Of a stretch of 64,000 nucleotides of DNA, positions 1-64,000 are shown piece by piece; the first letter of the stretch is position 1; each line of letters begins with the position of its first letter. Source of the stretch: Cladosporium halotolerans (taxonomy: Eukaryota); the NCBI RefSeq assembly GCF_011745625.1, contig NW_027191498.1:62001-126000 (forward strand), given 5' to 3'. The translations under genes and the position numbers were made by a program. The notes below the pieces were generated by a model. The model was not told the DNA's origin. It saw nothing but the letters and a program-made list of their open reading frames with translations, and made no database searches.

Positions 1-128
1 ACGAGTTATCACTAATACTACTAGGTGGGCACTGGAAATCAATTTTTGAGGCACTGGCAATTGGTGGACGGGATATTGAGTGTTCTCTTTCTCACTTCGA
101 GATGCAAATAAATTCATTTACATTCAAC

Positions 129-1585
129 CTAAGAAGTGGCAGCACCGTTCGTAGCAGTAGGCATAGGGACCTTGCCACCGGGCGAGTCGGCTAGCCTTGC
201 GGTAAGAACCTCGACACCGTCCTCTGTCACGAGAAGAGTGTGCTCAAACTGTGCAGTCCTGCTGCCATCGGTCGTCACACTGGTCCAGTCATCCGGCCAG
301 GTCCTATCCTTGTGCGTGCCGAGAGTAATCATGGGCTCGATTGTGAAGCACATCCCGGGCTTTGCCTCGCCGACAGCCTTGTTCTTGGCGTAATGCGGCA
401 CGTTGGGCGCGCAGTGGAAGAGTTGGTTGATACCGTGGCCGCAGTAGGTCTTCACGACGCCGCAGTTGGCGGCCTTTGCAACCTTCTCGATGGTGTTGCC
501 GTAGTCTCTGAAGAGCGCTCCGGGCTTGACGAGCTTGATCGATTCCTCGAGACAGTCGCGAGCGGTCTCGACTACGCGCACGCTGTCGGGGTCCTGGTCT
601 GCCTTGCCGATGTAGTAGGTTTCGTTCAGATCGCCGTGAAAGCCTCCGTGGTAGAGAGTAACATCGATGTTGAGGATGTCGCCGTCCTGTAGGGGGCGCT
701 GGTCGGGAATGCCGTGGCAGATGACCTCGTTGGGTGATGTGCAGACTGACTTGGGGAAATGACAGTAGTTGAGCGGAGACGGGTACGACTGCAGCAGGTT
801 AGCATAACCAGCTCCAGGACGCAATGTCGCAGATTCAGGCTTACGTTTCTCTCCATGCAAGCATCGTGGACGACCTTGTCGATGTGGTCGGTGGTGACAC
901 CCGGCTTGGCCTCACGTGCCGCAATGTCCAACACCTCGCGTGCAAGTCTGCAAACCTTACGCATGCCATCCTGCTCCTGTTTTGTAAGGATCTTGATCCT
1001 GTTTCTTCCAACGAACACCTGAGGTACCGTTAGCTGCCACTATCCGACAAATAGCTCGGCTACTTTCCACCCACCTGCTCGCTCTTAGGGATACCGTGGG
1101 ATGCGTAGTCGGGAAGCCTGATCGAATCGGGAACCTTTCGCCTTGGGCTGAGCGGGTATGAAGGTCTCAGAGAGCCGCTGAAGTTGTAGGTCGGGAAGGG
1201 ATTGAAGTGGCCTGCGGCGTCTGGTAAGGATACGACGCTCGGTGTAATGATGTTGGAGAGCATACTATTTTGCGATTTGTGCAGTTGCTTATGTGTCGAC
1301 TATACCAGTATTAGCCCATGCTCTTCAGTATGCGCCTGGTCTTGCGCCTAGCACCTCCAGCACGCTCGACCAGGCTCTCTCTCTCCTGTGCCCTCCTCTT
1401 TGCGCGAGAGCACAACACTAACCTACCCAGTTCCTCTTGAAGCACTCCTGACCGCAGAAGTACGACTCCTTGCCCAGCTTTTGGCAGGTCGGGCACTGTA
1501 GAGCGCCAGCATCGTTTCCGCAGTCCTCGCCCTCGCACTTGCGTGCCTGCTGGACTGTCACCTCTTTCGCAGGTGCTTGGTCCAT
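129..1585 (-). CDS. MAP1: Methionine aminopeptidase 1 (zinc-finger N-terminus plus M24 catalytic domain), 4 exons
   Basis: Spliced reading from ATG 1585: [39 protein letters not shown] (zinc finger). Three GT-AG introns with CTAA(C/T) branch sites. Catalytic motifs [44 protein letters not shown]. Confidence 0.96.
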
Positions 1586-1917
1586 GATCGACGGTTTTAT
1601 ATTCGAGTTGTGTGATGGCAGTCTTCGATTGTTTCAAACCTCCTTTTCTGAAGGTCGTTCCGGAGTCCGTAGTTGGGAAATCGTGCTGTCTACGGGCCCG
1701 GCCGAGAAATCGATTTATTGCTTACAGTTCGGCACGCCCTGCAGACAGATGCGGCACAGAGCCCGCAGCTGTGGCGTCGGGTCGGCGCGCGGCAGTGGCT
1801 GAAGCTGGAAAGCGCATGCGCGCCGTCACATGCAGATCGTCGGAACGACCAGTCGAGACGACAGGAAATCGTGAAGCTGTTGACATCCGCAACCACAAAC
1901 CCAATCACGATCGCACC

Positions 1918-2871
1918 ATGTCAATTCTCGTATGGCCACCCGTAAGCGACGCAGACCTCTCTAAAGAAATCGAATCTACATCAGCACGGGAATTAGAATG
2001 GCTCCTATCTGCTCTCCAAGATACCTTAGCATCGCTCAAGGCAGGCCTCGAAGAATGCGCCGCGCTCCTTGCACCAACCGAACCGGGCTCGACTCTCGTA
2101 TTATCCTCGCTACGGAGTGAGAATCTCAAAGGCTACATCACCCGACTTGGTGGACGAATCGTCAAAGGCGACATTCAACTCCGTCTGCCCTCACTCCCAC
2201 CGCCGCGAGGGCAGAACGCATACCGGCTTTCGGTGTCATCACAACCCACCGCGCCGACGATAGTACTAGAGCAACTTACGACCACCAGAACTCTCATAAA
2301 CGCATGCTTGGACGTAGTAGATGCGACACGCTGGACAGGCGATGCGAACAACGCGAACTTCATCTCCGGCCAGCTCAAGCTCCTACACGATAACATTCAA
2401 GAGGCGAAGGCAGCGTTGAAGGGCGGATCAGAGGGACAAAAGGGAAAGACATGGTACGAGGATCCACTTGATTCGAATGTGTTCGACCCTCCCTTGCCGG
2501 GGAACGTCTCGTTCCACTTGTCAATATCCGAAGCCGCGCTCCTTCTACACGTGCGGACATTGGAGGCTGCGTATCCGATCACAGGGACCAATACCCCGTT
2601 GTCGACGTCGAGTGGATCTTACACTGGCTTCTCTTTGCGCGAGAGATTGGCGACGGCCTTGACGGGCGGGAGACCTGCGTTCCACGACGAGGCGCATGAG
2701 GTGTTTTCGTACAGAGGACAGGAGGTTCGCGTGCGGGACAAAGTGCGAGTCGAGAGTCAGGATCCCAGTCTGATATCTGCTATGGCGAAGCTGGGAGCGT
2801 TGGAACGAAACATTGCCCTGTCCAGGCGCTCGCTTGATGTGGTAATGGGGCACGATTCAGACGACTTATGA
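1918..2871 (+). CDS. RAV2: RAVE complex subunit 2 / Rogdi-family protein
   Basis: MSILVWPP..ARELEWLL..LKAGLEECAALLAP..STLVLSSLRSENLKGYITR..VRVRDKVRVESQDPSLISAMAKLGALE matches the fungal Rav2/Rogdi pattern. It is divergent from MAP1 across ~330 bp. Confidence 0.85.
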   Translation: MSILVWPPVSDADLSKEIESTSARELEWLLSALQDTLASLKAGLEECAALLAPTEPGSTLVLSSLRSENLKGYITRLGGRIVKGDIQLRLPSLPPPRGQNAYRLSVSSQPTAPTIVLEQLTTTRTLINACLDVVDATRWTGDANNANFISGQLKLLHDNIQEAKAALKGGSEGQKGKTWYEDPLDSNVFDPPLPGNVSFHLSISEAALLLHVRTLEAAYPITGTNTPLSTSSGSYTGFSLRERLATALTGGRPAFHDEAHEVFSYRGQEVRVRDKVRVESQDPSLISAMAKLGALERNIALSRRSLDVVMGHDSDDL

Positions 2872-3020
2872 GCTTAACGCGGCACAGTCACGTAACAATT
2901 GCTTGGTATCAGCGCAGCACATCATTATTCGTGTCCGAACCATTATTTACATCCAATGAAAATCATCAAATCACTCGTACGCAGCGATGCTCCAAGCCGA
3001 CCGCAAGGGTGCACGCAAGC

Positions 3021-4005
3021 TTACTCTCCTCCGCCGCCGTCATCTCCGCCACCATCCATACCATCATCGTATCTGTGCGAGAGGTTAGCATGCCATGTTA
3101 CATCCCAAAATTGGCCTCGTTTTTGACCTACCCGTCCTGATACGCTTCCTGCTCATCGTGGTCGTTGGCCATCATACCGCCTACCATCATACCACCCATC
3201 ATACCAGCACCCAAACCAAGTGCCGCTCCGCCGCCGGCTCCAAGTCCTCCACCGTGTCTCCTAGGCGGGCCGTACATGCCCTGCTGAGGATAGCCGCCAT
3301 ACATGCCACCGTGGTGGCCTCCCATGGGATACCCGCCGCCGTAGCCTTGCTGAGGGTATCCGCCGCCGTAATGCCCTTGCTGCGGGTATCCTCCTCCTCC
3401 CATGTACTGCTGAGGCGGCCGCGAGCCGCCTCCGCTAAGCTTAGACGAGATCTTCGAGAACAGGCCCTTCTTGCCCGACTCCTGTCGCGGCGGCAGCTGG
3501 TTCTGGCCGTAGGGGCTAGGGCTCCCGGCTCCGTACTGCTGCTGCGGCGGGCCTCCGTAGAAGTTATCCGACGCGCCGCGATGCGCCGCCGACCCGCCCG
3601 CCTGCTCTTGCTGCTGCAGCCGCCGCGCCATGGCCTCGTCGCTCTCGTACGGCTGGTTCGCGGGCCCGGGACTCTGGCCGTAGGGATTGTTGCTCGCGAA
3701 CGCCGCGCTCTTCTCAGGCGGCGCGCCGGTCGACGAGCCGTGGTCGTAGCCAGGCGGTGCGCCGGGCGGCGCCCCCTCGCCCGGCGCGTACGCGGGCTGC
3801 GTGGGCATCTCCCATGTTGTTTCTTTGGTGACCGTGTTGGCGTAGAACCACGCCTGGTACTGGTCGTTCCAGATCGCTTTCCAGCCCGCGGGGACCTGTG
3901 GAGGCGGTGGGCCCTGTGCGGTGCATGCGCGGTTAGTTGCTGCTATGCGCTGGTGTTGGCGACCGGGGTGCGGGGGCTTACTGAGGGTGGCGCGAACTCT
4001 GACAT
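3021..4005 (-). CDS. WW-domain, Gly/Pro/Gln/Tyr-rich protein (Wwm1-like), 3 exons
   Basis: MSEFAPPS|GPPPPQVPAGWKAIWNDQYQAWFYANTVTKETTWEMP is a WW domain. It is followed by GGGYPQQG repeats and GLGAGGGAALGLGAG; the last exon encodes YDDGMDGGGDDGGGGE* (TAA 3021-3023). Confidence 0.88.
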
Positions 4006-6249
4006 GCTGTTGCGCCGGGTTCCTTGTGGTTTGTGTGACCGTTGGTCTGTTGTGTGTTTACTCGGTGATGGCGGCAGGTGTCGCACGGGAAGGGTGGGCT
4101 AGATATGGCGCGCCACCGTTGCCTTCAAGACGACCGATTCCTTTCTGCTGTCGTCATGCTGGCTTGGAGCGGGGTGGCGCAGCGGGGCAGTCCAGCTGCG
4201 CCCAGAAGAAGCGAGATTGGCAAAGTTGCTTTGTCGCATCGCCGTCCCGCGGATTCGGGAGGATGAAAACGATTTACCGCGATGGCTATGCAGCTCTGGT
4301 GACTTGAAGAGACATACGAACCGGAGTCGCATGGACTGCTGAGCATTCCACCAGATTGGTAGGATCGCTAACCGTGCGAGTTGCACAAGCTTGATCTTGG
4401 CTGTGTTGACTGTTATGGCTGGGGTGGTTTTTGAGTTACGGTAGTGTCATGGGTATGTCAGATGCGGCGTCTTCAGGCTCTTGGGTAGAAGAGGGCTACA
4501 GGAGTAAATGATTGGTCTGCATCCGTCGAGAGAGTTCGATTAACCTGAGATGGGCATGCCAGAAACCTGTAGCCCATAAAACGGCCACGTGCTGGTGTGC
4601 TTCTTGTGCAGGAAGCACCCAGGCGCTTGACATCAGTGCTACCTTATGGAAATGATGATTTCCATGCCATGTTGACTCACGGACGATCAAAGTCATTTGC
4701 AACTACATTATCCTAATGCCTTTCCAGATTTACCGCGGTCATGAAAGCACCTGCACCAGTCCATCCGTGCGACTTGTTTGGGCGTTGCTCAAAGAGCTTG
4801 GGAAGATCAATGTCATGTCCCGATATATCTGCAGGATCGTACAATGTCCTCTAGGTTCTTTCATCAAATCCATCATATAGCGGTGGTAAAGTCTTTGACA
4901 CTGAACAAGCCGATCAACCGTGTTGATGTCGTGGTCGACGTGAGCATTTGGAGATCCTAGGGTTAGGGTTGGGGTCATAAGTCGATAAACGTTTGTCAAG
5001 GCCGTGGCTTAGAGTCGCTTCGCCATGGTGAATGCGGCCGCACTGGAAGCTACTCTGTGATCGAATTTTCCTTCGTTAGCTCCTTACGATCCCTTCACTG
5101 TATGATATCGAGGTGCTGGTGAATGCTCGAGTCCATCTGCCCTCGACGGTCGGCGCGGACCGGACCCAGGCCCTTGGCTCACGTGCGGCGACCGGTTACG
5201 TTGCAGTGGGCTGTCGCAGTGGGTCCGCGTTGCGATTGAGCTCCGACGCCCGTACTTCGCGTTACGCTGACGGACGTCGCGCCTCACCTTCTGTATATCA
5301 CTACCCATCTCCTATCAACATCCATACCGGACGGGCGCCGGGAGGCTTTGGCTGAGCTGTTGCTGCGAGGACACGGCCGGCGAAGCAACGCAACCCAGGC
5401 GGGAGTGCGATGGAGGATCCCCAGACAGCAAGCGCCATTCGAGTCCAGCCCTGCAAGAATACTCCTGCGTAGCTGCTTGACTTTGCAATAGCATTGCGCC
5501 TACCTTCTAGCCGAATTCCTGGTGAGTTCTGCTGATGTCCTCATCACGCCTTCACGCGATGGCGTACCGCAGTGGAGGACATCACCGCCACAATGCCGCG
5601 CAAAAAGTACCGTGCGCTGGACCTACAGCAACTAACTTCGCCCCGAAGATCCAGATCGCTATCCGATCGCGCGTGCGATCATCTTGACAGAAGCGACTCC
5701 CTTCTCTCAGAGAATCGCAATTCAGCGCTCGTCAACACTTCATCAACCAATTCGGAGTCGCTCAAATTACCGAATACCTGTATCCTGGGACCGTCTTCAC
5801 GCCAGGCTCTTGAGCTATTACGTTTTGGATCTGCAAGCAAAGCCATCGAAACACCTGCCGCAAGTTCAAGTCCTTCGCTTGTGAAGCCGTTGGAACCTCG
5901 CATATTCCTGGACAGCGAATTTCCGCCCTTAAGTCAGTCTTTGTCACACCCTCCGCACAGCGGTCACCCAAGGCGCTGCGTCACGTCGCCGGAGTTGGGA
6001 CACCAACCGCACCCATTACTTTCACCGTCTGTCTCCTCCTGGACCTTTGACACCTGTTCTGAAGGAACGGTTCCCCTTGATTTGATCTCAAACCCAGACT
6101 GCGGGCTGGACTTGCATCTTGCCCCAAACTCTGCGCAAACTTCCATCGAGAGCACGGAATTACTCCCGGTGTATAGTCGGGATACACTTCCGCGCTCAGA
6201 ATTGTGCGCTGTGTCAGCAGACTCGGCAAAGCGTTCGTTTCGGAATGAT

Positions 6250-8524
6250 ATGGCCTCTGCCTTTCCGCAGATGTCTGGAGATGCGCGGCGGCATTATCCG
6301 TCGGGGTCAAACCGATATGAGAACCGCCCGCCTGTGAACCGCCAAACATCTTGCAAGAATGGCCCACTTTGTAGAAAATTCCAAGAAGGTCGGCTCATGT
6401 GCTCCTGTATAGGCCCATGCGGGACAAGAAGCTCATCCGTCGCAGGTACCTGCCCATTCAACCATGATTTCTCTTCAACTTTACCACCGGCAAATGGTCT
6501 CGGCGTGTTCGTTGCCCGTCCCACGTATTCCCTGTTCAAAGCTAAGACTCGCTTGTTAGCCCGAAGAAATCCTTCAATGTCGAGTCGCCGTCTTTCACGC
6601 CGAAGACACTTGCAGCGCAGCCCGCCGCACCGCAAAGTAAGAACATGGGCATTTCGCCCAAGGCTGCTGCTGCTGCCACATTCACCCCTCGGGGCTCAGG
6701 TACGCAGAAGCCCGGTCGTAAAGAACGTCGGGTAGCGCCGCAAGGCTCACAAGTCGAAGGCACGGTGACACCTGCATCCGCATCGCACTCAAAGGCTCCG
6801 TCGAACGAATTCGTTCCTCAGCAAAACTTTCAGAATACCTTTCAGGAGTTCGTTCCACAGAACTTTGTCTCGGCCCAACAGGTAGGTTTGAGATCATCAG
6901 GAAAGAACCGGTTTATGAAGGCTGGGCTGACAGCCATCAGGTCGACCCACAACCACAGCTTGGTACACCTATCAGTGCCTTCGCAGATCCCTTCTTGGCT
7001 ACTCAGGCGCTTCAAAGCCTGGACGGCAGCCAGGCGACCATCAATCCATATGCCGAAACTACACCCGCCGTTGGCGCGCAAGCGTTCTTCCAGGATACTT
7101 CGAGCTTCAGGCACCCTCTAAACTATCACTTGTATGCTTCACTGGGCCCTAGGCGAGACCAGATGATGCTTTACCAGCGAACAGCCGCCGACTTCTTCAT
7201 ACCGGACGACCTTCGCGAAGATCTCCAGCGAAAAGCGGAAGCGACGCTTCAGACGTTCCCTAATAGCACGTTGCCACAGAACGTGGACAATCACTTCCAT
7301 TCGCTGGTTGCCTTGGACTCTGTAAACTCGAGAACTTCCGCTACATTTGGATATCCAAGCTGGATCTACAAGGCCACATCGAGCATCGATGGCAACACAT
7401 ACGCACTGCGAAGGATTGAAGGATTCCGATTGACGAGCGACCAAGCCATCAATACCAAAACGACCTGGAAAAAGGTCAACAACGGCAACGTGGTCCGAGT
7501 GCATGACGCATTCACCACTCAAGCCTTCGGAGACCGGTCACTGGTGGTTGTACTTGACTATCACCCAATGGCTCAGACTGTGACAGACAAGTTCTTCTCG
7601 CGCGCCGCCATCGCTAGCAGAAACAACCAGATCATCCCCGAGCAAGAAATTTGGGGTTACATTGTCCAGCTCTCAAACGCTCTGAAAGCCATTCACTCTA
7701 ATGGTCTGGCAGCAAGGACTTTGGTACCATCGAAGGTCTTGGTCACCTCGAAGAATCGTCTACGCTTAAGCGGCTGTTCCATTCTGGACATTGTCCAATT
7801 CGAGCAATCATCGTCGATCATAGAGCAGCAGCAAACGGACCTCCGAGACCTGGGACGCCTCATGATTGACATTGCAACTCGCAATTCTGCCGCCCACAAC
7901 AACCCTGCAAAAGCGCTGGATCTGGTCAGTCGAAGCTATACTGACAGGTTGCGAGCCTGTCTACAATGGCTGCTCGCTCCGCCTCAAGTGGACCCGCATA
8001 CACCCACTGAGGAAGCCATTGCCGCAAGTGCCGAATACAACGTCAACACATTGATCGGCAACATATCAGATCACGTCATGAATACTTTCGACAGCAGCCT
8101 GTCGCACGACGACGACTTGACTTCGAACTTCATGACGGAGCTCGAAAACGGCCGCCTAGTCCGCCTGCTGACAAAGCTCAACGCCATCCTCGAGCGACCT
8201 GAATCTTCCGCTCCTAACTCCTCAAACAACCCCTCTCACATCAACCAGCCCTCGAATACTTGGAGCGAGACAGGCGAACGCTACTACCTGAAACTCTTCC
8301 GCGACTACGTCTTCCACCAAGTCGACCACGACGGCCGCCCGGTCCTCGACCTGGGACATATGATTACATGCCTGAACAAACTTGACGCTGGCATCGACGA
8401 GCGCATTCAGCTGGTCAGCCGCGAGGAGCAGAATATCTTTATCGTCAGCTACCGCGAACTTAAGAGAGGCGTGGAGGCTGCGTGGGGAGAGCTCAGTCGA
8501 GGCAACAGGAGCGGGAGGAGATGA
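6250..8524 (+). CDS. PAN3: PAN2-PAN3 deadenylase subunit PAN3 (CCCH finger, PAM2-like motifs, pseudokinase, C-terminal knob)
   Basis: MASAFPQ..CKNGPLCRKFQEG|TCPFNHD (CCCH), SFNVESPSFTP, FFIPDDLREDLQRK, ELENGRLVRLLTKLN, WSETGERYYLKLFRDYVFHQVD, CLNKLDAG. About four short 5' introns. Confidence 0.95.
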
Positions 8525-8809
8525 GGCTTCTCCGCAAACATTGAAGCCAGCACTCCCGCTGAAGAGCAAAACACGAAACTTGAAGAGATGGGGGCCAGCG
8601 AGGGAGTGGAGCGTCAGGTTGAGAGAGAGGTGAGTGAAAGCAGAAGGTTGGGTTATCACAGAAAGTGCTTTCGCGAGCAGAAACCAAGTTAGATATACTC
8701 TAGTTACTCAGAAACAATTCAATCCCGCGTTTTTAGATCAGAGGTCTCTCCATTCCATTCCCGGGCTCCTCGGAAGGCCAAAGCCGCTGAGTTCGAAGGT
8801 GCCAGGGTC

Positions 8810-9363
8810 ATGGCTGGGTCTTGGGGATGTTTGAGCTTCGACTTCATCCCGATGCAGAATGTACCACACCCCTTGGAACCAGCCGACTGGGGATTCCAGA
8901 CCGTCTCAATAAGTTGGCCCGGCGCGAGCGATAAGGAGTGCAGTAATGCTGAGAAGCACAAGCAACTCAAGGCCGTTGCGGCAGAGTTGGCGGAGTAGCA
9001 CAGGTCCGCGATCTTATGGATCCCTGAGGATGGCGAGATCTTGTACAATGACCTGGGCTTCTGGATTCTGGAGCCGTGGGATAGTTGTGGTGGCCGGGTT
9101 ACTTTGGCTGGAGACGCGGCGCATAGCACGCCGCCGCATCGCGGACAGGGGCTGAATAACGCTCTGCTGGATGCTTGGATACCGTGCAGGCGATGGAGGA
9201 AATCGTCGCTGGTGAGGTGAGACAGGACGAGGAAATTCAGCGGCTCAGCGACGAGATTGCGGAGAGAGAGGTACGAGGGAGACGAGGTCGAGCATGGAGA
9301 GTGCTTCGGGGAGTTTTGGTATCGACAACCTGGAGAGTACTCCTCTTTTCAAGGAGGGCCTGA
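8810..9363 (+). pseudogene. Degenerate FAD-dependent monooxygenase, C-terminal fragment
   Basis: Reading through an in-frame TAG (8996-8998) gives HRSAILWIPED..PWDSCGGRVTLAGDAAHSTPPHRGQGLNNALLDA, the second FAD fingerprint of flavoprotein hydroxylases. A frameshift follows near 9178. No N-terminal GxGxxG region is seen upstream. Confidence 0.8.
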
Positions 9364-9701
9364 ATAAATCGAAGGGTATCTAGGTCTATGGTTGCTCGAA
9401 GCGTGTATACAAATAAAGAGATGTATGTATTTCAACAGAAGAGAAGGCCAGATGGTGTCCGACAGTCGAATTTGACCGACCACTCTGGCAAGTTCGAACG
9501 CCGCCATGAAGTTTGCAAGGCAAATTTGTGCATCGTTCACCAGACAGAGTAGCTGGCGCAGGGCAAAAGTCCTTGGCACTTGATAAGCTAGGCGAGGCGA
9601 GTAAGTTGGCGAGCAAAGAGGATGAAGAATGTTGGCGCTCAGAAGTGAAAATATAAATCTTTGCTTTTGAAAAAAGGCCGTAATCTCATAGTCAACTTGA
9701 C

Positions 9702-11323
9702 TTAGTTGCCAATCTTGTAACCACCCGGCAGCAGCTTCTGGAAGACCCTGTTAGGGTCGACCTTGCGGGAGATGTCAAGCAGACGCTGCTGGTTCTCCGC
9801 GCCGTAGCCGTCATAGATGGTCTGGAAGTAGGTGGAGTCGCCCATGTAGGTGAAGGGGTCCCAGAGGCCGGCATCCTGGGTCGCGTTGGCGATGGTCCAG
9901 GTGGTGTTCTTGACCCACTCGTGGACCTGCTCGTCGTACTGCGTGCCGTTCCACTCGACAACCTCAGCCCAGGCCATGTAGGTGCCCTTGGTCTCTGGGT
10001 CGAAGCCGAGGGCGTTGCCGCCCGGGTTGGCCTTCTGCGAACCCTTGTACCAGAGGTCGCCAAGAGGCTGCCAATCGACGCACACAAGGATCAGGTCCTC
10101 CTCGGGAACGATGGCCTGAAGGGCGGGGACGGCCTCGAGGAAGAGGTCGTTGACGATCTGGACACCACGAAGAATGTCTTCGTAGGTCTTGCCAACGTGG
10201 GTGCCGGCGATGAACATGTCGTTGATGTGGGGGATGACGAGCTCACCAGTCTCATCGGCGAACTCAGCCTGGGTCTTGAAGGCGACAGTGCTAGAGACAG
10301 AGGGAATCTCGAAGAAGGGAGCGAAGCAGTCCGGCTTCTCAACATCAGGGCTGTCGTAGAAGAGGATGGCAGCACCAACGGTGGCGTTACCCTGCTGGAT
10401 GACTTGGGGGACGACGTGGGCGAGCGGATCAGTGTTGTACTGAGAGAAGTTGGCGGTAGCCTAAGTGTATAGTCAGTAAGTGCCAAGGGGGTGTGACGCA
10501 GTAATGGAGGGCTCTTGGCTTACCTTGAGGAAGGCATCCATGTCAGTAACAGAGTAAACACCAGCGAGAACCTGAGTAGAGGGGAAAGTGTTGAGCTTGA
10601 ACTTGGTCACAATGCCGAAGTTGCTGCTACCACCCTTGAGAGCCCAGAAGAGATCAGGGTCAGAACACGCGGTGGCGTACTTGACGGTACCATCAGCCAT
10701 GACGATCTCGTACTCGATGACATTGTCAGCAGCCCAGCCATGCTGGTTGCCCTGGAAGTTGACGCCGCCAGCAAGAAGGAGACCAGGAACACCAACGGGC
10801 GAGAGACGGCCACCAGCGGCAGTGAGGTTGTAGTCGCTGAGGTAAGAGAAGACAGTACCCCAGTCGTGGCCGGGACCAACCCAGGCGTACTTGTCCTCCT
10901 CGTTGACCTCCAAAGCGGTCAGGTTGGACATGACGAACAAGGGACCGTCATCGATGTTGTTGGAGCCCTAAACGTGTCTCGTCAGCCACGACGGACCGGC
11001 GTCTCAGGATGCTGGGATTCACAAACCTTGATAGCCATGTGGCCACCGCCACGAACGGCAAACTGGGTGTTGGTGTCCTGCATGATTTGGACAGCCTGGG
11101 CGACCTCATCCGCGGTGGTCGGACGGAAAACGCATTCCGGGTCCATCAGCTCATTGTTGGACCAGAACTGGGTGGACTCGTAGTTGTAGACATCATCGCC
11201 ACGGTAGTAGATGGTGTTAGGGACATGCTCGCTGAGGGCGTCGCAGCCATTGGAGTTGCTCTGTCTCTTGACGGAGGCCGCGGCCGCGGCCTGGAGTAGC
11301 AATGGCGCGACAAGGGACAACAT
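9702..11323 (-). CDS. Secreted FAD-linked oxidoreductase (BBE-like / VAO family), 3 exons
   Basis: Signal peptide plus KR site; PECVFRP, FAVRGGGH (covalent-FAD His motif), GVPGLLLAGG, DLFWALKGGSSNFGIVTKF, C-terminal GYGAENQQRLLDISRKVDPNRVFQKLLPGGYKI. Confidence 0.93.
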
Positions 11324-13257
11324 GGCTGTTGCAGACGTGCAGATCGAAGATGATGACCAGTTTCAGGGAGCGGGACAGCGATCAGCTTTTAGCAATGGCA
11401 CGCTTAGCAAGGAGACTATTGCCACCCGAGTCTTCAGCGATTCTCAAGCGGCCTTCATCTCACAGATGAACGGCGTGAAGATCTCGAGTCAAGCCGTTGC
11501 TGGAATCAGAGCAAACGCCGGAACCCTTGTGAGGGCTTTCCGGCCCTCCACTGCTTCGTGGGTCCCAAGGTGGAGCCCAGTAGACGCTTGCACAGACACT
11601 AAGCTCGTAGGGAAAATTGGCCGCCTCTGGCAAGAGACGGACACGAATAAGCGAGCATCTCTCTCTAGTTGTTCAGCGAGCTTACATGCCGTCCTCTCGT
11701 CCGCAGAGCCGAGGATCCATTGCCTTGGGTCACTTCGTCCGGGAGCTGGTGCTGGCCGAGGAAAAGAGCCGTGGCCGCTGGGTACGGCGCCATCACGCTA
11801 TGCAGAGCGGTGGATGCAGACGGCTCTCCCAAGCATTCGGCCAAGTCTAGCCTCGCGCACTGTCGCCGTGTTGGCCGAGTTTCTTGTCAGAGCAAAGGGG
11901 ACGTCGAGGATGCCTGCTGTGCGGCGGCAGCGCGCATGCTTCTATGCAGGCACGCGCGGCATGGCACCCTGCATATGTATACACAATGGCAAAAACGTGA
12001 ATGCAGGTCCCACCGAGGCGAGGTTGCTGGCGGGTGGCTTGAAGGATGATCTGGCTTCATGCCAGGAAAATCTTCAGGTCCTGTGGCGGCATTGGCTGAC
12101 GCCGTGGCTGGCCCCTGCCGGAGAATCGCACTTAAAAGTCGCACAACACTCTTGCGACCACCGGGACTTCCCAGATCATCAGATCCGTCCCGGCGACGAC
12201 CGCAACCGGATCAAACATACCAATTCGGAGCGTACAGTATGTATGCAAGGCAAGTTTTTGCGAGGCCTCGCCAGGTCCCACCTCTCCACGGCCACGTTTT
12301 TCACACCACGGTGCCGGCCTGTATGCCAGCCTTTGATGGAGACCGTGTCCTGCGATTCAGCGCCCGGACGACGCCACGTGGAACTATTTCGTCCCGCTCG
12401 TGGAAAATAACACAAGCCACTGATTCACTGTCAGTCAGCCCTGCCGAGGAATGGCCTTCGAACCTCGGCCACTTGCCGGATCGCACGGCGCAGGCGAGAA
12501 TCGCTATCAGGGAGGCGAGGGAGGGCTGCTATATATGCGGTGGGAGATAGATCAACCAATCTTCCAGGCGTGCCAGGGCGCGCGCCAGGTTGACGGAGAG
12601 ACATGCGCGAGGACGGGGTCTCGGACCTCCAGCGATCCCTTGTCAACTCGAGCTCGCGGGACTCCAGGCACGCAACCCAGAAAATTGGAGATGGTCCGTG
12701 AGCCTATGGCGATGAATGGGGCGTCTCCGATGTGAATCACCGACTCCACTCACAGTGCAACATGGGCGGATACGCTTGAGCTCTAGAATACCTATGGGCC
12801 CTTGAAAGACCCCACGATACTCTGCTCCGCGGCCTCTACGCCATCGCTCAAGCATTCGGTCGTTTTTGGAACATGCGCCGACCGTTAGAGAAGTCTCTCG
12901 GATGCTGCACAAAGTTACGGGCCTACGGCTGAGTACCACGCCGACTTGTAGGCTTAACAGCCACTAGCAAAGTTTGGCGATTAATGGTCCTAGAAACACC
13001 AGCGTGACCACCTACTATCAATCGTGCTTGCGCTATACCCTTGGACCCACGCCACGCTAGCCGGGGTCTTGGAGATCACCTCCTTAGCAAATTCGGCTCC
13101 GGACTGTGGTGCAAGAGCGGCATCACGTACCACCTTGGGAGCATGTTTGGCAATCCTTAAAGGATCTCTTCCCTGCCCGACGCCATGATCATTGTGCTCA
13201 CTGACCCTACACAGCGCCAAAGCATTGCATCGACCCTGGCGCATCAGAACAATCATC

Positions 13258-14767
13258 ATGTCGACGTCGACGTTGGACAATGGCATCCTCTACGCTGCCA
13301 ACCCTCCGGAAGGTGTTGAGCGGAATCCCGACCAGTCACCTGATGCCGCCGTCCTAACCGTTGTCACCGGCATTGTCTTTCCTCTAGCAGCAATCAGCAT
13401 GCTCATTCGAATGTACGCCAGGATAGTCATCATCAAGAAAGTTGCTTTCGATGATTGTAAGTTCAGAATCCGTCAATGACCCGGGCTTCGATGCTAATGG
13501 TTTCGCAGACCTTATGATTCTTGCTTTCATTTTCAACATCTTGGTCGTTGCATTCACGCTTGACAGTAAGTTGTAGTCGGCTTTCAGTCTCTCCACATCA
13601 ATTCTAATCCTTATTAGTGCTCAATTGCGGTCTTGGGAAACATCTGTGGAACGTTCCCATGACGCCGGATTTGTACCCTATGTTCAACCTGGTAAGTAGC
13701 TTACCACCATTCACAACCATGCTCTCTTGACTAATTGAACTCATAACAGAGGAACCTGCTCGCCGCCATTTTCTTTTGTGCTGCTACTGGTCTGGCCAAA
13801 GGCAGCATTTTGCTCTTCTACCTTCGCATCTTCCCTGCCAAATCGGTCGTCATTACCGTCTGGAGTGTCTTCGCTTTCACGGTCGCTTATTCAACCGCCT
13901 CTGTGTTGGTCAATATTTTCAGCTGCAACCCGGTTTCAGCAAGCTGGAACCTCGCAGATGTCGCCACTGGAGTATGCATCAACCGGCCTGCGTTCTATTT
14001 TGCGCAAGCAGCGCTGGGAATCTTCACCGATATTGCGACTGTCGTGATCCCGGTGCCTCTCCTGCGCTCGCTGCAATTGAGAACGCGTCGTAAGGTGGGC
14101 GTCGCGATTGTGCTGACCCTGGGTGGATTGTAAGTACTGTTGAAACGTTCGATGTGATCGATGGCTGACCTTGAGCAGTGTGTGTGTTGTCAGCATCATT
14201 CGTCTCCAAAGTCTCTACGTCTTGCTCAACAACCCCGATCTCACCCGTGAGTTACCTCATCATTTGCAGTACGATGAACGCGGCTAATCAATGATCGCAG
14301 ACAACACCGTCCTCGCACTCATGTGGTGCATTCTCGAGCTCAACTTGAGCATCATTGGCGGCTCCATGCCCGCAATGAAACCCGTCATGCAGAAATACTT
14401 TCCCAGGCTGCTCGCCTCGACCCACGGACAAACCGACAGCAACGCCTACTACCTGGACGACTCGCGCAGCAAGCCCAAGCGCTCGCGCATGACCGATCCT
14501 TACAACGGATCGATGATGCTCAGCCGCGACGTCGACAACAAGTCCGAGAGCGACCATAGCGACAGGAACATCGTGGCCTTCGACGTCAGCACTAAGTCAG
14601 ATGGCGGAGTCATGGGCGCAAGCTTGACAAAAGGAGGCGAACAAATAACGAAGACCATTGAGTACGGGTACGAAGTGTCTGGCGACGAGGCAATCCCCCT
14701 GCCGAGCGCGTCGCACAAGGACGAAGAAGCGCAGATGGTGCGCGGCCACACGCCTCCGAGGTTCTAA
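13258..14767 (+). CDS. Fungal rhodopsin-domain / Pth11-like integral membrane protein, multi-exon
   Basis: IRMYARIVIIKKVAFDD, GLGKHLWNV, AKGSILLFYLRIFP, FSCNPVSASW, DIATVVIPVP, LQLRTRRKVGV, WCILELNLSIIGGSMPAMKP. Five short introns. Confidence 0.9.
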
Positions 14768-16823
14768 CATTTCCTTTTTCTCTTTCTTCTACGATACCCA
14801 GTTGTCGGCTATCGCTGGCAAGCTTTGGACACGGCCTATTTCACCCTCAGATGACCAGATCCTGAGGTAATTTCCATATTCATGTCTTTTACTGTCTAAT
14901 GTAACAAAGTATACAGAGTTCGAAACATTTACTCTCTGAAGTCTTGAAATCTCTGTGCCTTCCGTCCAATTTTACATTCACTACTCCGTCGCCCAAACAA
15001 AGCGCTTCCGATCGACCGAAGTCGCAATCGCTTAACGTGATCGGGACTCATCTCAGCAGCTGAATCAGGCAATTCAAAAGACAATAACGACAAGCACTAT
15101 GCGCTGGACTAGTCACTGAATCCACACAAGGCTTATAAGCGAACCATACCACCGGGTCGCAAAGCGCGAACTTCGGGGATGGTCATATACCGCCGCTTTC
15201 ACTCGGCGTTCCTACATGTATAGCAGAACCAGGCAGCCGAGCCATTAACACAACTCGTATATCGTTCGAATCAACGCAACCTGCCCCAGCGGATCTCAGC
15301 ATCCGCAACACCTCCCGTCCAATCATCACCCCTGCCATGTATGTATAGTACCTGAAAACTAAAGTCGTCATCCACACACACTTGCACAGGGCACACACAT
15401 GGTCGTCGTGAATCCTGCCGCTCCTGCGCAACGGGGCGTGCTCCGTGCGGCGCGGTGCGCGCTGATCGACACTTTGGCGCGCTGTTCGCTGCAACTCAGC
15501 TTTGCTTCCCCGAACGCTCGCGCGGACGATCGCTGGGTCCACCATTTGCGCGCTTGCGCGACAGTGTGATGGACTATCCACGGACCGGGTTCGCTGGGCG
15601 CGTTTCAGGGAGTTTTCGGGGAAATTGGTGGAGGAACTGTCAGAGGCCGCCGACTGCCGGGTCGTCTTGTCGCCGATCTGGGCGACTGGCTCGGTGGGCG
15701 ATGTTCGGGACGAGAGGGATGGGATCTTGGGAGACTAGCAGTATGGTGTCGGCTCTTGAGCGAGGGGCGAGATTGGTGAGCCTGGAGCAGTGGAGGGTCA
15801 ATCTTTGGAGGTAGATGACTCAGCCGTCACTCCCCTCTCCTATCTCTTGCTATTTTATCAAGCTTCAGCGGCGTTGGCGGCATGCGAGAGCCGTGCAGAG
15901 TAGGGACGTCAGGCGTTCCATCATGGCACACAGCAGCAACATCCTACATGCCGAACATGTTAATCACATTAGGGCGCAGGCCCTGGCTCAACGACCAAGG
16001 GCTGGGATACAGATTCCTTGAGATGTACCGAGGCACAACCGTGACGATCGTGTGTGCCCTTATGCACGCTTCGTCGCCAGCGGCTCCTGGATGATGGGCA
16101 ACGGATCTGCTCTATGTGTATATATCTCCGTGGCGGAGCTGTGGGTTACAGAATGAAAACCGTTGAAAGACGAGGGGCGCCAGAATCCTTTGACGATTCA
16201 GTCTGGAGAATGTCAAATCACCCTTATGATGCACCGAGTTGCGTAATTGTTGGTCTCGATCCGATCCCAAGACTGTCGATTTTCGCAAGGACACTATTTT
16301 TCGGGTCAGGTCCTTGTACTTCCGTGCTCAGGAAAATCATCACTCGTGAACGGAGATCGGCCAAGCGTGGCTGATGACCACGAAAACCACGCCCTAGAAT
16401 AAAATTCATGTACTTCGTCAAGAGTGCCATGGGACGTTCTCATCCTGAACCTTTTCACCAAATACTACCTATGCATGTTAAATTGGTCCGCCGTGGTTGC
16501 GAGACGTAATATCTCTCTGCTTAGCTTCTCACTCAAAACGCTTTCACGGTGCGGTATCTGCATTTGCAATATGTGGATAAAAGTGTTTCAAGTATCGAAA
16601 ACGTCCATTTGAAGGCGCAGATACGCCATTGTCATGTGTCGCCTAGGACGTACTTTAGAATGCTCGGTTCTGAACCCCAGACCCCAGCCGCGCTAATTTC
16701 TCGCCTCGGCTCATCAGCAAGGAGGGCCGGACGCTGGGCTTCTCATCGCGTCACAGCAGGCTGTCGCATGTGCCCTCAACCAACAACACTACACCTGGAA
16801 TTGCAGGATCGAGCGCCGGCGCT

Positions 16824-18042
16824 ATGGAGCGTCTCAAGCAAGCCGCAGGGCATACAAAAGATGTCGCAACCTTACCGCCACGATTGCTGGACATGTACAG
16901 CGAGTTCATCACCAAGAACGCCGGCGCAGTGGGCCAGGTCGAAGGCGCGCTGCGCTCGTTGACCTACATTATCCCGGGTAAGCGATGTGGATCGCTTTTT
17001 TCTCGCGTCGCATTTGACTGATGATATTGCAGGCCGCTTCAGGGAATCCGAAATCGCATCGGAGTCGCTCAACTCCGGCGTGCAGCTTCTCGGACTCTAC
17101 CATGACGACCTCTTATCGCGCTCGCTGGCGCACTCGCTGCGACACAAGCCGCAGACGCTGCACAACAGATATACGCGATTTTACTGCCAGAAAAGCAGCA
17201 CATACAAGCGGACAGCGCTCACACTTTCTTGTGTCCAATATACCGAACTTCTTCTGGAAATGATGGCAAAGCGGAGGGGAGAGAAGGCGAGGTGGAGAGT
17301 GGTGGTACTTTTGGAGGCCGTGAAGGCGCTGTGCAGGCTCATATTGATGCGCTTGACAAACTCGAGACCGTTATTGAATCCGCCTTTGCCGGAGAGGGAA
17401 GTGCAGGAAGAGAAGCCCACCACAGACGAGGATGATACGATACATTCGCCGCCCTCGGAGGAATCAGAGGTTTCACACGCTGGATCCGAGAAATGGACAA
17501 TGCCTCGCACGTCTTTAACTCTGCCGCCACTTCCGAGCTCTGAGGATATTTCGTCTTACCTTCTGTCTAAGGTCCTTACAGCCGACGATGTCAAACCACC
17601 CAAGGCATTGCTCCAACCCACGGCGGGATTTGGCGAAATAGCAGAAGTCATCTATATCTTGCGACCACTTATTTACACATCCGCTATGGCATACTGGAGC
17701 CAACGACAGGATGGCAAGGGCAAAGCAGACTGGCGGCCGTGGCTTATCGGTCTGTCGATCGAATACGGTGCACGACAACTCGCAAAGCGCGATCTCGAGA
17801 CCAGAAGACCCGGCGGAGCCAGAGGCTTAACCCAGCTCGAACGCGACGAATTCAAGAAGCGCAGCTGGGGCATGGCCTGGTGGGGAATGCGCGGCGCCTT
17901 CTACGAGAACGTCACCCGTGGTATGATTCTTGGGTTTGCGGGCAAGCTCAAGGGCAAGCCGCTGTTGGACATGGTGGGCACATTTGTGGAGGACTACGAC
18001 TTTCTCTGGGAGCAGTATTACTTTCCCACCGCCACTTTGTGA
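16824..18042 (+). CDS. PEX16: Peroxisomal membrane biogenesis protein Pex16, 2 exons
   Basis: YSEFITKNAGAVGQVEGALRSLTYIIPG|RFRESEIASES, LHNRYTRFY, WRVVVLLEAVKALCRL, WRPWLIG, WWGMRGAFYENVT. Intron 16978-17032. Confidence 0.95.
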
Positions 18043-18375
18043 GAATGCAGTGTTCCATCTTCTGGCGCAGATCAGGAGTTCAAGGGGCCATCAGGCCGCC
18101 GTAAGCGGGTGCCTGCAGGGTGGCCACGGGGTTGCATTCACGCATTTGCTACGTGTCTTTAACAGCTGTATACCATGTTGTAATTTTCGCAAAACGTCAG
18201 GAATGTCTCACCGTCTCGCACTACCATTCATCAAAGCACATTGTAGTGAAACATTGCAATATCAGAGGTAACAGCACAAAGGACCATCCGTCTCGGCGTT
18301 CACAAAGCCAAAAGCCGAAACCCTCAAAGTTCCTAAAACGTCACTTCTAGACTGCACGTCGAGTCCAGAGCCACC

Positions 18376-19091
18376 ATGGCGTCGAGGTAAGGCCGCATAC
18401 TCCCTGAAATGTCCTAAATACCTCTGACAGCCCATAGATTCCACCAGCGCGACGCGCGCAACGCCCTCTTCTCCTCCTACGACGCCCAGACACGCTCCAG
18501 GCCCTCCTCCGCCGCATCCTCCCCAGCTCCCGGCTCTCGCTCAGGAGCTCGCGCAACCCCATACTCCGCCGCCGCGAACAGCTCGCCGTATGCGTCACAA
18601 TCACATCTGAGCGCGGAGCCCTCTGGCGCCGGTTTCAGCGCTTACCCCGGCGCGAATGGAGACGTGAATGGCAGGGCGAGCGGGGACGGAGGGTTCAGGT
18701 CCGCGACGCCGAACAAGAAGGGCCAGTATTCGAATGCGGTGCTGGATGAGCTCGAGAGTCAGAATGAAGAGCAGGTTGGCGTTTTGAGTGGGAAGGTGCG
18801 GATGCTGAAGGATGTGAGTCTGCCTTGGATTTTAGGTTTGAGGGGTGATGGGAATATGGTTTGCTGATGCTGGGATTCGAACAGTTGACCAACGCGATCG
18901 GCGGCGAGATCAGAGACTCGACCGCTCTCGCTGAGAAGATGAATGACCAGTTTGAGGGAACGCGGAATCGCTTGCGCGGCACGATGAACAGGATGTTGCG
19001 GATGGCGGAGCGCACTGGTGTGGGTTGGAGGGTTTGGGTGGGGTTCTTCTTCTTCTTGATTGTGCTGTTCTGGTACGTGCGACTTTCATGA
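18376..19091 (+). CDS. BET1: ER-Golgi t-SNARE Bet1/Sft1-like, 3 exons
   Basis: MASR|FHQRDARNALFSSYD..FRSATPNKKGQYSNAVLDELESQNE..GKVRMLKD|LTNAIGGEIRDS..GTMNRMLRMAERTGVGW followed by a C-terminal TM anchor. Confidence 0.92.
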
Positions 19092-19569
19092 AGGCTTGCT
19101 GGTATGGGAACGATCGTTTCGGCGCGGCGTTGTGGTGCTTCGGGCAAGATGAAAAAGATATGTACAGTTAATGGGAAATGTATAATGCATTGTCAAGAAG
19201 GACTTCTGGACGCGGTCGAGGTGATTATCGCAGGAGCGACTTCTCCGAGGAATGGAGGCCTAGTAGTATGAGGGGCCAAACGAGGATCTCTCAAGCGGCA
19301 TGAAGGTCTGCTTTACTGTTGGGGTCAGGACATGGCACCCAACTCGACCAAGTTAGCTTCAGAAGCACGCCATCGCCTATCAGTTCTAGCGTGAGCGAGT
19401 TGTGAACGATCCAACATCAAGGGAAGGCACATTCATTGCAGTGAAGTACTCATGTGCGGCTCTCGAAACTGGGATAAGCCCAACTATTGCTTTCACCTCG
19501 TATCTGACAATACCTTGCTCTCTGTTTGTTCAAGGTGTACGTAAATTGACGACTGTTCCCTCCCTACTA

Positions 19570-20330
19570 CATGAGTCTCTCTATCGACCACGCGAAGCGC
19601 AAAAGCAACAGCCCTAGGCTCTCAAGGTGAGCGTCCAGAGCACCGACCTTATCGATCTCATGATTGTCTTGCTTCTTTGTCCAGGCAAGCATATCTTCCA
19701 ACGTCGCCATTGCCCTCCCAAAGCTCTCTGAGCAGATCGCAACAGCGGTCGCCAATTCCATCAAGTCCGAAGAGGTCAACAATTAAGCTATCAACGCCCG
19801 AGAAATTGGCCGCGAAGTGGGCAAAAGCGTTACTGCCGTTTTCAAGGACGTCCAGGCTTCTCTTCTGAAAATACCCGAGACTGCCTTGTCTTAGCTATTC
19901 AAGCCGCAACTTGATACTAGCGCCCTTCGCGCGCAGATCATTGGTATGAATGACCTATCGCCTTGGCGGGAAGCATGTTAAACATCTGACAGCCAATGGT
20001 GCCCAAATTCTCTCTCGGTACCAAGGAAATAAGGACTGTTGCCAGTGGGTTGAAGTCCTCACTTTCTATCGCAATGGGTACACTGCAGCGATGGTAGTGG
20101 CCAAGAGGGCTCCCGGTCTGGAAGGCTATAAGATCAATATCCCTATTGCGCCAACTCAGACGGAGAAGTACTGTTGGCTCTCAACGAGAAGACCAAAGCC
20201 TGGTTGGCTCGAGCTGAGGAGCTTGTCAAGAACGAAGGCTTTCATGACTTGGGAATGTTGGATATTGCGAGACTTGATGAATTCGATGTTTAATCAGAAA
20301 ATGCATGATCTTTATACGGATCTGTTTTGA
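19570..20330 (+). pseudogene. Probable pseudogene of an unknown spliced protein gene
   Basis: GT-AG introns 19627-19684 and 19944-19992 join a protein-like helical frame (ASISSNVAIALPKLSEQIATAVANSIK..AREIGREVGKSVTAVFKDVQASLL). It is broken by TAG 19615, TAA 19784 and TAG 19892. Confidence 0.45.
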
Positions 20331-20777
20331 CTTTGAACGCTCAAGCTGTGGAGGCTATTCAGAATTTCTGTTGCGGTGTGTGGCTAGCCGCAACAAAGAT
20401 CAATGAACTGTGTTTGTGGATAAGATGGCCACTCAGTTGACGCATGTCTCCCACAATGTAGGTGAGAAACATAACATGCGCCAGTATCCAAAGGAAAGAG
20501 CGAGGCTGAGTGCTGAGTTGCGTGTAATTGCGTTATAGCGATCGATACAGTTGCGGAGCTGCGTATGCTTTGCGCTCCGCTATATCCTACGCCTTTAGAA
20601 ACTGCATCACCGTTCACTCATTCGAGGGTTCTTGGTGAATATGGGAACAGTCCTCTCGAGTTGGGCCGTAGAAATAGAAACCGCGAGGATCTGCATGACT
20701 TGTGAAACGTTAACCAATACGTTAACAAAAGCAAAAGATGATTCGCTTGTTCAGCAGGGTAAAACAGCAACATCAGC

Positions 20778-21060
20778 AAAAAGTGCAAAAGAACCTAGCC
20801 CCTCTCCCTTCGAGGGGCCGAGAAGAAAACCGCGAACGATTTTACTTACACGAGGACATGAGTATCGGCGTCATAGGTCTTAGTCTTCGAAGCAGCCCCT
20901 CCCATGGCTGTAGTGTGCCGGGGATTCGAACCCCTTGCTCTAACGGACGGACCCGGTGATCAGGCGGGACCCCCGTGAGTACCTGGAGCGCAACTAGGTC
21001 GCGGTTCCCTCTGTAAACCGCCCTTCCACAGCGGACTACCTCTGCCTCACATGACGTCAA
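20778..21060 (-). ncRNA. Candidate structured Pol III non-coding RNA (~280 nt), class unassigned
   Basis: Minus strand shows B-box GGTTCGAATCCC (20921-20932), nested long-range helices with G-U pairs, a 3' hairpin followed by T4/T5 runs, and an AT-rich box ~20 nt upstream. There is no tRNA cloverleaf. Confidence 0.6.
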
Positions 21061-21608
21061 ACGCAAATTCCATCAATTTATTCGTTAATCGCGGACTTGC
21101 GCCGCTCGTGGCTGGGGACGGGAGCGGGAGGGTTCACGTGATCCTGGCGGACGGTCGTGGCGTCGTGATCACGTGCCGAGGGCGCGGTGACGTCGTAGTG
21201 CTGGTGCGCATCTCTTGTAGTACCAGGGTCGCCTGGCGGGTGGAGTAGTGGCATCGTAGGGTCGATGATGACAAAGGGTTCAACTTGGCCGGCGCGTGGA
21301 ATGGCCTCAATCGAGGCAATGATCGCGAACGCATGTAAGGTTATCGGCGACTGGCATGGTCTTGATGTGATGAAGGACCTAGAACCTGGAACGACCGATC
21401 ACGCATGGAGACTCGCAGAAGTCTGGGTGGCATGCAAGCGACAATGGTCGAGGATGAGTAGGTAATGAAAAGAGACGAGCAACGAGGAGGCAAAGAGCCT
21501 TCAACCAGCCACTTGGGTATCATACGTACAGTATCACCAATTTCAAATCACCTGAACGCCTCGCTGTGCCAAATAGGCAAAAGACCAACCATCCCTGCCC
21601 AGAATATC

Positions 21609-22223
21609 CTACTTCTTGTCCCTACCTGGCGACAAGGGCCTGTTGAAGCCACCAACGCGGTTCATATACTGTCTGTACTCCGCCTTCTTGACCTTACTCA
21701 CAGCATAGTTCCTGTCGTTGCCGGGCACTTTAGTATCCTTCGTGGTACGGAAATCCTTGAAACCCATCACGCGCTGCATCTCTGCTTCCGAATCCTCGTC
21801 CTCTAGATTACCGCCCATGTGTACATCGCGCGAGCTTGATGATTGTGTTTTCCCTGACCGAGGATCTGAGCCATTTGCCCGAGAGTCTTGTTGCCCACGA
21901 GGGCCGCCGCGAGCCGGGGCGCGAGATGGCTCGGGTGTGCTTGAGTCCTGGCGGCTGCGGGCGTTGCGGGGCCCTGATCGGTTGTAGTCATCGTAGCGGT
22001 CGGAAGGCCCATTACGGCCTCCTCTCGGAGGGGAACGGGATCGTCGCCTATCGTTGCGGCGTTCGCGATGCTGTGGAGAGCGAGATCGTTCGCGTTCTGA
22101 AAGACTGTTAGCTTTGGGCTTGATTACACCACTGCGGGGAAATAGCATACCATGTTTGGGTCTCAAATTACGCGGCTCATCGCGGCGACCGCCACGGTCA
22201 TCTCTTCGAGAATTGCGATCCAT
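21609..22223 (-). CDS. SNRNP27: U4/U6.U5 tri-snRNP 27-kDa protein (DUF1777)
   Basis: RS-rich N-terminus, then MQRVMGFKDFRTTKDTKVPGNDRNYAVSKVKKAEYRQYMNRVGGFNRPLSP. Confidence 0.92.
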   Translation of the reverse strand: MDRNSRRDDRGGRRDEPRNLRPKHGMLFPRSGVIKPKANSLSERERSRSPQHRERRNDRRRSRSPPRGGRNGPSDRYDDYNRSGPRNARSRQDSSTPEPSRAPARGGPRGQQDSRANGSDPRSGKTQSSSSRDVHMGGNLEDEDSEAEMQRVMGFKDFRTTKDTKVPGNDRNYAVSKVKKAEYRQYMNRVGGFNRPLSPGRDKK

Positions 22224-22501
22224 TTTGTGTGGTTATGTGGTGTTACAAAGACAGATGTTGCACGCGACAAGAAAGTTTGACGTCCAGCTTCTCCAGATGG
22301 AGCTTAGGCGGCGTCACAGCAGTGGACCCTGCCGTGGACTTCATGAAGCTTGCCCGCTGTCCTCGACAACTTTCACGTGCCAATCAATATTCGAAGATAT
22401 AAACTGGAAATGGAGTGAAATTACACTCAGTGGGCTCGCAGTGAGCTCACAAACCCCGAAACCAAGCGATAACGAATCACGAACTATCAAATCCATCTAC
22501 A

Positions 22502-24715
22502 ATGGCAACAATCCCACCAACTCCCTCGAGCTTAGGGTCTTGGGAAGAAGCGTTCAACCACCCCTTACCGGTGGTCCGGAAACTCGAGAGCCAGCTTCGA
22601 ACACAGATTTCAGACAATCAGAATAAACTTCGATCACTTGTGGGAGCGAGTTATCGGGATCTTTTGGGAACAGCAGAGAGAATCATCGAGATGGACGGGC
22701 AGATGTCGCTTGTCGAAGGAAACTTGTCGGACATTGGTCGGAGGTGCGATTACAGGATTGTTGAAAGGGGTAGAGGGAATCTGGATGGATTGAGGAAGGC
22801 TGGCAGGAAAGAGGAGGAGAGTAAGCTTGAGGTGACAGCTCAGGTAAAGATGTTGACTGGAGCTCTCGATGCCGTCGCGAGGCTTGTCAGGAAGAGAGGG
22901 AATGCGCTCGGAGCGGCGAAGGTGTTGGTGTTGGCCAGACTGTTGCATAAAAGCGTTTCCGAAAGCGATAATGCGCCTACGGTTATTGCTGAGTTGAGGA
23001 AGAAGCTGGCCAGGACGAGGAAGCGGCTGCTCTCCTACATTGAACGATCGTTGGCACATGCGACTGGAGATCGCACCACGCTTAGCAACACACTGTGTGC
23101 ATATGCTATGATCTCCAGCTCTACGCCGAAGGATGCACTTCGACATTTCTTGCAAGTCAGATACGAGCAGCTCGAGTCAAAGGCCGAAACGACAAGCGAA
23201 GAAAACGTCTTGACAATGCTGGATCTTTACGGCAAAACTCTTGTGGATGCTCGCGACCTATTCCCTCGCAGGCTTGCAGATGCTCTCGCTCAGCTGTCGA
23301 AGACGGCGTTATTGAAGGATGATCAAGTCACATCGGTTCAAGAGCTGAACCTCGATATCTACCAGCGCTGGATCCCTGAAGACATTCGAACCTTCACTCC
23401 ATGGGTTCGCAGTGACCAGCTTACGATTTCTGATCTAAACGACGGCCTGAAATTCTGGGCCAAGCAAGCACAATCCAGTTTCGTGCAAGCTCTGGAAAGC
23501 TATCTTGAGTCACAAGCAGATGCAGAGGTTGTCCTCTCAACCCGACGAAACGTCCTCTCGCGCTTCCTCTCCGTCAGCAGCAAGCTCAAAAACGATGACT
23601 TCACACAATCAATCACAAACCTGCGCAACGCCTTCCTCAACCGCCTCGAAACCCTCGCCACCCAGTCCGCCGACATCTCCTCCTTCGCCCTCCAATCCCT
23701 CACCGACCCACCTTCCTCCCTCCCCACAACCCAACCCTCCCCCTGGACCCTCGCAACCCAAACCCTCGACCTCTCCGCCGGCGCCCTCCCCTTCCGCACC
23801 GCCATCCTCGACCACCGCCGCGGCCGCACCGGCCCCATCAAAACCGAGCACACCGCCCTCGACCGCTGGACCACCCAGCTCAACTCCCACTGGGCCTTCG
23901 TGGCCTCCATGCGCTCTGCAAAATGGGACGACGACCTCGCCTTCGACCTCGACGACCTGCCCTACGACGGCCCCGACTCCGAGTCCCTCCAGGAAGCCCT
24001 CAGCCGCGCCGACCCCGCCCGCCTCGAGCAAACGCTCCGCGCCGCAGCCTCCGCCGCCTTCGCATCCGCGTACAGGAAAGTCAGCGACGCCGCCGCCGCC
24101 CAGCCCGAGACCCCAGCCTTCTTCCTCCGCCTCCTGCGCGAACTCGACGCCCGCCGCGCCGCGCTCGCCGACCGCCTCGCCTCCTCCTCCTCCTCCTCCT
24201 CCCCCAACGAAGCCCTCATCACAACCCTCCACACCTCCCTCGCCACGCAAACCCTCTCCGCCCCCTGCGCCGCCTACGCCGCCGCCGCGCAGCGCCAATC
24301 GCACACCGCGACGAGCCTCTGGGACGGCGCCGCGCCGCCCCTGCCCTGCCAGCCGTCGCCCGCGGCGTGGAAGCTGCTCGCGGAGCTGCAGGGCGGCATG
24401 GCGGCGTGCGGGGAGGATCTGTGGAGCGCGAGAGCGGTGGCGGTGCTGAAGGGGCTTGTGCGCGAGGAGCTGAGGGAGGCGGTGGGGAGGTTCCCTGAGG
24501 GGGGAGATGGGGAGGTGCGAGCGCAGCGGGTTTTTGACGTGTTGTATTTTGGGGCTGCGTTTGGGGCGGAGACGGCGACGACGGGATGGGAGGAGAGGGT
24601 GGGGGAGTTGGTTGAGGGGGCGGGGGTTGATGCTGAGGGGAGGGCGAGGATGGAGAGGGGGGCTGGGGAGTATTGGAAGAGGACGGGGGTGTTGTTTGGG
24701 CTTTTGGGTGGGTAG
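22502..24715 (+). CDS. COG1: Vps51/Vps67-domain protein, probable COG complex subunit 1
   Basis: WEEAFNHPLPVVRKLESQLR..KLRSLVGASYRDLLGTAERI at the N-terminus and YWKRTGVLFGLL at the C-terminus; single 737-aa ORF. Confidence 0.8.
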   Translation: MATIPPTPSSLGSWEEAFNHPLPVVRKLESQLRTQISDNQNKLRSLVGASYRDLLGTAERIIEMDGQMSLVEGNLSDIGRRCDYRIVERGRGNLDGLRKAGRKEEESKLEVTAQVKMLTGALDAVARLVRKRGNALGAAKVLVLARLLHKSVSESDNAPTVIAELRKKLARTRKRLLSYIERSLAHATGDRTTLSNTLCAYAMISSSTPKDALRHFLQVRYEQLESKAETTSEENVLTMLDLYGKTLVDARDLFPRRLADALAQLSKTALLKDDQVTSVQELNLDIYQRWIPEDIRTFTPWVRSDQLTISDLNDGLKFWAKQAQSSFVQALESYLESQADAEVVLSTRRNVLSRFLSVSSKLKNDDFTQSITNLRNAFLNRLETLATQSADISSFALQSLTDPPSSLPTTQPSPWTLATQTLDLSAGALPFRTAILDHRRGRTGPIKTEHTALDRWTTQLNSHWAFVASMRSAKWDDDLAFDLDDLPYDGPDSESLQEALSRADPARLEQTLRAAASAAFASAYRKVSDAAAAQPETPAFFLRLLRELDARRAALADRLASSSSSSSPNEALITTLHTSLATQTLSAPCAAYAAAAQRQSHTATSLWDGAAPPLPCQPSPAAWKLLAELQGGMAACGEDLWSARAVAVLKGLVREELREAVGRFPEGGDGEVRAQRVFDVLYFGAAFGAETATTGWEERVGELVEGAGVDAEGRARMERGAGEYWKRTGVLFGLLGG

Positions 24716-25013
24716 GCTTTTTTGGGGTTGATAAAGGTTGCGGGGTTTTTGTTTTGTCGGTTTATCTGGTGTATGGTGTATGTGCCCTCTCTGTTGGTCC
24801 GACTTTGTGTGCAACTTGCCAAGACGCAACTCAAACTCATGTCTCCGTCGCTGTCGAGTGCCAGAAATCCAAAACACGCTTTTTCGATATCTTCCCTCTG
24901 CGCCGTGTAAATGCACATCCCAGATCTCTCCCGTATTCCCAACCAAGCGGCAAGACCCCGACTGCGATGACGAGACCTCGTTATTAAAAAAAAGAAAAAG
25001 GAAAAAAAAAAGA

Positions 25014-26027
25014 CTACTTCAGATCCTTATCCTCCCCATGAAACAGCCTCAACACCGCCGCCGCCACAAGCACGCCATCGTGGATCAGCGCCGCCGTCTC
25101 CTTCGCCTCCAGCGCGTGCGCGTCGTCCTTGATGCCCCCGCTCTCCTGCCGCATCTCGATCTGCCGGTGCACCATCTGCTCGTCGAAGCCCAAGTGCCCT
25201 TGCGACGTGAACAGCCTGTCCCTCAGGTAAATCCCCTGCACCGGCGTGTGGTCCGTGCTCGCCCAGACGCGGACTTCGTCGTCGGGGGACAGGAGCTTGG
25301 TCGTGTGGTGCGAGGGGACGGTCGTCACTTGGTCCTGGTGCATTTGGTGCAGGTGGATGGTCGGCGAGTCCGTGCGGAAGAGGTACTGCCCGACGTCCGT
25401 GAGCTTCATGCGCGTGTGCGCGAGCTCCCAGCGGCCGGTGCTCGTGGGTTCTACGCTGGCGCCCAGCATGCGGCAGAGGATCTGGTGGCCGAAGCAGACG
25501 CCGCTGAAGCGCATCTCGGGCCGCGTGAGCCAGAGCTGCCGCAGCAGGTCGACGAGCTTGAGGATCCAGGCGTCGGAGCCGTGCGCGTCGTACATGCTGC
25601 CGGAGATGATGATGGCGCGCGTGTCGGCGGGGATTTCGGAGGGCGTGGGCACGTGGCCGGGTTCGGGGCCGTCTTCGACGACGTAGTGCATGTCGGTTTC
25701 GACGCCGAGGGGAGGGTCGTGAGCGGCGCCGGCTTGGTCGAAGAGCTGGTGGAAGACGGCGCCGAAGCTGCCGCGGCGTTCTTGCGTTTCCGGGTGCGTG
25801 GCGTCGGTTTCGAGGACGAGCATGCGGATCGTGTCGCGGGACATGGTGGCGGGTGGGGGGGCTTTGTCTGCGAGGAAGGTTCTTGTAGGCGTGGCCGGGA
25901 GGGGTGGCGACTTGAGAAGAGATGTGATTCGAGGTTGGAAGGTGTTGCTGAGGTTAGGCCGGATATGTGAGCGTCGTAGCAGTGCTGGTGGAGTTGAAGA
26001 CAGAAATGTGTATATACCGCGCTGCAT
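25014..26027 (-). CDS. Class I glutamine amidotransferase-like protein; alternative downstream start at 25844
   Basis: IRMLVLETD, AIIISGSMYDAH, nucleophile elbow GVCFGHQI, HQMHQDQV, TSQGHLGFD. Confidence 0.9.
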   Translation of the reverse strand: MQRGIYTFLSSTPPALLRRSHIRPNLSNTFQPRITSLLKSPPLPATPTRTFLADKAPPPATMSRDTIRMLVLETDATHPETQERRGSFGAVFHQLFDQAGAAHDPPLGVETDMHYVVEDGPEPGHVPTPSEIPADTRAIIISGSMYDAHGSDAWILKLVDLLRQLWLTRPEMRFSGVCFGHQILCRMLGASVEPTSTGRWELAHTRMKLTDVGQYLFRTDSPTIHLHQMHQDQVTTVPSHHTTKLLSPDDEVRVWASTDHTPVQGIYLRDRLFTSQGHLGFDEQMVHRQIEMRQESGGIKDDAHALEAKETAALIHDGVLVAAAVLRLFHGEDKDLK

Positions 26028-28317
26028 CGCTGCGGAGGACTAGTACGTCATCAATGGGGTCCAGAGAGAGAACAGTATACGTTGGAGGCGTAGATTTCCA
26101 GAACCTATTCCCACTTTTCGGCACGTCACAGGCTTCTTTCCTACCTTTGTCTGTCAGAGTCCCGCCCTGCTGCGGGATCATCGGGATCTTGGGAGAAGGG
26201 GTTACGAAACACTTTCAGGTCTCACGGGCCTGCCAAGAGTACAACGTGCCGAACGTCGATGGATCGCGCGCCGTCATGTTGTAGTCCGCGAAGATCAAAG
26301 CGAACCATCAGCCTGACTGTGCGAGGATGCGCATGAAGTCAAGTGACAGCGGCGGCGTCAATCCCGCTCCTGACATGTCGTCTCAGCCCTACGGGCGCGT
26401 GTGTAACGAGGCTCAGCGCGCTTGTGGAAGTATTGCCGCGACGCAGAGCTGCGTATCGCCAAGCCAGCCGCAGGCCGAGGACGCCGCTAATCCTAATGTC
26501 AGGTAGACAGGGTCCCGCGCGCCGAGGAAAAATAGTGTCGAAAGTGGGCGCGAATGACGGCGGCCGTGGAGAAGGGTCGCGCAAAGAGGGAATGCAGGGC
26601 GCCAAAAATCGCCATCGCCTGCATGCAGCTTGCTCGAGTACGGCGCAGGCGAGCGTCGTTTACGTCGTCTGCCATCGCGTAGCAAGCGCATCTGCAATGC
26701 AAATATTCGTGCGGCTTCTGAGCATATTGTGGCTGACGTACGCACCCGCAGCCGAAAATAGCAGGCGAGGATGGGATGCAGGCAGGCGTTATATTGGTGC
26801 TTGGTGTAACCGCGGGGACGGCGAATGCAGACCGAGCAGGCAGATAAAGGGAAGCGGGTGACAGAGTTTGTGCGCCGGGGACATGCAGGTCGCTATGTAT
26901 CAGGCCGGTGGGAGGTTCACTCATGTACTCATGGAAGATAGACGGGCCTTTCGTCTTGCGAGACAGCGACGCTACTGCACAGCGAGACTGAAGACCCGAG
27001 GGCCTCAGGCAGGCAGGCTGCAGCGGGCAAGGCTAAAAACGCGAGATGTCGCCATGCGCACGAGGCGGGCGAGTAATGAGGTGCCTCAGGTGCGAGACAT
27101 CGCCAAAGGCAAAGCAGGGCTGGCACTTCCCGGGCGGTTGGAATGGAGTGAGTGGTTGATCTGCCACTAGCGCTTTCGATAGTCTGCTGCACCGGCACCA
27201 GGGTCGGCTACCGTTTCAGCTTGCTGTGCGCGCCGGAACGATTGGCCCGGAGCGGGCGAGGGAGTCGCCGGGGCTGCTGGGGCTGCTGGAGTCGCTGGAG
27301 TCGCTGGAGTCGCGGCAGCAGCTCACAACGCCGCGCGCGGCCGTGACTGGTGAGACGAGACGGAGGCGAAGGAGGAGCTGGCGCTGTCGTGTGCCCGAGG
27401 CAGGCGACGGCGAGCGCGCACTGGTCGGGTGGCAAAGGACGATGGGCGGGTTGGCGGGGCAGGCATAATTACACACGGCGAGGCGTGGGGATGGTTGATT
27501 GCAGGGGCTGGAGATTGATTGATTGCGGGTGCGGGCCAGATATTGGAGGAGGAGGACGGCGAGGGAAGGCCAGGCGAGGCGGTGCGCTCGTTCGCAGCAG
27601 CAGCAGGCGGGCGCAAATTGTGTATTTCGACGTCGCCGCGCTCGCTTCGATGATCGCTTGTGGGCGTCTGGAGATGCCAATCAATGGTGCGCACCGCCTG
27701 CGTTTCACCTGCCGACGATCCCTGCGCATCATCCCTCGTCGCGCACCAGGGCCAGCACGGCCTGCCGGATGCGGCATGTCGTCCTCACGCATGCAGGGCC
27801 GCCGGGTGGTGAGGATGCGAGTGGTGCTGACTGGTCACTACTACTGGGTGGCTACACGCTACATGCTACATACATACAGGAGGAGGACGGACAGAGAGAG
27901 GGACGGGCGGGCGATGGAGTTACTCAGTAGTAATAAGTGGGCTGCGAGGGCTGCGTGCTAGCGCTCGCCGACCGCGTTTGGGTGGGCGAGTCGTCGCGCG
28001 CGCCCGCCGGCGCTGAAACGCAGACGGGCTGGCTGGGTGGTGGGTGGTGGGTGCCGCCGGCGCGGGCGAGAGTCGCGTGCGGCGGGCGCAGGAAATAGCA
28101 ATGCTCGTTTACTCGTTAACTCGTTTAGCACTATTGTATTGGCGGCGAGGCAGGCGTGGCAGCTAGCGAGGCCCGTCGTCGCGAACGCAGCAGCGCCGCC
28201 CACTCGCGCTCCAAGGCTCGTGTGTGCCCGCCGGCATCCCAGGCATCCCTGTGCCCGCTGTCGCAGCCTGTTTCATCCTCCCACTCCCCCTCCCGCCGCG
28301 CCCAACACCACGCCAGC

Positions 28318-28353
28318 TCGACGCTCGACGCTCGACGCTCGACGCTCCACGCT
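28318..28353. repeat. Short heptamer tandem repeat (TCGACGC)n upstream of the 28709 gene
   Basis: ctcgacgctcgacgctcgacgctcgacgctccacgct is visible directly. Confidence 0.8.
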
Positions 28354-28708
28354 CGCTCGCTCCCTACTTCCTCGCGCCGCCGCCGCCCACCGCCCGCCGT
28401 CGTGCTCCTCCTCTCGCCCTCCCTGTGTCTCTGCCTACACCCGCCACCTCGCCCTCCCTCTCGCCCTCCCTCCCTCCCTCTGCGCGCCCGCCCGCTCCAG
28501 CATCCTCCCACGCCGCCTCCCGCCGCACCGCGAAGTCTGTCCAACGCTCCGCGGCCCCATCGCCGCCTGTCAACCGTCGCTAGCGCCGCCTGCTAACCGC
28601 GCCGATCGCCCTCGCGCCGTGTCTGCCTCTCGCACTCCCAAGCTGCGCCCGGCGCCTGCTGCCGCTCGAGACCTCGACACAGAGCCGCCCTCCCAGCCTT
28701 CCACCACC

Positions 28709-30272
28709 ATGACCACCGCCGTCGCGAACCCGCCCGCGACCTCTTCCGCCGCCCTCGCGCCCGCCCGCCACCACTCGCCCCGTCACTTCGCCGCCCTGGC
28801 CCCGTCGAGGTCCTCGAGGTCCCCTCCCAACGCCCTGCCCGAGTCTGCGAACAAGCGCTCGAGGAGTAATGCTTCGCCAACCTACGCCGCCCGCAGCAAT
28901 TCAAACGAGCGTTCCTCTGCCAGCGGCAAGATCTCGCCCAACTCGTGAGTCTGCCAGAATTGCGTGTTCATTTTATAGGAAGGCGATTACTAATATTTCT
29001 CCTTACTACAGGCACCGCAGCGGACCTCCAATGATAAAGGTCAAAAAGGAACCTGGTTCGCCCAGCATGCAATCTGCGCGCCCACGCCCAAAGAGACTCG
29101 ATCTTTCTTCCAGCACGCCTGGAGCTCGCGGTCCTCAAACCGCTCGACCTTCTGCGCCTTTGACTGCGCGCGACTCTGCCGGCCTTGCGATCCAAGATGT
29201 CGGCCTCGCTTGCCTGTCCCCGGGCTTCCAAACACACGATCCCGCTATGAGGGAGCAACTACAGAGGAGTCTCGACGTTCGGGACCAGCAGAGGCAGATC
29301 ATTGAAGCCAGACAGAAGGGAGTCAAGCCTGGCAGCTCACACGATACCAGCGAGGGAGGCGCAAGAACACAAGACACAACGCTCTTTGGCGTGCAGACAC
29401 GGACGCCTACCACATCAAGACGGAAGGGTCCTCCGCCTGGTTTGTCGATTAACGCGCCGTCTGCCGAGCAGTTTGCCAACGACAGAGTCATCCAATCCGC
29501 TCCTCTTCACCAAACATTTACTGGCCTTCGTCCCGGCGACCCATACACACGCCACGCACAACATGGCCCCAGCGGCCTGAGCCAAACTAGTCATATCCAC
29601 CACGTCCCCGCGACCCAGACTAACAACCGCCTTCCACCAATTGCCGACGTGTTTGCCAACGACCGCCTCGACGGGCCTCGCGGCTACCCTCCAAACGATT
29701 CCCCTGGCCGCTCATCCCACGCCAATGTCCCGCCTCCCGTTCCTTCACCTGGCTTCCCGCCCTCCCACGCTCAACACCACCAACAACAATCCGCCGCACC
29801 ACTCAGCAGCCGTGCCCGTGAGTTCCGCTCTGCCGACGAAGCCGTCCAATCCCTCACCCACGGGCGCGACGAGCTGAAACCCAAAGTCGTCCACTACGGT
29901 GGCGTGCAACCCCCGACCCCTCCCTCCCCTATGCCTCCTGGAGGTCACAGCGCAGCATCCCGCCACGCCTACGCCGCGCCCGGCGCACCCCACGACATCC
30001 ACCACCCTCCCGCCACCGCCCGTCCCGACCTCGGCCGCACAGTCTCCACCTCAGGCCGCCGCCGCGGCCGCGACGAGTACGAGCGCGACAACGGCAGCCC
30101 GCCGTCAGCCCACGGCCGCCCGGAGCCCAAGCGCGCCGCGTTCGCCGTGCGCGGCGACGACGGCGGCAGCGGCGGCCGCGAGGACGACTGGAGGCACAAC
30201 ATGAGCGGCGCGGAGAAGAGGGAGGAGTTCCTCAGGCTCTGCGAGAGGGCTTGGGACCTCTTCCACTCTTGA
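28709..30272 (+). CDS. Intrinsically disordered hypothetical protein with a short helical C-terminal motif, 2 exons
   Basis: ATG in CACCATG context; intron 28945-29011 (GTGAGT..CTAAT..CAG). Ordered-looking blocks IQDVGLACLSPGF..MREQLQRSLDVRDQQRQIIEAR, RVIQSAP and KREEFLRLCERAWDLFHS*. Confidence 0.85.
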
Positions 30273-30410
30273 TCCGGCCCGCGGGAGGGTTTATCTTCGC
30301 TTCGACAGACACCATCTTTTCTGCATCGGACGGCTTCTTTCGTTTTTCCCTGGAGGTGACTTGCGTGGCGCAATGGGACACGGCCGGCGTTTCCGACCAA
30401 AAGGCTCGCG

Positions 30411-31272
30411 CGGTCGGTCGGTCGGTCGGTCGGTCGATGGGTTTTCGGTCGGCATACATTCTGTTTTTTTTTTCTCCTCGGCGTTCGGCGGCGTCACACC
30501 CTCTTTGACGGAGGATTTTTCGCATGTTTGCTTTCTGGAGGATGAACAGAGAGGGCACCCGCACGGAAGGAAAAAGTCACGAGCGAGGGAAGGTATGTAG
30601 AGGTTGGTGGAGCTTACGGACGACTTTTTTGTTTTCTTTAAACGTGATAGCGGTGGGGCAACGTTTTACTTCTACTTCTGCTTCTACTTCTATCTTTACT
30701 TTCTAGCTGGCAGGACGCCCTTTTTTCTTTCTTGATTCGACCTTCGATTTTTCTTCTTTCTTCTTTTGGCCTGCGTGGCGCTTTTTTGTTGGTCTTGGAC
30801 TTCGTCTTTTGTCCCCCCTTCGAAGGTTGGGGGGCGAGAGCAAGGATGGGATGGGATGGGGCACTTATTCTGCTGGACGATAATGTCTGTCTGATTGACT
30901 GGACCCTAATCGTGAGTGAGGAAGGAAGGAAGGAAGGAAGGAAGGAAGGAAGAAAGAAAGCCTACCTTGACTGGAATGACAACATCCACTTTTTCTTCAC
31001 CCGTTTCACATTGCGCGATTTCTGCTTTGCTGTTATTCTCGCTGAGATCATCTACTCGAGACCTGGTACAGTATCGCATCCCGCCCGCTGAGAAACATCG
31101 TGACGCGTAAGCACACATGCAGCCGTTCAATTGTTCCATCGATCACATGCGCCCAAACTGACGCCAGCCGAAACTAGGAAACTGACGCGAGTGCTAGACT
31201 TCACTTCACTTGATCTAACCTAACCTCGCCTCGCCTCACCTCACCTCACTTCATCTCATCACACCTCACCTC
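30411..31272. repeat. Cluster of microsatellites: (GGTC)n ~30411-30435, (GAAG)n ~30920-30955, pentamer array (CTCAC/CTAAC/CTCAT) ~31198-31272
   Basis: Tandem units are visible directly. Confidence 0.8.
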
Positions 31273-31719
31273 ACAGCCCAAATCTCAACCTCCCGTCCCA
31301 CCCCGCGCACTTCCAGTCCGAGGGTTTGCAGCAGGGCGGTTCCGCTGCTGCTGCTGCTGCTACTGCTGTTGCTGCTGCTGGCTGCCGTTATTGTTGCCGT
31401 GGAAGGAGGACGAGGAGGAGCCATAGTCGGCGCGGAGGGCGGCCAGGTCTCGATGGATTGGCGGATGGGGACTGGGGGGTGGTGAGACTGGTCAGTGATC
31501 GCTTTGAGGTGTGAGAGTAGACGTGAGGAGTGCTGAGTCGAATTGCTCACCTCCTCTGCGTTTCTTCTTGAGCTTCGTAGGGCCGAGGAGGGGTTGGGGC
31601 ACTGTTAGGGGAGAAGTGTTAGTGAGGTGAGGGTGTGTGGATCAATAGGGGGTTTGTTAGGCGGTACCGAGCTTGAAGAACTCTTTGCCGTTGATTGTGA
31701 TCATATCGACGGCTGGCAT
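31266..31719 (-). other. Possible small spliced transcript (reading frame uncertain)
   Basis: Consecutive intron-like units on the minus strand (GTACCG..CTAAC..AACAG; GTGAGC..CTGAC..CCCAG) and an ATG at 31719 (MPAVDMITINGKEFFKL). I could not fix a single convincing frame. Confidence 0.3.
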
Positions 31720-32389
31720 GGTCTGTTAGTGAGGGTGGGCGAAACGAAGACGTCTGGTGGGTTGTAGCGAGTGAGGTGTGGTTGAGGTGAGGAAGGAGCG
31801 AGGGCTCGTGGTTTCTGTAGTTACGTGCAGACGGATCGCGGTCTTCGATCTAGCCTCAGTTGTTTACTTCGATGCATGTGATTGAGGTGTGGGAACTCGA
31901 TTCAGGTTTCAAGAAGATGGCATACCCGAGGGTTGTTGGATCGATAAATAGAAGCGATTGAAGTAGCATGCGTGACTTTCATACCCTTCGCTCAATCTGA
32001 ATTTATTTTTTTAATTTGTGTAACAAAAATATATCGATACATGAACGTCAACACTGATACGCAAAGAAAATCCAACGCGCATGACACGTGCCATATATCT
32101 GAAGAGCAACTGTAAGCTGCTCCCTCGAGGACGACATCATGTCATTTGAGACAATTGCAACACCGGCCTGAGGCTCCTCTCTTTATTTTCCAATTCCCCC
32201 TCCAACTTGTTACCTCGACAGTGTATTTTGTAACACGGGGCTTGCAAGAAGAGAAGCGATTGATGAGCATTTCACCCCGACTCTCAGCAAGCCGTCCCCA
32301 TACAACAGCGCCGAGGACATTACTTCAGACAGCCATAGAGAAACAAGCAATCTAAATGTATTCGATTTCGCCATTAGACTTCTCCAGAA

Positions 32390-32881
32390 TCATCGTGGCC
32401 GGAACGCGAGCCGCATAGTCGGCCCTTGCGCTTGTTGTTGATCAACTTCAGCGTTCGCAGATTGGTCTGCGGGCTGCACCGGTTCCTCAGCATCCTGCTC
32501 CGTGGTTTCTGTCGAGGCATCCTGCTCATCTTGAGCTACTTCCTCGGAGGCAGGCTGGCTTCCCGGCCGCGCGGGCTCCACGGTTTGCTGCCGCGCGGCC
32601 TCTATCATCACCAAGGCATCTTGCCGAGCAAAATTTAATCTATCGACGGCAGATTGGCTTGTGGGCTGCTCAGACCCTGCAGTCGGCTGCACTACCGGCG
32701 CTGATGAAGTATCCTGCTGGGGTTGAGTGACTGGCGCAGGCGCGTCTCGGCTTGCTTGTTGCGTCTGTGCCAGGTGCTGCTGCCACGCCAATTGATGCCG
32801 GCGTTCCTGATTCACTCTGAATCGCTCGATTCTGAGCGCGACCCTTGTCTTCGACGCGGTTTGAGACGTGAGAGATGCCAT
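32390..32881 (-). CDS. Hypothetical Gln/Glu/Ala-rich protein, 163 aa
   Basis: ATG-started ORF with a TATA-like sequence upstream; no recognisable domain. Confidence 0.5.
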   Translation of the reverse strand: MASLTSQTASKTRVALRIERFRVNQERRHQLAWQQHLAQTQQASRDAPAPVTQPQQDTSSAPVVQPTAGSEQPTSQSAVDRLNFARQDALVMIEAARQQTVEPARPGSQPASEEVAQDEQDASTETTEQDAEEPVQPADQSANAEVDQQQAQGPTMRLAFRPR

Positions 32882-33450
32882 TGTCGGGTGAGGGTGTGTC
32901 GGTTCTTGAGTATGGTTGGTTCTGTGTCAAGTTGGGCGGATTCACGGAGGAGGGGAACGCGGTCACTTTTAAATTGTTAGTCTGCACATTTACAGCATTT
33001 AGCTCGGGTAGTGTTCCCACTATACGCGCGAGAGTTTAATGCAGCGACGCTCGTCAGCATGCCTATAAATCGATGGGTCAGCCCTTGAAGACCCATAGCC
33101 CTGATCGCAGATTGAGATGTGTCAGTGGGAATGACTAAGCTGGTATTGAAGCTGCCTCCCAAAGTCAGACGAAAGCGGTACTGTGACGCTCGCTGAGGGT
33201 GATGCTGTCTGGTGGCTTAGTAATAAGGTTCGATGTGAGGACAAGTTGGCGGTAATTCGTTGCTGTCGATTCTCAAACGCGAACACCAACATTCAGCAAT
33301 CGCGATACAGACGCGATCGTATGTGAGGCTGAGAGATTTTGGAAGTCTTTCGAAGTCAAGAAAGGGGTATCATTGAACTTTTCAAAGCAAGCCGGTCGTC
33401 GTCCAAGGTGCGGCAGAGCCAGCACCGCGCTATTGCCAACACAAACCAGA

Positions 33451-34461
33451 TCAACCGACCATTCTCCTCGCCTCGGGCATTCTCTTGATCTCCTTTTGGC
33501 TCTCCTTCTTGCGCTTTTTGTCGATCGCCTTTTCGCGGTCCTTGCCCTTCATATTCTTGTACTTCTCCACCAGTGCCTTCTCCTTGAGGTCGCTCTTCTT
33601 CAAGTAGTAAGGGTTCTTGCCCTGCTCGACCTTCTGGCGTTCCTCCTTCCTGTGCTTCCGCAGAACCTCCTGCTCCCGCTCCTTTGCAGCCTTCGCCTTC
33701 ATCTTGTTCTCCATGCTGCCAATCTTGCGCTTCAACTTCTCCTTGTCGTCTTCGTTCTTTGTTGTCTTCAATGCAGCCTTGAGCTCTGCGATCTCAGCAG
33801 CCTGGTATTCCTGCAAGAAACCGTATGCCTTCTCCACGTTGCCCGTGTGGGCGTGACGCTGCTGCATCGCGTCGAAGCGCGGATCGCGAACCTTGAGCTT
33901 GGGCACTTCGATGACTTGACGCTTGCGTGTGACTTGGTGCTTTGAGGACTGTGCCATGGGAGCATGCTTTGAAGTCGCACCGACCTCCGAGGGCGCAGAG
34001 TCTGAGTCCGAGCCAGAGCCTTCCTCTTCAGAGTCCTCTTCGTCTCTGGCGGAGGACTTTTTCGTGGATTGCTTCGACTTCTTCTGCACTTTTCCTCCAG
34101 ACTCGTCGGCCTTTCTCTTCTTGATCTCGCGCAGCCTTTCTCTCAGCGCCTCCAACTTTTCCTCCTGCGCGGGGTTCGTCTCATCGTTGCGCTTTCGCTT
34201 CCGCGACAGAGCATCCTGCGCCTGCTTCAAGGCTCCGAAAGAAATGTTCTCAAGCTGTCCACCGACTTCGCCCTCATCGTCGTCTTCCTCGCCGTCTCCG
34301 GCATCTCCATCCTCATCGTCTTCCGATCCGTCATCAAAGCCGTCTGCTGACTGTGCGTCGTCTCCACTCACACCACCTTCAGAAACATCAAAATCCTCTT
34401 CATCCTCAGGCTGCACCCGCGACGGGCGAATGTTGCGGTTGAGCAATTTTCCAGGCGCCAT
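33451..34461 (-). CDS. RRP36: rRNA biogenesis protein Rrp36 (DUF947)
   Basis: ISFGALKQAQ, SKHAPMAQSSKHQVTRKR, RDPRFD, KAYGFLQEY, GKNPYYLKKS. Confidence 0.95.
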   Translation of the reverse strand: MAPGKLLNRNIRPSRVQPEDEEDFDVSEGGVSGDDAQSADGFDDGSEDDEDGDAGDGEEDDDEGEVGGQLENISFGALKQAQDALSRKRKRNDETNPAQEEKLEALRERLREIKKRKADESGGKVQKKSKQSTKKSSARDEEDSEEEGSGSDSDSAPSEVGATSKHAPMAQSSKHQVTRKRQVIEVPKLKVRDPRFDAMQQRHAHTGNVEKAYGFLQEYQAAEIAELKAALKTTKNEDDKEKLKRKIGSMENKMKAKAAKEREQEVLRKHRKEERQKVEQGKNPYYLKKSDLKEKALVEKYKNMKGKDREKAIDKKRKKESQKEIKRMPEARRMVG

Positions 34462-34875
34462 GATGCTGCTCGAACGGCGATGGCTCCGTCGGCGGAGATA
34501 TTTTTCGCGAACTTCCCCAAAAGCGCAGGCCAGCCCTGCGAGTCGCGGGCGGGCGGATGCGGCGGCAGACAGCGCGGCGGCGGGCGGCCGTTGGCTAGCG
34601 CGGAGGAGTAAAGTCAGAGTGACGTTACGTGAAGCTGCGAGCTTCCCGGTGGGTGGCTTGCTGGACAGCAGACTGCATCATCTTGGTATCAGTAAGCTGG
34701 CCGCAGAGCTCCGTCATACATCCTTGCTAGGGTAGTGGTAGTAGTCTTCACTCTTCTTTCGCCATTGTCCTCTTCACTCGAGTTTCTCACAATTGACCAA
34801 GACGTCTCTATACTTTGCCATTGAGCCACTCGGCACCCATCTAGATATACCACAGCTCCAGCCACAGATTCCAAT

Positions 34876-35791
34876 ATGAAGATCCTGACCAAGGAAGAAG
34901 AGCAGGAGCACTACAAGTGAGCCTAGACACGCGACCTCGTCCTCCAACCAAAACAACACTGACACCAAATTCAGCGCGACCGTCAAAGGTGGCGTCCTCG
35001 GAGGCGCCGCAGGCCTCGCCCTCGGCGGCCTCGGCGTCTTCGCAGCATCGCGAAGATACCCAGCCTTCCGCGGCCTCACGCTCCCCTTCCGCGCCTTCCT
35101 GATCACCGGCAGCGGCACATTCGCCGGTAAGTCTGCTTACGACAGTTCTATTCTACGCCAATATCATTAACACTCCATCCCAGCCATCGTCGCCGCCGAC
35201 TCCAACTCCCGCAACTTCGAGAACGCGCGCAACCCCGAGCGGCAATTCCGCGACGAGTCCCAGAACCTGCAGGCCGAACTCTCGTCGCAAAAACCGCTCT
35301 CGCAGCGCGCCCTCACCTGGGCCGCCGACAACCGCTACTCGCTCGTCTTCGGCTCCTGGGTCGCCTCCATGGGCGGCGCGCTCGCGTTCGTCGGCCGCAA
35401 CCCGTACCTGACCGGCCAGCAGAAACTCGTGCAGGCGCGTGTGTACGCGCAGGGGTTGACGATGGCCGTCGTCATCGCGTCGCTGGCGTTCGAGGGCGTG
35501 GACTCCGCGCAGGGGAAGGGCAGGTGGGAGACGGTGAGGTATCTCGACCCCGAGGACCCGGAGCACAAGAGGGTTGTGGAGAAGCAGGTGCATCACGAGA
35601 GGTATGCGGGCGAGGACCAGTGGCGGGATATGGTTGCTGCGGAGGAGGAGAGGATCAAGGAGCGCGAGGAGGCGGTGGCGAAGAGGGAGGAGCAGAAGGG
35701 GCACAAGGAGAAGGCGAAGAGGCATACTTTGGAGAAGGCGGAGCATGGGAAGCCGGAGGAGAGCAAAGATAGTAAGCTGAACGCTCCTTGA
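34876..35791 (+). CDS. RCF2: Mitochondrial HIG1-domain respiratory supercomplex factor Rcf2, 3 exons
   Basis: MKILTKEEEQEHY..ATVKGG..YPAFRGLTLPFRAFL, WAADNRYSLVFGSWVASM, NPYLTGQQKLVQARVYAQGLT, HHERYAGEDQWRDMV. Confidence 0.92.
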
Positions 35792-36667
35792 GTTTGTCGG
35801 GAAGCTGTAGGATTGAGTGTGGTTTTTGGCGATGCGGCCATGAGGCTTGCTTAAATGTTAACGATAGGCGCGGTGCGGGATCTGGCATGTACGATTCGCC
35901 CGCGTCGTGCTCGGATGGTTGTAAGGCGCAGGCGCGTGGAGGAACACTGTACATAAATGTTCGTATGATCACGTTAAGCCCTATCGCGTTCCTTCTCAAA
36001 GCAAGCATCGAACGCGACGCGACAGGACGCGTGAATTCCACGCCCAATACGTACAGGTCGTTCGTCCGCTTCGTCCGGTCGCGCGCGCAGATTTGAAGAG
36101 TCCTGCGCCATTGAGATCCCGGACAAAAACAGTTTCGACATCTTCTTTTTTCATTTCGTGCGTAATATTACATTGCTGCCCTCGAATGCAAACCCGCCTC
36201 TCCTCCGCTTTTGAAGTGTGATGCTATAAGTACAGAGAATTTTTTGTCGGCCGTGTCAGCGTAAAAAAGAAGCAGAGGAAATGAGAAAGCCCAGAAATTG
36301 CGCGAATGCAGTGGCAGAGAAAGCAACCAGAAGCAAAAGTCGTAAGGGAAAGGGAAATGGTTCGGCCGTCGCAGTTGTATATGTTGTGATGCAGTGATCT
36401 TGCAGTGATTGTTGGGTTTTTGTCCGTAATTTTGGGCCCCGAGTCGCAATGGTTTCAAGTGTGTTTTCTGGTTGCTAGTTTGTTGGCTTTGTCCTTACTC
36501 CTGCTCTTTTCCCTGGTTCGATATTGGTACAAGGTGGATGCGAATGGAGTGCGCGCGAGGTGCTGGTCTTGTCTGGAAACCTGTGGGATTGACTGCGCAA
36601 CAGGAGACTCTGGCTCGACGAAAATCGGCGCAGATTGGTGAAATCGAGAGGTCAGAAGCTGAAGTAG

Positions 36668-37863
36668 CTAGCGGCTTTGAGGCGGATTTGGTCCAGTTGG
36701 GTGTCCTTCCGAACTAGGAGGTCCTGAACCTGGTCGACTGATGGGCCCCTGAGATTGCGGTAATCGAGGGCCGAATGGGACTCCAGCAAGCGCGTCATCA
36801 TAGTGCCGTGGTCCAGTGGTTCTGGCTGGAGTGTCTTCCGGTTCAATCCTGCTGTAGGGACTTTCGTAGTGAGGGTACCCGTACGCTTGCTGTTGATGCT
36901 TCTGTTGCGGCTGATTGGGGGCGCTCGCGTCGAATTGGCTTTGCGGCGGGTCATCCTGATCAGATCGCATTGACTTCCTTCGTCTCCTCTTCCCGGACGA
37001 CGATCCAGAGTGACTTGAGGTCTTCTGTGTCGTCGGGGTGGTGATCATGGCCGAAATCGGAACGCGCGAAGTTGGCGGAAGGGAAGGCTTGGACTCGACG
37101 GTGGGCGATGAAATCCTTGCTGGAGCAGATGCTGGCGCCAAAGCTGGTGACGGCGCGAGAGCGGGCGAAGGTGCTGCTGAGGGTCCGGGGATCGTGACGC
37201 GTGGAGCAATCGAAGAGTCTCTTCGAGGCCCTGCGCCAGTCCCTGCCGCGGCCGCTGCTGCTGCACTTGATTCTGCTGCTTTCGCCTGGGCTTCTGCTTT
37301 TGTCGGTCTGCCGCGCTTGCGCTTGATTTGACCTCCTGGTGTCGCTGAGGGCTGTGGAAGGATCATCATCCCTGAATGACCCTCGGTTTTCGTCTTGGGA
37401 AGCAGCTGACGGCCAGGAGGACCACTAGGGTAGGAACTCGTCGTTTCTAGCTGCCACGGTCGTCGCAATGGCCCAATCGGAGCGGACAATGGCGTCTGAG
37501 GCGCTGTGGACTGCGAAAGGGGTGAGTACCCGGCGCCGCGTTTCAAGTCTTCGAAGGCTGCGCGACACGCATTGACCGATCGACCTGCAAGACGTGTGAG
37601 GATGTTTCGTTTATCGATGTTTTACGCGTGAATTCGAAAGTACCTGGCGGCAAGGGGATGTCGTCCCACCTGGGCTGGTGGTTGCCCAACACTTGCATTA
37701 CAACATTAAGCATTGTCGTGGGCGAAGGGGAAACGCTTTTGATGATCTCGGCCAACAAGTAGTTCTGGCGACTGTCAGTCGATGCTGGGCGCGCCAATGG
37801 ATTCGCAGTCGTCGACGGTACCTTTTCATCATTAGTGAAGACTGGCTCGCGTGAGCCGGCCAT
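36668..37863 (-). CDS. AT-hook protein, Pro/Ser-rich, 3 exons
   Basis: MAGSREPVFTNDEK|NYLLAEIIK..PRWDDIPLPPG|RSMR..; AT-hook KRKRGRPTKAEA; basic KRRRRK stretch. Confidence 0.8.
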
Positions 37864-40800
37864 AACAGGAGCGAAGCGAAAGAGGAACGCGTTCAGGCTT
37901 CATGAAAAACATCCGTCCAAGTCGCGTGGTACAAGAATATATCGGATACTTGATTGGGCGCGTAGAGTCGTCAATTCGTCAATTAAACGAGCGGGCGCGA
38001 CGCTGCAACAAAGGAAAATTCGGCGGACCTCCTGCGCGCGAGGTGTGGTGTGGCCAGTCGGGAGGGCGACGGAGGCGACTCAGCGGCGGGGCATGGAACG
38101 AGTGTGTGAGAAGGCGCCGTGCCAAACCTAGGAAACAAAGGGCAAATGCAGGCCGTGACGAAGCAGAAGCAGACAGAGGGGCTGGCGGGCGGGTCAGGAC
38201 TCAGGAGGGCGAGGCGCTGAAGGGTGCGCGGAGGGTGAAGACGAGGTGGGCGTGGAGTGCCGGGCGTGGCAGCGCTCTGGCGGGCGTGCAGAAAGGCGTG
38301 GCGGCAATGGTGCGCACAGCTACCGAGCACTCGCACAGGGAGATGAAACGGTGGGAACGGGCGCGGTGCAGGAGGGACGACGCAGGAGGAGCCTGGAGAT
38401 GCAGGCCTGCGTTAGCTGCAGTGTGTAAGTGCGCGATCTTTTCGGCGCGCAGACCCACGGCGGAGGGTCGCAGGCTCGCAGCGCAGCAGCAGCAGCAGCA
38501 GCAAGCCCGGCCGGCCTACGTGCAGCGTGCTAGCGAGGGCGCGCGCCAATCGCCGTGCGTCTGGCCTATTTCTCGCCGCCGGCCAGCAGCGGTAGCAGCA
38601 GCAGCAGGCGTGAGGACTGGTGTCGTCGCCGGCCGGTGGAGCGTGTTGCGCGGGCCAGGGCCGATCGCCGTGGCGCCCTTCTCCCCAGAGCTTCTTCGAC
38701 TATTCTCTTGTTCTCCCGCCGCTGGCCCGGCCTTCCGACCCAAACATTGCGCGGTGAGGATGCGCTACAGCGCCTCGGGCCCAGCCTCCACTCTGCCCTG
38801 TCGCTGCCGTCCAGGAGTTGTGGTGTGCAAGTGCTTTCCGCCCTTCCTCCTCCTCCAGTATACGACGCTGCACGCCGCCCAACCAGGCCGCGCTTCCTGC
38901 TCGCGCTGCCCCACCGCGCACGCAGTCCGAGAGGGTCTCTCTGCTCGCCATCCACTGCCCTCTGCGCCAGGCGTCTAACTGCCGGCCCGTTCGCCTCGCT
39001 GCCGGATCTCGCCAATTATTACGCGCCCGCCGCCATTTGTGCGTCACGAAGCGCGGCCCAGAGTTCACACCAGACTCACCACTCCCGGGCCCGCGGAGGC
39101 CCGCCGCCAAAGCCAAAGGCCACCTGCTCACCGCTGTTGTCGCTCCGGCGGGGCTGTCCAGCGTCCGTCATCAAACCGACACAGCAGAACCGGCTTAGGG
39201 GAACCTTAACATCTATTCGGCGGACCCAGCCACGCCCGGCTTGGCCCTCGCCGCGTCTTGCCGCCGTGTGTTTCAGAAGTAGAGGCGGGTCCTGCTTCTG
39301 ACACGCGCGAAAAGCGCTGCGCCCTATTTTCGATCTCGTGGGTGCGGGCAAGTCCGGCTCGTGCCACATATTCAATGCAGTGATGTGCAAAGGCTCTGCC
39401 GCCAGCGCCGTAAACAAACCTGAGCCTCGAGACCGGGATCGTTCGCGCTAGGCATGTACGATTAGAGGGTTTGCGAGCTTGGGCAGGCGGTCAGACATTC
39501 CAAGTAGGCTACGAGCGAATCGAGCCAGTGCTTCCGACGCGGTCGAAAGCATGCCAGTCTAGACTGCGCCTGACGCTGGAAGCCCGCATAAGTTCCACGG
39601 TGCTCTTGGTCGATCGATATTTGTTAATAATACTGTCATCATGCTGTGACCTCTCCAACAATGGTTCGGCGCGGCGAGGTCTAACCTCGTAGCCGCAGAG
39701 TAGTCACCATCAATGATCGCAAACTTCCTAGCGTGGATCTCGGCAAGCCGAGGCTCCGCTCGAATTCCGCAGCGCTCGCACCGTGATCTAACGTTGCTCC
39801 ATCCGCGCCATGTGGTCGATCCTGATAGCCCCAAACACATGGCGATACGTAACAGCCTTCTGGCAGGGGGATCCTTGCGCGGCCGAGCTATTGCGGTCTG
39901 ACGATGCCCTTCGGACTTATATCCAGCGTTCTACCAGCCACGCGGCCACTGCTGGACCCAAGTTTTGCTTTCACCGGCCTCGCTCTACTGTCGGTATTTT
40001 GCATGTAGGGCTGGATCTGTCGGTAAGCGAGATGGATTTGCCAAAAGCGTCTGCTCTCCTGTCTTAACTGTGATTTGTAATCTGTCTTGTTGCTGTTTGC
40101 TGACGTTGTTCCTCCAAGTGCGTGCTCGACGACCCCACAAAGGAACACGGAACCTAGACGATCGTAACCAGCACGGCGGATACTTCTGGAACATTGCACA
40201 CCTATCATTACATTCTGCCGGCATTCGCAACTGGCATTTGAATACACGCCCACTCGTCCCTCGCTGGAATCGACGAGCTTGGCTTTTGTCGAACGAATTC
40301 ACCACGTATCCAGTGTGGGCGATCATCGGGTATTTTCGCTCGAATCTTCTGCCATTCTGAGGGTCACTGCATGCCAGGAAAGCAGAAATTGGTCGTACTC
40401 GTTACTACTTCGCGCATCTCATCAGTGTAGTCTTGATGCGCTGACACCCGTTCGTTCCTCTCTGGAGGCGGCAGCTTGCTGAGGTCGGTACGGCAAGCGG
40501 GATGCTTGGCAGAATCGCTCAAGTCGCCGCCGCCGCCGAAGTTCGATGCGCCCAAGTTGGTCGGCCTTCCCTTTTCCTAGCATCTTTCGCGTTCGCGCCT
40601 ACTTCTTGTGTTTCTTATTAGCAGAGGCGCGCGCTCCTTCACTCCGCGCGACTTCACAATCTCACGAAATCCTCCTATTCCCGACGCCCGACGCCCGGTC
40701 CCTGTCACAAGCCTTGCATCGAGTACCCGTTGTCGTAATCCGCCAGGAATCTCTCACATCCCCTCACCTGCATGTAACTTCGTCCCTGCGACCGAAAACG

Positions 40801-41095
40801 CGACATTACAAGTAGCGTCACCGCAGATTGCGGACGAGGAAAGCCCGCGCATCAATGCGTCCTTGAACGCGCTTTCCACGAAGTGAATTCGAAAGAGGCT
40901 ACAAGCCGGGACTAGTGAACAACCGCGAACAACCGCGAACCAGCAGTGAAGTGTTGTGAAAGGAGAGGCATGTGCATCTGAGGCTCGGCTTTGTTCATCC
41001 GTGCTGTCAAAACTCCGCTCGCTTGCCAGTCTGCTCTCTCCTCTTCGACCTCAACCGCGCATCTATATACACAATACGACAATCCTTCTAGGCCG

Positions 41096-44088
41096 ATGGC
41101 CGACGAAGACAACATGGCGAAGCAGGAGGAGAAGCTGGAGTCGGAAGTGGGGGAGATGCGTCTGAAGGAGGAAGATCAGGACACGAACGAGGCGAGCATG
41201 GAGGCCGTGCCGGAGGCAGCATCACAGCAGGAGCGCGCTGCATCCCACGGCGCTGGCGAAAGCACACCCACAGTCGCAAAGAGCAATTCACGGTCGCCCG
41301 TGAAATCAGAGAGCATGGCTGCCTCACCAGCCCCTAAGAACGAGCAAGAGGACATGGTCGGCGGAGATGTCACCCTGAAGCAGGAGCCTGGGAAGCCGCC
41401 CAGACTTGCGCGGGCAACATCACACAAGGTCGAGCGACGGCCTCCACCTATGTTCTCGGACTATAAGGACAGCACATCGGACGCCACATCGACGTTCCAG
41501 GTCATCACTGAGTGCAGTTATGCAAACAAGTACCTGGGCACCACTGACCCGGCGCTAGAGTGCGACTGCGCAGAGGAGTGGGGTAAGTTGTTCATTCTAG
41601 CAGACTCATTTGCGCCACCTATTCGGCGAAGACTTCCCTAACAACCCTCACAGACTCCGCTACTCGTAAGAATCATGCCTGCGGCGAAGACTCCGACTGC
41701 ATCAACCGCGCCACGAAGATGGAGTGCGCACGTGACTGCGGGTGCGGATCCGCTTGCGAGAACCAGCGCTTCCTGCGAAAGCGGTACGCCAAAGTCTCGG
41801 TCATCCAGACGGAGAAAAAGGGATATGGCCTTCGCGCGGACGCCGACCTTCAGGCTAATGATTTCATTTTTGAATACATCGGCGAAGTCATCGGCGAGCA
41901 GGCGTTCCGCCGCCGCATGCAAAATTACGATGAGGAGGGCATCAAGCACTTCTACTTTATGTCCCTGACGAAAGGAGAGTTTGTCGACGCGACTAAACGA
42001 GGCAACCTCGGGCGCTTCTGCAACCACTCGTGTAATCCCAACTGTTACGTCGACAAATGGGTCGTTGGCGACAAATTGCGCATGGGCATCTTTGCCGAGC
42101 GCAAGATCAAGGCTGGCGAGGAACTCGTCTTCAACTACAATGTTGATCGATACGGTGCGGACCCGCAGCCGTGCTACTGTGGCGAGCCCAACTGCACCGG
42201 CTACATCGGAGGGAAAACCCAAACGGAGCGCGCAACGAAGCTTTCGAAGGCCACAATCGAAGCACTCGGTATCGACGATGCAGACGCCTGGGATACGGCT
42301 GTTGCGAAGAAGCCTCGCAAGAAGAAGGCCAGCGAAGACGACGAGGAGTACGTCAACAACCTCGAGCCTAAGGAGCTCGACGAGGGGGGCGTGCGCAGCG
42401 TCATGGCCCAGCTGCCTCAGTGTAAGGAGAAGTGGATCGCCGTCAAGCTGCTCAACCGTATCCAAAGAGCCGATGATCCCCACGTTATCAACCAGGTCGT
42501 GCGTATGCACGGGTATCGTCATTTGAAGACTGCGCTGGGCAACTTTTCGGACGACGTCAACCTCTGCCTTCAGATTCTGGATGTGCTGAATAAGTTACCG
42601 AGGATTACAAGAAACAAAGTGCAGGATTCCAAGATCGAGGACGCAGTACAACCGCTCACCGAGAGCGAGGACGAAAGGGTTGCATCACAGGCGCGAGACC
42701 TGCTTGAGGCCTGGAGTAAGCTGGAGGTTGGATACCGAATTCCTCGCGTGAAGCGAGACCCTAATGTCGCCGCTTTCGACCGGAAGACTGAGCGCGTCGA
42801 TCGCCGGGATGACGGACGACGCCGGTCAAAATCGCGCAGCCGTTCAAAGTCTCCTGAACGGGTGCATGCTCCCAAAGGACCCAAGGCAAATGTACCTGCG
42901 CGACCTGCATTCCGGCCCCCTCCTCGCTTCAGGCCTCCGCCTCCCACCGGGCCTCTACCTGCTGGCTGGTTTGAAGCGGTCGCACCGAACGGTTCAAAAT
43001 ACTATTACGACAGCAATGGAACAAGATCATGGCAACGCCCAACCGCACCCGCGCACGGCGCCCCGCCTCCTCCTCCGCCCAAAGCAGTATCCGACCAGCA
43101 GATGCTGCAAGACCTCATCAAGAACATCGTCGCCAACAAGCAAGAAGCCAGCAAACCCGCCTCCGAATCCGCCACCCCAGCCGAGACACCAAAAAAGGAG
43201 CGCAAAGAAGAAAAATGGAAGTCCCTGCCCGAGGAAAAACAGAAGAAACTATACGAGTCCGCCATCCAGCCCCACGTTATGCACGTCGTCAACAAATTCA
43301 AGAAGAAGATGGACAAGGACGACCTCAAGCGCCTCGCCAAGGACGTCAGCAAGAAAATCGTCAACACGGATTTCAAGAACGGGCGCGTCGTCGGCGATCC
43401 GAGCAGGATCAGCGATAGGCATGCCAAGAGCGTCAAGAAGTACGTGCACGAGACGTTCGACAAGGCGAGCAGGAAGAAGGCCGAGCACGAGCGCAAGAAG
43501 GCGGAGCGGAAGGCCAAGGGTGACGGCGACAACGACGAGAGCCACACGCCGTCCGGCTCGCCCACGCGCGCACAGGAGCCTGACGAGCCCGTCCTCTCGG
43601 ACGACGAGGACGCGGGCGCCGCCGAGGCGACGCCGGAGAGTACCTCTGCGCTGAAGAGAATGAGAGAAGAGGATCATCTGAATGAGGCGGCCGACGACGC
43701 TGTTTTGAAGAAACTACGTACTCACGAAGAAGAGCCCCCCGCTCCGCCTCCTCCGCCGCCTCCGCCCGCTGAGCCAGAGCCAGAGCCAGAGCCAGAGCCA
43801 GAATCTATGGACACCGACCCGTCGCCTTACGAGGACCAGACAGCGGCCGGAGCGCAGCAGCTTGCGAACGGCGAGGATCCAGGTTTCGCGATCAGAGGCG
43901 CTTCGAGTCGCCCCGGCTCCGCGCACAAGAGCCACGCGCAGCTCGAGCCCCTGCAGACTGCCACGCCGCCTACGACGGGGTCGCCGGACGCGGACGACCC
44001 GGAGAAGGTCGCGAGACGGCAGGCGTACGCGGGCATGAGCGCGGAGAGGATGAGGCAGTTGGGGTTGTTTGATGGTGCGGCGGAGTAG
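41096..44088 (+). CDS. SET2: Histone H3K36 methyltransferase Set2 (AWS-SET-postSET, WW, SRI), 2 exons
   Basis: ACGEDSDCINRATKMEC, TEKKGYGLRA, EYIGEVI, RFCNHSCNPNC, ELVFNYNVDRYG, CYCGEPNCTGYIG, WW domain LPAGWFEA..YYY..WQRP. Intron 41583-41653. Confidence 0.98.
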
Positions 44089-44451
44089 TGGGTTGATTGC
44101 CTGAGACTTGTTTGCTGGGTAATGGAGCTCTTTAGGCGGGTGGGGATAAGCCTTGGAGCCGTTGTTTAATTAGAGGTCGTATGTGGTGCCCTGCTCGGGT
44201 AGGAATGTCGTAATAGAGAGGGTGTCCGCGGTGCGAGCCAGGCGGTTGATAGCTCGGCTCATTTCGAGAGGGCATTCTAAATGCCCGAGGTGGCTTGCGG
44301 AATAGCTGTGCTCTTGAATCCCATAGCTCACATCGAGCCCGGCTAAAGAGCGCGGACAGCTCTAATCAAAATCCCTCGTAACCCATCAGCAGCCCAATTC
44401 CAAACGTGCCAAACCCTCACATCTTCTCTCATGGCTTAGGCCGCCGCTCCC

Positions 44452-44880
44452 TCAGTTCCCAAACAAATCCCGCCCCTCCCCACCACTTCCCAACCCCCAA
44501 CTCCCCCACCCAACAACCCTCCACCCCTCCCCCTGCCGTCCAATCCACCCGCCCGCAGCCGCTACCACAGCACTTCGATCCGCAGCCGGGACCCGCACCC
44601 AGACGTCGCGGCCCGAGAGTTTGAGCACGTCGATGGGGACGGCGGCGCCGTGTACGCCGAGGAATTGGTGCAAGGATGTTGTGAGGTGGTGGTGCGCGGT
44701 GAGGGTGTCGAGATCGGAGGGTAAGGAGTCTTGGGAGGGGGCGAGGTGGGTTAGGTGGATGTAGGCGTGGGAGGGAGAGGAGAGGGTTAATGTGGAGGCT
44801 TTTTGGGGGGTTTGGGAGGCGGGACGTTTGCTTGGGAGGGAGGAGGTGGAGGAAGGTTGTTGGGTTGCAGGGGCGGACAT
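44452..44880 (-). CDS. POP8: RNase P/MRP protein subunit Pop8
   Basis: YIHL..LDTLTAHHHLTTSLHQFLGVHGAAVPIDVLKLSGRDVWVRVP..D..AVVAAAGGW..GWRVVGWGSW fits the Pezizomycotina Pop8 pattern. Confidence 0.8.
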   Translation of the reverse strand: MSAPATQQPSSTSSLPSKRPASQTPQKASTLTLSSPSHAYIHLTHLAPSQDSLPSDLDTLTAHHHLTTSLHQFLGVHGAAVPIDVLKLSGRDVWVRVPAADRSAVVAAAGGWIGRQGEGWRVVGWGSWGLGSGGEGRDLFGN

Positions 44881-45660
44881 TTTGGGGGATCCGGTGGCTT
44901 TCAAAAGCTGTCGCTGGGGCTTCCTTCGCTGTTGAGCAGTAGGTGGTGAATGTTTGGAGTCTGTGGTCTTTTGGGAGTCTTGTGGCGCTTCGTCGTTGGA
45001 GGTTTGAGGGGCGCTCGAGTGGTGGATTTGTTGTGTATGTGCCGAGTTGTCTGGCTTCTTGAGCAGATTAATGTTGTGAAGAAATTCCGTTTTCTTTGGT
45101 TCGGCGCGGGGTTTTGGTGTTGTCGCATTCGTATTCACTTCTGCGTAGTTGCAGCACTGCGAGGTTGAAGTTTGGCTTTTTAGCGCGATTCTGGGCAGAG
45201 CTCGTTGGTGTGAGGCATTTTTGAGATCGCGCTGCAGCATTTGTGCCGCACAAGGACCGTTGAATATTATAGTAAAGATTCAGTCGATTTCACATATTCT
45301 CAAAACGGCGGCAAATTTGCTCCGTGCCAAACAGCCGCCGAGAAGGATTTACGAGACGGTGACTTATAGCATTGTCTGAAAGAATCAACTTCATGATGAG
45401 CGTGGAGTATCTTCTACCCTTGCTATCATAGGGGAGCTAGCCTAGTAGCCCGTTTTGCCCATTTCCAATAACAGAGGGCCTGCCTTGCAGACCCAATACC
45501 CTCCAGTCATGTGCGTGCAAATACGCTGCCCAAGCAGCTCGAGATGGTTTGCCTCCCTCAATCCCTGCACCGATTCAATGCCATCCCATACCCCTTTCCA
45601 TGCCCCAATAACGCCATGCTCAAACGCAAATTTTCGTGTGTCGGCCACGCGAATGTCCGG

Positions 45661-46048
45661 CTACGCTTCTTCTGCCGCTGTACCATCTCTAGGGATGTAT
45701 CTGACACCAGCGTTCTCAGCTGCGGAGATGTAATCATCAGGCAGCTACAAAACGTCAATAAATGCAAGGAACACATCAGAGCGTCATACTCACCACTCCT
45801 TCAACCTTCACCGCATAGGTGCCCGGCGCGTATCCCTGCAGACGTTGCCACTTGGCCACCCAGCTGCTTTCGGGGTCGGCAAGCGAGATCATCCCTTCAA
45901 AAACAGCGCTAGTGCAATCTTGCACGGTGTCGGCGCTGTGTCGCATTTCCAGAAAGCCATCACAGTTGGGGCAGCCTCCGGAGACGAACTTGGAGCCGGG
46001 TTGGACGATGGAGCATACCATGCAGGCGCGCAGACCGCGGAGCGACAT
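45661..46048 (-). CDS. SPT4: Transcription elongation factor Spt4, 2 exons
   Basis: LRACMVCSIV..GCPNCDGFL..DCTSAVFEG..SWVAKWQRL..PGTYAVKVEGV|LPDDYISAAENAGVRYIPRDG. Confidence 0.96.
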
Positions 46049-46470
46049 GTTGACAGATGTGGATTTGTTGGGAGGTGCAGTGGTAGTGACCCAGTGGCTG
46101 AATTATTGTTGTGCGCGTGAGCGTTTCCCAGAGTCTAATGCAGTCGCGGCAGGTGAGGTTCACATGCAAACAGCTCGGGCCAGGCATGCGGCATGCGGCA
46201 TGCGATGAGGCTCAAGAGCAAGGCTGACAGCCGATCAAGGGTCCCTCTCTCCGCGAATCTTTCGTCTTCCATCCAGTCCGTGCTTCATCTGATTGCAGCT
46301 CACCACCAATCTTCACTCGCGCATATCCTTACAGGGCATACAACATTGTCGAGTCCACCCCTAAAGGCTATATTTGATACCTCAGGCTGTAGCGACCGAA
46401 TCTACTGAGCAACGCCACCCGCATCATCGCTCAATTGTTTCCGGTGCTCGAGCACACGACACAGCCCACC

Positions 46471-47956
46471 ATGGCAGCCGAAGATGCCGTGGCCCTGAAG
46501 AACAAGGGCAACGAGGCCTTCAAGAATCACGATTGGCCTACTGCGATCGAGTTCTACACCAAAGCCATTGAGGCCAACGATAAGGAGCCTTCCTTCTTCA
46601 CCAATCGCGCCCAGGCCAACATCAAGCTCGAGGCATACGGTTACGCAATTGCAGATGCGACCTCGGCGATCGAACTGGATCCCTCCTTTGTCAAGGCATA
46701 CTACCGACGAGCTGTAGCGAACACTGCGATCCTCAAGCATGGCGATGCGATCCACGACTGGAAGATCGTCGTGCGAAAGAATCCTACGGATAAGGTCGCG
46801 AAGGCGCAATACGATGCCTGTCAAAAGATGGTCAAGCGCGATGCGTTTCTGAAGGCGATTGAGGTGGCCGATGCACCTTCGGCGGCAGAGGGTCTCGACC
46901 TGGAGAACATGATCGTCGAGGATTCATACGACGGTGTGAAGCTGGGAGACAAGATGACACAGGAATTTATCGACGATATGATTGAGCGCTTTAAGACCGG
47001 CAAGAAGCTGCACAAGAAATACGTATATCAAATCATTTTGGCTGCGAAGGAAATTCTGTACAACGAGCCGACCATGCCGGAAACGCACATCAAGGAGGGC
47101 CACAAGCTTACGGTTTGCGGTGACACTCACGGACAATACTTTGATCTTCTCGAAATCTTCAGGCTGAACGGTTTCCCCTCGGAGTCGCATGGCTACCTCT
47201 TCAACGGCGACTTCGTGGATCGCGGGTCATGGTCAACAGAGATTGCTCTCTTGCTCTACGCCTACAAGATGCTGTTCCCCAACAGCTTCTTCCTGAACCG
47301 CGGCAACCACGAGACAGATGATATGAACCGCATGTATGGCTTCGAGGGCGAGTGCAAGGCGAAGTATAACGAACGCGTCTTCAAGCTTTTCTCCGAGTCT
47401 TTCTCAGCCCTGCCTCTGGCAACCCTCATCGGTGACAAGTACCTCACCCTCCATGGCGGTCTCTTCTCCGATGACGCTACCTCTCTCGACGACATCCGCA
47501 AGCTGAACAGGCACTCGCAAAGACAGCCCGGTCAGGAGGGTCTGATGATGGAGATGCTCTGGACCGACCCTCAGACCATGCCCGGTCGCGGACCTTCCAA
47601 GCGTGGCGTTGGTCTCCAATTCGGCCCGGACATTACCAAGCGGTTCTGCGAGGCCAACGGTCTCAAAGCCATCATTCGCAGCCACGAGGTGCGCATGGAA
47701 GGTTACGAGGTCGAGCACGACGGCCGCTGCATCACCGTGTTCTCCGCGCCCAAGTACTGCGACTCGACAGAGAACAAGGGTGCATACATCAACTTTGGCC
47801 CAGAGTACGAGCCGGAATACGTCAAGTTCGATGCTGTGCCTCATCCGGACATCAAGCCTATGGTAAGACAAATTTCCTGACTTCACGCAAGAATCTCTGC
47901 TAACCTACCACCAGGCTTACGCCAACAACGGCATGATGGGCATGATGGGCATGTAA
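46471..47956 (+). CDS. PPT1: Ser/Thr protein phosphatase 5 (TPR plus PPP domain), 2 exons
   Basis: TPR LKNKGNEAF..FTNRAQANIKLE; PPP motifs GDTHGQ, GDFVDRG, RGNHE, IRSHE, FSAPKYCD. The terminal exon encodes AYANNGMMGMMGM*. Confidence 0.97.
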
Positions 47957-48591
47957 ACGCACGACCCGCTTCACGAACTTGCCGCATTTTTCGATTTTTG
48001 TGACTTCGCATAGCGCTGGTAACGAGGGTATGGCTATGGTCACGATTCGCATTGGACATTTTGACAGGATACCATCTTTGCGCAAGAGGGAGTCATAGCT
48101 GTAGCAGCAAACAGATACTGCTTTGAAATGTACACGTGTACACGCTAGGTCTCTCACTTGTGAGTGGCACCATATCCATCTGCATGCTTGCTGGGATGGC
48201 TCTGCATTCGGACCTATTGCCACTGGTCATAGAGTGCAGAAATGGAGAACGTCTTGTGCTGTCTCATACCGTGTCGAGCCCAACGATACCGCCGACAAGG
48301 GACACGAGAGCCACGAAGTGCTTTCTGGACCTACATGAATATGACAGGCGGTCCTGTACACAATGCCTAGATGCGATGTTCATGTTATCGTCGCGTCGCT
48401 TAGCTCGCGCACTGACTTGCGCACGCCACGTCCCTCGTGCCTTCCTCAACAACACTGTTGCCGCTTTGATCGCCTGCCCTGGCCACGACGGCGATACGCG
48501 CGTGTCCAGAATTCTCGCTCGTTTTCTCTGAGCTTCTACCGTTCTGTCAACAGCAGACTCGCGACTCATCCACAACACCTTGCCTGGCAAC

Positions 48592-49380
48592 ATGGCGACA
48601 ACTACGGTCCTCCCACTCGTTTACACCGCAACCCATCGTATCAACTCCGCTCGCGCTGAAAACGAGAAGTCACCGATGCTAAAGCTCCCAAATGAGCTGC
48701 TTATCAAGATCGGAAAAAATGTTTTCGACGCTGGCGGTCCAACACGCATCCACGGCATGGTATCCAGGAACAATCACAAGCGTAACCCCATGAGTTTGTT
48801 GCACGCCTGCTCCAAGCTGCGTCGTGTTCTTCAGCCCGACTTCCTCACCATCAATGGCTTCGTGCTGAAGGTCTCTTCTCTCAGCGCCGTTGATGTCAAG
48901 GCCGAGCTCGCGGAATGGTGGGCCACCTTCGGCTACGCAGACGCAACCAAAGCTGTGAAACCGATCTTCTTCGTTCAAGCTAGGTTCGAAAACCCCAGCG
49001 AATTCAGCTACAAGAATGCGCTCAACCTGTCGTCCAACGCTCAGAAAATCTGCCATTCCTCGTTCCCGTTCACCCCAATTATCCTCATCGAACACCACGG
49101 AATCAACGGGCTCCCGTACTTCATCGCCCCACGCTATTTCATGAGAGTATTCGCGCCGCACATCGCCTACTCCCCGCTCGGTCTCAGCAATCTCCTCTAC
49201 ATCTACGGTAAGCCGCCGCCAGGCGACCACTACGGATGGGGTGGCTGGGTCGCAACATTCATCAGCGTCCACGACATGAGGATGAGACAGCGCGATCAGG
49301 GTATGAAGCTAGGGCCGCCAGAGCGGTTTTACAAGGATGAAGTACAGCTGTTTATGGCTTGCGCGCGGTGTTCGTTGTAG
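48592..49380 (+). CDS. Hypothetical protein with an N-terminal F-box-like motif
   Basis: SPMLKLPNELLIKIGKNVF and LLHACSKLRR resemble fungal F-box-like/2EXR-type starts; 262-aa intronless ORF. Confidence 0.65.
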   Translation: MATTTVLPLVYTATHRINSARAENEKSPMLKLPNELLIKIGKNVFDAGGPTRIHGMVSRNNHKRNPMSLLHACSKLRRVLQPDFLTINGFVLKVSSLSAVDVKAELAEWWATFGYADATKAVKPIFFVQARFENPSEFSYKNALNLSSNAQKICHSSFPFTPIILIEHHGINGLPYFIAPRYFMRVFAPHIAYSPLGLSNLLYIYGKPPPGDHYGWGGWVATFISVHDMRMRQRDQGMKLGPPERFYKDEVQLFMACARCSL

Positions 49381-49735
49381 TGATGGCGAGTCAAGAGAGT
49401 GCGTTTCTCTGTAGTCTGAATTAATGATTATGTTCTTCCTTCTGCTCCAGACTTTTTGAACGAACCTTTTGAGTTGAGAGAAAGCATCTTCTGGGCGTCA
49501 TCACCCTGCCGGCAGGGTGCACCTCGAGTCCCTCATTTGGCTTTGTGGTGCGACCTTCTCCTCTGGACTGTGAAGATACATTCTCCCCAAGAGAGCTGAC
49601 GTGCTGAAGAACTAACGGTCCATTGGCGTAGTACGCTTCTTCGATTCCAAAGCTCAAAACAAGGTGCTACCTTCTTCTCTAGATGTACCCACCTGGAGAG
49701 CAAGTATGTGTCTCGAGCTTTAATGATAAAACGGC

Positions 49736-50338
49736 GTGCGACCTTCGATCCGTGACCCATTATCATCCGCAGTCGTTCCTTGTTTTCAGATTGCCGTGTG
49801 CAATCCCGCAAAAACAGAAACACTCACAGCCCAACATACCCCTTATGCACATTTCCTTGTCAACACCAAGACACCGCTCCACCCCAGTGATCTTCATTCA
49901 CACATCACTGAACGGTGTTAATCGATTGAAGTTGTGCGTGTTCAGGACGTGAACAACGTCGACCAGGACAGGCGTCGCGCCGCGGTCATCTTTGCTCTAG
50001 GGCAAGCCCACGAAGATCAATCTGTCAACGCCACCAGGGAATTGGAACAGTACAAAGCCGCGCTGAGAACTTTCTTTGGCGTTCAGTTGACTTTCCATAT
50101 TTGCTTGCCACAGATCCAGGACTACGGTGCTATCTTCTTTAGTGGAAGTAGCTGATGCTTGAGTGCTGGAGAGCGCATCTACTCCGACCGGTCTTCCGGG
50201 AAGAGGGGCCAAGTCTATTTGCCGAACTTTGACGCTCAAGGTGGACTGCTACCTTCTCTATTAGACCTCGGAAAATGCATTCGTCCTTGGAGAGCAGTTA
50301 TGCTCATAAGCTTTCGTGGAGTGAAGTTCGAGGAGTGA
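49736..50338 (+). pseudogene. Possible degenerate gene
   Basis: ORFs 49736-49921 and 49934-50155 share one frame, separated by one TAA. The frame reopens after TGA 50153 to ~50338 and reads protein-like (RRAAVIFALGQ..RELEQYKAALRTFFGVQLTFHICL). Confidence 0.3.
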
Positions 50339-50552
50339 CGTGTAGTAAGGGCACGGCGGGCGGACCCTGGCTCTTGGGCTGGGGTCAAGATCCAACCGAG
50401 GCAATTTGGAAGCTTGACCTCGCAAGAACAATCATCTCGGTGCCGAAGATCGCATCGTTGTAGAAGCGTATACCCGGTAGGCATTGACTTTCCATCCATA
50501 CACCCCGTCTACCTCTCATATCCCTTCTCCTCCTTCCCCAAACTCCCTCACA

Positions 50553-51444
50553 ATGTCCGCCGAAGCCGATGTCAAGCTCGACAACTTCAAGAGCATCTTC
50601 TCGCTCGACGGCAAAGTCGCCGTCGTGACCGGCGGCTCGCGCGGTCTAGGACTCCACGCCGCCTCCGGTCTGATTCAAGCCGGCTGCTCCAAAGTCTTCA
50701 TCACCTCGCGCAAAGCGGCCGCCTGCGAAGAAGCCTGCGCCGCCCTCAACGCCCTTCCCTTCGCCGGCAAAGCTATCTCCGTCCCCGCAGACATCGCCAA
50801 ACCCGCCGAAATTGAGCGCCTCGTTGCTGAGATCAGCAAGCACACCGACCATGTCGACATCCTGTTCGCCAACGCCGGCGCCTCGTGGGGCGCGCCTTTC
50901 GACAAGTCCCCCGAGAGCGCTTGGACGAAAGTCATGGACCTGAACGTCAAGAGCGTCTTCATTTGCATCCAGAAGTCCGCTTACGCCTCCCCTCCCTCCG
51001 GACACACCAGCTAACAAGAAGACCAGATTCGCGCCCCTCCTGCGAGCCCGTGCCACTCTCCCCTCCCCCTCCCGCGTCATCATAACCGCCTCCATAGCGG
51101 GCATCGGCATCGGCACCGTCGGCGAAAACGCTACCTTCGCCTACAGCGCCTCTAAAGCCGCGGCCCTACACCTGACACGCAACCTGGCCGTCGAGCTCGG
51201 TCCGCAGGGGATTCTGGTCAATGCAATCGCGCCGGGCTTCTTCCCGACGAAGATGGCGAATGGGCTGATGGAATTGGAGGGAGGGACGAAGAAGCTGGAG
51301 CAGGATACGCCGAATGGACGGCTGGGGTTGCCGGAGGATGTGGCGGCGACGGTGGTTTATTTGGCGAGTAGGGCCGCGGGGCATGTTAATGGGGGGCATA
51401 TTGTGCTGGATGGCGGGAGTGTGCTTGCTAGGGGGCGGTTGTAG
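50553..51444 (+). CDS. Short-chain dehydrogenase/reductase (RhlG-like 3-oxoacyl reductase family), 2 exons
   Basis: VVTGGSRGLG, ANAG, catalytic YSASK, VNAIAPGFFP. Intron ~50975-51027. Confidence 0.95.
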
Positions 51445-51867
51445 AGGGGTAGAGGGAGAGGATTGGTTTCGTATTCTATAGCTTTGGAGGTCAAAGTGGA
51501 GGGAGTGATATATTTGTGACATACACAGGATGTTATTATGTAGAAAGAGAGTTCGTTTGCTATTCCATGGTGGTCTGTATCAAGTCGTCTGTCGCGTTAC
51601 GGCGTCAATGTCCCTAGGAGAGAATGAGAGAAATATGTACAAGCCAGAAGCTCCAAACCAAATCACACATCCAACACCTTGCGCTTCACCCCACAACTCA
51701 CCTTCCTACTGTACCCCTCTGTTCAGGCGTTGCAATGGAGCCAAGTGAACAGATTCTGCAGCGACTCAGAGGTGACTTGTGGATAAGGAATGGTACTCAG
51801 GCATAGGTATTCACGTCACCCTAACCCTAACCCTGACAACCCCACCGCGTCACAGGCACGTTCGCCT

Positions 51868-52087
51868 CATCCATCGTTCGTCCGATTTTTGAGGTCTATG
51901 AGGTCCTGTGATAGAGGTATCATATCTGAATGTATCCTTTCTCCGTATAATAAGGGGTCTATAACGTACTACCTTCCCCTCTAGACTATTAAGACCGATT
52001 TTCCACCCGGAGGATCTAAAATATTAACTATCCTCGGATACGTCGTAGTCGACCAAAGCCTGTAAACTTTCGGATGAAAGGTGGATG
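51868..52087. mobile_element. ~220-bp foldback MITE-like element, copy 1
   Basis: Imperfect terminal inverted repeats CATCCATCGTTCGTCCGA / TCGGATGAAAGGTGGATG; collinear with 57402-57623. Confidence 0.8.
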
Positions 52088-52094
52088 CACTAAA

Positions 52095-53106
52095 TCACAA
52101 GTCTTGCTTAGCCGCAACACTGCCAGCGGCAGCAATCGCATTGACCCACGCCGCCAATCTAACACCCGCACGAGCAATCTGCACTTCAACGAGCGGCACC
52201 GCTCCCTCATAATACTCCCCACCAAGATCATTTTCCTTCACCCACTCCACTCCCGGCGCGAGCACGTACGCACAAACAAGCACATTCGTCTCCGTCGCCC
52301 ACGCGATTCCACACTCGTTCGGGTCCGCGAGGTTCGTGCACTCGCTATACTCCACGCTCAGCTCCCCGGCTTCGATCCGCTTGGCGAGTTTCTCGGCCCA
52401 GATGGCAGCAGCGGGTTTCTCTTCGGTGGCGTGGGCGTCGAAGCTGAGACCGTTCAGTTTACGTGGGATGGCAGAGTCCCAGACGCTGTGCAGGTTGAGG
52501 CGCTGCGTGTGGTGTCCGTCGAAGGAGACGGGAATGTCGTTGCCGCCGCGGCTGAGGTCTTCGGTGTGCAGGGGCTGATGGATGTCGCCGATGAAGTGCA
52601 AAAGGTATTTGAGAGCTTCGTTGCGGGTGTGCTGGTTGGTATTTGGGTCAAGGAGGAGGGAGGTCTGGGACATAGGTTAGTTGGTTGGGTTAGGGTGGGT
52701 TGTGGTGGGCGAGAACTGTTACCTGGTTAGAGATAGCGGAGATCACGCAGCCCTGGATTTCTTTACAGTCCCGGGCGTAATTGAGATTGCATTGCTCGGG
52801 CGGACTGTCCTTTGCGTCTTGGGAATGATTAGATCGGATTCATCAGTCTGGCCTTGAGTTCCTTCCCTCACCGATAAAGTGCCATCCTTCGGTGTAGCCC
52901 CGATTGTGGCGGATGGAGTCGGCCCAAACAGCGGCATCGCTGATGTCGAAGGACGTCGTCGGCCTGATGAGGGTCTCAAACAGCTCCGCACCCTCGTTGG
53001 TGAACCTCTTCTGTGCTAGATAGCCTACTGTTCGGTGCCCAAGCCCGCCCCAACAGACCACTTGGCTTGCGAATGTGAGAATAGCGAGAGAGGGTGACTT
53101 AAGCAT
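52095..53106 (-). CDS. Secreted S1/P1 nuclease, 3 exons
   Basis: Signal peptide then WGGLGHRTVGYLA, WADSIR, WHFI|D, ALKYLLHFIGDIHQPLH, GGN, NLHSVWD, QIARAGVRLAAWVN. Confidence 0.95.
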
Positions 53107-53534
53107 TTTGTTGTTTAAACAAGGCAGTGTTGGATTCAGAAATGTCCAAAGAATACGGCCTGGGCGCGGCTTCTAAATAGCTGGCTGGCTGGAGGCTGGA
53201 AGTCGGTGTCAGCCCATGCCCTTTGGGCTGAGCGGGATCCACCTTGCCTGGGGCTTGCATAAACGTGGGATTCCCATGCACGCGTGGTTTGCAATGTACA
53301 TTATCTTTTTGATACTGTAGTCGTCAATGGCCAGGATATTAACGGCGAGCGCCACCAATATGCTGCTGACAGGTGCAGTGTCCCCATGTGTCTCCGTACC
53401 GAAGGGGCGATTGGCTGTGGTGGACAGCCGCCAAAGCGGGGGGTTTTGTTTCACAGCGCGCGTGTTCGTCAGGCCATGGAAGACATCTGCTTCCTCACGT
53501 TTGAAGACAAGATAATTCACCAGAGGCCAGTACG

Positions 53535-54002
53535 ATGTTGCCAGTAATTTCAGGGCAATGCGCTTGCGGCAAAGCAACCTGGTCATCCACCTCCGCCCCA
53601 GAACACCTGGACTTCTGCTACTGCTCCACATGCCAACAGAACTCCGGCGCGCCATTCGCCCCCTGGATCGGGGTCGCCAAATCGGCTATTAGCTGGACTG
53701 GTAGCATATCGAGTTGGAGGCCCACCATCTTTGACGGCGAGATCAGCGTCTCAGAGAGGACATTTTGCGCAGAATGCGGATCCTGTCTTGCGATACAGTA
53801 CGACCTCTACACCGAGAAGACGCACTTGGCTGCGGGAACGGTGATCCAAGGCGGTGGGAGCATTCCGCCTGTTTGTATGCATCTCTGGCTGAAGAGCGCG
53901 CCGGTCTGGTACCATGTTTCTGATGATGGGGTTCCGCGGTACCAGGAGTTCCCGAATGACTTCGAGAAAGCACTGGAGGCGCACTTGAAGAGACGAGTGT
54001 AA
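53535..54002 (+). CDS. GFA / Mss4-like zinc-binding protein
   Basis: GQCACG, CYCSTCQQNSGAPF, RTFCAECGS, HLWLKSAPVW. Confidence 0.92.
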   Translation: MLPVISGQCACGKATWSSTSAPEHLDFCYCSTCQQNSGAPFAPWIGVAKSAISWTGSISSWRPTIFDGEISVSERTFCAECGSCLAIQYDLYTEKTHLAAGTVIQGGGSIPPVCMHLWLKSAPVWYHVSDDGVPRYQEFPNDFEKALEAHLKRRV

Positions 54003-54441
54003 CTTTGGAATGGGGTTTGAATCAAGAGGTTTTATTTATTTGGCAGGCTGATACTAAAGACAGATCAGGCAAAGCACATATCAGTGATCGTCCGTACACG
54101 TGAGTTTGGAATAGGGGAAAACGGGAGATATATGAATGCGTAATATGATGACCAATGACATAGCTAAGGGATATATAGATAGATTACAGAAAATTGCCAG
54201 ATGACACTGGCGAAGACCAATCGCTCGGCGCCGAAGAGACTGTCGGCAGCCCAAATAAAGCATGATGCAAAGCGCATCCGTCGAATTCGTACACGTCTGT
54301 GTGTGAGATCGCTGAAGAGCGGTTGTTGCGATTGCTGATTCCCCGAGCTACGCTCTACGCGGCGGGGATGGTGGCAATCGGTTGTTCGTGTTGCAGTGAG
54401 CCCTTGTGCTCCGATGTTGTTCCTCCTTTCTTGCTATGCAT

Positions 54442-55860
54442 TTAAAGGACGTTGCCGGTGACACCATCGGTGACGCCGGTGACCTTGTCAAGGGAGAGGC
54501 CCTCGAGGATGTCGCGCTCGGAAAGGCCGATAGACTTGGTGAGCTCGTCGATGGAGAGGTTCTCCAGCACGTCGCGCTTGGAGAGGTTGAGGGACTTGGT
54601 GAGCTCGTCGACGGAGAGGTTGTCGGTGATGGAGCGCTTGACAATCTTCTCGATGGTGCCCATGACGTCGCTGACATCGACATCAGCGTTGACGGCGGAG
54701 CGCCTGACAAGGCCCTCAACGTCGCTGACGACGCTGCCAGCGGCACCAGAGTTGAGGTCGAGGACGCCGCTGTTCTCGCGCTTGACAAGATCATCAACCT
54801 TGTTCATGAGGCCACCGACGGTGCCGGAGTTCAGGTCGAGAACATCGGCGTTGTCACGCTCAAGGAGGCCCTCGGCCTTGTCAACAACACCGCCAACGGT
54901 GCCGGAGTTCAGGTCAAGAGCGTCAGAGCTGTCGCGCTCGAGGAGACCCTCGGCCGTGTTAACAACACCGCCGACGGCACCGGAGTCGAGGTCGAGAGCA
55001 TCGGCGTTGTCACGCTTGAGGAGACCCTCAGCCTTGTCAACAACACCACCAACGGCGCCGGAGTTCAGGTCAAGAGCATCAGCGTTGTCACGCTCGAGGA
55101 GACCCTCGGCCTTGTCAACAACGCCGCCAACGGCGCCGGAGTTGAGGTCAAGAGCATCAGCGTTGTCACGCTCGAGGAGACCCTCGGCCTTGCCAACGAC
55201 ACCGCCGACGGCACCAGAGTTGAGGCCGAGCACGTCGCCGTTGTCACGCTTGAGGTTGGTGACACCGAGACCGTTGACAGCGCCGCCAACAGTGCCGGTA
55301 ACGCTACCGACAGTCTCGCCGAGACCGAGGTCACGCTGCTTGAGGTTGGTGAGACCGAGGCCGTTGACGGTGTCCTTGACGCCGCCGACAGTCTCGCCAG
55401 CCTCGCCGACGACACCACGCTTGAGGTTGGTGACGCCAAGGCCGTTGACGGTGCCGGTGGCAGTGCTGACAACGCCGTCAACCGTGCCGCCGAGACCGAT
55501 GTCGCGCTGCTTCAGGTTGGTAAGGCCAACGTTGTTGACGGTGTCCTTGGTGTTGTCGACGGTCTGGCCGACGACGCCACGCTTGAGGTTGACACCACCG
55601 ACGATGCCTTCGGCCTCATTGACAACGTTGTTGACAACACCGGCCTGGCGCTTGAGGTTGCCGAGGTTGACCTTGTCGACGGTCTCCTGAGCCGTGTTGA
55701 CAGCGTCGCCGGCAAGGCCACGCTCGCCAACGACACCCTCGAGGTTGACGAGGCCGGTGACATCGTGGACGGCACCGCCAATGACGCCGCTCTCCTGGCG
55801 CTTGGTCGGCAGGGCCATGGTGGCCGCCGTGAGGGCAAGGGTGATGAAAGCGTACTGCAT
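54442..55860 (-). CDS. Secreted Kex2-processed repeat protein (KEP-type peptide precursor), 472 aa
   Basis: Signal peptide MQYAFITLALTAATMA-LPTKR, then 18 segments of 20-29 aa delimited by KR/RR/ER/KQR. Strong C-ending codon bias on this strand. Confidence 0.88.
   Translation of the reverse strand: MQYAFITLALTAATMALPTKRQESGVIGGAVHDVTGLVNLEGVVGERGLAGDAVNTAQETVDKVNLGNLKRQAGVVNNVVNEAEGIVGGVNLKRGVVGQTVDNTKDTVNNVGLTNLKQRDIGLGGTVDGVVSTATGTVNGLGVTNLKRGVVGEAGETVGGVKDTVNGLGLTNLKQRDLGLGETVGSVTGTVGGAVNGLGVTNLKRDNGDVLGLNSGAVGGVVGKAEGLLERDNADALDLNSGAVGGVVDKAEGLLERDNADALDLNSGAVGGVVDKAEGLLKRDNADALDLDSGAVGGVVNTAEGLLERDSSDALDLNSGTVGGVVDKAEGLLERDNADVLDLNSGTVGGLMNKVDDLVKRENSGVLDLNSGAAGSVVSDVEGLVRRSAVNADVDVSDVMGTIEKIVKRSITDNLSVDELTKSLNLSKRDVLENLSIDELTKSIGLSERDILEGLSLDKVTGVTDGVTGNVL
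54700..55245 (-). repeat. Seven tandem 78-bp coding repeats (DNADALDLNSGAVGGVVDKAEGLL[EK]R)
   Basis: Residues 206-387 of the precursor are 7 x 26 aa. Confidence 0.92.
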
Positions 55861-57401
55861 TATGTAAAAGAGTGTATGTGTAAAGAGTGTAAGAGTTGGT
55901 AAAAGAGAGAAGAATTAGACAGTTGCTTGTAGTTGTACGGTGGTGGTGGAAGGAAAACAGCTTTCAGTGAGGGCGACAATCAGTTCATATACGACTGCAC
56001 CTTGCGGTGATCCTTGATTGTTGCCCCCTCCGTGAGCCTTCAGGCGCCGACATGGTCGAGTCAGCCTTGAGCCCAGTTGGTCCTGAAGATATGGATTTAC
56101 CGTTGCAATCTACCAAAAGATCTACATCCAGGGTGTTGTGGACAGTAATGATCTTCGTGTAACGGTGCTTGACTTGGTCCGTTTACTGCCAAAGCACAGG
56201 TTAGCGGAGTATAGTCAGGTCCTGGTGCTCGAACTAGAGGCACGGTGCGGACCTGGGGGCCTTGCGTGCGGCATTCTCCAATGACATTATTTGTTTGCAA
56301 CGTCGTCGTAGTTGCTACTCCTGAAGAACGGTGGACTAGCACGGCTGTGTGGAGCACTGTCGACGAACGATCGCAATTCTCCCACCTTGTCAGGTACAAG
56401 GCTAGTGGAGTGAGGAACATGACTCCAGATTTTGATCGAGCATTGTGTTGAAGTGCGATTTTGATATCTTGGTCCATGTGAGTGCCATGTGAGCGGAACG
56501 CAAGGAACTCTTGTCTAGCTTTGACACAGTCTCGCAGTGTTTGAGACAAATCCCGTTTGTAGCGACATAGAATCATGATCAAGCCAACTTCTTCATGTGC
56601 ATGGGGTGCCTGACAGGAGGGATGGTGTGAGCACCATGCTGGGGCCGCGTACCCACTCCGCCCGGGCCGGGTCACTACTAGGGCTTAACCTCAAGTAATC
56701 CTGGGGATCTTCGGACTGGCGGCCGGCGGTCAGTGTAGTGCCGAAGTTCGGGGTGGTTCGGTCTGTATTGTGCGCTCTGCTGGTAGGAGAACCTGACAGC
56801 TATGTGTCATATCGAATTCAAGACCTTGTCGAGGGCAGGCGGTCTCTGCGTAGATCCTAGTCTTCCGATACATCCGGGGCAAATCCCAGTACGTAGCCAT
56901 GTCAGCTCTGCCATGGAGTACGTAGAACCGACGATGTGGACAAATCCTGGAGCAGTGGATAGCATCCCATGTTGACTGGGCGATACCGCCACAAGCACTT
57001 TGCGTCCCCATCTGTGCGAGTCCTGCGGGCTGAAGATGCAGGTTTCACCAAACGTGTTCGCTGCCACGCTAAGATCTCCAGGGCGAACGGTTTTGACGGC
57101 TCAATTTCTCCCAGCCTTTCAATGATGCCCTTTTGGTGTTGCTGTGCCCCCGAGTTACCTGTCACAAAACCATAGTGTAGGATTCAGCCCTGATAATGTA
57201 TCTTACGCCTGTTCTGCATTAGCCATGTGCAGTACTTCGATAGAACCACTCAGCACAATAATTTGTCAATCAACCCTGTGCAACTCACTGCGGACGCTGT
57301 CCGTGCCCATGATTCGTGGCCTGCCAGCGTGGCTGGAGCGTGCAAGCCGTGACACGTCAAAATCTCCGCTGGACGGGCGAAGATCGGCCTCCGGACAATG
57401 C

Positions 57402-57623
57402 CAGCCCGTCGTTCATCCGAAAGTTTGAGGTCTATGAGGTCCTATGATAGAGGTACCATATCTGAATATACCTTTTCTCCGTATTAATAAAGACCTTTAA
57501 CGTACTACCTTCCCCCTTAGACGATTAAGACCGATTTTCTACCCGGAGGGTCTAGATATTCACTATACTCGGACACGTCGTGGTCGACTAAAGCCTGCAA
57601 ACTTTCGGATGAAGGGTGGGCTG
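57402..57623. mobile_element. ~222-bp foldback MITE-like element, copy 2
   Basis: 26-bp TIR CAGCCCGTCGTTCATCCGAAAGTTTG / CAAACTTTCGGATGAAGGGTGGGCTG with 3 mismatches; same orientation as copy 1. Confidence 0.85.
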
Positions 57624-58314
57624 CTCGGAGTTGTTCCGCATGCCATCGTCCACGACCTCAACCACCGGTCTAGCGGGTCTCGCTGACTCTCTTAGGCTTG
57701 CTTAGTGATATGGTGCGATGGTGCACAGTGGTGAGTCAACCGTTAACATGAGCTATCACAAGATATCACACGGCCTGGAACCATCTTTCATGCGTTGTGC
57801 TCCCAACCGACTCGGTGGACCGATGTCGAGGGAGAACAGACAGTACTGTGACGTCGTGTGGCCATTTGCAGGGATGAGAACCCCTGTGAGCGACATTCGA
57901 CGTGTCAAAGGGCACGTGGTGCATGTCCGCATGTGGTTTCAATACCAGCCATGTTTGCGTGACCAGTAATATCTGCTCTTCAGGGGCAGTTCTCGCGCTA
58001 CCTCGTGGCGTCTATCACGACAATGCACTGCTAGCCTCTACGAACGGGGACATGGTAAGGCTACTTTGTGGAGCAGCGTCTTGTCCGAGTCCCGTGGCAA
58101 CCAACCAGCAAGGCGATGCTTCATCTTCGGGTGTTCATGCTTGTCTTAACCATGCCGTTGGCCGAAGATCGCTTGATATCACGCCTGGTAGAATGAGAGT
58201 TCGACGTCGTAAGGAATAGAAGCCCCAGCCCCACGCAAACGTGTGTCGTTCTCAGGATTATTCCAAAAGATGATCAGGTGTCAAGGATGTGGTACCACTA
58301 CATGTATCTGAGAG

Positions 58315-59762
58315 CTACTCCAGCTTAACCAACCAACCATCTCCCTCCCTCTCGCCCTTGGCATTCACGCCACCCCAGATCATGATAGTAGCGCCATCTT
58401 TCAGCACATCACACCCAAATGACGCACGAGGCCCAGGATGGACCTTGCCAGCCTCACCATCACCCAGCTTCTCCAGCGCAGGCGGCTGAATGTCGACTTC
58501 AGCCCAGGCATCGGTTCCAGTGTCCGCCTTGAACGCAGACCGAATGCTATCCTTGATCGCGGCGGGGCGAAGAGTCTCGGACCATGAAGCCTTGCGACCT
58601 GGTGTGACCGAGGGGAGCTGCAGAGTCCAAAGGTCAGGGTATTGAGTTGGCTCGGAGGATGCTGCCGGCTGCGATTCGGTGGCAGCTGCGGAGGAGTCTG
58701 AAGCAGAGGGTTCCTGAGCGGACTTGCTCTCTGCGCCGGATGGCGATGCGCCGAAGAAGTGCAAGAGGTAGTGTCGTCCGTGTCCGGTTGTCATCGGCAG
58801 CAGGCCGCCGGCGACGCGCGGTTCGGGCGATGAAACCAATGGATTAGTGGGGAATGAGCGAGTCGTCCAAGCAGAAGGGCTCGAGGGATTGATGGCTGAT
58901 GAGATAGGCAAAGCATGGACGTAGCCACTCAAGCCATCGGTATCAGGGCCGATTACGAGAAGCCAGAGTACACCGGTAGCGAGGGAAGCGTTGGTGTTGG
59001 CCTGGGGAGCGTCTGGCAAGCGAGTCCATGTCTTGTTTGCGTACGAGAAGTGCCACGTATCTTTCAAGGGCTCGCCAGTCTTGCCGAAACCACCATGCAG
59101 AACAAGGTCGTTGTTGCAATCAAAGAGCTTGCCTTCCGTCCTAGGTTCAGGGACCTCCTGCTCGCCCAGCTTAGGGCCGATGAACTCCCAAGTCGACTTT
59201 GCGGTGTTGAACAACCAAATACGACCCTTCTCGTCAATGGCATCGCCCTGCGCATCACGACCACTGAATACGGCGACGCATACGTTGAAAGCGCATGCTG
59301 CATGTCTGGTCCTGGCTACAGGGACGCTGTTTGAGTCGTCTTCCGAAGCAGCTGGTGCCTCGCCACCTGTCGACCCTGCTGGTAACGCCGGCAAGAGAGC
59401 ATACTGTGACTCGCCTTGCTTCTCGAGCTCTTCGGACGAGAGCAAAGAGATGACGTGGATTTCCGTCGTAGCGAGCTGACTCTCGCCGGTCTCACCGCCA
59501 AAGATGAATGCCTTGTCCCCAACAATCGTCAAGCTATGATTCGACCTGGCGAGCGATGCTCTGAGATGGATCAGCGAACGCACTCGAACAAGATGTGGGA
59601 TCCATATTACCTCGTTTCGTCATCCGGTGCTGATGCGATCTGAGTGAACGTTCCTTTCAAGGGCATTGTCGGTTGTGACACCATGTATGCGGCTACACCA
59701 GCTTGAACGCCAGTCGAGACGACTTCTTCAGCAGCCCATGCCCCGGCTGCTATTTCCGCCAT
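58315..59762 (-). CDS. Kelch-repeat beta-propeller protein, 2 exons
   Basis: MAEIAAGAWAAEEVVSTGV..PTMPLKGTFTQI; kelch repeats ARSNHSLTIVGDKAFIFGGE, LVLHGG..TWHF..WTRLP, HPGPRASFG..IWGGVNAKGEREGDGW. Confidence 0.9.
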
Positions 59763-60421
59763 TTTCGAGTAGGCTGACGGAGTTCTTCTATAGTACTCTG
59801 TTGTAGAGTCTCACGCACACCCCCTTCTTTAGAAGCAAGGGATAGGACACGAGTTGTAGTGACGGATCTCGAACGGAATGCGAGAAAGGGCGTGTCTCCA
59901 ATGATGTAAATGTGTTAAGCCCTCAAAACCTGTGAATCATTAATCAATTGTAACATGAATAGTCTACAAGGAGTCCCCAAGCATGACAGGTTGGATTGAG
60001 CATTGAAGCCGTGCTGGCTGCATGATGTAATGCCTAAAGACGAGACAAGGTTTAAGGTTCTCCGCAACGCCGGGAGTGCCCGCTGCGCGGAGAGAGCCAA
60101 ATCCACCTCCCGCCTGCCGCTTGTCCATCGGCGCACGCAGCGAGACGACCACCCCGATCATCACCCCGCTAGCGCGCATCCCCGACGCCCTCTGGCATGC
60201 CGCGCGCGCACCGGGCATCCAACATTGCGAATTGGTACGCCGAATACGAGGAGACGATTTCTACGACTATCCTACTACGCGCACGAAGGCCGAGGCGCAC
60301 ACGCGCTGTCTGGCCGACGCACGCGCACCACCACGCTCGCTTCTTGGACTACGACTCAGTCGAGTCTCACGGCGCGAACTACCCATTCGTTACTCACAAC
60401 TAATCCATCACCGACATCATT

Positions 60422-63133
60422 ATGGCGGCTCCTCAAGTCGCTCGCCCGGCCCCAGCGCCTCGCCGTCGCGACCCTCCTCGACCTTCAATATCCACCAAGC
60501 GCAGCGCTCCCAGCGACTCTGCTGCCCCAGACCAAATAGCGAAAAAGCGAAAGCTGAGCGAGCCATATGTCCGCGATAGCCAATACATCCTGCGCAAGCA
60601 CAAAAACAAGCCACCGTCCCTGGTCATCCACCTTCACCCTACCCATTTTCGCTTCGAGAACCAAGATGGCAGCTTCGCCTACGACTCGCCAATGCGCTTT
60701 GTGCTCCAGCACCTCAAGCGTCAGACTGTGCCACACGAAATACTGGAAGATCTGCTGGCGGCGAAAGTGCAGTTTTACGACGGATGCCTAATTGTGGAAG
60801 TACACAACCATCGCGGCGCTGGAGGGAAGAAGCAGGGCCCACGGGATAAGAGCGCAGACAAGGACAAATTCTCTATGCACGGCTACAATGAGCATATTAC
60901 ACCCTCGCCTTACGCACCGTTTCCTAGTAAGGAGCAAGCTGCTGCTGAGGCGTACACACCGGAGAAAGCAAGTGACAATACGCCAGAGCGCCCTAAAGGT
61001 AGCGAAAAGCAGGGTCCGCGCGTCTCGACAATCGTGTTGCATCCTACCGAGCAGACCAAGCATGAAGAAGTCATGATTCTCGCTCGCACCCCAATGTCAG
61101 AAATTCGGAAGAACAAGAATGCAGGTGATTCAACGGCATCAGATGCTCAAGAAGGTGGCTCACAATCGAAAGCGCCGACGACACCTGGGGCGGCTTCAAT
61201 TTCACAGTCGGAGAAGATGGCTATGGACCAAAGCGAACTTTACAGCTTCCAAGCTGAGCAGCTCGTCACGACTGAGCCACCTCTTTGTTTGGATGTCGCA
61301 AAAGATGCGGAAGAGTCTCAGGCCATCCTAGACCTTCTTGCTCACCCCTTGCACTCCGGCCAGCCGCCTGCACCAAGAGAGCGGAAGAGAACTACAGCAG
61401 AAATGGCTGCCGACGATGCACAGGCGGCTGAGGCTGAGCGTAGAATGCTCATCATGGACGAGCGCATCAAGCCTTCAGCACGGACTGCTGCCGGCGCTGC
61501 AGCAAGCGACAACCAATCAGCTGCGGCGTCCCTTGGTTTCTCGCGCTTCAAGACGATTGAGATGGTCCGGCAAAATCACGAGAAAGCCGAGCGCGAGAAG
61601 AAAGAGGAAGAGGCTCGCGCGGCCGTGGAAAAACGGCAGTTCGAGGAGCAGGCAGCACAGCAGCAGAAGATGCTACAGGCACAGAAGCAACGCGAAATGC
61701 TGATGCAGCAGCAGCACCTCAAGCAGAGACAAATGGCTGCACAACAACAAGCCGAGATGTTACGCCAGCAGCAGATCTCGCAGCAAGCCAACATGATGCA
61801 AGGTCATGGGCACCCGGGCCAGAACAACATGATGCAAAACCAGCAGCAGGGCAATTTCCAAAATCCCCAGATGGCTGGCGTGCAAGGAAGCCCTGTGCCT
61901 CGGCAGCAATCGCAGACGCCCATGATGCAGTCAAGTCCTATGGCTCAGCAAGGTGGCTTCCCTATGGCGCCACAGGCTTCAAACACTGGTGCTGGAAGCC
62001 CACCTCGTCCGGCTTCCGCTACTATGCAGCACCCGGGAGTGGCAATGGCAAGGAATGCAAGCCAGCAAGCTTCAGGCAGCCGCAACCACACCCCTCAGAT
62101 GGCAAACACACCATCCATGGCTCAAGCGATGCCAGGGAGGCAAACTTCTCAGACTCCGCGCATGCAGCCAGGCAGCCCCGCTGTGGGAATGGCGCAGAAC
62201 ACACCGAATGGCCTCATGATGCAAAACGGTGGTCAGAACTTGACGCCCGAGCAGTTAGCTCTGCTTCAGGCGCAGAGAAATCTGAACTCGGGCCAAGGTA
62301 TGATGCAGGCCGGCAACGGAGCAAGCATGACCCCACAGGAAATCCAATTCACTCAACAGATGGCGAGACTCCAATCATTGCGGGCTCAGAGCAGTGCGCA
62401 GTACCAGCAATTCAATGCCATGGGTGACCCTGCGCGTGCGCAACAAGAGCGACAGCGTATCATTACGATCAGTCAAAACATGAAACAATTGCAGCAGGCG
62501 CATGCGCAAAGACAAATGGCCGGCAATGCTGGCAGTCCAGGCATGGGAATGCAGCAACAGACGCCACAAGTAGGACACGCCCACCCTGGTATGCAACAGC
62601 AGGGACAGCAACAAGGACAGCAGCAGGGTAATAACATGCTACACCAGCAGCAAGCAATGGCCCAGCAACAATTCGCTCAACAACAGCGACAAGGTCATGC
62701 ACAGCTGCAAGCACTTATTCAGCGCCACGGTGGAACCATCCCTCAAGACGTTCTTGCCACGATGCCTGCGCATCTCAAGTCGCTTTTACACCAACAGCAA
62801 ATGAAGCAGCAGCAGGCGCGAGCCCAAGCGCAAGCTCAGGCCCGGATGCAAGGTCAGCATCAACAGCAGCAGCAACATCAAGGTGGCCAAGTTGGAAACG
62901 AGCAATACGTGCAACACCTACAGCGCATGCAGAATCAATTGGGTATGCAGATGGGGCAACCGCAACAGCAACAGACTCCTGGAGGCAACATGGGCATGCA
63001 AATGGGCATGAACAACATGCAGCAGTTCGGTGGTCAACAGCAGCAGCAAGGCCAAGGCCAAGGCGATCCGCTTCAGGCACAATTTGCGGCTATGGCAAAC
63101 GCTTTGCAGCGGGGCGGGCAAGGCATGCAGTAG
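60422..63133 (+). CDS. SPT20: SAGA complex subunit Spt20 with Gln-rich C-terminus
   Basis: YILRKH..PPSLVIHLHPTHFRFENQDGSFAYDSPM..VPHEILEDL..FYDGCLIVEVHNHR, IVLHPT, EAERRMLIMDER. Confidence 0.95.
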   Translation: MAAPQVARPAPAPRRRDPPRPSISTKRSAPSDSAAPDQIAKKRKLSEPYVRDSQYILRKHKNKPPSLVIHLHPTHFRFENQDGSFAYDSPMRFVLQHLKRQTVPHEILEDLLAAKVQFYDGCLIVEVHNHRGAGGKKQGPRDKSADKDKFSMHGYNEHITPSPYAPFPSKEQAAAEAYTPEKASDNTPERPKGSEKQGPRVSTIVLHPTEQTKHEEVMILARTPMSEIRKNKNAGDSTASDAQEGGSQSKAPTTPGAASISQSEKMAMDQSELYSFQAEQLVTTEPPLCLDVAKDAEESQAILDLLAHPLHSGQPPAPRERKRTTAEMAADDAQAAEAERRMLIMDERIKPSARTAAGAAASDNQSAAASLGFSRFKTIEMVRQNHEKAEREKKEEEARAAVEKRQFEEQAAQQQKMLQAQKQREMLMQQQHLKQRQMAAQQQAEMLRQQQISQQANMMQGHGHPGQNNMMQNQQQGNFQNPQMAGVQGSPVPRQQSQTPMMQSSPMAQQGGFPMAPQASNTGAGSPPRPASATMQHPGVAMARNASQQASGSRNHTPQMANTPSMAQAMPGRQTSQTPRMQPGSPAVGMAQNTPNGLMMQNGGQNLTPEQLALLQAQRNLNSGQGMMQAGNGASMTPQEIQFTQQMARLQSLRAQSSAQYQQFNAMGDPARAQQERQRIITISQNMKQLQQAHAQRQMAGNAGSPGMGMQQQTPQVGHAHPGMQQQGQQQGQQQGNNMLHQQQAMAQQQFAQQQRQGHAQLQALIQRHGGTIPQDVLATMPAHLKSLLHQQQMKQQQARAQAQAQARMQGQHQQQQQHQGGQVGNEQYVQHLQRMQNQLGMQMGQPQQQQTPGGNMGMQMGMNNMQQFGGQQQQQGQGQGDPLQAQFAAMANALQRGGQGMQ

Positions 63134-63169
63134 GATGCTGCTCTTGCTCAGCTGCCGAACGAGGGCGTC

Positions 63170-63574
63170 ATGAACGCTCCTAATGACCTACAAGTGAGCG
63201 CGGCCGAAGGCTACAACTGGTCTCCTCAGCAAGACTCCACGGGTCCTTCTTCTCCTACGCTGAACAATCATGTCCATAGCCATCCGGTCAAAATCGGAGG
63301 CGGACAGACGCCCAGAGCGCCCGTAGTACCTATGCGCACACCTGCCAGTATCGCCGCCACCTCACAGTACATTCCACCAAACGATCTGTCTTCGCCTGGA
63401 TTGGCTTCTACGGTGCGAACAGCAGATGCTGGATACAGGTCAAGGCGCGAGCCTACTCCACTTGGCGCTGCGCTGAGAGCCACGGTCAGGGCTGAAGCAC
63501 CAGATATTGAACAAACGACAGGAAGCTCAAACGGTATCGCTGGGAATGATGAATCCATCCAAGGCTGGTTCTAG
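63170..63574 (+). other. 134-aa ORF in frame with, and 36 nt after, the SPT20 stop codon
   Basis: Same frame as SPT20 with no stop between 63134 and 63571. Confidence 0.4.
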
Positions 63575-64000
63575 CGTGGCCAACGACCGTAGCGAATTTA
63601 GAAGACGGCGAAACGATGCATCCATCGTTCAATTTTTTTGTTGAAGATTGGGTCAGGCTCTGTTGATGAAGCATTTTGACAGGAAGAGAATTGGAAGCTG
63701 TTTATCAATAATTTTGCTCCAGGCCAATTTTCGGTAATCCTAGGTTGGAGAATTGTATTGGTAGATCGGGGCCATTACCTACAGAATCACGCTGAAGCTC
63801 ACATTGTATTCTGTCGTCTGCAATTTCCAGCCGACCGTTGTCAGTAACACTGCGTATCACACAATCTATTATATACCAGTCGACTCGTTTCTTATCGCCC
63901 TTGTGTTCTACGACGAACCTCGGGTTGGACAGTCAATGATGCGCGTGACGATCCCCCACGCCCACTTTCTGGCCAGTTTTGCTTCCGCTAACTCCAATGA

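Follow-up and report, generated by a model that had tools for sequence, protein, structure and literature searches.

A conserved unit on the minus strand of the window (the whole 64-kb stretch of Cladosporium halotolerans DNA analysed here) is probably a new lineage-restricted small RNA gene. We favour, with a probability of roughly 0.5, a real single-copy non-coding RNA gene of about 270–290 nt, running from about 21060 to about 20785 on this strand, with RNA polymerase III (Pol III) as its likeliest polymerase. In relatives the unit retains its position, its length, its end motifs and its 3' hairpins, the last with compensatory changes, and it evolves more slowly than the neighbouring spacer. 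The original prediction had proposed an independent minus-strand non-coding unit belonging to no catalogued family. Such a unit, with borders roughly as proposed, is supported by the Rfam and ARAGORN searches described below; relatives carry it at the corresponding position, it is under constraint, and all the strings quoted for it occur in the window exactly where they had been placed.

Pol III transcriptomes and small structured RNAs of fungi are poorly charted beyond budding and fission yeast. With some 280 nt under constraint in a syntenic position, covarying hairpins and no Rfam family, the unit is a candidate for a new RNA family in very common moulds. Should it prove to be a Pol III product, it would illustrate how quickly a gene of this kind can exchange its A box, B box or upstream block while its ends persist; if not, it would be an ordinary lineage-specific non-coding RNA. 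A literature search, which is no proof of unpublished status, found no such RNA reported for Dothideomycetes.

Table 1. Features of the conserved unit (window coordinates)
Feature	Position	Strand	Remark
Whole conserved unit, putative RNA of ~270–290 nt	20776..21071	minus	from the 5' block to just beyond the T runs
TATA-like AATAAATT	21075..21082	minus	~20 nt before the end of the conserved 5' block
Conserved 5' block GGAATTTGCGTTTGACGTCAT, with palindrome TGACGTCA within	21051..21071	minus	16/21 identical to relatives
GACGTCAT	21051-21058	minus	proposed 5' strand of the outer helix
ATGACGCC	20867-20874	minus	proposed 3' strand of the outer helix
GAGGTAGTCC + GGGCTGCTTC	21033-21042 + 20889-20898	minus	proposed strands of the 10-bp helix
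GCTGTG + TACAGC	21027-21032 + 20907-20912	minus	proposed inner pairing
Hairpin GCGGUU-UACAGAGGG-AACCGC	21001..21021	minus	in the centroid fold
Middle block CCGTCCGT, then ..GCAA.GG	20943..20950	minus	common to L009 and L011 (by eye; alignment of the middle uncertain)
GGGGTTCGAATCCCC, hairpin GGGG-UUCGAAU-CCCC with exact B box (20922-20932)	20920..20934	minus	
Hairpin A, AAAAUCG-UUCG-CGGUUUU (3' domain)	20826..20843	minus	aligns to helix 1 of model R1
Hairpin B, GGCCCCUC-GAAGGGA-GAGGGGCU	20797..20819	minus	terminal hairpin of the original prediction; helix 2 of model R1
11-mer GGTTCTTTTGC containing T4 (20787-20790)	20785..20795	minus	identical in window, L007, L009, L011 and L025
Second T run, T5	20778..20782	minus	U>A at 20779 in X12

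Locus, relatives and constraint

The 5' motif of the unit lies about 560 nt behind the splicing-factor gene SNRNP27 in the window, on the same strand, and the unit is flanked by two 3' ends, that of SNRNP27 (minus strand) and that of a small conserved plus-strand ORF. A homologue of the small SNRNP27-adjacent protein seen in six loci was located by tblastn at 20052-20245; the plus-strand ORF 21051-21248, considered as this homologue, was rejected in favour of that match. The 74-aa ORF of the window lacks an ATG and has no Pfam match. A first coding exon (CCATGG at about 20905, MGGAASK..., donor GTAAGT) was also considered and dropped, since its unspliced ORF has 19 codons and is continued by no downstream frame, and also because the orthologous units of L007, L009 and L011 contain no ORF of at least 45 aa.

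Relatives were sought in 80 metagenome loci (416 kb) fetched around relatives of SNRNP27. The 5' motif of the unit was found on the same strand, 547–607 nt after the SNRNP27 match, in five of the 80 loci (L007, L009, L011, L012 and L025). These carrier loci come from Cladosporium-like fungi and represent four distinct sequences, L025 being identical to L009 wherever the two were compared. The 3' motif lies 249–262 nt beyond the 5' motif in L007, L009, L011 and L025, and L012 has the 5' half only; in the window unit the shared end motifs, TTGACRTCAT and GTTCTTTTGC, are 266 nt apart. Six related loci (L003, L004, L008, L014, L016 and L021) have no unit behind SNRNP27. Neither blastn nor nhmmer, whether the latter was run with the candidate or with a profile of the relatives, linked the window to the relatives, and a model of the 5' domain (R2) misses the window; the case for orthology is accordingly built on synteny, on spacing, on short motifs and on the model of the 3' domain.

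A search of 16 further loci with model R3 gave a best E-value of 0.56 and no match at the syntenic place. At this same place, L013 carries an A box, TGGCTCAGCGG (one mismatch), 53 nt before an exact B box, GGTTCGATTCC, together with hairpins and a T5 run. The L013 fold has a z of -3.67; its 5' block aligns poorly, and its 3' end is missed by R3. The B-box-like sequence GGTTCGAGTCC found behind SNRNP27 in L004, L008 and L021 was rejected as an ortholog, being codons G-L-E-P of an opposite-strand ORF. No second copy of the unit was found in the 64-kb window, or outside the syntenic place in the 80 related loci, and a 21-mer that includes the B box had 0 matches in a scan of metagenomes. Within the scope of the window and these loci, the lack of a further copy speaks against the SINE alternative that the original prediction had allowed for.

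Between L009 and L011, 7 of 296 columns differ in the unit, as compared to 42 of 425 in the spacer and 2 of 168 at the end of the coding sequence, and identity rises from 82% to 98% at the 5' block. Between the window and the near-identical strain X3, there are 4 differences in the unit, and 27 substitutions plus one indel in the spacer 21151-21480. The unit evolves 4–6 times more slowly than its upstream spacer, although its low divergence from X3 is weak evidence on its own, because the flank 20200-20775 shows zero differences between the same two sequences. The best-kept parts are the 5' block GGAAYTGCGKTTGACRTCAT, the two-hairpin 3' domain and the 11-mer GGUUCUUUUGC, the middle being fast-evolving. 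At its 16 matching positions out of 21, the 5' block, which may be the 5' end of the RNA or else an element of the promoter, agrees with GGGAACTGCGGTTGACATCAT of L009, L011 and L012, and L007 shows one further difference (comparison by eye). Some signals are altered in near-identical strains, namely the TATA-like box (AATAAATT to AATAGATT in X3), the inner T4 (X3) and the T5 (X12). Neither X3 nor the X21 contig shows any change in the B-box hairpin.

Folding of the unit and covariation in its 3' domain

The minimum free energy of the whole 285-nt fold is -102.8, as compared to a shuffle mean of -102.9 (z = 0.02), and 100 of 200 shuffles fold as well. Uninterrupted stems of at least 10 bp, G-U pairs allowed, occurred in 94 of 100 dinucleotide shuffles, with a mean longest stem of 11.4. 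The nested three-helix core put forward in the original prediction is thus at chance level. Its outer helix (GACGUCAU/AUGACGCC) contains one A.C mismatch, as read from the sequence, and its P4-like helix of 10 bp is nested rather than pseudoknotted, and likewise at chance level; no counterparts of the outer helix or of the 10-bp helix were found by eye in the alignment of the relatives. Whole-unit folds of the relatives are no better than those of shuffles (z = -1.46 for L009 and +0.82 for L007). In the hairpin at 21001..21021, adjacent C>U changes at 21004 and 21003 in X3 turn two G-C pairs into G.U pairs, which are compatible with the minus strand only. No changes on both sides of a pair were seen in this hairpin.

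The predicted 3' hairpin and its T run are present, and they recur in the relatives, where the hairpin shows compensatory changes. For the 3' domain, a covariance model (R1) was built from L007, L009 and L011 only and searched against both strands of the 64 kb with filters off. The best match was the full model at 20776-20851 of the minus strand (19.9 bits, E 0.0023). A second match, at 5689-5744 of the minus strand (18.1 bits, E 0.0069), has a nearly equal score, so that the E-values of R1 are rough; it lies antisense to a long ORF, consists of a hairpin and a UUCU, and is taken as chance. Over 72 kb of other loci, a sister model reached 10.5 bits at best.

Across four sequences, aligned by fitting to the model itself, 92% of the cells of the 3' domain are paired and 8 of its 23 pairs change on both sides. 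Shuffle controls gave a mean of 2.6 such pairs, with none of 500 shuffles reaching 8, and slid controls gave 1–4 such pairs with 39–58% of cells paired. Each of the two helices has four pairs changed on both sides, out of 13 in helix 1 (89.6% of cells paired) and out of 10 in helix 2 (95%). In the window, the strands of hairpin B as originally quoted, GGCCCCTC..GAGGGGCT (20797-20819), form G.U pairs compatible with the minus strand only. One A-U pair of hairpin A is broken in X3 by a change at 20828, the same change breaking the inner T4 at 20826-20829.

Transcription signals and the polymerase

Type 2 Pol III genes carry a B box (consensus GGTTCGANNCC) and, 30–60 nt ahead of it, an A box (consensus TRGCNNAGTGG). 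The original prediction of a perfect B box within a T-arm-like hairpin is borne out at 20922-20932: the exact 11-mer GGTTCGAATCC occurs once in the window, where 0.03 would be expected by chance, and 3 of 100 shuffles have one. This B box lies about 130 nt into the window unit, in which no A box was found within two mismatches of the consensus. The T4 within GGTTCTTTTGC is kept in the window and in four orthologs, and the window has an additional T4 inside hairpin A; the T5 is missing at the corresponding place in the relatives. A TATA-like box at the matching place reads TATATAA in L009 and L011 and is absent in L007 and L012. The proposed Pol III transcript is favoured by the exact B box and the T4 and T5 runs, and is disfavoured by the absence of an A box, the mostly degenerate B box of the orthologs and an internal T6 in L007. 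Judged from these sequence signals, Pol III transcription of the unit is plausible.

From such features we infer that the unit is transcribed on its own, as well as its polymerase, its ends, its protein partners and any function it may have. TFIIIC would bind the exact B box inside the unit, TFIIIB would occupy the sequence about 25 nt ahead of the 5' block that is AT-rich or TATA-like, and transcription would terminate at the T runs that follow hairpin B. With its 3' oligo-U, this hairpin would then be bound by La, giving a stable RNA that would be the core of a small RNP. A more far-reaching proposal is that of a new class of family-restricted Pol III RNA, in which a tRNA-like promoter module drives downstream hairpins ending in oligo-U; we consider it doubtful. 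The module would be the B-box hairpin in the window and the A and B boxes in L013, and would perhaps be cleaved off. If this proposal were true, the product would be a new fungal RNP scaffold or small-RNA precursor. The same layout, a promoter module followed by hairpins, is found in yeast Pol III genes of the leader type and in viral precursors that link small RNAs to a tRNA.

It is possible, though unlikely, that the unit is instead transcribed by Pol II into a non-coding RNA, whether small or long, under the control of the TATA-like box and the ATF/CREB-type element TGACGTCA, with the B box of the window being incidental or a relic. The best-kept promoter-side element is indeed the TTGACRTCAT block and not an A or B box. 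The B box is degenerate in L007, L009, L011 and L012, the best match among them being TGTTCGAGCAC (two mismatches); L009 and L011 have two mismatches at best, and L007 has no match within two. Furthermore, the conserved 3' domain of L007 contains a T6 upstream of hairpin B; Pol III should stop at such a run, and yet hairpin B is conserved there. Two CACGTG sites, at about 21135 and about 21170, lie directly upstream of the unit, and the X9 contig 20493-20766 lies directly downstream, which suggests that the RNA may exceed the length of the unit. X9 is probably a transcriptome of the same organism, as judged from its tenfold differences in contig depth; it has no contig over the unit, a missing cover that is uninformative. 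However, a B box that is exact both in the window and in L013, at 0.03 expected per window, argues against Pol II, and the homology between L009 and L011 stops about 8 nt past the 11-mer GGTTCTTTTGC and its T4, fitting a 3' end. The boxes of snoRNAs (RUGAUGA and CUGA in the C/D type, ACA 3 nt from the 3' end in the H/ACA type) were not seen by eye in the window or L009, which have neither a RUGAUGA/CUGA end pair nor an ACA so placed, no Sm-type site was seen by eye in the unit, and Rfam gave no match. As to RNA from the single-copy gene that we favour, a 152-nt contig of X21, a marine metatranscriptome, lies wholly within the unit (20858-21009) and provides a weak hint.

Known RNA families and related systems

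No Rfam family could be assigned to the unit, and none was found at the gathering score in nine related loci. SRP, RNase P, RNase MRP, spliceosomal snRNAs and 7SK gave no match at that score in the window, and none at E ≤10 on the window unit or on its L009 ortholog. The original prediction had likewise failed to find the hallmarks of SRP helix 8, RNase P/MRP P4, U1-U6 or 5S. Resemblances to RNase P/MRP P4, SRP helix 8 and the 7SK GAUC motif were considered and rejected, Rfam giving them no support. The only Rfam match inside the unit is of the H/ACA type, at 13 bits and far below the cut-off. With default settings, ARAGORN found 0 tRNA genes in the window, and RF00005 had no match there; the original prediction had noted no acceptor stem or D-arm. 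Only at a relaxed threshold did ARAGORN report a poor cloverleaf at 20910-20994, in which the acceptor has 5 of its 7 pairs and the T stem is 4 bp long. A tRNA split by mRNA-type introns was rejected too, since removing one or two GT..AG spans (30–130 nt) produced no tRNA in any of the 4967 versions tried.

We regard it as improbable that the unit is a known housekeeping RNA (SRP, RNase P/MRP or snRNA) masked by divergence or by mRNA-type introns. Its size of about 280 nt and its layout are compatible with SRP RNA or RNase P RNA, and GTAAGT at 20842-20847 together with CTAG at 20795-20798 would bound an intron-like stretch of 53 nt. A change shared by X3 and X12, at 20848, falls just outside GTAAGT and leaves the GT intact. 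Besides the Rfam results, this supposed intron nevertheless spans the covarying hairpins A and B, and an essential RNA would not be expected to be missing at this place from six related loci, unless it had moved. According to one published account, the MRP RNA of Pezizomycotina is also much longer, with a P10 helix of >200 nt (PMC1796607).

We give a similarly low probability to a DNA element, either an ETC-like site bound by TFIIIC only, which would separate two convergent genes as a boundary, or a zone for the regulation or termination of the neighbours. The ETC (extra TFIIIC) sites of yeasts are bound by TFIIIC only. Like them, the window unit has an isolated exact B box with no A box in an intergenic position, here between the convergent 3' ends of SNRNP27 and of the plus-strand ORF, and its whole fold is at chance level. 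Unlike them, it is constrained over about 280 nt, a length that exceeds the need of a protein binding site, and it contains covarying hairpins, the compensatory changes and strand-specific G.U pairs of the 3' hairpins pointing to RNA. Moreover, the B box that would define such an element is the part not kept in four orthologs.

Least probable of all is a decayed tRNA gene or a functionless tRNA-derived SINE copy, for which the T-arm-like hairpin, the relaxed ARAGORN cloverleaf and the A and B boxes in the corresponding position of L013 could be cited, but which is opposed by the default ARAGORN and intron-removal results, the lack of a second copy, the slow evolution of the unit relative to its spacer and the fact that the conserved parts are its non-tRNA-like ends. 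The unit resembles tRNA genes (Pol III type 2, RF00005) in having an exact B box in a T-arm-like hairpin, and differs from them in lacking a cloverleaf, an acceptor stem and an A box and in being three to four times longer.

The comparison with 7SK made in the original prediction is supported by general layout alone, Rfam 7SK giving no match. The unit shares with 7SK (RF00100, RF01052) a similar size, a TATA-like box upstream, conserved 5' and 3' parts on either side of a variable middle, and oligo-U after a 3' hairpin; unlike 7SK, it has no Rfam match, and the resemblance is one of layout only. 7SK and its partner HEXIM are known from animals, and are not known to occur in fungi.

Orphan and leader-type Pol III genes are known from budding yeast, the former including RNA170 and ZOD1, and the latter SNR52 and RPR1, which have a tRNA-like promoter leader. 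The unit differs from these genes in that no sequence or Rfam kinship was found, in that the window has no A box, and in that four orthologs lack a good B box. It is nevertheless similar to these orphan and leader genes in appearing to be single-copy, in having tRNA-type promoter elements with no tRNA, and in its putative end in a T run, and L013 resembles the leader type in carrying A and B boxes in its 5' part with hairpins after them.

The candidate gene and its chromosomal context

The candidate small RNA gene, hereafter the unit, is located 3' of SNRNP27. Its neighbours (SNRNP27, a Vps51-type protein and Pex16) identify the source as fungal. The nearest named relatives of this SNRNP27 belong to Cladosporium species (about 70% identity), in keeping with the Dothideomycetes assumed in the original prediction, and the coding DNA of Vps51 and SNRNP27 is about 69% identical to related loci, with the alignment ending at the SNRNP27 stop codon. 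Beyond it, blastn and nhmmer matched only a conserved block of the SNRNP27 3' UTR in 80 metagenome loci fetched around SNRNP27 relatives. No exact match to the 21-mer around the B box was found among metagenome contigs. The unit was sought in the 80 loci by eye and by motif, and three kinds of locus were told apart.

Features of the window and of locus L013
Feature	Coordinates	Strand	Remarks
Pex16	17260-18042	plus	
Unit (candidate small RNA gene; conserved span)	20776-21071	minus	
Hairpin A	20843-20826	minus	AAAAUCG-UUCG-CGGUUUU
Hairpin B	20819-20797	minus	GGCCCCUC-GAAGGGA-GAGGGGCU
SNRNP27	21609-22223	minus	Pfam PF08648, E 1.5e-25
Vps51-type protein	22502-24715	plus	
L013 Pol III-like unit	5120-5316 (in L013)		positioned after SNRNP27 like the window's unit; A box, exact B box, T5

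In L007, L009, L011, L012 and L025 (which equals L009 wherever compared), TTGACATCAT follows the SNRNP27 match by 547-607 nt on the same strand, and the window carries TTGACGTCAT about 560 nt after SNRNP27. A second sequence, GTTCTTTTGC, lies 249-262 nt beyond TTGACATCAT in L007, L009, L011 and L025 and is absent in L012; the spacing in the window is 266 nt. A 5' block, GGAAYTGCGKTTGACRTCAT, is common to the group: L009, L011 and L012 agree with the window at 16 of its 21 positions, and L007 has one more difference. The window, L009 and L011 also share a middle block, CCGTCCGT..GCAA.GG, and in L007, L009 and L011 the 3' end consists of a hairpin followed by GGTTCTTTTGC.

Six other loci (L003, L004, L008, L014, L016 and L021) have no unit behind SNRNP27. 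The B-box-like GGTTCGAGTCC of L004 and L008 (GGTTCGAGGCC in L021) was rejected, being the G-L-E-P codons of an opposite-strand ORF. This ORF of 83-93 aa (..SDAEALLSLYEESKR..) is conserved in all six loci, starts 300-350 nt after SNRNP27 and is convergent with it (L004 1931-2203 and L008 4957-5229, minus in locus orientation). Its homolog in L007 is 3.3 kb away. The window homolog (20052-20245, plus) is farther from SNRNP27 than in the six loci. It occupies two frames (20052-20121 and 20150-20245), which calls for an intron unless there is a frameshift. A 126-aa ORF at 19950-20330 has no Pfam family.

The unit of L013 contains an A box, TGGCTCAGCGG, and, 53 nt further on, an exact B box, GGTTCGATTCC; a long hairpin of 60 nt, a terminal hairpin and T5 follow. 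Its fold is far better than those of shuffled sequences (z = -3.67; none of 200 reaches it), and neither a tRNA nor an Rfam family accounts for it. It occupies the same place as the window's unit and is a possible relative, but its 5' block aligns poorly and a sister of the 3'-domain model below (R3) does not find its 3' end.

The conserved block of the SNRNP27 3' UTR (21515-21567, minus; AGCGAGGCG ... CGTATGATACCC) is identical in all 13 aligned sequences, and is also kept in loci lacking the unit. Possible roles are in forming the 3' end of the transcript or in self-regulation of this splicing-factor gene. An RNA contig ends at 21499, 16 nt past the block; it belongs to X9, whose contig depths vary tenfold and which is therefore probably a transcriptome of this organism. 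The 681-nt contig carries 29 extra letters past 21499 that occur nowhere in the window, so that it is either chimeric or joined to distant sequence.

Covariation in the 3' domain

For the 3' domain, a covariance model (R1) was derived solely from L007, L009 and L011 and run on the whole window, on both strands and with filters off. Its best match, over the full model, was obtained at 20776-20851 minus (19.9 bits, E 0.0023), exactly at the place predicted by synteny, and contains the terminal hairpin of the original prediction (hairpin B). A second match at 5689-5744 minus (18.1 bits, E 0.0069), which has no T run and is probably due to chance, warns that these E-values are rough. It comprises a 10-bp hairpin with UUCU after it, on the strand opposite a long ORF (5593-6735) that has no Pfam family. 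A sister model (R3) scored at most 10.5 bits in 72 kb of other loci.

In the resulting alignment, which has four rows only and was fitted to the model, 92% of cells pair, and 8 of 23 pairs change on both sides (shuffle mean 2.6; 0 of 500 shuffles reach 8). Pairing falls to 39-58% when the partners are slid. Covariation thus measured gives good but not final support to the two predicted 3' hairpins. The corresponding model of the 5' domain (R2) misses the window, as does an nhmmer profile of the relatives; the 5' and middle parts of the window and its relatives have diverged too far for safe alignment.

The sequence strings on which the original prediction was based are all present on the minus strand at the coordinates it gave, and only part of what it described exceeds chance. 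The perfect B box, GGTTCGAATCC, is single-copy in the window, where 0.03 are expected, and occurs in 3 of 100 shuffles. The proposed 10-bp helix with three G-U pairs carries no weight, because, when the same 285 nt are dinucleotide-shuffled, 94 of 100 shuffles contain uninterrupted stems of at least 10 bp, G-U allowed. There is no support for the nested core fold either: the minimum free energy of the whole stretch of 285 nt is -102.8 kcal/mol, against a shuffle mean of -102.9 (z = 0.02). The outer helix contains an A.C mismatch.

The sequence GAGGGGCU is present twice on the minus strand (20892-20899 and 20797-20804), and each copy can pair with GGCCCCUC (20812-20819), which yields the short terminal hairpin in one case and a hairpin of 90 nt in the other. 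The latter is preferred in the minimum free energy fold. In L013, GAGGGGG/CCCUCGG closes a long hairpin of a similar kind.

Sequence constraint and contig evidence

Between L009 and L011, 7 of 296 columns differ in the unit, versus 42 of 425 in the spacer before it and 2 of 168 in the last part of the coding sequence; past T4 their homology is lost within about 8 nt. The figures for L009 and L007 are 90 of 297, 192 of 471 and 15 of 168, respectively. The unit contains no ORF of at least 45 aa in L007, L009 or L011.

A DNA contig of a near-identical strain (X3, organism C) spans 20200-21600 with 33 substitutions and one indel relative to the window. There are no differences in 20200-20827, and those in and near the unit are at 20828, 20848, 21003, 21004, 21078 and 21149. 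The spacer that separates the unit from the 3' end of SNRNP27 (21151-21480) is very variable, with 28 differences versus 4 in the unit; 27 substitutions and the indel fall in 21179-21480. Through adjacent C>U changes at 21004 and 21003, two G-C pairs of the predicted hairpin GCGGUU/AACCGC become G.U, a pattern compatible with the minus strand only. The change at 21078 converts the TATA-like box into AATAGATT, that at 20828 interrupts the inner T4 and disrupts a base pair of hairpin A, and one at 20779 in another near-identical strain (X12) breaks T5. These three changes count against fixed signals.

A 152-nt contig from a marine metatranscriptome (X21) lies entirely within the unit (20858-21009), a weak hint of RNA because DNA can occur in such libraries. 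The X9 contigs cover 20493-20766 and the SNRNP27 3' end, with none over the unit. The former (276 nt) begins about 12 nt past the last T run of the unit, and derives either from the 3' UTR of the small ORF on the plus strand or from some other transcript. The segment 20438-20483 minus gives a weak SNORD34-like match far under the cut-off (19.2 bits, E 1.3), in which 11 nt agree exactly with the model's guide region, within a hairpin of 8-9 bp stem.

Polymerase and RNA class

The unit may be transcribed by Pol III, and the evidence points both ways. In its favour are the exact B box in the window and L013, the A box in L013, the T run at the conserved 3' border, and the TATA or AT-rich box that the window, L009 and L011 have about 25 nt upstream of the conserved 5' block. 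However, the window's unit has no A box within 2 mismatches of the consensus, the B-box-like strings of L007, L009, L011 and L012 are all degenerate, T6 in L007 precedes the conserved hairpin B, and near-identical strains alter both the TATA-like box and the T runs. The main rival would be a small RNA transcribed by Pol II under control of the TGACGTCA block. On present evidence the unit is probably not a SINE, no other copy having turned up in the window or, away from the syntenic place, in the 80 loci. It is not a tRNA: ARAGORN found none in the window and, at relaxed threshold, only a poor cloverleaf around the T-arm-like hairpin, and a tRNA split by introns was rejected, as none appeared in any of 4967 versions, each lacking one or two of the GT..AG spans of 30-130 nt.

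Rfam gave no match at gathering score in the window and only noise on the unit at E up to 10, and no report of such an RNA was found in the literature searched. The original observation is confirmed in part, and its interpretation is supported in part. The unit is probably a real, lineage-restricted small RNA gene belonging to no catalogued family, with a 3' two-hairpin domain supported by covariation.
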